Part shown: positions 1-30,127 of the stretch, piece by piece | How positions within the stretch are numbered: the first letter of the stretch is position 1 | Layout: the number at the start of each line of letters is the position of its first letter | From: Candidatus Neomicrothrix sp. | GTDB lineage: Bacteria; Actinomycetota; Acidimicrobiia; Acidimicrobiales; Acidimicrobilacustridaceae | DNA length: 30,127 nucleotides | Reading direction: 5' to 3' | Assembly (NCBI GenBank): GCA_043740665.1 | Contig: JAYUBX010000095.1 | Location: 1-30,127 of the forward strand | Program-made: the position numbers and the translations under genes | Notes under the pieces: model-generated | Seen by the model: the letters and a program-made list of their open reading frames with translations, nothing else | Databases searched by the model: none | What the model was told of the DNA's origin: nothing

Positions 1-358
1 ACTGGGGGCCACCCAGCCGAAACAGCTGTTCCGGATCGAGCAGCACCCGCTGGAGTTGGTCGACGACGGTGATGAGCAGCCCATCACCGACCTCGTGGCC
101 GTAGGTGTCGTTTACCACCTCGAACTGGCTGAGCTCGATGAGCAGCACCGCTCCCCGTGGTCCGGTGCCATCGCCCGCATCGATCAACGCGGCCAGGGTC
201 TCTTGTAGTCGAGCGCGGTTCGGGAGCCCGGTGAGCACGTCGAACAGCGTGGTGCGTTGCAGGTCGCGGTGGGCCTTGGACGCGGCCCGTTGACCCATGA
301 GCGCGAAACCGATCGCCACGACCGACAGGACGAGGAGCGTCACCACCGCGATGACCAT
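1..358 (-). CDS. Membrane-anchored degenerate GGDEF-domain protein, truncated by the window edge
   Basis: Not in the ORF track. Manual translation from ATG 358: N-terminal TM (MVIAVVTLLVLSVVAIGFALM), then DVLTGLPNR, VNDTYGHEVGD and RLGGPQ, where GGDEF is expected. Confidence 0.85.
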   Translation of the reverse strand, partial: MVIAVVTLLVLSVVAIGFALMGQRAASKAHRDLQRTTLFDVLTGLPNRARLQETLAALIDAGDGTGPRGAVLLIELSQFEVVNDTYGHEVGDGLLITVVDQLQRVLLDPEQLFRLGGPQ

Positions 359-506
359 CGATCCTGAAGTCCCTTCGTGATCGACAGCCGCGGACGGCGA
401 AAGTGTAGGGCGCGGTCACCGATGCCATCGTGAACCGCCGGCGACGCTCCGGATCCAGACACGAGGCAGCCGACGGCGACCACGGCGGATGGGCCATGAT
501 GGCGTC

Positions 507-1283
507 GTGTATCAGAATGTGATCGTTCCCAACGACCGGTCGCTCGAGGGACGGATCGTGTTCGCACCTGCCGCTGACCTGGCGTGGCGGTGCGGAGCTC
601 GGGTGGTCAATGTCAGCAACACGGACGTGAGCGACCGGTCCTCGAAGGCAGCCGTGAAACAGCACGCGATCTCGCAGAGCGCGGCTGATGTTGAGTTCTG
701 GGTCGATCTCGAGCATCCCCTCGCCGATGCCACTCTCACGGCCGCCTCCTTCCGTCCGGACCCGATCATCTGCGTGGCGTCGCCTCCTGCCGGACCGAAG
801 CTGCTGGGTCGTGGTCGAAACGCGCTTTCGTCGGTGGTCGCCCAGCTGGCCGAACGGGCCGACGTACCGGTGGTGGTGGTCGGTCCGGTGGCCGACACCA
901 GCCGAGGCCTGCCCATGACCGAGGTGGTGGTCGTGCTCGATGGCTCGCCCGAATCGGCGGCCATGTTGGGATCGGCGGCCGAGTGGGCCCGAATCTTCAA
1001 GCTGCGGATGATCTTCACTGCGCTGTCTGGCCGGGACGGACTGCGTGAACGATCAGACGTGCAGCAGTACCTCGATGCGCAGGCGCACTCGGTGACGGCG
1101 GCCGGCGGGGTGGGTGTCGAGTTGCTTCAGGGCTCTGGGTCGGTTGCCGACCTGATCACGATGTTGGCGGGACACGAGGATGCCGTCGTCATGCTGTCGC
1201 CCGGCCCGGCCGGATCCTCGTTGAGCAAGGTGGGGACCGAGACGATCTTGACCTCACCCCGTGCCGTCGTGCTGATGCGATGA
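507..1283 (+). CDS. Universal stress protein (tandem USP-like domains)
   Basis: GTG 507 gives the USP-like start MYQNVIVPNDRS; a second domain begins VVVVLDGSPESAAML. ORF track start is 489. Confidence 0.7.
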   Translation: MYQNVIVPNDRSLEGRIVFAPAADLAWRCGARVVNVSNTDVSDRSSKAAVKQHAISQSAADVEFWVDLEHPLADATLTAASFRPDPIICVASPPAGPKLLGRGRNALSSVVAQLAERADVPVVVVGPVADTSRGLPMTEVVVVLDGSPESAAMLGSAAEWARIFKLRMIFTALSGRDGLRERSDVQQYLDAQAHSVTAAGGVGVELLQGSGSVADLITMLAGHEDAVVMLSPGPAGSSLSKVGTETILTSPRAVVLMR

Positions 1284-1286
1284 CGC

Positions 1287-1538
1287 TCAGGTCGCGGGGG
1301 AACGGCCGGTTCGGCGGCGGCGGTCGGCGTCGATGCGCCGAGCGCGCTTCACCAAGCGCTCGAGCTGCGGCCCGAGGATCCGCTCGTCATCAGGCTGCTG
1401 CAGGTCGGCACCCATGGCCTCGATCAGGCCGGACATGCTGACGCCGTACTCGGTGGCGACGCCCTGCCAAGCGGCATGCGCATCGTCGGAGAGATACGCG
1501 TGCACCGCTCGATAGCGGGCCTCGGTCTCCTCGTCCAC
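1287..1538 (-). CDS. Small hypothetical protein, possibly ribbon-helix-helix-like DNA binding
   Basis: Beta-strand then two helices pattern (RAVHAYLSDDAHAAWQGVATEYGVSMSGLIEAM) with a basic tail. Start is GTG 1538 (TAGCGT 8 nt upstream) or ATG 1598 (TGATG overlap with the upstream gene). Confidence 0.55.
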   Translation of the reverse strand: MDEETEARYRAVHAYLSDDAHAAWQGVATEYGVSMSGLIEAMGADLQQPDDERILGPQLERLVKRARRIDADRRRRTGRSPAT

Positions 1539-1560
1539 GGCCGTCAACGCTAGACCTTCG

Positions 1561-1590
1561 CTCGTCGCGACGCGCCTGCGTCGCGATGAC
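1561..1590 (-). terminator. GC-rich hairpin just downstream of the MDMPI stop
   Basis: Perfect arms TCGCGACGC 1565-1573 and GCGTCGCGA 1578-1586, 4-nt loop, extendable to ~12 bp with one mismatch/wobble. No U-tract. Confidence 0.35.
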
Positions 1591-1597
1591 ACGGGCA

Positions 1598-2404
1598 TCA
1601 AAACATGAAGTTCATGGCCATGACCACGCGTCGGCCCAGGTCCTGGTCGCCGGCGATGGCCACGCGTCCGTCGCTCAGGGCTTGCTCGGGATCCCAGCGT
1701 CCGAAACCGATCGCGGCGTAGGCCTCGACATCGAGGGTGATGGTCACGGTGGGGTCAGCGGGTGCCACATCGGCGACCCCGGCGCGGCCGGCCACGACGA
1801 TCGGCACCACGGTTCCGGCGTCGCCCTCGACGACGAACACGACGGACGAGCCATCAGGAGCGGCCGCCCGCTTGCCAACGACCATCGGCATGGCCAGCGT
1901 GACCCGGTTGATCGAGTACTCGACCGCGGGTCCGGCCAGGTGGCCGGGGTGGTCGACGGCGCGGCGCATGTCCTGTTCGTGGGCCCACGAGTCCATGATC
2001 CGTACGGCGATGAACTCGCGGAAGGGCGCCTGACCGAGTGGGGTGGGTCCGACCTCGTCGAGTTGGGCCGGGGTGAGCGCCCGGTACTCGGCCAGGCGCG
2101 ACGCGGCCAGGGCACGGAACTCGGCCAGCACCTCGGCACCCGATCGGCCGCGTCGAGATTCGACCCAGAGCTCGTTGACCTCGCCGATGGGGTTGTGCAG
2201 GTGGTCGGTGCGGCTGGGCGGGGTGTCGGGCGCGGGTTCGCCCCGCATCATCAGCTCGGTGCCGATGATGTGGCTGAGGTTGTCCTGCACGGTCCACCCG
2301 GGCAGGTCGGTCGCCCGCTTCCATTCGGACTCGGTCAGTTGCTCACCGAGGGCGATCGTCGAATCCCAGACGGCTTCGAGCAGGTCGATGACGGGCTCAC
2401 TCAT
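1598..2404 (-). CDS. Mycothiol-dependent maleylpyruvate isomerase (MDMPI) family protein with C-terminal SCP2-like domain
   Basis: W-x-x-x-T-x-LPGWTVQDNLSH, R-x-x-D-x-W-x-HEQD and C-terminal GRVAIAGDQDLG. SD AGGAGG before ATG 2404. Confidence 0.85.
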   Translation of the reverse strand: MSEPVIDLLEAVWDSTIALGEQLTESEWKRATDLPGWTVQDNLSHIIGTELMMRGEPAPDTPPSRTDHLHNPIGEVNELWVESRRGRSGAEVLAEFRALAASRLAEYRALTPAQLDEVGPTPLGQAPFREFIAVRIMDSWAHEQDMRRAVDHPGHLAGPAVEYSINRVTLAMPMVVGKRAAAPDGSSVVFVVEGDAGTVVPIVVAGRAGVADVAPADPTVTITLDVEAYAAIGFGRWDPEQALSDGRVAIAGDQDLGRRVVMAMNFMF

Positions 2405-2438
2405 GGTTCCTCCTGGCGCAGGGCCGGATCCGGATGGG

Positions 2439-2444
2439 TACGGT
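2439..2444 (+). promoter_or_regulatory. -10 element (TACGGT) of a probable leaderless transcript
   Basis: TANNNT 6 nt before ATG 2451, no SD. Confidence 0.55.
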
Positions 2445-2450
2445 ACCGCG

Positions 2451-3143
2451 ATGGCCGTTGACCCCGAATCTCGTCCCGAATGGGTGGAGTTCTTTTTCGA
2501 CCCGATGTGTCCCTGGGCCTACCAGACCTCGATCTGGATTCGCGAGGTTCGTGATCGCACCGGTCTCGAGGTGCGGTGGCGGTTCTTCTCGTTGGAGGAG
2601 ATCAACCGCACCGAAGCCCAGAAGCACCCGTGGGAACGCGACTGGTCGTATGGCTTCGGGCAGATGCGCGTGGGGGCGCTGCTACGCCGGCAGGGCAACG
2701 CGCAGGTCGACCGGTGGTACGCCGAGGTCGGCCGGGCCTTCCACGTCGAGGGGCTGAAGACTCACGACGCGGATGTGCACCGCCAACTGCTCGGGCAGTG
2801 GGGCTGGGATGCGGCCCTGCTCGATGAGGCGCTGGCCGATCCGACCACCGCCGACGAGGTGCGCGCCGACCACGATTTCGCCGCGGTGGAGAAGGCGGCG
2901 TGGGGGGTGCCGACCTTGGTGTTCCCCGACGGTCAGGCGCTGTTCGGCCCGGTCGTGGCTCCGGCCGTCTTGGGGGCCGAGGCCGAGCGGCTGTGGGACC
3001 TGGTCACGGGCTGGACCGAATTTGCGCATCTGTACGAGTTGCAGAGACCCAAGCGGGCCGACGACCTGCGCCACATCGTGTCGACGTTCCGGCCCTACCT
3101 CGACGCTCGTTCGTGGCAGAGCGTCGCCAACCCGACACCCTGA
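2451..3143 (+). CDS. DsbA/thioredoxin-fold protein, Rv2466c-like mycothiol-dependent reductase family
   Basis: FFFDPMCPWAYQTSIW and cis-Pro loop WGVPTL. TACGGT 6 nt upstream of ATG 2451. Confidence 0.8.
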   Translation: MAVDPESRPEWVEFFFDPMCPWAYQTSIWIREVRDRTGLEVRWRFFSLEEINRTEAQKHPWERDWSYGFGQMRVGALLRRQGNAQVDRWYAEVGRAFHVEGLKTHDADVHRQLLGQWGWDAALLDEALADPTTADEVRADHDFAAVEKAAWGVPTLVFPDGQALFGPVVAPAVLGAEAERLWDLVTGWTEFAHLYELQRPKRADDLRHIVSTFRPYLDARSWQSVANPTP

Positions 3144-3159
3144 TCGATCGGGGCCCGGA

Positions 3160-3876
3160 TCAGGACTCGATCTCGAAGGCGGCCATGTCAGCGTCGAGGC
3201 CGGCCTGGATCGAGCGGGCCGTGGCCACCCGGGTGTTCTTGCGAGTCAGCACGAAGGCCCGCGACCGCAGCCGATCGGCCAGCCCGTGGGCGGCGGCGAT
3301 GGTCTCGGCCTCAACCGCTTCGGGGGCGACGACCCGGTCGAGGAAGTTGACGTCGACCGCTCCGGCGGGGTCGGTGATGACCGCGTGGGCGACGGCGGCA
3401 AGGAAGTGACGCTTCGACAACCGGTCTCGAGCAAACTCGACCGCGAACAGGGGCATCGGCATGCCGATCTCGACTTCGGGCAGGCCGACCTTGAACGGGC
3501 CGTCGGCTCCGATGCGTACGTCGGCCGCCATCAACAAGATGGCGCCCATGGCCAGCGCGTGGCCGGTGGCGCCGAGCAGGACCGGCATCGGGAAGGTGTA
3601 GATCCGCAGCGCCAGATCGGCTCCGGCCCGCAGCAGGTCGCGGGCCTGATCAGGCCCGGCGCCCATCACCGAGAGGTCGAATCCGGCCGAGAACTTACCG
3701 GGGCGACCGATGATGGCGACGGCCTTGGCCTCGTCGGCTTCGGCCCTGGTCAGCAGCAGCTGGATCGACCCGATGGCTTCATGACCGAGCACGTTGGCCT
3801 TGCCGTCATCGAATCGGATGATGGCGACATTGCCATCGAGTTCATAGGTGACAGGGCCATCGGCGGGATCGGTCAT
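3160..3876 (-). CDS. Enoyl-CoA hydratase/isomerase (crotonase) family protein
   Basis: FSAGFDL, GHALAMGAILLMAAD, GLPEVEIG motifs. Confidence 0.9.
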   Translation of the reverse strand: MTDPADGPVTYELDGNVAIIRFDDGKANVLGHEAIGSIQLLLTRAEADEAKAVAIIGRPGKFSAGFDLSVMGAGPDQARDLLRAGADLALRIYTFPMPVLLGATGHALAMGAILLMAADVRIGADGPFKVGLPEVEIGMPMPLFAVEFARDRLSKRHFLAAVAHAVITDPAGAVDVNFLDRVVAPEAVEAETIAAAHGLADRLRSRAFVLTRKNTRVATARSIQAGLDADMAAFEIES

Positions 3877-3894
3877 GGGCGAACCTTAGTGGGC

Positions 3895-4728
3895 CTACTT
3901 GCGGGCTTTGAATGCGCCCGCCATCTGCTCTGCCGCGAACTGAGGTGGCACCGGTTCGCCTGCCGCGAACTGGTAGAGCGCCGTGCGGAAGATGCCGCTG
4001 AGGGTGCTGGTCACCACTGACATCACTGCGATCCAGATGCCACCGGCGACCAGACCGGCCACTGGCTGGGTGACGGCGAGCAGCCCGGCGATGACGAGAC
4101 CGGGCAGCATGAACAGGAAGCCGATGAGACCGAATCCGACCTGTCCGATGAGGTTCTCGCCCCAGGTCTGGCGGAACAGCCCGGCCGATCGCTTGAGCGA
4201 CGTGATGGGTCCGGTTCCCTCGACCACGATGACCGGTACGGCCAGCCAGGTGACGATCTGCCAGGCCATTCCAATCATCCGGACGATGATCGCCCCGAGG
4301 AAACCGGCCCGGTTCTGGATGGCGTTGAGCACCAGTCCGACGGTGCCGGTGAGCAGCGACCAAAGAAAGATGGGACCGAGGCGGTTGTAGGCCACACCGA
4401 ATGCCGAGCCCAGGGTTGGATGGCCGCCGAGCAGGCGCTCGCGGGCGCCAGCGACGAGGGCGGCGGTGAAGAAGGTGACGACGAACGTGATGAGCAGGTA
4501 AGCGACGGCGCCGACGGCGTAGGTGAGCGGTGTGGCGCTGAGTTCGCTCTGGCCGGGTTCGACGACGCGGTGGTGGGCGAGCGAGAAATAGATGGCGCTG
4601 CCGCTGATGATGGCGACGGCGGCCGTGGCCACGAAGCTCAAGATCGGAATCGCCATGAGCTGCTTTTCGCTCTGCAGGACCTGCCACGAGGCCACGGCCA
4701 TCTTCCAGCTGTTGGCGAATCGACTCAT
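3895..4728 (-). CDS. Multi-pass membrane protein, DUF6159-like
   Basis: Start MSRFANSWKMAVASWQVL, several TM helices, VPVIVVEG and WGENL. Start moved from 4755 to 4728 by a leaderless -10. Confidence 0.7.
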   Translation of the reverse strand: MSRFANSWKMAVASWQVLQSEKQLMAIPILSFVATAAVAIISGSAIYFSLAHHRVVEPGQSELSATPLTYAVGAVAYLLITFVVTFFTAALVAGARERLLGGHPTLGSAFGVAYNRLGPIFLWSLLTGTVGLVLNAIQNRAGFLGAIIVRMIGMAWQIVTWLAVPVIVVEGTGPITSLKRSAGLFRQTWGENLIGQVGFGLIGFLFMLPGLVIAGLLAVTQPVAGLVAGGIWIAVMSVVTSTLSGIFRTALYQFAAGEPVPPQFAAEQMAGAFKARK

Positions 4729-4788
4729 GGCGTCGACGGTACTCCTTGCCGACAAGGGGATGAAGGGACCGAATGGCTCAACGGTCGG

Positions 4789-6042
4789 TCAAGCGCCGAG
4801 GGTGAGCAGGGCGAGATCGACCCGGGGCCAGACCCCGCGGGCCCACGGCGCGTGCTGGTCTGGGGATTGGCCGGCGACGTCGTCAGCCTCGTCCCACAGG
4901 TCGGCTTCGACCGGCGCCAGGACCGCCCGGATCTCGGCCAGGGCTGTCGCCGACCGCTCGCGGCCGTCCGATCCGGGTGCGCCCGCCGCCCGCGCCTCGT
5001 CGACCCGAGTGCGCAGCGTCTCGAACCGGTGCCAGGTGGCGGCCTGGGCCAGTTCGGGGGCAACGCCGTCGACGCCGAACGTGGGCACGAAGACCGTGAC
5101 GCAGGGGTTGCCGGGGGCGACCCAGGCCCGCAGCGGTTCGGACTGGTCGCGCGGCAGAGACGCGATCATCGACGCGGTCGTGGCCTGCACGTCGTCCAGG
5201 TGCAGGCACAGCGAGACGCCGGTGCCCAGCCGATCGATCACCGCGGGTGGCAGGCCCGAGGTCTGGACGGGGTCATCGCCCGGTCGTCCCCAAGCATCGG
5301 CACCGTGGTGGCGCAGCAGGACGGCCAGCTCGCGTGCGCCAGCGTCCGCGCTCGGGCTGGCGGCAACATCCTGAGCCCCGGGTCGGCTGACGGCCAGCCG
5401 TCGGTCGGCGTGCGCGGTTGGGCTCGTCGCCCGGCGCCACTGGTCGAAGTCGCCGACGGCGGCCACGTCGATCGATGCCCGAGTGAAGTCGGTCGCCAGC
5501 GAGATGCGGTTGGACAGTGCCACCCCGCGCTCGGCCGGGTCAACGCGGCGAGCCGCCCACGAACGGGCACTGGTCTCGAGCACCCAGGCCTCGGTCGGAT
5601 CGGCGATCAGGAATGACGAGAAATAGGCCTTCCCTTCGTCACGGTCACCGATGCCGCCCTGGCCGTACTGGTCGATCAGTGCGGTCACGACATCGAGCGC
5701 CTGCTCGGCGGTGCGGCCGCGCTCGAGGCCGAGTCGCACGAGGTCCATGCCGGTGAGGGCGTCGGGCGCTTCGGCGGGGTTGTCCGTTGTCCAGAGCTGC
5801 TCGTTTCCGATCGCCACTCGGTGAGCATTCACGCCGTGTTCGAGTCCCCACAGCCAGGTGGAGCGTGAGCCGATCAGTGCCGCCGCACCGGCGTCGGCCA
5901 TCTCGAGGTACTGGGTGTGCAGGATCGATCCCGCCCGTCGAGTGGCGAACGCCTCCAGCACCTGGACCTCGCCTGGGGGGCGGTCGGAGTTCTTGGCGAA
6001 CAGGGTGCGCTCGGGTTGGAACGCGCAGAGCGAATCGCACAT
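4789..6042 (-). CDS. Peptidase C69 (secernin/dipeptidase, Ntn-hydrolase) family
   Basis: N-terminal nucleophile Cys (MCD), FAKNSDR, GVNAHRVAIGNE, SFLIAD...AWVLET. Confidence 0.85.
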   Translation of the reverse strand: MCDSLCAFQPERTLFAKNSDRPPGEVQVLEAFATRRAGSILHTQYLEMADAGAAALIGSRSTWLWGLEHGVNAHRVAIGNEQLWTTDNPAEAPDALTGMDLVRLGLERGRTAEQALDVVTALIDQYGQGGIGDRDEGKAYFSSFLIADPTEAWVLETSARSWAARRVDPAERGVALSNRISLATDFTRASIDVAAVGDFDQWRRATSPTAHADRRLAVSRPGAQDVAASPSADAGARELAVLLRHHGADAWGRPGDDPVQTSGLPPAVIDRLGTGVSLCLHLDDVQATTASMIASLPRDQSEPLRAWVAPGNPCVTVFVPTFGVDGVAPELAQAATWHRFETLRTRVDEARAAGAPGSDGRERSATALAEIRAVLAPVEADLWDEADDVAGQSPDQHAPWARGVWPRVDLALLTLGA

Positions 6043-6095
6043 GGCGGCACCGTAAACCGTCGGAGATTCGAGCGGGCGGCGCTAGGTTCAGGTCC

Positions 6096-7061
6096 ATGTC
6101 TGGGGTAGCAGTAGAAACGCTGGGGTTGCGGCGGAACTTCGGTGACTTCGAAGCGGTCGCGGGCGTCGACCTGTCGGTGGCCGAGGGCGAGATCTACGGC
6201 TTCCTCGGACCCAATGGGGCCGGCAAGTCGACGCTCGTGAAGACGTTGTGCACGCTGCTGCGACCGTCCGGTGGCTCGGCCGCGGTCGCCGGCTACGACG
6301 TGGCCACCCAGTCAACGCAGGTGCGCCTGCGCATCGGCGTGGCCCTGCAGGACGCGGCCATCGACCCGAAGCTCACCGGTCGCGAGATCTTGGTGCTGCA
6401 GGGCCGCTACTACGGCCTGCGCAAGTCCGAGATCCAAAGTCGAATGGCTGACGTTCTGGCGCTGGTCGACATTGGCGATGCCATCGACAACCGCACCGGC
6501 ACCTATTCCGGTGGTATGCGGCGCCGTCTCGACCTGGCCGCCGCCCTGGTGCACAACCCCGAGGTGCTGTTTCTCGACGAGCCGACCACGGGCCTCGACC
6601 CGATGAGCCGAATCCGGGTCTGGGAAGAAGTCCGCCGTCTCAACGACGAGCTGGGAATGACCATCTTCCTGACCACGCAGTACCTCGAGGAAGCCGACCA
6701 ACTGGCCGACCGGGTCGGCATCATCAACGCTGGAGAGATCGTGGCCGAGGGCACGCCCGACGCACTCAAACGCCAGATCGGTTCCGATGTGGTGATCGCC
6801 CGAGTGGCCGGCGATGTCGACGTGGCGCGCGCCGCGGTGGCCACCATCCCGGGGGTCGAAGGTGTCACCGTGCGGCAGGACGAGATCACCATCTCGGTGG
6901 CCGACGGCGCCGCCACCATCAGTCCGGTGGCCGTCGCCCTCAACGCCTGCGGCGTGAAGGTGGTCGACCTCACGCTGCGCACCCCCACCCTCGACGACGT
7001 GTTCCTCGAGCTGACCGGTGGCCACATCCAGAACGGCGACCACACGGAGGACGCGGCATGA
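6096..7061 (+). CDS. ABC exporter ATP-binding protein (DrrA-like)
   Basis: GPNGAGKS, YSGGM, LFLDEPTTGLD, TTQY. Start ATG 6096 has TAGGTT 7 nt upstream; the track ORF 5787 is overextended. Confidence 0.92.
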   Translation: MSGVAVETLGLRRNFGDFEAVAGVDLSVAEGEIYGFLGPNGAGKSTLVKTLCTLLRPSGGSAAVAGYDVATQSTQVRLRIGVALQDAAIDPKLTGREILVLQGRYYGLRKSEIQSRMADVLALVDIGDAIDNRTGTYSGGMRRRLDLAAALVHNPEVLFLDEPTTGLDPMSRIRVWEEVRRLNDELGMTIFLTTQYLEEADQLADRVGIINAGEIVAEGTPDALKRQIGSDVVIARVAGDVDVARAAVATIPGVEGVTVRQDEITISVADGAATISPVAVALNACGVKVVDLTLRTPTLDDVFLELTGGHIQNGDHTEDAA

Positions 7062-7885
7062 CCGCCATCGTTACCTCGACCGACTCGACCGCGGTGCCGC
7101 GCAGCACGGTGCGCGCCCGGCAGGCCGGCTTCGTCCGCGATCTCTCGTCGGTCGCCACCCGGGCCTTGAAGCTGATCCCGCGCGACATCGAGAGCGTGAT
7201 TCCCGCGCTGGTCGTGCCTCTGTTCTTCTTCGTGGTGAACACCGGTTCGCTGTCGAAGGCGTTCGAGTTCTCGAACCCGGGGCAGAGCTTCAAGGCCTTT
7301 CAGATCCCGGTCGCCATCATCTTCGCCGTGACCGGCGTGTCGCGGGCCTCGACGCTGGTCACCGACATCCAGGACGGGTACTTCGACCGGATGCTGATGA
7401 CCCCCATGAATCGGCTGGCGCTGCTACTCGGGCTCATGGTCGCCGACTTCGCCCTCGTTATCGCCCTGTCGATCCCGGTCGTGATCTTGGGCCTGGTTCT
7501 CGGCGTGCATGTGGCCACCGGCCCGGCCGGAGTCGTTTTGTTCCTGCTCATGGCTGGTTTGTGGGGGGTGGTGTTCACCGGATTTCCCTACGCCATCGCC
7601 CTCAAGACCGGTAGCCCGGCGGCGGTGAACTCGAGCTTCATCTTGTTCTTCCCGTTCGCCTTTCTGACGACGTCGTTCCTGCCCATGGACCAGCTGCAGG
7701 GTTGGCTGGCCGAGGTGGCCAAGTACAACCCGGTGACGTACCTGCTGGCCGCGTTGCGATCGTTGATCATGGTGGGATGGGACGGCCACGCGCTCTGGCA
7801 GGGCTTCGCCGCGGTGCTCGCCGTCGGCGTGGTGAGCCAATCCTTGGCCTTCAGCGCCCTGCGCGGCCGCCTCAAAAAGGGCTGA
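7058..7885 (+). CDS. ABC-2 type permease (DrrB-like)
   Basis: Six TM segments, DIQDGYFDRMLMTP, KYNPVTY; ATGA overlap with the ATPase. Confidence 0.9.
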   Translation: MTAIVTSTDSTAVPRSTVRARQAGFVRDLSSVATRALKLIPRDIESVIPALVVPLFFFVVNTGSLSKAFEFSNPGQSFKAFQIPVAIIFAVTGVSRASTLVTDIQDGYFDRMLMTPMNRLALLLGLMVADFALVIALSIPVVILGLVLGVHVATGPAGVVLFLLMAGLWGVVFTGFPYAIALKTGSPAAVNSSFILFFPFAFLTTSFLPMDQLQGWLAEVAKYNPVTYLLAALRSLIMVGWDGHALWQGFAAVLAVGVVSQSLAFSALRGRLKKG

Positions 7886-7889
7886 CCTT

Positions 7890-7945
7890 CCGAAACCGGG
7901 CATCTTTGCAGGCCGCTTTCCGTCCGTTTTCGTGCCCAGTTTCGG
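7890..7945. terminator. Long inverted repeat between convergent genes (terminator or REP-like hairpin)
   Basis: CCGAAACCGGGCA 7890-7902 vs TGCCCAGTTTCGG 7933-7945, 12/13 complementary, 30-nt loop. Confidence 0.5.
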
Positions 7946-7948
7946 GTA

Positions 7949-8791
7949 TCAGGCCGGTTCGGTGACGAAGTCGATGAGCTGTTCGACGGCACCGACCAAC
8001 GGTGGTTCGAGGTCGGCGTAGCTGCTCACCGCGCCGAGTAGCTGCTTCCAGAACAGGCGGGGATCGTCGACGCCGATGCGGCGACAGATGCCGTCCTTCC
8101 AGTTCTCGCCCTTGGGTACATCGGGCCACGCGGCCAGACCCACGACCGATGGCTTCACCGCGGCCCACACATCGACGTAGGGGTGCCCGGTGATGAGCAC
8201 ATCGGGATGATCGATGGTCGAAGCCAGTCGTGACTCCTTCGAGTGGTCGACCAGATGATCGAGCAGCACGCCGAGCCGTCGACCGGGGCGGGGACCGAAC
8301 GACCGCACGATGTCGGCGAGGTGATCGGCTCCGTCGAGCATCTCGACCACAACGCCTTCGACTCTCAGGTCATCACCCCACACCTTCTCGACCAGCTCGG
8401 CGTCGTGCAGCCCCTCGACCAGGATGCGGCTGGCTCGCGCCACCCGGGCCGGGGCGTGGCCGACCGACACCGAGCCCGACGCCGTGCGCGTGGCGGTGGC
8501 GGTTCGTGCCGCGGTCGGTGGCACGAGGGTGACTTGGCGTCGGTCGACCATGAAGCCGCCGTCGAGCAGCCGCACCTGCCGGTCACGACCACCCGAGACC
8601 CGCAGCGTCAGGATGCCCTTCGCCACCGACACGACCACGCCGCGCACCCCGCTACCGCGTTGTTCGACCTCGAGACCCGGCATCGCCTCGACCTTGGGGT
8701 GCGCCGGTCGTCGGGCGTTGCTGTTGAGATCGATGGGACCGCCGAGGATCCCCTTGTTGTAGAAACCGGCGGAATCGTGGTCAGAAGGCAT
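7949..8791 (-). CDS. DUF3097-like conserved actinobacterial protein (TOPRIM-like C-terminal part)
   Basis: ASRILVEGLHDAELVEKVWGDDLRVEGVVVE, GVLLDHL, GHPYVDVWAAVKP. Start ATG 8791 preferred over 8836. Confidence 0.8.
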   Translation of the reverse strand: MPSDHDSAGFYNKGILGGPIDLNSNARRPAHPKVEAMPGLEVEQRGSGVRGVVVSVAKGILTLRVSGGRDRQVRLLDGGFMVDRRQVTLVPPTAARTATATRTASGSVSVGHAPARVARASRILVEGLHDAELVEKVWGDDLRVEGVVVEMLDGADHLADIVRSFGPRPGRRLGVLLDHLVDHSKESRLASTIDHPDVLITGHPYVDVWAAVKPSVVGLAAWPDVPKGENWKDGICRRIGVDDPRLFWKQLLGAVSSYADLEPPLVGAVEQLIDFVTEPA

Positions 8792-8821
8792 GCGGCGAGG
8801 ATGGTAGCGACGCCCCCAACC

Positions 8822-9018
8822 GTGAAGGCGGATCATGCGCTGGCGGTGGCCATCGGTGCGATAGTGCCAGCGATGACCTCACCTACGGGCCGGAGGTCCT
8901 AAACGTCAGCGAGCCGACAACCACGACGGCAGCACCTACGACCACTGCTGCAACCGCCACCACGGCGCCGCCGGCGGCGACCAAAGCCGTCGCCGCATCA
9001 CCGGCCTTCACCGGGTAG
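8822..9018 (+). pseudogene. Small Thr/Ala/Pro-rich secreted-type ORF ending PAFTG, apparently frameshifted near its 5' end
   Basis: The frame ending TAG 9018 reads ...EPTTTTAAPTTTAATATTAPPAATKAVAASPAFTG and has no start codon. A hydrophobic stretch from GTG 8822 lies in an adjacent frame. Confidence 0.4.
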
Positions 9019-9033
9019 CGCTGGCTCGGGCGA

Positions 9034-9789
9034 CTACCCGCCGACGAGCGAGCGGATTTTCTCCGGCGTGGCCGGGCCGTCGTAGGACAGCTCACCGTCG
9101 CGTAGGCCGACGCAACGCGTCGCCTTGGGGGTCAGGTCCATCTGGTGCGTCGAGCAGATGATGGCGGCGCCCTGTTCGGCCACGTCGGCCAACACCTCGA
9201 CCAGTGTCTCCTGACCGGGAGTGTCGAGCCCGACGAAGGGCTCGTCGATCAGCAGCAGGCTGAAGGGTCGGATCAGTCCAAGGATCAGCGCCGTCTTCTG
9301 TTTGAGGCCTCGGCTGAACCGGGACGGCAAGTCGTCGGATCGGTCGGTGAGGTTGAACATATCGAGCAGGTCGTCGCCGTATTCCTCCCATTCTTGGGTG
9401 TTGTGCATCCGGGCGATGAACTCGATGTGCTCGTAGAGGCTGAGGTCGTCGTAGAGCACAGGCGCGTCGGGCAGGTACGAGGTGCCGGCCCGCGCCGGCA
9501 GGGTGCCGATCTTTTGTCCGAGCACCCAGGCTGCGCCGTTCGTGGGTTCGAGCAGACCGGCGGCCAGGCCGAGAAAGGTCGACTTCCCGGCGCCGTTCGG
9601 CCCGACCAGCATGACCAGTTCACCCGGCTCGACCACGAGGTCGAGGCCGACCAGACCCATGCCGTCGCCGTAGTCCTTGCCCAGCTTCGAGGTGACCAGG
9701 GACGCCCAGCCAGGAACTTCCGAGTCCGGGATCGGCGCCAGGGCGTCGTCAGCGTCGCCGTCGTCGTCGGTTCTGCGCTTGTCGGTCAC
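9034..9789 (-). CDS. ABC transporter ATP-binding protein
   Basis: GPNGAGKS, FSRGL, LLIDEP, STHQ. GTG 9789 overlaps the upstream stop (GTGA). The 964-aa track ORF is an upstream overextension. Confidence 0.9.
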   Translation of the reverse strand: MTDKRRTDDDGDADDALAPIPDSEVPGWASLVTSKLGKDYGDGMGLVGLDLVVEPGELVMLVGPNGAGKSTFLGLAAGLLEPTNGAAWVLGQKIGTLPARAGTSYLPDAPVLYDDLSLYEHIEFIARMHNTQEWEEYGDDLLDMFNLTDRSDDLPSRFSRGLKQKTALILGLIRPFSLLLIDEPFVGLDTPGQETLVEVLADVAEQGAAIICSTHQMDLTPKATRCVGLRDGELSYDGPATPEKIRSLVGG

Positions 9790-11348
9790 AGGTGGCTCGG
9801 TTTCTTGTAGCGAAGGTAGATGCCCGACCCGAAGATCAGGAAGAAGGGATAGGCCACCAGGTTGCTCACCTTGGCCGAATTGATGGCGTTGGCATCGCGT
9901 CCGGCCCCGAGCAGCGGCAGCAGGGCCACGACCACGATGGCGGGTGGGGCGATGAGTCGGGCGACCAGCACGAATCCGACCATTTCCTGACCGAGGCCCA
10001 TGATGCTGGCCACGTTGGGGGCGCCCATGGCGGTGCTGACGGCGGCGGCGAGGGCGGCCGCACAGGCAACACTGAGCACCATCGGCACGGCCAGTGAAGC
10101 CACGACATGGGCCGGCACCAAGATCAGCGCCGATGCCGCGGTGATCGAGCACACCACGACCATGGTGATGATGGCCGCCGGCAGATGCAGGATCAGCAAC
10201 CGTCCGCTGTCGTCGGGGTAGCTGCCCCAGCGGGTGGGATGGTCGATGTCCTGGGCCAGCGGTTCGACCGCGTCGTAGCCGGCCAGATAGAGCGCCAGGC
10301 CCGCCACGATGAACATGGCGGTGGCCCCGCGCCACATGGCGCCGATCGAGAGTCCGGCGACGATGGCCAACGCGACCATCCGCAACACACGGGCCACCGG
10401 GAAGCGCAGGTAGCCCTGCCAGTCGCGACGCCAGATGGCTGGCATGCGACCGTGACGACCGATGCTGAACCACGGTCGGTTGCGGGGCTTCTCCTGCGAC
10501 AGTTGTCGGCGCAGCAGCACGACGGTGCGGATGTCCTGCAGGGTGACGGCGAAGCGCAGCTGGGCCACCAGACCGGCCCGACGACGAGCCGCCTCGATCG
10601 ACAACGCGCCGACCTGCAGCACCCCGACCACGCCGATCACGAGGGCGAGTAGGGCACCGACCACGGCGATCGGCGTCACCCGGATGCTCCAGAACGCCAG
10701 GCCCCCCAGCCACGTGAGAGGTGACGTGCGCAGCTTGACCATCACATCGAGGACCGACCAGGCCAGGACGACGACGGCGATGGCGTTGGCGACCCACCAG
10801 TGCAGGCGGCGACCAGAGGTGGCCATGGCCGTGCCGACGGCCAGGATCGCGGTGAGGGAGCCGGTCAGCGCGCCGAACACCATCGGTCCGGCGACCCCGT
10901 TGGGCAGTTGGCGACCGGCCAGCATGCCGACGAGGGCGCCGACGATGAGCCCGCAGAAGGCCATGAACCGGATCTGCTTGATGGCCGGACCCCGAACGAC
11001 GGCGTCGCGGGGCACCGGGGCCATGAGCTCGTGTTGGACGACCGAGGCTTCGAGCGTGAGGGGACCACCCCGTCCGCCCGAGCGCAGGCCGAAGGCGACC
11101 GTGACCGCGATGAGCAGGCCGATGGCGGCGGGTCCCTGATCGGCGACTTTGGCCAGGCTGGCGGCCGAGAGCTTCTGGTCGGGCAGCTTGCCCACCAAGA
11201 AGATGACGACGATGGCTCCGAACAGGGCAGTGATGTAGACGCGATAGACCGCGTCGATCCAGTGGATGTCCTGCATCCGGTTTCGGCGCCGGGTCCGGCG
11301 CAGGTCCTGCAGGGCACCGGTGGTGGCCTCGGTGTCGACGGTCATCAT
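9786..11348 (-). CDS. Multi-pass membrane protein, putative ABC exporter permease
   Basis: About 12 hydrophobic segments in two blocks; coupled to the ABC ATPase. Confidence 0.75.
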   Translation of the reverse strand: MMTVDTEATTGALQDLRRTRRRNRMQDIHWIDAVYRVYITALFGAIVVIFLVGKLPDQKLSAASLAKVADQGPAAIGLLIAVTVAFGLRSGGRGGPLTLEASVVQHELMAPVPRDAVVRGPAIKQIRFMAFCGLIVGALVGMLAGRQLPNGVAGPMVFGALTGSLTAILAVGTAMATSGRRLHWWVANAIAVVVLAWSVLDVMVKLRTSPLTWLGGLAFWSIRVTPIAVVGALLALVIGVVGVLQVGALSIEAARRRAGLVAQLRFAVTLQDIRTVVLLRRQLSQEKPRNRPWFSIGRHGRMPAIWRRDWQGYLRFPVARVLRMVALAIVAGLSIGAMWRGATAMFIVAGLALYLAGYDAVEPLAQDIDHPTRWGSYPDDSGRLLILHLPAAIITMVVVCSITAASALILVPAHVVASLAVPMVLSVACAAALAAAVSTAMGAPNVASIMGLGQEMVGFVLVARLIAPPAIVVVALLPLLGAGRDANAINSAKVSNLVAYPFFLIFGSGIYLRYKKPSHL

Positions 11349-11434
11349 CGTTGGAGAAATCTACCGGTCCCGCCCGCGTGGCTGGAATCGGCCCGGTTGT
11401 GGGCGACATGCCCGCCGGGCCGTAGCCTGCGGCG

Positions 11435-13279
<1,845 letters not shown>

Positions 13280-13343
13280 CAGACCAACTGGTGAGGACGC
13301 AGTGGGGCGGCGGAACGGGGCGGACAATCTAGGTTGGGCACCC

Positions 13344-14624
13344 ATGGTCGATGTCACGAGTCGCCCGCGTCGAACCGAGTCGGATCATGCCGACGAGCGG
13401 TGTTGGCGTTGGTGGAAGCCGGCGCTGGTCTTCGTGGCCGTGGCCGTGGCCGTGTGGCTGGTCACCTTCGTCGCGGCCGAGACGCTTCCCCGTGACTATC
13501 TGTTCCCTCGGGTGAGCCATCCTTCCGGCGGTCCGCTGGTCGAGATGTGGATGCGATGGGACGCCGGCTGGTATCGCGAGATCGTCCGTCACGGCTACCG
13601 CTACGACCCCGGGGTGCAGAGCTCGGTCGCCTACTTCCCGGCTTACCCGCTGGTCATCGCTGCGTTGGCGTGGGCGTTCCCGGGCATTCCGGCGGCGGCC
13701 GTATTCGTGACCGCCGTATCGGGTCTGGGCAGCGCCATCTTATTCCACCGGTGGTGCTCGACCCGGATGAGTTCGACGGCCGCGACGACGGCCCTGCTGG
13801 TGATGCTGGTCTCGCCCTACGCCTGGTACCTGTTCGGCGCCGTCTATTCGGATGCGTTCTTCCTGCTGGTCGTGCTGGCCGCCTTCGTGCTCGTCGATCG
13901 CGAGCGGTACTGGCTCGCCGGCGTGGCCGGCTTTGTGGCCACCGCGTCGCGACCAACCGGCATCGCGGTCGCCATCGGCCTCGTGCTGGTCGTGCTCGAA
14001 CGAGCGAACCAGGCCCAGGTCGACGCCGCCGTGGCCGAGCCGATGGTGCAGACCGCGCCGCAACCGGCTTGGCCGGTTCGGGCCTGGCACGGCCTGTGGT
14101 GCCGTTTCGACCCGCGCGCGCTGTCGTGGCGCATCGCTCCCGTACTCATCAGCTTCGGTGGTCTGGCGGCCTGGATCTCCTACCTGTGGGTGCGGTTCGG
14201 CGATCCGCTGCTGTTCATCCACATCGAGAGCACGTGGTGGCAAGGGGCGGGGCCGCGCACCTGGTTGAAGTACTCCTTCTTCGAACAGATCCACGACGTG
14301 CCGCACCACATCTTCCCGGCCAGCCTGATGCTGCACGCGGTCGCCGGGTTGGTGGCGCTGCTGCTGGTGCCGCGTGTAGCCCGCCGATTCGGGTGGGGCT
14401 ACGCCGGGTACGTGCTGATCGTGATGGGGATCCCGGTGCTCGGCACCAAGGACTTCATGAGCTGTGGCCGGTACCTGCTGGCCGCTTTTCCGATCTTCGC
14501 CCTCGTGGGCGCCTGGCTGGTCGAGCGCCATTCGGTGCTGGCCCGACGGGCTTGGATCGGTGTCTCGGCATTGGTGTTGCTCAGCTTCTGCGCGCTGTGG
14601 GCCCAGGGCAAGTACCTGTCGTGA
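13344..14624 (+). CDS. GT-C fold membrane glycosyltransferase (PIG-V-like mannosyltransferase)
   Basis: RWDAGWY, AYFPAYP, YSDAFF, SRPTG, GRY motifs; many TM helices. Confidence 0.8.
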   Translation: MVDVTSRPRRTESDHADERCWRWWKPALVFVAVAVAVWLVTFVAAETLPRDYLFPRVSHPSGGPLVEMWMRWDAGWYREIVRHGYRYDPGVQSSVAYFPAYPLVIAALAWAFPGIPAAAVFVTAVSGLGSAILFHRWCSTRMSSTAATTALLVMLVSPYAWYLFGAVYSDAFFLLVVLAAFVLVDRERYWLAGVAGFVATASRPTGIAVAIGLVLVVLERANQAQVDAAVAEPMVQTAPQPAWPVRAWHGLWCRFDPRALSWRIAPVLISFGGLAAWISYLWVRFGDPLLFIHIESTWWQGAGPRTWLKYSFFEQIHDVPHHIFPASLMLHAVAGLVALLLVPRVARRFGWGYAGYVLIVMGIPVLGTKDFMSCGRYLLAAFPIFALVGAWLVERHSVLARRAWIGVSALVLLSFCALWAQGKYLS

Positions 14625-14722
14625 TCGACCGGTCGTGGTCGGCGGCGGTTACTGACGGCTGCTGACGCGGGTCCGGCCTGGCAAGATGCCTCCGAATCCG
14701 AAAGCTGGCTGAGGAGCACGTC

Positions 14723-15508
14723 ATGGCCGAATTGAACGAGCTGCCCCTGGAGGGCCGAGTGGCGCTGGTGACCGGAGGTGGTCGCGGCATCGGGCGGGCC
14801 ATCTCGTTGGGTCTCGCCGCCGATGGCGCCGATGTGGCGGTCAACTACCGCAAGGACCGCGACTCGGCCGACGCGACGGTCGCCGACATCGAGGCCCTCG
14901 GTCGCCGAGGGGTGGCCTATCAGGCGTCGATCGACCTGCTCGAGGACGATCAACGGCTCGCGGCTGAAGTCATCGCCGACTTCGGTGCGATCGACATCCT
15001 CGTCAACAACGGGGGGATCGCCAGTCGAGGCAACAGCGTGGCCGACACCGATCCGGCCGAGCTCGAACGGGTGCTGCGCACGCATGCGCTGGGCCCCCAT
15101 CACCTGTGTCAGGCGGTGCTGCCCTCGATGCGCACACGGGACCGGGGCGACATCATCTTCATCTCGTCGGTGGCCACGCTGACCCACGCCGCCAACGGCG
15201 GTCCCTACAACATGGGCAAGGCGGCCATGGATGCCCTGGCCCTGACCTTGGCCAAGGAAGAGCTGCGCCACGACATCCACGTCAACATCGTGGCCCCCGG
15301 GCTGGTCGACACGTCGATGGGCCAGAAGCTGATGAAGGCGGTGGCGGGAGTCGACGACCTGCGCACCCTCGACGCCTCGATGCCCTTCGGCCGGGTTTGC
15401 CAGCCCGACGACGTGGCTGACGTGGTCCGCTGGTTCGTGTCGCCGGCCGCCGCCTATGTCACCGGGCAGCGGGTGAACGTCGACGGGCTTGCCACTTTCC
15501 TTCGCTGA
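14723..15508 (+). CDS. SDR family oxidoreductase
   Basis: TGGGRGIG, LVNNGG, YNMGK, PGLVDT. SD GAGGAG. Confidence 0.92.
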   Translation: MAELNELPLEGRVALVTGGGRGIGRAISLGLAADGADVAVNYRKDRDSADATVADIEALGRRGVAYQASIDLLEDDQRLAAEVIADFGAIDILVNNGGIASRGNSVADTDPAELERVLRTHALGPHHLCQAVLPSMRTRDRGDIIFISSVATLTHAANGGPYNMGKAAMDALALTLAKEELRHDIHVNIVAPGLVDTSMGQKLMKAVAGVDDLRTLDASMPFGRVCQPDDVADVVRWFVSPAAAYVTGQRVNVDGLATFLR

Positions 15509-15525
15509 GCCGTGATGGGCGCCGG

Positions 15526-15531
15526 TAGCCT
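15526..15531 (+). promoter_or_regulatory. -10 element (TAGCCT) of a probable leaderless nfuA transcript
   Basis: TANNNT 7 nt before ATG 15539. Confidence 0.55.
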
Positions 15532-15538
15532 GTCGGGC

Positions 15539-16207
15539 ATGGCCATGAGCACCGACACGACCGACCAGGACGCGACCAAGTCTGACGATGCCCCGTCCCA
15601 CGAGGCGGAGCCGGTGTTCATCGTTACCGATGCGGCCATGGCCAAGGTGCTCGAGATCCGCGGCGCCGAGGACGAGCCAACGTCGCTCTGCCTCTGGATC
15701 GAGGTCACCGGTGCCAACGGGGTCGACTACACCTACGACCTGTCGTTCGAGGCCATCGCCGACCTCGAGCCCACCGACCACCTCGAGATGATCGGTGAGC
15801 TCACCGTCGCCATCCCGGTCGGAAGCCTCGACAATCTGCGGGGCGCGACGCTCGACCTGCCGGCCGCCGCCGGTCAGGGTGGCCTGGTGTTGCGCAACCC
15901 GAACCGGCCCAACCCGCTGCTGGGTGTCGATCTCGAGCTCACCGGTGACTTGGCCGACAAGGTCGGGCAGTTGCTCGAGCAGTCGATCAACCCGTCCTTG
16001 GCTTCTCACGGTGGCTTCGCCACGCTGGTCGGCGTCGACGACACCCGCGTGTTCCTCACCATGGGCGGCGGCTGTCAGGGTTGCTCGATGAGTGCGGCCA
16101 CCCTGGTCGAGGGCATCCAGGTCGCCATCAAAGAGGCGCTGCCCGAGGTCACCGAAGTGGTCGACGCCACCGACCACAGCGCCGGCGAGAACCCGTTCTA
16201 CAGCTGA
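15539..16207 (+). CDS. nfuA: Fe-S cluster carrier NfuA (degenerate A-type N-domain plus NifU C-domain)
   Basis: INPSLASHGG, MGGGCQGCSMSAATL, DATDH...NPFY. TAGCCT 7 nt before ATG 15539. Confidence 0.88.
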   Translation: MAMSTDTTDQDATKSDDAPSHEAEPVFIVTDAAMAKVLEIRGAEDEPTSLCLWIEVTGANGVDYTYDLSFEAIADLEPTDHLEMIGELTVAIPVGSLDNLRGATLDLPAAAGQGGLVLRNPNRPNPLLGVDLELTGDLADKVGQLLEQSINPSLASHGGFATLVGVDDTRVFLTMGGGCQGCSMSAATLVEGIQVAIKEALPEVTEVVDATDHSAGENPFYS

Positions 16208-16208
16208 C
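16186..16208 (+). repeat. 23-bp direct repeat, left copy (3' end of nfuA; attL-like)
   Basis: CGAGAACCCGTTCTACAGCTGAC, identical to 17783-17805. Confidence 0.95.
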
Positions 16209-16498
16209 TACTCGACGCGTCAGCCGGTCCTGCCGTGGCTGGTCGAACTCCAACACTCCCGTCGAACGGGTACCGCGCGGCGAATCGATTGCCGGCCAGG
16301 TCGCGCGGAGCGATTCCGGGTGGCTGCAACTTCGCCTATGTTCCGCCTCGTGGAGCACATCTTCCCACCGTTCATCGGTTCCGTAGGGTCATCTGAGTTC
16401 AAATCTGGCGGAGTAACCAGCCAAACACCCCCTATGTTTGGCGGGGGCACCCGCCAAAGGCCCTGGACATCTGGCTGGGGCTCGTTACGGTACAGCGC

Positions 16499-17752
16499 AT
16501 GCGCGATGACGAGATCCGGCGGATACTCACGACCGGGAGTCCATGTGGAGGGCTGCTGCGGCGGGTGGCGACGTAACCGCCTGGACAGGCTCGTACCGAG
16601 CGCTGAAGGACCGCGCCAGGTACGACATCGGGTATCGGCCAAGTACCTTCGACGACATCGCCACGGCGCCGTTCGGGGACCCTCTCGTTGTGCTGACTGG
16701 GCCCCGGCGGGTCGGGAAGAGTGTCGCGCTACTCGATCTTGCAGCGAGTCTCAGTGGCCGTCGAGACGTCGATCCTCACCAGGTGATCTACGTCCAGTGC
16801 GACGAACTTGCCGCCCGTGACTTGCGACGGACCCTGACCCTCGGACGGGAGCTCACCCGAGTCGTCGATCAACCAGCACCCACTCGGCCTGTTCGGCGAC
16901 GACACGGTGATCGTGACTGGAAGCCAGCGGCTGCCGGGTGAGAATGTGCGCGGCAACCTCCTGGCTCGCCGCGCGGGGTCTGGTCAACACCGCGTGCGAC
17001 TCCTGTTCCCACGCTCATTTCGAGACTTCGTCTCGGCGACGCGCCAGGGTCTGTTTCTGCCGCCAAAGGTCCACCCTGCGGAGCTTCAGGACCCTGCGGT
17101 GGGTTCCGCCTAGAGCCGCTCAAGTTTGAGGTGGACGCCTACGACCTCACATGGCAGGACTACCTGACATGTGGCGGCTTCCCGCGAGCAGTGGGGGAGC
17201 ATATGCGCGCGACAGCATGGTCTCCATCGAGTACGTCCGAGATCTTCTCGCATGGCCCCAGCGCGACGTCGACGCGGACAGCGCTCCTCAGTCACTCCCG
17301 TTGCTCTTGGAAGAGATCGCTTCACACATGACCACCCCCCTCAGCATCCGGGCAACCGCGGAGAAACTCGGAATGGGACGCGACGCCACCTCAACCCGCC
17401 TGAACCGACTCGTCTCGAGCTTCGCGGCGCTTTGGTGCCCGCAGCACCGCTGCCTCCCGCCAGATCGAGAACGCGCAGATGAAGATCTACCTCACGGATC
17501 CGCTTCTCGCGCATCTTCCGTCCAGGGTGCGGCAAGGAGATCGACCTCGGTCCCTCCCGCGTCCCAACTGCAGCCGGCACTGCACTCCGCGGTCCAATCG
17601 AGAGCAAGTGGGTCGACGCTGGATGGCGCTCTGAGGCTCAGGTGGTAGAGAAGAAGCTCGGCGGTGGCATCCTCGCTACGAAGTCAATCCTCGACATGGA
17701 CCACCCGACGTGGGCGGTGCCTGCGCCGCTGCTCGCAGCTCTGTTGCGTTGA
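16499..17752 (+). pseudogene. Fragmented AAA ATPase with C-terminal PD-(D/E)XK-like domain (AAA_14/DUF4143-type)
   Basis: Seven segments with six frame changes: MRDDEIRRILTTGSP / WRA...GPRRVGKS / VIVTGS...SFRDF / YLTCGGFPRAV / VRDLL...ALWCPQ / KIYLTDPLL / KEIDL...IESKW...ALLR*. The Walker B region is deleted. Confidence 0.85.
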
Positions 17753-17782
17753 ACACCTGTACTGAGCTGCAGGGTCTCCGCA

Positions 17783-17805
17783 CGAGAACCCGTTCTACAG
17801 CTGAC
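17783..17805 (+). repeat. 23-bp direct repeat, right copy (attR-like)
   Basis: CGAGAACCCGTTCTACAGCTGAC, duplicating the last codons and stop of nfuA. Confidence 0.95.
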
Positions 17806-17817
17806 GACGGTGGGCGC

Positions 17818-18114
17818 CTAGATGACCGATTGGTCGCTGCCCTCGGGGTAGCTGCCGGTCGCCGCTTTCCAGGCCTCGGCGGCACCGCGGCGGGCCAGCA
17901 GGCTGCTGACGGCGAGGGCGGCTCCGGACGCGATGGCCCACGTCAACGCTTCGGCCCAGTTGGTGCCGGGCTGGCCGGGGTTGGTGGGCGGATCGTCGCC
18001 TTCGACCTGCTTCCACACAGTCGTCAGGACCTTGCGGGTGACGGTGACCGCCACCAGTCCGCTGACTATGCCGACGGCCCGCCACACGACCTTCTCGATG
18101 TTGGACGAGGCCAT
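17818..18114 (-). CDS. DUF4235-like small membrane protein
   Basis: RKVLTTVWKQVEGDDPPTNP...WAEALTWAIASG; TGATG coupling to dxs. Confidence 0.8.
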   Translation of the reverse strand: MASSNIEKVVWRAVGIVSGLVAVTVTRKVLTTVWKQVEGDDPPTNPGQPGTNWAEALTWAIASGAALAVSSLLARRGAAEAWKAATGSYPEGSDQSVI

Positions 18115-19988
18115 CAGGAACGAGGCATGTGGTCGGTGGCGATATCGGTCGAGATGAGGCTCATGGCCGAGGCGAAGATGCCGTCGCGGTCGAGACCGAG
18201 GTCGGCCATGATGGCGGCGGGCTTGGCGTGCAGCAAATAGGTGTCGGGCGTACCCAGCACTCGGACACGCGGCTCGTGCTCGCCCAGCGTGTGTTCGGCT
18301 AGCTGATCGGCGATGGCGCTGCCGATGCCGCCCTCACGAACCCCGTCCTCGACGGTGAGCACCCATGGATGACGAGCGGCATCGGCCAACATCTCGGGGT
18401 CGAGTGGCTTCACGACCCGGGCATCCCACAGGGTGACCGACGTGCCGTCGGCGATGAGTCGGTCGGCGGCGGCCTCGGCTGCGTCGAGCATCTTGCCGAC
18501 CGAGATGATGCACAGGTCGTTGCCGTGGCGAAGGCGACGCCCCTGCAGCCCCCGGCCGACGTGCTCCGGCGATTCGTGGCGGGCTGCGGTCTTGGGCCAC
18601 CGGATGGTGACCGGCCCGTCGGTGATGGCGATGGCGTCGTGCAGGTTCTGTTGCAGTTCTTGGTACGACGACGGGGCGAACACGGTCATGCCGGGAACCT
18701 TGGTCAGCAGCATCATGTCGAGCACGCCGTTGTGTGACGGCCCTTCGTCGCCGGTGATGCCCGCTCGATCGAGGCAGAAGATGACCGGCTGACCGTGCAG
18801 CCCGACATCGAGGTTGACCTGGTCGAAGGCCCGGGTGAGGAAGGTCGAGTAGACGGCCACGACGGGCCTCAGGCCACCCATGGCCATGCCGGCGGCCGCG
18901 GTGACGGCATGCTGCTCGGCGATGCCGACATCGAAACAGCGGTCGGGGAACCGTTCGCTGAACGGCAACAGCCCGGTCGAGTCGGGCATGGCCGCGGTGA
19001 TCGCCACCAGCTCGGGGTGCAGCTCGGCTTCTTTGATGAGGGCCTCGGTGAAGGCCGCGGTGTAGGTGCCGGGCTTGGGCTCGCCAGGGCCCATGTCGTG
19101 CAGGCGCTTGATGGGGTCGTTTTCGGCCGGGCCGTACCCACGGCCCTTCTGGGTCATGACGTGCACGACCTGCGGACCACCGATCTGTGCCGCGTTGCGG
19201 AAGGCTTCTTCGAGGGCGGCGACATCGTGACCGTCGAACGGCCCGGTGTAGCGCACGCCGAGGGTCTCGAAGAATGCCGTGGGCTCCCACATCTCGCGGA
19301 TAGCCGCCTTGGTGGCTTCGAGGCCCCGCTCGAGCCGGTCGCCCACGGCGGGGACCTCCCGCAGGAGCTTCTCGATGCGAGCCTGGCGGCGCATGTAGAC
19401 GGGGTTGTTGCGGATGCGGGCCAGACCCTCGCCCAGGCGGCTGATGGTGGGGGCGTACGAACGGCCGTTGTCGTTGAGCACGATGATGCAGTCGCGGCCG
19501 CTGTGGCCCAGGTTGTTGAGGCCCTCGTAGGCCATGCCGCCGGTGAGGGCACCGTCGCCGATGACTGCGATCACCCGACGCTTCGACCCGAGCTCGCTCT
19601 GTTCGGCGGTCGCCAGCCCGTAGGCGTAGCTGAGCACGGTCGAGGCGTGGCTGTTCTCGATCCAGTCGAACTCGCTCTCGTGGCGACTGGGATAACCCGA
19701 CAGTCCCTCGGCCTCGCGGAGCCGGGCGAAGTCGGCGCGTCGGCCGGTGACGATCTTGTGGACGTAGGCCTGATGGCCGGTGTCCCACAGCAGGATGTCG
19801 TTGGGCGTGTCGAACACGCGGTGTAGGGCCAGAGTCAACTCGACCACGCCCAGATTCGAACCGAGGTGCCCACCGTGGGTGTTGACCGAATCGACGATGA
19901 ACTGGCGGATCTCGATGGCGAGCGTCTCGAGCTCGGCCGCGTCGAGATCCTTGAGGTCGGCCGGGCCGTCAATATTCTCGAGGATCAT
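18114..19988 (-). CDS. dxs: 1-deoxy-D-xylulose-5-phosphate synthase
   Basis: GGHLGSNLG, WDTGHQAY, GDGALTGG...NNLG...LNDN, GIAEQHAV, DRAG...GPSHNG. True start is ATG 19988 (MILENIDGPADLK), not 20948. Confidence 0.96.
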   Translation of the reverse strand: MILENIDGPADLKDLDAAELETLAIEIRQFIVDSVNTHGGHLGSNLGVVELTLALHRVFDTPNDILLWDTGHQAYVHKIVTGRRADFARLREAEGLSGYPSRHESEFDWIENSHASTVLSYAYGLATAEQSELGSKRRVIAVIGDGALTGGMAYEGLNNLGHSGRDCIIVLNDNGRSYAPTISRLGEGLARIRNNPVYMRRQARIEKLLREVPAVGDRLERGLEATKAAIREMWEPTAFFETLGVRYTGPFDGHDVAALEEAFRNAAQIGGPQVVHVMTQKGRGYGPAENDPIKRLHDMGPGEPKPGTYTAAFTEALIKEAELHPELVAITAAMPDSTGLLPFSERFPDRCFDVGIAEQHAVTAAAGMAMGGLRPVVAVYSTFLTRAFDQVNLDVGLHGQPVIFCLDRAGITGDEGPSHNGVLDMMLLTKVPGMTVFAPSSYQELQQNLHDAIAITDGPVTIRWPKTAARHESPEHVGRGLQGRRLRHGNDLCIISVGKMLDAAEAAADRLIADGTSVTLWDARVVKPLDPEMLADAARHPWVLTVEDGVREGGIGSAIADQLAEHTLGEHEPRVRVLGTPDTYLLHAKPAAIMADLGLDRDGIFASAMSLISTDIATDHMPRS

Positions 19989-19993
19989 CGGTT

Positions 19994-20845
19994 TCACGGT
20001 AGCCGGTGTCTCTCGCCCTTGAGCATCCCCCAGCGGGCCAATCCGTAGCCGGCAGCCAGGGTGACCGCGCCGGCTACGGCGTCGAGCAGGTAGTGGTTGG
20101 CGGTCACGATCACCGCGAACAGGGTGACGACCGGATACAGGCCGGCGAGGACCTTGGCCCCGCGGTGGTGGAGCCGGGGCACCAGCACCAGCGCGCACCA
20201 GAGCGCCCAGGCCACGTGCAGGCTGGGCATGGCCGCGTATTGGTTCGAGATCGACTTCACGGTGCCCGAGTCGAACGACCACAGACCGCCGTAGCGGTCG
20301 ACGGTGTCGACGAACCGATAGGTCGAGCCGGCGGTGTGGCCGTAGAGGCAGTCGCACAGCAAACGAGGTGGCATCAGCGGAAACAGACTGAAGCCGATGA
20401 GCGCCAAGGCCGTGGTGAAGGCGAGGGTGTTGCGCCAGAGGCGATAGGCGGTCGGCCACCGACGGAACAGCGTGATCAGCACCGCGATGGTGACCACGAA
20501 GTGAAGGGTGCCGTAGTAGATGTTCCAGAGCCGCAGGAACCCGGGCCAGGCGAGGAACCAGCTCTGCACGGTCTGCTCGTGGAAGATCCCGAGCCACCGT
20601 TCGGCGGTGATCACCCGCTCGGCATTGTGGAAGGCGTGGGTCTCGCTGCCGTGGCCGGCTGATCCGAACAGGTTCCGGGTGCCGGTGTAGACCAAATAGA
20701 AGGTTCCGGCGTAGAGCAGTTCTCGCCACCAGTGCAAGGTACGGGTGCCGGACGGCGGGGTTTCGGCGTCGAGGGGGTCGGGTCGCGGGGCGGCGACATC
20801 GGGGTCGGGGCCGGCGGCGCCGCGCTGGTGGTGGACCAGGGACAC
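19994..20845 (-). CDS. PAP2-superfamily membrane protein (IPC synthase/AUR1-like)
   Basis: PLMPPRL, AAMPSLHVAW, TANHYLLD motifs. Confidence 0.85.
   Translation of the reverse strand: MSLVHHQRGAAGPDPDVAAPRPDPLDAETPPSGTRTLHWWRELLYAGTFYLVYTGTRNLFGSAGHGSETHAFHNAERVITAERWLGIFHEQTVQSWFLAWPGFLRLWNIYYGTLHFVVTIAVLITLFRRWPTAYRLWRNTLAFTTALALIGFSLFPLMPPRLLCDCLYGHTAGSTYRFVDTVDRYGGLWSFDSGTVKSISNQYAAMPSLHVAWALWCALVLVPRLHHRGAKVLAGLYPVVTLFAVIVTANHYLLDAVAGAVTLAAGYGLARWGMLKGERHRLP
19996..20001 (-). promoter_or_regulatory. -10 element (TACCGT) of a probable leaderless dxs transcript, inside the PAP2 gene 3' end
   Basis: TANNNT 7 nt before ATG 19988. Confidence 0.55.
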
Positions 20846-20940
20846 GGTTGGAGTGTACGGGTGCGGCGGGCCGACAGCCCGGCGGCTGGCTACGCTCCCG
20901 GCAGCCGACCGGGGGGTCGGGTGGGACCCGAGGGGATTGC

Positions 20941-21816
20941 GTGACCATCGACGAAACTATCAGTGACCGTCGGGTGACCGTCGGCGAGGTCGATCTCGCC
21001 GTGATCGAGGCCGGGGCCGGCGGTCGGCCCCTGCTGATCGTGCACGGCTACACCGGCCGGGCGGCTGACTTCACCGACTTCGTCGAGCCCCTGGCCGCGA
21101 GCGGCTGGCACGTCGTCGCGCCCGATCTGCGAGGTCACGGTGCCAGCAGCAAGCCGACGTCCGAGTCGGACTACTCGCTCGACCTGTTCGCCACCGACCT
21201 GATCGGCTTGGCCGACGAGGTCGGCTTCGAGCACTTCGTGGTGCTTGGCCATTCGATGGGCGGCATGATCACCCAGCAACTGGTCTTGGCCCATCCGGAT
21301 CGCATCGACGGGGTGATCCTGATGGACACCGGGCACGGTGCGCTCGACGTCGATCCCGAGTTGATCGAGCTCGGCGTCACGGTGGCCCGCAACGACGGCA
21401 TCGACGTCGTCGCCGATTTGATGGCCGCCATGGACGACGACCCCCTCACGACCGACGCCTACCGGCGCAAGGTCGCCGAGGACCCGAGCTACGCGGCGCG
21501 AGGCGACCGCAACTTGCGGGCCTGCTCCGCGGCCATGTTCGCGGCCATGTTGCAGCAGATCCCCGAACAGACCGATCGGCTCGACCGGTTGGGGGCCATC
21601 GCGGCGCCGACCCTGGTGCTGGTGGGCGAGGAGGACACGCCGTTCCGCGACCCCAGCGAGCGGATGGCGGCGGTCATCCCCGATGCCCAACTGGTCGTGG
21701 TGCCGGGGGGCGGTCACAGCCCGCAGTTCGAGGCCCCGGAAGCGTGGTGGGCGGCCGTGTCGACCTTCCTCGACCAGGTTGCGGCCGGTCTGACGGCCAG
21801 CGCCGCGCCGTCATGA
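20941..21816 (+). CDS. Alpha/beta fold hydrolase
   Basis: HGYTG, DLRGHG, GHSMGG nucleophile elbow, GEED, GGGHSP. GTG 20941 follows GAGGGGA. Confidence 0.9.
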   Translation: MTIDETISDRRVTVGEVDLAVIEAGAGGRPLLIVHGYTGRAADFTDFVEPLAASGWHVVAPDLRGHGASSKPTSESDYSLDLFATDLIGLADEVGFEHFVVLGHSMGGMITQQLVLAHPDRIDGVILMDTGHGALDVDPELIELGVTVARNDGIDVVADLMAAMDDDPLTTDAYRRKVAEDPSYAARGDRNLRACSAAMFAAMLQQIPEQTDRLDRLGAIAAPTLVLVGEEDTPFRDPSERMAAVIPDAQLVVVPGGGHSPQFEAPEAWWAAVSTFLDQVAAGLTASAAPS

Positions 21817-21987
21817 CCGATGACGCGCCCGCCCTGCCACAACGGGCACGCCAACCTGCCTGTCGGTTGTCGACGGCCGCCAGCACGGTGGCGGTCATGG
21901 ATGCGTCCGGCGAGGTGACCCCGACGTCGAACACCCGTCGCCAGCCGTACCGATCGCCCAGCGTGCCGTAGCGCAGGTCGGAGTCGG

Positions 21988-22446
21988 TCACGACGGGCTC
22001 GGATCGGGCTGCTCGGTGACGAATCGCTCGATGGCGAGCACGGCGACCCATCGGGGCACGTCGAAGTGGTCGGCCACCTCGGCGGCGTCGACCCCGCCGC
22101 CGTCCGCGGCGCGCTCGGCGATCAGGGCCCACAGCTCGGCCGACGGCACCAGACGCCGGGCGACCTCGCGATCGACCGCTCGTTCTTCGCGATCGACCAT
22201 GAGCAGCCAGGCCGGTGGCGCGTCGACTCGCTCGACGGCTCCGCCTCGCTCGTGGTGCACCAGTTCGTGGGTGAGCACCGCTCGCTGATCGACAGCAGGC
22301 ATCGTCGGGTCGACGACGATGACGGCGATTCCGTTGCGCCAGGCGTGGAAGCCGCCGCCCATCAACGCGGCGACCGGGTCAAGGGCGAGGATCAGGTCGT
22401 CCTGCTGCTCCGCCGCCCGCCACGGATCGAACCGTTCCTCGGTCAT
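21988..22446 (-). CDS. ImmA/IrrE-family HExxH metallopeptidase (putative anti-repressor)
   Basis: RAVLTHELVHHERG, EERAVDREVARRLVP, C-terminal HTH-like AEVADHFDV. TAGCGT 6 nt before ATG. Confidence 0.78.
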   Translation of the reverse strand: MTEERFDPWRAAEQQDDLILALDPVAALMGGGFHAWRNGIAVIVVDPTMPAVDQRAVLTHELVHHERGGAVERVDAPPAWLLMVDREERAVDREVARRLVPSAELWALIAERAADGGGVDAAEVADHFDVPRWVAVLAIERFVTEQPDPSPS

Positions 22447-22452
22447 GACCCA

Positions 22453-22458
22453 ACGCTA
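22453..22458 (-). promoter_or_regulatory. -10 element (TAGCGT) of a probable leaderless ImmA/IrrE-like transcript
   Basis: TANNNT 6 nt before ATG 22446. Confidence 0.55.
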
Positions 22459-22527
22459 CCGAGGGGGTAGGACACCGAGCAGGGTGCCGCACCGACCGTG
22501 GTCTCGATCGAACCGCGTGTATTTTGC

Positions 22528-22989
22528 TCAGGGTCGGTCGCGTCGATCGACCAGAGCCTCGAGGTAGCCCTCGAGCATGGCCTGTTCGAGATGGGTCAGC
22601 GTCAGGTATTTCCGGGCGAAGCCGGCGGGGAGCGAGGTGTCGCGTCCGTCAGGCGGCCCGCTGGCGCTGATGGGGTTGTCGCCCCGCGGCCGAGGGATCA
22701 GGATCGGGAGCGGCGGCGGGGGCGGCTTGAGTTGACTGCGGTCGACCAGCTCCGGCGGGTCGTCGCCGGCGAGGATGGTCGCGAACGCATCGATGGGCCA
22801 GCTGAAGGCCCGGCAGACGCCGCGCATGGTGAGTTCCTGATAGCGGTCTCGTCCGGCCGCCTCGACCAGCCGCCAGGTAGCCAGCGAAACGCCGGCGTGT
22901 TCGGCTGCTTCCTGCTGGGTCCAACCCAGGTGCAACCGCTGATTTCGGACCGCATGGCCCACTCGTTCCCAGGCGTCACTTGTCGTCAT
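22528..22989 (-). CDS. XRE-family HTH repressor (phage/ICE immunity-repressor-like), no S24 peptidase domain
   Basis: WERVGHAVRNQRLHLGWTQQEAAEHAGVSLATWRLVE, Pro-rich linker, short helical C-terminus. ATG 22989 preferred over 23052. Confidence 0.82.
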   Translation of the reverse strand: MTTSDAWERVGHAVRNQRLHLGWTQQEAAEHAGVSLATWRLVEAAGRDRYQELTMRGVCRAFSWPIDAFATILAGDDPPELVDRSQLKPPPPPLPILIPRPRGDNPISASGPPDGRDTSLPAGFARKYLTLTHLEQAMLEGYLEALVDRRDRP

Positions 22990-23140
22990 CTCACCAGTAT
23001 CGCGGAAATGATCAGCTATCGCTGGCTGGAGTGCTGGGGGAGGGGGATTCATGGGCTCAGGTGTACCACTCCGCCAGTCAGTAGCAAAGATGAAAATCTA
23101 CCCTTGACTACACGTATCTAGCTTTGCTTAGCTCTTGATC
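22990..23140. promoter_or_regulatory. Divergent promoter/operator region between the repressor and the Cro-like gene
   Basis: AT-rich 23080-23140. Rightward TTGACT 23104-23109, leftward TAGATT (23095-23100, minus strand), inverted AGCAAAG/CTTTGCT (23083-23089 and 23122-23128). Confidence 0.55.
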
Positions 23141-24028
23141 GTGCAACTGAATCGCCATGCCCTCCGGGTCATTCGTCAGCGGTCGGGTCTCACGGTTTCG
23201 GCGCTCGGTCGCCGCGCCGGGGTCAGCCAGCCTCACCTGTCCAACATCGAGCGCGGTCGGCGCCAGGCATCGCCCGAACTGATCGGTCGACTCGCCGCCG
23301 CCCTGCGCGTGCCGATCGTGGCCCTGCTGGCCGAGCTCGACCCCGATCCCGATCCCGAGCCTGATTCGCAACCCGATGGCGGGACCGTGCCCACCTTCTT
23401 CACCCCGGCCGGTCCGCCGCCGGGGTGGTCCTGTCGCCGACGCCGTCCTGGCTCGGCACAACAGCAAGGGAGACCCATGCAACGTTCAACCACACGTCCG
23501 ACCAGTCCACCGACCAGCGTGCAGATGCCCGGGGCGGCGACGCCGTCCGGCCGTTCGCATCGTGGGGTCGGGATGGCTGCGGCCGGCCTGCTGTCCGCCG
23601 GTGCCGTCCTCGCGGCCATGACCCCGGCTCAGGCCGAGACCTACTACACGGGCCAGTGCACCCAGAGCGCCAGCGTCATGGGTGAGACCTACTACCGGGT
23701 CTTCCAGGCCCGCGTCGTGGGTGGCGTCGAGTCGGGCACCGGCAAGTACGTCTGGGACCACTACGACTACAAGTACACCATCGACCTGCACCTCACGAGC
23801 GGTCCGTCGAGCAACGAGCAGGTCAGCTTCACGAGCGGGTACTCCGACGGGTTGTCCAACCCGTGGAACTCGCCCGACAGCCACGGCAGCAGCGGCGACT
23901 GGATCGGCGAAGGCAACTGGAAGGGCGCCAAGTCCTATTGGGGTTCCACCAAGGTGAAGTTCTACGTCGCCTTCGACATCCCCGGCACGCCCGACACCCA
24001 TTGCAACGCCTACACCGCGCTCGTCTGA
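23141..24028 (+). CDS. Cro-like XRE HTH protein reading in frame into the downstream secreted protein (fusion ORF)
   Basis: LRVIRQRSGLTVSALGRRAGVSQPHLSNIERGRRQASPELIGRLAAAL, then a DPDPDPEP linker and no in-frame stop until 24028. Start GTG 23141 or TTG 23135. Confidence 0.7.
   Translation: MQLNRHALRVIRQRSGLTVSALGRRAGVSQPHLSNIERGRRQASPELIGRLAAALRVPIVALLAELDPDPDPEPDSQPDGGTVPTFFTPAGPPPGWSCRRRRPGSAQQQGRPMQRSTTRPTSPPTSVQMPGAATPSGRSHRGVGMAAAGLLSAGAVLAAMTPAQAETYYTGQCTQSASVMGETYYRVFQARVVGGVESGTGKYVWDHYDYKYTIDLHLTSGPSSNEQVSFTSGYSDGLSNPWNSPDSHGSSGDWIGEGNWKGAKSYWGSTKVKFYVAFDIPGTPDTHCNAYTALV
23477..24028 (+). CDS. Secreted protein precursor (Sec-type signal ending AQA; 130-aa mature part with two Cys), function unknown
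   Basis: SD AAGGGAGA 23466-23473 before ATG 23477; h-region MAAAGLLSAGAVLAAM then TPAQA|ETYY; strongly C/G-ending codons in the mature part. Confidence 0.8.
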   Translation: MQRSTTRPTSPPTSVQMPGAATPSGRSHRGVGMAAAGLLSAGAVLAAMTPAQAETYYTGQCTQSASVMGETYYRVFQARVVGGVESGTGKYVWDHYDYKYTIDLHLTSGPSSNEQVSFTSGYSDGLSNPWNSPDSHGSSGDWIGEGNWKGAKSYWGSTKVKFYVAFDIPGTPDTHCNAYTALV

Positions 24029-24031
24029 GCC

Positions 24032-25234
24032 ATGACCGAGCCGTCCCGATCCCGGGTCGCAACCGCCCGATCCGCGGGCTCGTCGCCGCGGATCGGGCGG
24101 GTCGGCTTGCTCGCCTGGCTCGTCGTCCCCGTGCTGCTCCTGTCCGGCCTCACCCAGTGGCAGGTCCACCCGGTCGAACAAGGGTCATCCGGCGCGACCG
24201 ATCCGAGCGCCGATGTTGCGCCGCTGGCTCGGCTGTCGTTCGGCTCGGTCACTCGCGGTGGGGCCATCTTGTTCACGGTCGCGCAGCCCGTTCATCTGCG
24301 GTCGATGGCCGCCGACGGGTTGATGCAGTGGCAGCGTGACCTGACCGACGGCGACTATGTCACCTGCGGTCCCTGCCCGTCCGCAATCATCGCCCGACCC
24401 GACGGCCCACCGCGCACCGTCGCCGCTGACGGCACCGAAGGACCAGGTCCGGCTCTGCTCGGCGACCACCTGGTTGCGACGACGTCGTTGGTCGGCGTGG
24501 TGTTGGCGGCGGGCCGCACGGATGGTTCGGTCGATTTCTACTCGCCCACCAGCGCGGGCCTCGTTCTGGCTGGATCGGCGTCCGACGCCGGACTCGATCG
24601 GGTGCTGGTCGTGGTGACCGCCGCCGACCGGGGCGGTGCCGTCACCATCATGCGGACGTCGGCCGATCCGCTTCGACAAGGCGAGTTCGAAGTCGAGCAC
24701 GTGACCGCGACGGGCACCCACACCACGACGGTGCCGCTCGATGCCCCCGGGTCGCACCCGCGTCCGTGCGCGGTCGCCGACGCCGAGATCGTCGCCTACG
24801 TGCAACTCGACCCGGGCCCGACCGCCGACGGCACGACGCACGTGGTGGCCGACCGGGACGGCCATCGCCTGGTTGATGCGCGGGTACCGGGAACGTTCGA
24901 CTCGTGTGCGGTCGGGCCCGACGGGGCGGTGCTCAGCGCCACCGCCAATGGCGCCGACGGCGACCTGACCCGTACCCGGGTCGATGTGGCGTGGGTCGAC
25001 CTCGGGGGTCGAGTTCGGGCCACGGCCACCGAGCAGGTCGTGGCCACGTCGGCCTCGGTGGCACTCGACGCCGCCACCGGCCGGGTCGCCATCGCCGGCG
25101 GGCCGGGGCCGGCCGTGGTCGTCGATCCGTCCGGCCGCCACGAACGTCCCTCGGCTCTGGCCGTCGCCTTCGACGACACCGGCGGGATCTGGTGGGCCCA
25201 GTCCGAATCGCACGTCACCAGAGAGGACCCCTGA
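24032..25234 (+). CDS. Membrane-anchored or exported hypothetical protein, beta-rich (possible propeller)
   Basis: One hydrophobic segment (VGLLAWLVVPVLLLSGL), then a soluble beta-strand-rich domain with CGPC and two further Cys; 3 nt after the upstream stop. Confidence 0.7.
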   Translation: MTEPSRSRVATARSAGSSPRIGRVGLLAWLVVPVLLLSGLTQWQVHPVEQGSSGATDPSADVAPLARLSFGSVTRGGAILFTVAQPVHLRSMAADGLMQWQRDLTDGDYVTCGPCPSAIIARPDGPPRTVAADGTEGPGPALLGDHLVATTSLVGVVLAAGRTDGSVDFYSPTSAGLVLAGSASDAGLDRVLVVVTAADRGGAVTIMRTSADPLRQGEFEVEHVTATGTHTTTVPLDAPGSHPRPCAVADAEIVAYVQLDPGPTADGTTHVVADRDGHRLVDARVPGTFDSCAVGPDGAVLSATANGADGDLTRTRVDVAWVDLGGRVRATATEQVVATSASVALDAATGRVAIAGGPGPAVVVDPSGRHERPSALAVAFDDTGGIWWAQSESHVTREDP

Positions 25235-25235
25235 C

Positions 25236-25859
25236 ATGCCCCCCATGATCGAAATCGAAGCGCTCGCCATGGCATCCCGGCGTCGCCACATCGGCCCGTT
25301 CGCCCTGCAGGTCGAGGCGGGCGAGACGGTCGGGCTGGTCGGCCCCAACGGGTCGGGCAAGACCACCTGTATTCGTCTGACGCTCGGACTCGACCGATCC
25401 GATTGCGGCCGCAGCCGCATCCACGGTCGGGTCGTCTCCCCGTGGCAGCCGCCGACGGGCGTAGGCGTCGTGCTCGAAGCCGACGGCTGCTATCCGTGGT
25501 TGTCGGGACGCGAGAACCTGAGACTCTTCGCCCAGGTCCTGGGCCGGCCGGAGGTCGCGATCGATGCCGCCCTCGACCAGGTGGGGTTGACGCCCGCGGC
25601 CGACCAGACCGTGCGTCAGTATTCGCGTGGCATGCGTCAGCGGCTGGCGTTCGCCCGGGCGTCGCTCGGTGGTCCGTCGCTCTTCGTGCTGGACGAGCCG
25701 ACGGTCGCGCTCGATGGCGACGCCGGCAGCTGGCTGGTCGAGCTGCTCAACGCCCATGCCGGCGCGGGCGGGGCCACCTTGGTCGCCAGTCACGACGAGA
25801 CCTTTCTGCACGCGCTGGGGGCCCGCATCGTTGCCGTCGACGACGGGCGCTGCGGGTGA
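25236..25859 (+). CDS. ABC transporter ATP-binding protein
   Basis: GPNGSGKT, YSRGMRQ, FVLDEP, ASHD. Confidence 0.92.
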   Translation: MPPMIEIEALAMASRRRHIGPFALQVEAGETVGLVGPNGSGKTTCIRLTLGLDRSDCGRSRIHGRVVSPWQPPTGVGVVLEADGCYPWLSGRENLRLFAQVLGRPEVAIDAALDQVGLTPAADQTVRQYSRGMRQRLAFARASLGGPSLFVLDEPTVALDGDAGSWLVELLNAHAGAGGATLVASHDETFLHALGARIVAVDDGRCG

Positions 25860-27148
25860 TCGCGCTCGGGCTGGCCCGAGCCCAGCTGGCGCGCCCGACC
25901 GTGCGAGCCGTCGTGGTGGTGGTGGCGATGGCCGGTGCGTGGTTCGCTTGGTCACCCGGCACCCGATTCGGGCTGGCTGGCGCCTATGGCGGCTGGCTCT
26001 ACGCGTCGATCCGACTGCTCGACGTCGGCCTGGTGCCGTTGGCGGTCGTCGGTGCCCTGTGCGGGGCCACGCCACGTGATCGTCGGCTCGACGAGCAGCT
26101 GCGCGCCGCCGGCCTGGCACCGCACCAGGTGGCGAGAGCGGTCGTGGCCTCCGGCGCGCTGGTGGCGATCGCCGTCGCCGTCGGCTTCGTGGTGGGCGCG
26201 GCGGCGGGGGGTTGGCTCCGAGCCCTCATCGGCGGAGGGTCGTGGTGGGCCGGACCCGCCGCATCGGCGGGGGTTGCCACCGATGGGCTGCACGATGTCC
26301 GTTTGGTCATCGCCGTCGGCCTGGTCGGCGCCATCGGCGCCCTGCTGGGGTGGATCGTCCGACGTGACGACGCCGCCGTCGGCCTGGCGGTCGTGCTCGG
26401 TATCGGCTACCTGCCGGAAGCCTCGGCCGTCTTCGGTCGGCTGCCCGTGACCATCAATGGGTTGGCCTTCAGTCCGCTCGGCGCAGTGCGGGTGGCAACG
26501 CTCGGCGACCGAGGCCTGGCTGCGGCCGGCTACACGCGTCCGGCCACGGCGTGGCCGTTCGGGCTGGTGCTGGTGGGCTGGTGCGTCGTGCTCGTCGCCT
26601 TCGCTCTGCCCGGTCGTCGTCGAGCTCGGGTGGTCTCGCCGTCAGCATCCCGGTCGTCCCTCCCAGTCGCACGGATCGTCACGGTCGTGGTCGCGGTGAT
26701 GGCCACGGTGGGGTTCGGTTGGGTGATCCCAGGTCGGGCGGCCGACGCCTTGCCCTGGCGATGGCAGCGGTCATGGCGCCAGTCCGAGCAGGCCGGCTGG
26801 TCGTCTCCTCGGAGCGTTGACCGGTACCTGCAGGCATTGCGTTCCGACCCACCGGGTAACGTGAGCGAACTGCTGCTCACGACCGACGCAGTGAGCCCGG
26901 CGGTCGCCGGTTCGATCCCACGGGCGTCGCACGTCGAGCGGCAGTCAGTCGCCTCCATGGCCGCCCCGGATCACGTGGTGGTGCGGCTCGATTTCGCCGC
27001 GCCGATCGTGTCGGGGTCGACCGCGTTCTCGACCTACCTCGTGCGGTTCACCTTGCAGTCCGATGTCGACCAGCACTGGCACATCGTCGGCTCCGAAGGC
27101 CCGGTGGCGTCGACGCCGGCCGCGGCCGCCGGGTCGGGTGGTTCGTGA
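25856..27148 (+). CDS. ABC permease-like membrane protein with extra C-terminal soluble domain
   Basis: GTGA overlap with the ATPase; about seven TM segments followed by a ~140-aa hydrophilic domain. Confidence 0.72.
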   Translation: MIALGLARAQLARPTVRAVVVVVAMAGAWFAWSPGTRFGLAGAYGGWLYASIRLLDVGLVPLAVVGALCGATPRDRRLDEQLRAAGLAPHQVARAVVASGALVAIAVAVGFVVGAAAGGWLRALIGGGSWWAGPAASAGVATDGLHDVRLVIAVGLVGAIGALLGWIVRRDDAAVGLAVVLGIGYLPEASAVFGRLPVTINGLAFSPLGAVRVATLGDRGLAAAGYTRPATAWPFGLVLVGWCVVLVAFALPGRRRARVVSPSASRSSLPVARIVTVVVAVMATVGFGWVIPGRAADALPWRWQRSWRQSEQAGWSSPRSVDRYLQALRSDPPGNVSELLLTTDAVSPAVAGSIPRASHVERQSVASMAAPDHVVVRLDFAAPIVSGSTAFSTYLVRFTLQSDVDQHWHIVGSEGPVASTPAAAAGSGGS

Positions 27149-28017
27149 TGTCGACGCGTCCGGTCGAGCTCGATGAGCGTCCCCGGACCGCATCGGCGGT
27201 CGGCCCCGCGCCGTCGCTGGTGGCCTGCTCCCGCGCCCTGATCCCGGTCGTGGGCCGCACCCGTCGCTGGTCGGCCGCGGTGGTCGCGGCCTGGATCGTG
27301 GGCGCGGCGGCAGGCATCGCGCCCACCGCCTTCCAGGGTTATCGGGCCCCCGGCCTGGTGGCCTCGGCGATGTGGGGCCTGGTCGCCGTCGCCTTCCTCG
27401 CGCCGCTGGTGATCACGCCGATCGTGGCCACGGTGGTCTGCGACGACGACCACCATCAGGTCGCCTACGCCTGGCACGGGGTGGGCGTGAGTCCGGTTCG
27501 TCGGATGCTGGCCCGCACCGCCACCGCCGCTCGGTTGAGCCTGGGCTTGCTGCTGGTCGGGGCCGTCGCCGGCCTGGCCGCCGGGGTGGGCCTGGCCGCC
27601 TCCGGACGCGATCCGTTGGTGCTCGGCTGGTCGGGCGCACCAGGGGTGGTCGGACTCGCAGTCGGCGCGGCCGTGTTGCTGCTGGCCTGGGCGATCGGTG
27701 GACTGTTGGCGGCGGCGGCCGTCGACCCTGCCCGCGCCTTGCTGGCCCTGGTGCTGACCTGGTTGATCACCGGGGTGGTGGCCTCGCTGGTGCACTTCTC
27801 GCCCCATCTCGGGTTGGTGTTCCGGCTGACCCCATGGGCGGCGCTCTGGCCGTTCGACCCCGGGTCGTCGGACTCGGCCCAGTTCGCGGCCGCCATCCCG
27901 CCGGGGGCCCGCCTGGTCGGGGGCGCGGGGTGGCTGGTCATCCTGGCCGCCATCGCAGCCTGGCGCCGCCGCTCGACGCCCTACCCGAGCCCGGGCGAGC
28001 GCCGACGCCGCCACTGA
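27148..28017 (+). CDS. Second ABC permease-like membrane protein
   Basis: TGATG overlap; about six TM segments; FRLTPWAALWP loop typical of ABC-2-like permeases. Confidence 0.72.
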   Translation: MSTRPVELDERPRTASAVGPAPSLVACSRALIPVVGRTRRWSAAVVAAWIVGAAAGIAPTAFQGYRAPGLVASAMWGLVAVAFLAPLVITPIVATVVCDDDHHQVAYAWHGVGVSPVRRMLARTATAARLSLGLLLVGAVAGLAAGVGLAASGRDPLVLGWSGAPGVVGLAVGAAVLLLAWAIGGLLAAAAVDPARALLALVLTWLITGVVASLVHFSPHLGLVFRLTPWAALWPFDPGSSDSAQFAAAIPPGARLVGGAGWLVILAAIAAWRRRSTPYPSPGERRRRH

Positions 28018-28049
28018 TCCACCGACCTGATCCCCACGATCTGATCCAC
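28014..28049 (+). repeat. Three CTGATCC direct repeats at 13-14 bp spacing upstream of the GNAT
   Basis: Copies start at 28014, 28027 and 28041; copies 1 and 3 extend to CTGATCCAC. Confidence 0.7.
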
Positions 28050-28082
28050 GCGATATCCGTCCACGTTCGACAAGGAGCCACC

Positions 28083-28790
28083 ATGACCCAGGACGACACC
28101 AACCCGACTCGACTGGCCGACCCCCATCTCGCCGACCCCCATCTCGCCGACGACCCGGTCGAGGCCCCGCTCCAGTGCACCACCGGTCGCTGGATCAGCC
28201 TGCGCCCCGTGCGACCCGCTGACTATGACTTCATCCGGTCGGCCGAGCTGTCCGACGACCTCGGCCTGCGCTGGCGACACCGCGGGGCCACCCCGAGTCC
28301 CGAGGCCTTCGCTCACACGCTGTGGGCCGGCGTGCTCACCCAGTATCTGGTCGTGGCCAACGCCGATGACCGCGTGCTGGGCCTGGTCTGCGCCTACGAC
28401 GCCGATCTGCGGGCCGGTACCTGCTTCATCGGTTTCGCTCGGTTCGATCGCCGGGACCGCTCGCCGGGACTCGTCGAGGGCGTGCTGCTGCTGACCGACC
28501 ACCTCTTCACCCACTGGCCGTTTCGCAAGCTCTACGGCGAGAGCCTCGAGTTCAACCTGCCCGAGTTTGGGGCCGGGCTGGGCACGCTGCTGGTCGAGGA
28601 GGGTCGACTCCGCGAGCACATGTTCGCCGGTGGCCGCTACTGGGATCTCTGCTATCTCGCGCTCTATCGCGACACTTGGCTGACCCATCGAGACTGGCTG
28701 CTGCCTCGGATGCCGGTCGGCCATGGCGACGGTGAACCGACCGACCGCCCGACCCGGCTGTTCGTGTCGATCCCCACCCCCGCATCGTGA
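28083..28790 (+). CDS. GNAT-family (RimJ/RimL-like) acyltransferase
   Basis: ISLRPVRPADY, HLFTHWPFRKLY, EEGRLREH...GRYWD...LY. SD AAGGAG 28072-28077. Confidence 0.85.
   Translation: MTQDDTNPTRLADPHLADPHLADDPVEAPLQCTTGRWISLRPVRPADYDFIRSAELSDDLGLRWRHRGATPSPEAFAHTLWAGVLTQYLVVANADDRVLGLVCAYDADLRAGTCFIGFARFDRRDRSPGLVEGVLLLTDHLFTHWPFRKLYGESLEFNLPEFGAGLGTLLVEEGRLREHMFAGGRYWDLCYLALYRDTWLTHRDWLLPRMPVGHGDGEPTDRPTRLFVSIPTPAS
28116..28151 (+). repeat. 15-bp tandem repeat (x2.4) encoding ADPHL-ADPHL-AD in the GNAT N-terminus
   Basis: GCCGACCCCCATCTC at 28116 and 28131, plus GCCGAC. Confidence 0.9.
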
Positions 28791-29047
28791 CCGCCGTGCC
28801 CGACTTCGACGAGGTCGCCCGAGCCGTGGCTGATCGGCTCGGCCGATCGCTCTCCGACCTCACCCCCGACGCGCTGCTGGCCGCGGCGGTCTGTCGCGAC
28901 GCAACCGATCTGTACCAACTGCACCTGGTTCTCGACGGTTGGGTTCCCGGCTTCGAGCTGCCCGAGCAACTCGAGCGAGCCACGTTGGGTGATGCCCACT
29001 ACTACCTGGTCGCCCGCCTGGCCCAGATGGCGAGCGCGCCGACCTGA
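28787..29047 (+). CDS. Acyl-carrier-protein-like small protein with Ala at the expected phosphopantetheine Ser
   Basis: 86 aa, helical, acidic; ACP-like layout (FDEVARAVADRLG...LTPDALL...CRDATDLYQL...ATLGDAHYYL); GTGA-coupled to the GNAT. Confidence 0.55.
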   Translation: MTAVPDFDEVARAVADRLGRSLSDLTPDALLAAAVCRDATDLYQLHLVLDGWVPGFELPEQLERATLGDAHYYLVARLAQMASAPT

Positions 29048-29059
29048 CGAGCGCGCTGA

Positions 29060-29437
29060 CTAGCGCGTTTTGTCCAGGAACCGTTCGGCGTCGACGATCA
29101 CTCGGGTGACCCGGCCGACGGCGACCAGGCCTCGCTCATCGTTGACCGACACGGTGAAGGTGATGCGGCGGCCGGCGATCTTCTCGACGCAGGCCTCGGT
29201 CGTCACCGTGTGGCCAGTCGCGGTGGGGGCGAGGTGGTCGATCTGCACCTTGGTGCCCACCGTGGTCTCGCCCGGTTGCAGCTCGCCCTCGACGGCGACG
29301 AACGAGGCTTCCTCGCACAGGGCGATGACTCGGGGCGTGGCCAACACCGGTACCGAACCGGTGCGCATGGCGAGGGCTGTGTCGTCGTCGACGACGAGAT
29401 GATCGAGCGTGGCACTCAGGCCGGGTGTCACGGGCAC
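29060..29437 (-). CDS. FlK-type (fluoroacetyl-CoA thioesterase-like) hotdog thioesterase
   Basis: VLATPRVIALCEEA (Thr/Glu), TVGT.V.IDHLAPT (His). TATCGT 6 nt before GTG 29437. Confidence 0.88.
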   Translation of the reverse strand: MPVTPGLSATLDHLVVDDDTALAMRTGSVPVLATPRVIALCEEASFVAVEGELQPGETTVGTKVQIDHLAPTATGHTVTTEACVEKIAGRRITFTVSVNDERGLVAVGRVTRVIVDAERFLDKTR

Positions 29438-29562
29438 CGCGGTACGATAAGCAACCCGCTGCCTGTCCGGCCAATGCACCCGATTCGTCTGGCTTCGCGC
29501 CTGGGTCAGGGGCACACCGGTCGTCGGCTGGTTCGCTCGACCAACGCCAGAGAGGCCATCGC

Positions 29563-30127
29563 GTGATCGAAGAGTCTGTCATCAGCCGAACGCTCGGCAC
29601 CGCGCTCAACACCGGCGGCGACTTCGCCGAGATCTTCGTGGAGGACAAGCGGTCCTCGTCGGCGGTGCTCGACGACGGCAAGGTCGAAGAACTGACATCG
29701 GGTCGCGATCGGGGCGCAGGTATCCGGGTCGTCGTGGGCGACACCACCGGCTTCGCCCACACCGCCGATCTGAGCGAGTCGGGTCTGGCGGCGGCCGCCG
29801 CGGCCGCCGCCGCCGCGGCCCGTGGCGGCGGCGGTGGCACCCGCACGATTGATCTGACCCGTCGCACCGTCCCGGCCCCGAACGTGGTCGAGATCATGCC
29901 GGGCGACGTGCCCAAGGCCCGCAAGGTCGAGTTGCTGATCCGGGCCGACGAGGCCGCCCGAGCGCAGGGCGGGGCCATCAGCCAGGTGTCGGCCAGCTAC
30001 GGCGACAGCCGTCGCCGCATCCTGGTGGCCAACAGCGACGGCCTGCTGGCGGCCGACGACCAGGTCAAGACCTTCTTCGCGGTGTCGTGCATCGCCACCG
30101 GCGATACCGGCATGCAGACCGGCCGCG
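29563..30127 (+). CDS. tldD: TldD/PmbA-family metalloprotease, truncated by the window edge
   Basis: Not in the ORF track. Manual translation from GTG 29563: GGDFAEIFVED...LDDGKVEELTSGRDRGAGIRVVVGDTTGFAHT...ILVANSDG. Confidence 0.9.
   Translation, partial: MIEESVISRTLGTALNTGGDFAEIFVEDKRSSSAVLDDGKVEELTSGRDRGAGIRVVVGDTTGFAHTADLSESGLAAAAAAAAAAARGGGGGTRTIDLTRRTVPAPNVVEIMPGDVPKARKVELLIRADEAARAQGGAISQVSASYGDSRRRILVANSDGLLAADDQVKTFFAVSCIATGDTGMQTGR

What the first reader, a model, noticed from the sequence alone, without database searches (positions are those of the whole stretch)
21988..29047. Candidate undescribed system: phage-type protease/repressor switch wired to a secreted-protein, ABC, GNAT and ACP-like operon
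Seen: leftward XRE repressor and HExxH protease; rightward Cro-like HTH, Sec-type two-Cys secreted protein, exported beta-rich protein, ABC ATPase, two permeases, GNAT and ACP-like gene. Junctions are a 3-nt gap, 1-nt gap, GTGA, TGATG, a 65-nt gap and GTGA, which indicates one operon. No integrase, relaxase or phage structural gene lies in or beside it. Established: ImmR/ImmA (ICEBs1), DdrO/IrrE (Deinococcus) and CapH/CapP (CBASS) are HTH repressors cleaved by a partner metallopeptidase after DNA damage; Sec-exported bacteriocins such as lactococcin 972 are encoded with ABC immunity transporters. Inference: a domesticated stress-inducible antagonism or signalling module (secreted effector, possible acyl modification, export/immunity), functionally analogous to SOS-induced colicins. 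I recognise no named system with this gene set.
Basis: partly seen in the sequence, partly recalled or inferred. Interest (0 to 1): 0.85.

Follow-up and report, generated by a model that had tools for sequence, protein, structure and literature searches.

The report
Regulator switch joined to export cassette
The genes are real, but they are three separable modules (a protease/repressor switch, a rare five-gene export cassette, an acyltransferase with its carrier protein) joined only in this lineage, where a regulator gene runs in frame into a secreted-protein gene; no function is shown.

Summary
The source is a Microthrixaceae metagenome-assembled genome from sediment, glacier and soil samples.

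The locus is a composite of three modules, and each also occurs alone:
- **A, the switch:** M78/ImmA-like peptidase, XRE repressor and a divergent cro-like HTH. It stands alone in two congeners that lost the rest.
- **B, the cassette:** secreted two-Cys Ig-like protein, membrane-anchored beta-propeller, ABC ATPase and two ABC-2 permeases. It recurs in the same order in four unrelated neighbourhoods, without A.
- **C, the pair:** a GNAT plus an ACP-like protein. It follows B here and, as one fused gene, in one distant lineage. It is unlinked or missing elsewhere.

The "Cro-like HTH" and the "secreted protein" are one 295-codon ORF. It stays in frame across 14 different spacer lengths. The secreted gene's ancestral Shine-Dalgarno and ATG survive inside it.

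The antagonism and DNA-damage reading is unsupported. The peptidase has no room for a GAF sensor domain, nothing matches lactococcin 972, the secreted domain is as conserved as the ATPase, and the locus is inherited vertically.

The window's carrier protein has Ala where orthologues have the attachment Ser.

Function is unknown. The scan has not noted this cassette on other DNA.

The parts
21988..22446 (-). Module A: minimal M78/ImmA-like Zn-metallopeptidase, 152 aa. Invariant H60-E61-x-x-H64 and E88. No GAF domain.
   Evidence: Pfam PF06114 E 7.6e-4, 19.7 bits against a cut-off of 22. PHROG 87 'metallo-protease' E 2.4e-10 over residues 6-142. The orthologue alignment A7 keeps the motif invariant. 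The family profile finds nothing in the PDB.
22528..23052 (-). Module A: XRE-family repressor candidate (XRE_L), 174 aa. HTH at residues 31-72, then a Pro-rich linker and a short C-terminal region. It lies upstream of, and on the same strand as, the peptidase gene.
   Evidence: HTH_31 E 2.1e-6, above the cut-off. Orthologues are present in every switch-bearing locus. The start codon could not be fixed across orthologues.
23053..23140 (.). Divergent control region. Rightward -35 CTTGACT at 23103-23109. -10-like TTAGCT at 23128-23133, 7 nt before GTG 23141, which implies a leaderless mRNA. The conserved block GGTGTACCAC at 23059-23068 is a possible leftward -10 or operator.
   Evidence: In an alignment of 7 orthologous regions, the -35 is invariant and the -10 sits 6-7 nt from the start codon in all of them. 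The simple sigma-70 scan found nothing. No strong repeats were found.
23141..24028 (+). One 295-codon ORF at the junction of modules A and B. Cro-like XRE HTH 23141-23340. Variable low-complexity linker 23341-23476. Internal SD AAGGGAG 23466-23472 and ATG 23477. Signal peptide 23477-23635, ending AQA. Mature two-Cys Ig-like beta-sandwich 23636-24025.
   Evidence: HTH_3/HTH_31 E about 1e-12. There is no in-frame stop. Fifteen of 20 database homologues are full-length fusions, with 14 distinct spacer lengths. The SD-ATG is conserved and identical in type to that of standalone homologues. Independent contigs show no indels. AF2 model pLDDT 87.
24032..25234 (+). Module B: single-pass membrane-anchored beta-propeller, 400 aa.
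   Evidence: AF2 model pLDDT 76 with a helix at residues 24-43 and all-beta structure after that. Foldseek matches to 8-bladed propellers, YxaL and BamB at E 3e-8 to 1e-5. Atlas look-alikes are PQQ_2/BamB-like.
25236..25859 (+). Module B: ABC ATPase, 207 aa.
   Evidence: PF00005 E 3.5e-26. Nearest NCBIfam models are CcmA, DrrA, NodI and lantibiotic-protection, all below their cut-offs. It is 50-51% identical to the ATPases of the distant cassettes.
25856..27148 (+). Module B: permease 1, 430 aa. About 6+1 TM segments plus a C-terminal domain of about 135 aa, probably outside the cell.
   Evidence: Hydropathy analysis. Atlas look-alikes are ABC2_membrane_4 at 0.82, a lead only. BLASTP to the L037 permease gives E 6e-12.
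27145..28017 (+). Module B: permease 2, 290 aa from GTG 27145 or 289 aa from ATG 27148. About 6 TM segments.
   Evidence: Hydropathy analysis. Atlas look-alikes are ABC2_membrane_4 at 0.95.
28083..28790 (+). Module C: GNAT-fold acyltransferase (RimJ/RimL/SpeG-like), 235 aa. It has its own SD AAGGAG after a 65-nt gap.
   Evidence: Family profile A4 against PDB SpeG gives E 6.5e-13. Several homologues carry PF13302. Junction sequence read.
28787..29047 (+). Module C: ACP-like partner, 86 aa. It has Asp-Ala-Thr where most orthologues have Asp-Ser-Leu.
   Evidence: Alignment A3 places it on the PP-binding domain of the GNAT-fused homologue P0057. PF00550 hits 2 of the 10 members of alignment A3, best E 2.7e-6, and scores 23.2 bits on the L033 fusion P0081. 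The Ala is confirmed in runs X3 and X5.

Best explanation
The locus is a lineage-specific composite of three modules on the chromosome of an uncultured Microthrixaceae bacterium.

**Module A** is an ImmR/ImmA-type switch: an XRE repressor with an M78 peptidase, transcribed divergently from a cro-like XRE gene.

**Module B** is a rare but conserved five-gene envelope cassette. An ABC-2-type exporter (one ATPase and two different permeases) works with two extracytoplasmic beta proteins. One is a membrane-anchored propeller. The other is a small disulfide-clasped Ig-like protein.

**Module C** is a GNAT acyltransferase with its own carrier-protein partner. It is a recurrent but dispensable add-on to B.

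In this lineage the cro-like gene of A has no stop codon. It reads in frame through a variable linker into the first gene of B.

Inferred mechanism (not shown):
1. One leaderless promoter drives the whole rightward operon.
2. The leftward repressor holds that promoter down until its partner peptidase cuts it, in response to an unknown signal.
3. Ribosomes starting at GTG 23141 make a long isoform. Its signal peptide acts as a membrane anchor, with the HTH inside and the Ig-like domain outside, like a single-pass transmembrane transcription regulator. Signal peptidase may cut it at AQA.
4. Ribosomes starting at the internal SD-ATG (23477) make the ordinary secreted protein.
5. The cassette most likely handles an envelope or lipid-like substrate, not a weapon. 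The substrate is unknown.
For: Modularity is shown.
- B alone occurs in the same gene order in four other neighbourhoods: L033/34, L035, L037/38 and L046. Homology is confirmed for the secreted protein (E 3e-23 to 6e-9), the ATPase (50-51% identity), the propeller (E 1e-5) and permease 1 (E 6e-12).
- A occurs alone in G003 and G005, between the same flanking genes.
- A occurs without the peptidase in G002.
- C is fused into one gene after the cassette in L033. It is unlinked in G002. ACP-like partners lie next to GNAT paralogues.

The fusion is shown to be conserved.
- There are 14 distinct spacer lengths, all in frame and free of stops.
- It reproduces in independent runs.

The internal SD-ATG is conserved at nucleotide level and equals the start of the standalone genes.

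The promoter -35, -10 and leaderless spacing are conserved in 7 loci.

Folds: Ig-like sandwich, propeller, GNAT.

Single-pass HTH transmembrane regulators are a common class (PMC10269533).

Vertical inheritance follows from the same flanks in every relative.
Against: - There is no expression, binding, cleavage or transport data. No RNA run was identified: the one search (kind 'any') was not an RNA search and listed only runs typed 'DNA?'.
- No operator could be defined.
- GC3 drops to 0.57 in part of the linker, so selection on its codons is weak.
- One contig (L029) has the two genes unfused, so the long isoform may be dispensable.
- The switch survives without the cassette, so it may have other targets.
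- The secreted domain has no informative structural neighbour: best VIA Z 7.4 and Foldseek E above 0.008.
- The permeases give no Pfam hit.
- The window's carrier protein lacks the Ser, so module C may not work by a phosphopantetheine arm here.
Confidence: 0.5

Rival explanations
1. The locus is a domesticated, DNA-damage-inducible antagonism module. The secreted protein is a bacteriocin-like effector, possibly acylated by the GNAT/ACP pair. The ABC transporter provides export or immunity.
For: - One ATPase plus two ABC-2 permeases is the LanFEG-type layout. The ATPase has a sub-threshold match to the lantibiotic-protection model, and the permease look-alikes are ABC2_membrane_4.
- GNATs that use carrier-bound acyl groups on peptides or small molecules are known (PMC8784127, PMC11685415).
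- ImmA-type switches do drive stress-induced operons.
Against: - There is no lactococcin-972 or other bacteriocin family hit.
- The secreted domain evolves as slowly as the ATPase.
- The locus is a single-copy site with conserved chromosomal synteny.
- The peptidase has no GAF sensor.
- The cassette exists without the switch, and the GNAT is missing from three cassettes.
- The protein leaves through Sec by its own signal peptide, so it does not need the ABC for export.
Confidence: 0.12
2. A BcrR/BcrAB-like or LanFEG-like self-protection module. The membrane-tethered HTH-Ig protein senses an external envelope-active compound and switches on the ABC exporter that removes it. The propeller and the free Ig-like protein act as extracellular binders, in the manner of LanI.
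For: - The architecture is a membrane-bound XRE regulator encoded next to an ABC-2 exporter. BcrR is such a regulator (PMC10269533).
- The transporter has the F-E-G layout.
- The sensor-like ectodomain is autoregulated as the first gene of the operon.
Against: - In most lineages the cassette has no HTH at all, so sensing is not its core role.
- BcrR has four TM helices and no cleavable signal peptide (own knowledge).
- No resistance-family model reaches its cut-off.
- The cassette is very rare: 1 of 400 sampled Actinomycetota genomes and 1 of 400 sampled Acidimicrobiia genomes.
Confidence: 0.18
3. The in-frame fusion has no function of its own. The HTH part works as a soluble regulator, or the read-through product is degraded. 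Only the internally initiated secreted protein matters. Frame conservation reflects slippage of codon-sized repeats rather than selection.
For: - The linker is low-complexity with 3- and 6-nt repeats (DPDPEP, TNTN, STST).
- GC3 is low in part of the linker.
- An unfused variant exists (L029).
- HTH-only genes exist in G003 and G005.
- The internal SD-ATG is fully intact.
Against: - There are 14 spacer lengths from 92 to 145 residues with no frameshift and no stop. Only one unfused case was seen among about 18 informative sequences.
- A stop codon would be the easy way to end the HTH, yet it is almost never used.
- L029 looks like a secondary frameshift of a fused ancestor.
Confidence: 0.15
4. 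The switch and the cassette are only neighbours. The XRE/M78 pair is a toxin-antitoxin-like or relic phage module with its own targets, and it does not regulate the operon.
For: - The switch persists in G003 and G005 after the cassette was lost.
- G002 keeps the cassette without the peptidase.
- XRE-COG2856 pairs are widespread as stand-alone pairs (own knowledge).
Against: - The only recognisable promoter for the cassette is the one shared with the divergent switch, 88 bp from XRE_L.
- The cro-like member of the switch is physically fused to the cassette's first gene.
Confidence: 0.15

Closest known systems
ImmR/ImmA (ICEBs1, phage phi105), DdrO/IrrE (Deinococcus), CapH/CapP (CBASS)
   Same: An XRE repressor gene lies directly upstream of an HExxH M78-type peptidase gene on one strand. 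A cro/xis-like first gene of the controlled operon diverges from it. As with DdrO/IrrE and CapH/CapP, the pair sits on the chromosome and not in a mobile element.
   Different: The peptidase is only 152 aa, with a peptidase domain and a short helical tail. It lacks the GAF domain of IrrE and CapP. Its Pfam score is below the cut-off, and it has no PDB or PADLOC match. Cleavage and the inducing signal are untested. The pair also persists without the operon.
Single-pass transmembrane transcription regulators (ToxR, TcpP, CadC; XRE-type BcrR), often paired with a downstream bitopic partner (ToxS, TcpH)
   Same: An N-terminal cytoplasmic DNA-binding domain, one hydrophobic segment and a C-terminal extracytoplasmic domain with a Cys pair. 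The next gene encodes a single-pass protein with a large outside domain. BcrR likewise controls an adjacent ABC-2 exporter.
   Different: The membrane segment is the intact cleavable signal peptide (AxA) of a gene that elsewhere stands alone. That gene's own SD and ATG are retained inside the ORF, so two products are expected. BcrR has four TM helices (own knowledge).
LanFEG / BcrAB-type ABC-2 exporters with an extracellular LanI-type binding protein
   Same: One ATPase plus two different six-TM permeases, with look-alikes in ABC2_membrane_4, encoded alongside a small extracellular beta protein.
   Different: No model reaches its cut-off. There is no lantibiotic or bacitracin gene nearby. There is an extra anchored beta-propeller. 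Permease 1 carries a seventh TM segment and a C-terminal domain.
Carrier-protein-dependent GNAT acyltransferases (selidamide/goadvionin-type RiPP acylases, SbzI; HlyC-type toxin acyltransferases)
   Same: A GNAT fold encoded with, or fused to, a PP-binding carrier protein.
   Different: There is no PKS, FAS, NRPS, RiPP precursor or PPTase gene nearby. The window's carrier protein has Ala at the attachment site. The nearest solved relatives by sequence are SpeG/RimJ-type enzymes.
Lactococcin 972 with its ABC/7-TM immunity genes
   Same: A Sec-exported beta-rich protein encoded next to an ABC transporter.
   Different: There is no PF09683 or TIGR01653 match. The fold search gives only generic Ig-like sandwiches. 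The accessory genes differ. The pattern of slow evolution at a conserved chromosomal site is not bacteriocin-like.

Membership tests
ImmR/ImmA-type protease-repressor pair (M78/COG2856 + XRE) | HExxH metallopeptidase of family M78 with a downstream Glu as third zinc ligand | tested here: inconclusive
   HELVH and E88 are invariant in 6 orthologues. PHROG 87 metallo-protease scores E 2.4e-10. Pfam PF06114 scores 19.7 bits, below its cut-off of 22, and the profile finds no IrrE or CapP chain in the PDB.
ImmR/ImmA-type protease-repressor pair (M78/COG2856 + XRE) | XRE-family HTH repressor encoded immediately upstream in the same transcription unit | tested here: met
   HTH_31 is above its cut-off. 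The gene ends 81 nt upstream of the peptidase start on the same strand.
ImmR/ImmA-type protease-repressor pair (M78/COG2856 + XRE) | The peptidase cleaves the repressor and de-represses the divergent promoter | not testable with these tools
   This needs co-expression or in-vitro cleavage and a reporter assay.
IrrE/CapP subtype (ssDNA- or damage-sensing) | C-terminal GAF domain after the peptidase and HTH-like linker | tested here: not met
   The protein is 152 aa. Alignment A7 ends about 50 residues after the catalytic Glu. CapP and IrrE have three domains including GAF.
Transmembrane transcription regulator (single-pass) | DNA-binding domain, one TM segment and an extracytoplasmic domain in one polypeptide | tested here: met
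   There is one ORF with no stop. HTH at residues 1-67, a hydrophobic segment at residues 142-160 of the 295-aa ORF (144-162 in the numbering from TTG 23135 used), and the beta domain at 166-295. The arrangement is conserved in frame. Whether the long form is made and stays uncleaved is untested.
LanFEG / lantibiotic-protection ABC transporter | ATPase and permeases reach the curated family models (TIGR03740 and partners) | tested here: not met
   TIGR03740 scores 98.9 bits against a cut-off of 309.75. The permeases have no NCBIfam or Pfam hit. Only the layout and the Atlas look-alikes agree.
Lactococcin 972 family bacteriocin | Match to PF09683 / TIGR01653 | tested here: not met
   There is no hit at E up to 0.1.
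GNAT superfamily | GNAT fold recognisable by profile | tested here: met
   Profile A4 against SpeG, RimJ and AAC(6') structures scores E 6.5e-13 to 1e-6. PF13302 is recorded on several homologues.
Acyl/peptidyl carrier protein (PP-binding) | Four-helix carrier fold with the Asp-Ser-Leu attachment motif | tested here: not met
   Orthologues carry C-x-D-S-L-D-L-Y, and the fused homologues hit PF00550. The window has D-A-T and its nearest relative L026 has H-V-L at that place. The Ala is confirmed in independent runs.
Known anti-phage defence systems (PADLOC) | Any component matches a system-specific model | tested here: not met
   Only generic HTH and ABC-ATPase matches were found.

The most novel reading that the evidence does not exclude
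One gene gives two coupled outputs. The long isoform is exported as a secretory precursor whose oversized 'signal peptide' carries a transcription factor. Each export and signal-peptidase event then leaves an HTH-bearing stub that can be released to regulate the operon. Transcription would so be metered by the secretion flux of its own first product, while the internal start supplies factor-free protein. On this reading the locus records the birth of a transmembrane regulator by stop-codon loss between a phage-type switch and a new kind of ABC-dependent envelope machine. Natural unfused, HTH-only and cassette-only variants serve as controls.
Probability: 0.2. Interest if true: 0.8.

Novelty: new variant of a known kind. 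Interest (0 to 1): 0.55.

Why it matters
The work turns an apparent nine-gene "system" into three separable modules and marks which links are real.

The five-gene cassette is a conserved and very rare unit with no annotation. It was found in 21 representative proteins out of 1.84 billion, and it needs a function.

The fused regulator/secreted-protein gene is a tractable natural example of how a transmembrane transcription regulator can arise by stop-codon loss. It also shows how one ORF may keep two start sites with different fates.

The organism is an uncultured Microthrixaceae bacterium from cold sediments, soil and glaciers. Every functional statement therefore remains inference.

Tried and rejected
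- **Lactococcin 972 or another bacteriocin family:** no hit.
- **Defence system:** only generic PADLOC hits.
- **Mobile element or prophage:** there is no integrase or tRNA, the flanks are conserved and no compositional break was evident.
- **Specific fold for the secreted domain:** Foldseek against PDB, AFDB and the Atlas, and VIA wide, gave only generic Ig-like sandwiches such as ApaG, the MspA rim and MSCRAMM domains.
- **IrrE/CapP relationship by PDB profile:** nothing found.
- **Operators:** no convincing repeats in 22960-23180. The consensus promoter and terminator scans were empty.
- **XRE_L start codon and leftward leaderless promoter:** these could not be fixed, because the Nanopore-derived relatives carry frameshifts.
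- **HTH and secreted gene in different frames in L013, L014 and L019:** attributed to indel errors. The same contigs break other genes, and every short-read-type assembly examined (SPAdes NODE, MEGAHIT k141, JGI contigs) is in frame except L029.
- **G189 weak match:** it is not part of a cassette.
- **RNA evidence:** no RNA run was identified; the one search used kind 'any', which is not an RNA search, and listed only runs typed 'DNA?'.
- **Phyletic match of the orthologous GNAT with the cassette inside the genus:** 6 of 6 against 0 of 8. It is not counted as independent evidence, because the co-losses are single deletions of adjacent genes.

Full report
**Source and gene models**

The window is contig C95 of a 3.08-Mb, 87%-complete metagenome-assembled genome. 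Its relatives are titled uncultured Microthrixaceae / Acidimicrobiales. Runs that hold the sequence come from sediment, glacier and soil metagenomes.

Codon-position GC and ORF listing give ten genes in 21988-29515.

Family searches gave the following.
- The 152-aa leftward protein has a weak M78 match.
- The 174-aa leftward protein is an XRE HTH.
- The first rightward ORF starts with an XRE HTH.
- One rightward gene is an ABC ATPase.
- The convergent flanking gene is an FlK thioesterase.
- The other five proteins had no hit.

The flanks are housekeeping genes, with no integrase, tRNA or Rfam match.

**The unannotated proteins**

- *GNAT.* A profile of 27 homologues matches SpeG, RimJ and AAC(6') structures at E 6.5e-13 and weaker. 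Some homologues carry PF13302.
- *The 86-aa protein.* It aligns with the PP-binding domain of homologues in which the GNAT and carrier are fused: P0057, and P0081 from L033 (PF00550, 23.2 bits, above the cut-off).
  - Most orthologues have C-x-D-S-L-D-L-Y.
  - The window has D-A-T and its nearest relative has H-V-L.
  - The Ala codon is identical in independent runs.
  - ACP-like partners also sit next to GNAT paralogues, so the pair is a unit.
- *The 400-aa protein.* It models as an N-terminal TM helix plus a beta-propeller.
- *The permeases.* They have 7 and about 6 hydrophobic segments, and their look-alikes are ABC2_membrane_4.
- *The peptidase.* It matches PHROG 87 'metallo-protease' at E 2.4e-10. 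HExxH and a Glu 24 residues after the motif's second His are invariant. Nothing in the PDB or PADLOC matches. Its size leaves no room for the GAF domain described for CapP and IrrE.

**The HTH and the secreted protein are one ORF**

From GTG 23141 to the stop at 24026-24028 there is no stop codon.

Of 20 database homologues, 15 are full-length fusions. One 'short' entry (P0008) is fused in its contig too; the gene caller simply chose the internal ATG. Further fusions appear in L031 and L044.

The distance from the end of the HTH to the mature N-terminus takes 14 different values, from 92 to 145 residues. All are in frame.

Contigs from other runs (X3, same study; X5, a different study) span the region without indels.

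Apparent frame changes in L013, L014 and L019 lie in long-read assemblies that also break other genes.

The only clean exception is L029. A frameshifted linker ends the HTH at an out-of-frame TGA, 31 nt before the secreted gene.

A Shine-Dalgarno (AAGGGAG, 23466-23472) and ATG (23477) are conserved at nucleotide level inside the ORF. They match the ribosome-binding sites of standalone homologues. A classical signal peptide ending AxA follows.

Part of the linker has low GC3 (0.57).

**The core is a five-gene cassette**

An exhaustive profile search with the mature domain found only 21 representatives among 1.84 billion. The distant ones are standalone secreted proteins of 133-189 aa.

In all four contexts that could be read, the gene order is the same: secreted protein, a protein of about 340-376 aa, an ABC ATPase of about 205 aa, a permease of about 380-427 aa, and a permease of about 252 aa. 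The surrounding genes are unrelated in each case.

BLAST confirms homology of the secreted protein, ATPase (50-51% identity), propeller and permease 1.

None of these cassettes has an HTH fusion or an XRE/M78 pair.

In L033 a GNAT-PP-binding fusion follows permease 2. L037 and L046 have none.

The domain is rare. It was found in 1 of 400 sampled Actinomycetota genomes (a weak hit that is not in a cassette) and in 1 of 400 sampled Acidimicrobiia genomes. Within Microthrixaceae it was found in 5 of 61 sampled genomes, all in the window's genus.

**The switch is separable**

| Locus or genome | What is present |
|---|---|
| W, G001, G004, G006, G010, L019, L026, L030, L031, L044 | Full arrangement, always between the hydrolase and FlK |
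| G002 | XRE_L, the fusion and the cassette. No peptidase and no GNAT/ACP at the locus; a 70%-identical GNAT-ACP pair lies on another contig, between acyl-CoA dehydrogenase and sulfotransferase genes |
| G003, G005 | Peptidase, XRE_L and a stand-alone HTH next to FlK |
| G019 (another genus) | Neither the switch nor the cassette at the site |

In G003 the tail of the HTH protein still resembles the start of the signal peptide. This points to deletion of the cassette.

**Regulatory region**

Seven orthologous intergenic regions share an invariant CTTGACT. A TTAGCT/TTAGGT element sits 6-7 nt before the HTH start codon, which predicts a leaderless transcript.

A second conserved block (GGTGTACCAC in the window) lies where a leftward -10 or an operator would be.

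No operator repeats were resolved.

**Interpretation**

Shown:
- The gene content, the folds and the modular distribution.
- The conserved in-frame fusion with a retained internal start.
- The conserved promoter elements.

Inferred:
- The switch controls the operon.
- Both isoforms are made.
- The long form is a membrane-tethered or signal-peptidase-processed regulator.
- The cassette exports or handles an envelope component.

The antagonism reading is disfavoured for four reasons.
- No bacteriocin family matches.
- Inheritance is vertical and the locus is single-copy.
- The secreted domain is about 63% identical between congeners, as slow as the ATPase (62-63%) and slower than the propeller and permeases (43-52%).
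- The protein has its own Sec signal.

Single-pass HTH transmembrane regulators are a common class (PMC10269533). M78/XRE pairs controlling chromosomal operons are also known. The kinds are therefore known.

The variant is the junction: a regulator fused to an intact secretory precursor that keeps its own start. The uncharacterised cassette behind it is also undescribed.

The earlier notes of this scan on this window (fusion, Ser-less ACP, orphan switch) agree with these results. The scan has not noted the cassette on other DNA.

Noticed in passing
window 28014-28047: The 65-nt spacer between permease 2 and the GNAT holds three copies of TGATCC(A/C)C, at 28014, 28027 and 28040. The GNAT's own strong SD (AAGGAG) follows. 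This may be an internal regulatory site or a promoter for module C.
   Followed up: no
L048 (G003:C5) 5158-5520 and L050 (G005:C7) 3139-3400: Two congeners keep the peptidase, XRE_L and a stand-alone HTH directly next to FlK. The G003 HTH protein ends with a remnant that resembles the start of the signal peptide. The cassette and GNAT/ACP therefore seem to have been deleted in one event.
   Followed up: partly
L015 (G002:C4) 4801-5720: In the one congener whose cassette lacks the GNAT/ACP pair, a 70%-identical pair lies elsewhere, between a frameshifted acyl-CoA dehydrogenase and a sulfotransferase. Its carrier protein has Glu at the Ser position.
   Followed up: partly
window 23016-23031 (inside the 5' coding part of XRE_L): Orthologues carry the palindrome AGCTATGGCTAGCT here. 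The window has the degenerate form AGCTATCGCTGGCT. It is conserved at nucleotide level and could be an operator as well as coding sequence.
   Followed up: no
P0079 (1606 aa): A very large protein matches part of the secreted domain in six separate stretches, so the fold also occurs as a repeat in a giant protein.
   Followed up: no
L032 (P0058 context): A homologue in which an ACP-like domain lacking the Ser is fused N-terminally to the GNAT. It sits beside a trypsin-like protease gene and an ECF sigma factor with a putative anti-sigma gene, among transposases.
   Followed up: no
window 25292-25527: Word depth in all four laid runs spikes 10- to 80-fold over the Walker-A region of the ABC ATPase, with many loose ends. 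This is cross-mapping of other organisms' ABC genes, not a copy-number signal.
   Followed up: partly
It was not examined here. No tRNA or integrase was seen in the window.
   Followed up: no

Follow-up and report, generated by a model that had tools for sequence, protein, structure and literature searches.

The window analysed here, a stretch of 30,127 nt with a GC content of 68.6%, is a contig from a MAG of 692 contigs (87% complete) whose nearest named relatives are 'uncultured Microthrixaceae' and 'Acidimicrobiales' MAGs. A frame scan of the window revealed on the + strand an open frame of 295 aa (23141..24028), running from GTG 23141 to TGA 24026-24028; counted from TTG 23135, the frame has 297 aa. 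A helix-turn-helix (HTH) domain, a disordered linker, an export signal and a beta-sandwich domain follow one another in this frame, and homologues of 285-326 aa are arranged alike. Each of the features listed in an earlier sequence-only reading of this DNA, namely the open frame, a hexamer repeat, an out-of-frame TGA, an internal Shine-Dalgarno (SD) sequence with its ATG, and a signal peptide, was found to be present.

Divergent from the fused gene lies a gene for an XRE-family repressor-like protein of 174 aa (22528..23052, - strand; HTH_31, 28.4 bits), syntenic in all related loci. Downstream of it, a gene for an ImmA/IrrE-like HExxH metalloprotease of 152 aa (21988..22446, - strand) is likewise syntenic in related loci; the protein carries HELVHH, and its Peptidase_M78 match of 19.7 bits is below the cut-off of 22. 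The left flank is constant in all loci fetched and compared by tblastn: an abhydrolase gene, the M78-like HExxH and 174-aa XRE genes on the opposite strand, and then the HTH. Beyond the fused gene, the operon (24032..28017) encodes on the + strand a 400-aa protein with one N-terminal TM segment (24032-25234), an ABC ATPase (25236-25859; ABC_tran 92.8 bits, best NCBIfam models of the CcmA, DrrA and lantibiotic-protection type), a permease (25856-27148) and a second protein (27145-28017), each of the last two with about 7 TM segments by TM count. Pfam and NCBIfam gave no match for the 400-aa protein, the permeases, or the ORFs at 28083-29044. This gene order is common to L013 and L017-L023, and also to L024, L026 and L030, where the HTH is lacking. 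The right flank, which is shared with loci devoid of the operon, consists of a FlK-type thioesterase gene (29060-29515, - strand) and a TldD/PmbA frame (29425-30126, + strand).

The N-terminal part of the fused frame is an XRE/Cro-type HTH (23159..23338, + strand; residues 9-68 of the 297-aa frame). The assignment follows from Pfam profile matches above the curated cut-offs over a five-helix domain: HTH_31 scored 49.6 bits (cut-off 27; E 4.8e-13) and HTH_3 46.9 bits (cut-off 23; E 2.7e-12), and the five helices were modelled by AF2 with a pLDDT of 86-90. About 33 columns of the domain are invariant among 14 sequences. The linker (23330..23476, + strand) starts with the acidic, proline-containing stretch DPDPDPEPD and continues as a P/G/R/S-rich segment with pLDDT below 50. 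Its start is encoded by the repeat (CCCGAT)2-CCCGAG at 23343-23360, right after the last HTH helix, and an out-of-frame TGA follows at 23362-23364. Across homologues the linker varies in length from 34 to 84 aa and cannot be aligned, whereas the HTH and the C-terminal domain are conserved. The TGA at 23362 is incidental: the acidic linkers of the homologues, too, contain out-of-frame TGAs (NNT-GAN type), at varying positions. In most loci, GC-rich hairpins precede the internal SD by 10-25 nt, with z values of -2.5 to +0.1 and no common structure, and an Rfam search returned only a chance miRNA match (E 0.63).

AF2 prediction on the 14-sequence alignment gave a confident HTH (pLDDT 86-90), values below 50 for residues 66-163, and a beta-sandwich at residues 166-295. 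The model shows two folded domains separated by a low-confidence stretch of about 100 residues. The GC content by codon position has a coding-like pattern across the HTH, and from position 23585 the pattern becomes very strong (GC3 0.9-1.0). Between 23375 and 23530, codon position 2 is the GC-richest and position 3 is weaker, a pattern which fits a disordered segment rich in Pro, Ala, Gly, Arg and Ser and no different frame.

The export signal comprises 53 aa (23477..23635, + strand) and has an n-h-c layout: a long n-region with basic residues, an Ala/Gly-rich h-region (23564-23620), and a c-region, T-P-A-Q-A, in which A-Q-A stands directly before E-T-Y-Y. Both alanines of the AxA are invariant in the 14-17 sequences compared, and a proline of the c-region precedes this invariant A-x-A. 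The basic n-region, the h-region of 18-19 aa and the small residues at -3 and -1 together predict a site of signal peptidase I type. The mean Kyte-Doolittle value of the h-region is 1.78 over 19 aa, as against 2.2-2.6 for the TM helices of the permeases; it is the only hydrophobic segment of the fused protein, and AF2 confidence is low there. An R-R pair is located about 22-24 residues ahead of the cleavage site in 13 of 14 relatives, including one that is 98% identical to the window copy; the window copy itself has H-R. The signal thus looks Tat-like by its sequence, though the window copy has H-R and no profile match: an NCBIfam scan in which TAT-signal models were included left the secreted protein without a match. 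The n-region contains a nearly invariant V-Q-x-P motif, which is seen also at the N-terminus of P0032, a relative without HTH, and as V-H-L-x-P in P0029. The same genome encodes TatC, two or three signal peptidase I genes and M50 site-2 proteases, which indicates only that such machinery is available.

The mature exported domain (23636..24025, + strand; 130 aa) is modelled as an all-beta sandwich of 10 strands (AF2 pLDDT 82.9, pTM 0.79). It has two invariant cysteines and the motifs SPD-x-H and AFD-x-P...DPHC. No match to the secreted protein was obtained in Pfam or NCBIfam, and a Foldseek search of the exported domain against PDB gave none with E below 0.3. The best Z in an all-against-representatives structure search was 7.2 (PDIP38, FnBPA, ApaG, MspA rim), a value that generic beta-sandwiches reach as background. 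In the ESM Atlas only unnamed clusters were matched (TM 0.51-0.55; feature scores of at most 0.77). The family is small, as 21 clusters match among 1.84 billion representatives, and the exported domain represents an orphan family.

The region ahead of the outer start was compared in 10 aligned loci. A putative promoter (23103..23133, + strand) is assigned from conservation: CTTGAC (-35, 23103-23108) and T-T-A-x-x-T (-10, TTAGCT at 23128-23133 in the window) are invariant, with a spacer of 18-19 nt. The (G/A)TG start is always 7 nt past the -10 element and is devoid of an upstream SD, and the same layout of promoter and start is seen in the distant L022. Such an arrangement implies a leaderless mRNA, if the promoter is correctly placed. 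Leaderless transcripts are common in Actinobacteria. As TTG 23135 is only 1 nt past the -10 hexamer, GTG 23141 is taken to be the true start. A generic scan for sigma-70 promoters and intrinsic terminators over 22900-24100 called none, and the inverted repeats of the 88-bp intergenic region amount to one weak 9-nt pair.

A second potential start lies inside the fused frame (23466..23479, + strand): the SD sequence AAGGGAG at 23466-23472, a spacer of 4 nt, and ATG 23477. This unit is kept in 9 lineages, including L022, with an SD core of GGAG, AAGGA or GAGGA placed 4-7 nt before the ATG. The residues encoded at the SD vary (QGR, QGA, KGA, RGA, QGT, WSD, KRN). Because the SD core is kept while the encoded residues change and the linker otherwise defies alignment, selection seems to act on the RNA, that is, on initiation. 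Comparative evidence thus places a ribosome-binding site and a start codon in frame within the longer gene, and a short secreted product is very likely to be made in addition to the long one. In 5 relatives, the gene callers had picked the internal ATG as the start. By sequence comparison the internal start is the ancestral start of the secreted protein, since the distant members of the family (P0029, P0030, P0032, P0025 and others) are plain secreted proteins of 140-190 aa without HTH. In L024 a stop precedes the ATG by 19 codons, and the neighbourhood has no HTH gene; L030 likewise lacks an HTH upstream. The short form by itself already accounts for the conservation seen in the AxA and the signal peptide.

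There is a practical lesson for annotation here, as gene callers disagree on this gene: some take the 295-aa protein and others one of 180 aa, and none give both.

To judge the fusion, the homologues of both parts were collected. In about 15 homologous lineages, down to 42% identity, a single open frame covers both parts. When the 183-aa part served as the query of a word-indexed search, 13 clusters were obtained. Proteins of 285-304 aa with HTH Pfam domains make up eight of these, the closest being 98% identical to the window copy. For the other five, which had been annotated as 178-198 aa, the contig itself was inspected. In three of them, P0004 (L013), P0008 (L016) and P0010 (L029), the HTH lies upstream in the same open frame and the callers had taken the internal ATG. 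P0005 is on a contig of 897 nt and was left out of the count of fused and split genes. P0007 (L028) is the sole true split: its HTH frame of 106 aa stops at a TGA, and the secreted protein begins in another frame at an ATG 32 nt further on; the frameshift could not be placed by DNA alignment, the linkers being too divergent. The frame is open also in P0001-3, P0006, P0009, P0011-13, P0026 and P0027, and in the loci L002, L003, L006, L013, L016, L022 and L029. Species representatives of the same genus (G002, G004, G006) carry the fused form, and P0027 (L022) is fused despite identities of only 42% in the C-domain and 60% in the HTH. Wherever both parts are present they are thus fused in all cases but one, which answers the question, raised by the sequence-only reading, of whether homologues are fused or split.

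The linker lengths bear on whether the frame is kept by selection. Among 14 full-length sequences there are 11 distinct linker lengths, and the frame is continuous in all. Against a frame-blind expectation of 1/3, at least 10 frame-preserving length changes among 11 would arise with a probability of about 1e-4, a figure based on about 11 changes with one exception. The statistic is strong, not overwhelming, and hexamer repeats of the CCCGAT type favour indels in multiples of 3. The lack of stops as such is weak evidence, because the GC-rich linker has few stops in an alternative frame too: stops across the three frames number 0, 0 and 7, one alternative frame having 0 in 475 codons. Taken together, these comparisons indicate that the fusion is real and selected, no sequencing error, and common to nearly all related uncultured Microthrixaceae.

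The two parts of the fused gene also occur independently. At the loci with HTH alone (G003, G007, G008, G011, G012, G013), the HTH ends after 71-74 residues (118 in L008), the operon is absent, and the genes for the FlK-type thioesterase and tldD come directly after the HTH. In L007, for example, the thioesterase and TldD/PmbA genes directly follow an HTH of 74 aa. Because the same flanks follow the HTH in these operon-less loci, a segment of about 5.7 kb (roughly 23350-29050) behaves as a presence/absence polymorphism, with its left junction just past the HTH domain. Conversely, the secreted protein heads homologous operons without HTH in L024, L026 and L030. The operon partners there show weak but significant homology (E 1e-6 and 9e-5), and the ABC ATPase has about 50% identity.

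In a tree of the 174-aa repressor, the fused state is found in four clades, including the outgroup L022, which points to an old fusion. Operon-less loci are nested twice, L008 with the fused L002 (support 97/96) and L007/9/10/11/12 with the fused L003 (98/99), and the split L028 is sister to the fused L016. The simplest history from these sequences would be an old fusion, after which the operon was deleted at least twice with the HTH left in place, and the gene was split once (L028). As L028 is split and two lineages kept the HTH after loss of the operon, the covalent link seems to be dispensable. The HTH, being conserved and surviving alone, is likely to function within a triad of repressor, protease and Cro-like protein.

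It had been suggested that an assembly error or a recent 1-bp deletion had joined two genes. The MAG is fragmented into 692 contigs, and this gene is interrupted by frame breaks in two related long-read MAGs. These breaks (loci L004 and L005; genomes G001 and G010) lie past the internal ATG, inside the signal peptide and outside the linker, and the assemblies are few-contig 'MFD' MAGs of 56-63% completeness. A break at this position would damage both products, and the breaks of the few-contig MFD MAGs are probably indel errors. Over a range of identity from 98% to 42%, the fusion is seen again in many separately assembled genomes and on many sequencing platforms, and a stop equivalent to that at 23362 is absent from every homologue; an artefact or private mutation is therefore scarcely credible. 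Programmed ribosomal frameshifting at the CCCGAT repeat, yielding a short HTH that ends at TGA 23362, would account for the hexamer repeat right before the out-of-frame TGA, and its product (...DPDPDPEP) would be close in length to the standalone HTHs of 71-74 aa. The repeat and the stop position are, however, not conserved among homologues, where out-of-frame stops occur 0, 10, 24, 34, 39 or 40 codons past the HTH or are absent. A slippery heptamer and an Rfam element are both lacking, and the hairpins nearby fall short of significance. Because repeat and stop position vary in this way, a frameshift to TGA 23362 was rejected; it is considered very improbable.

The other explanations accept the fused frame and differ in what it produces. 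The best supported is a nested two-product gene, in which a short precursor is made from the SD-led start and a long HTH-bearing form is held at the membrane by the export signal; judged from sequence, this arrangement is probable, though well short of certain. Against it can be set the possibility that the fusion is real in DNA while the covalent link is without function, the HTH having lost its stop on landing upstream of the operon, with the long product rapidly clipped within the disordered linker or tolerated as a by-product, and the two halves independent; this is the main rival. Each half works alone elsewhere (HTH-only loci, HTH-less operons), the split variant L028 exists, and the linker is unconserved and disordered. 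The frame could be kept simply because frameshifted read-through would give long junk, out-of-frame stops being rare; the HTH frame of L004 runs on for 288 residues. Under neutrality, however, most lineages should be out of frame or stopped, like L028, and the frame is kept through at least 10 linker length changes, down to 42% identity. A functionless link is accordingly possible but not the expected outcome. A single product, acting as a membrane-anchored one-component regulator with HTH, TM helix and outer sensor, the internal ATG unused and the anchor uncleaved, would resemble the N-in/C-out proteins ToxR, CadC, RodZ and BcrR in architecture and has basic residues ahead of the hydrophobic segment. 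The SD, however, is conserved as RNA despite changing residues, the short h-region has only weak hydrophobicity and is followed by a c-region proline and the invariant AxA, and the HTH-less homologues are ordinary secreted proteins with the same signal. A single anchored product is therefore unlikely. The earlier proposal of a two-product gene thus holds in so far as the frame is kept across linker indels and the SD and ATG are kept as RNA; the covalent link which tethering would require is not indispensable, as seen from the split in L028 and the survival of the HTH alone.

For the nested two-product gene, the following course of events may be envisaged. The mRNA would most likely begin at or beside GTG 23141 and be leaderless. 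The long frame would be read from the Cro-like XRE HTH through the disordered linker of 34-90 aa into the precursor of the exported beta-sandwich protein. The short precursor of 183 aa would be frequent; a Tat-like or Sec signal would direct its export, and cleavage would fall at AQA|E. The long form of 295 aa would be rarer; with the signal about 140 residues from the N-terminus, its HTH would remain on the cytoplasmic face. Together with the divergent XRE repressor and the ImmA/IrrE-like protease, the HTH would form the Cro-type arm of an operon switch, and by fusion to an exported protein its location or lifetime would depend on export. A further step, rather doubtful at present, is that the long form serves as a transcription factor on a signal peptide. 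After Tat or Sec export of the beta-sandwich domain, the cut at AQA|E would leave a remnant of HTH, linker and signal in the membrane until its release or destruction by an intramembrane protease, HTH activity would report export of the first product of the operon, and the short form would set the ratio of cargo to sensor. The two-product reading is backed by comparative genomics; tethering, cleavage and coupling to export are plausible mechanistic steps within it. If the long form is functional, it would provide a very compact coupling of transcription of an export/ABC-transporter operon to export, and a case from nature in which a signal peptide takes on another role.

For a DNA-binding domain placed before a cleavable-type export signal, with the ancestral start kept inside, no matching family was found. 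In the literature, of which coverage was incomplete, no description was found of an XRE domain that precedes a cleavable signal peptide while an internal start is kept. Anchored regulators and nested isoforms are each known; no match was found for their long-held combination here.

ToxR and CadC, and the XRE-type RodZ and BcrR, are membrane-anchored one-component regulators. By architecture, the fused protein resembles them in its N-terminal, presumably cytoplasmic DNA-binding domain, one hydrophobic segment behind basic residues, and a C-terminal, presumably extracytoplasmic domain. Unlike them, it carries a cleavable-type signal (RR-like motif, Ala/Gly-rich h-region, invariant AxA) derived from a free secreted protein, retains an internal SD and ATG, and has an outer domain of an orphan family.

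ImmR/ImmA of ICEBs1 and DdrO/IrrE are repressor-protease pairs with a divergent Cro-like gene. In the window, too, an XRE repressor gene is followed by an HExxH M78-like protease gene, both divergent from a small Cro-like HTH across a gap of 88 bp. Unlike ImmR/ImmA of ICEBs1, the locus is chromosomal, lies outside any mobile element and is syntenic between the abhydrolase and thioesterase/TldD genes. It differs from both pairs in that the M78 match is below the Pfam cut-off and that the genes presumed to be controlled are those of an exported protein and an ABC transporter.

Pairs of N-terminal proteoforms produced by internal in-frame initiation are exemplified by CheA long/short and SpaO/SctQ (review PMC13515050). 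The fused gene is similar to these in having one frame with two starts, the inner one with its own SD, and its two forms would be expected to differ in location and function. Unlike these pairs, it has a whole DNA-binding domain before the export signal and an apparently leaderless outer start. In the ayrRABC operon of Staphylococcus aureus, an XRE-type repressor is encoded first in an operon of a membrane protein and an ABC transporter, which is induced by secretion stress and linked to signal peptidase (PMC4542188). AyrR is a separate soluble protein, in contrast to the HTH of the fused gene; the likeness between the two systems would thus be one of logic only.

Within the genus, the exported-protein/ABC operon (about 5.7 kb) is either present or absent in its entirety, as was evident when window positions 23350-29050 were compared with the homologous loci L007-L012. 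The left junction of this polymorphism is located immediately past the HTH domain of the fused gene, and the right junction lies ahead of the FlK-type thioesterase gene. The tree of the leftward repressor suggests that the operon has been lost independently at least two times.

Toward the right end of the window, the two ORFs at 28083-29044 gave no Pfam match at E values up to 0.1. The thioesterase ORF (29060-29515, minus strand) and the TldD/PmbA open frame (29425-30126, plus strand) share about 90 nt. Within this open frame the TldD domain starts only at residue 68, and thus the true TldD/PmbA start codon probably lies beyond the shared stretch, on its downstream side.

In the divergent intergenic region between the repressor and the fused gene, GGTGTACCAC at 23064-23073 is retained in roughly one half of the loci that were aligned. 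It is positioned near the start of the repressor gene and may serve as an operator or as the promoter for leftward transcription. The region showed no clear inverted repeat. Further downstream, in most loci the internal SD of the fused gene is preceded, at a distance of 10-25 nt, by a GC-rich hairpin lacking a U-tract (window 23425-23465, and the equivalent places in L002, L006, L013, L022 and L028); the fold z-scores of these hairpins were not significant. About 50 nt preceding the internal ATG are conserved at the nucleotide level among the loci L001, L013 and L028.

Public annotation of the fused-gene locus is inconsistent, the predicted product being 147, ~180 or ~300 aa. In the P0011 protein cluster, the same gene of another MAG is annotated by both NCBI and JGI as a 147-aa 'hypothetical protein', a call whose start is a Met within the signal peptide. 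In L004 (~1650-1700) and L005 (~1690-1720), which derive from two 'MFD' Microthrixaceae MAGs with few contigs and low completeness, the homologous gene is interrupted by single-base frame breaks within the part that encodes the signal peptide. Other genes are also in pieces, namely that of the 400-aa protein in L004 and those of the M78 and XRE proteins in L011 and L012, a pattern that fits indel-prone long-read assemblies.

The n-region of the signal peptide carries a V-Q-x-P motif that is near-invariant among the homologues (T-S-V-Q-M-P in the window, 23519-23533). The motif is also found near the N-terminus of secreted relatives that have no HTH, as in P0032, and in P0029 as V-H-L-x-P. This conservation, extending to the HTH-less relatives, suggests that the n-region has a role beyond targeting.
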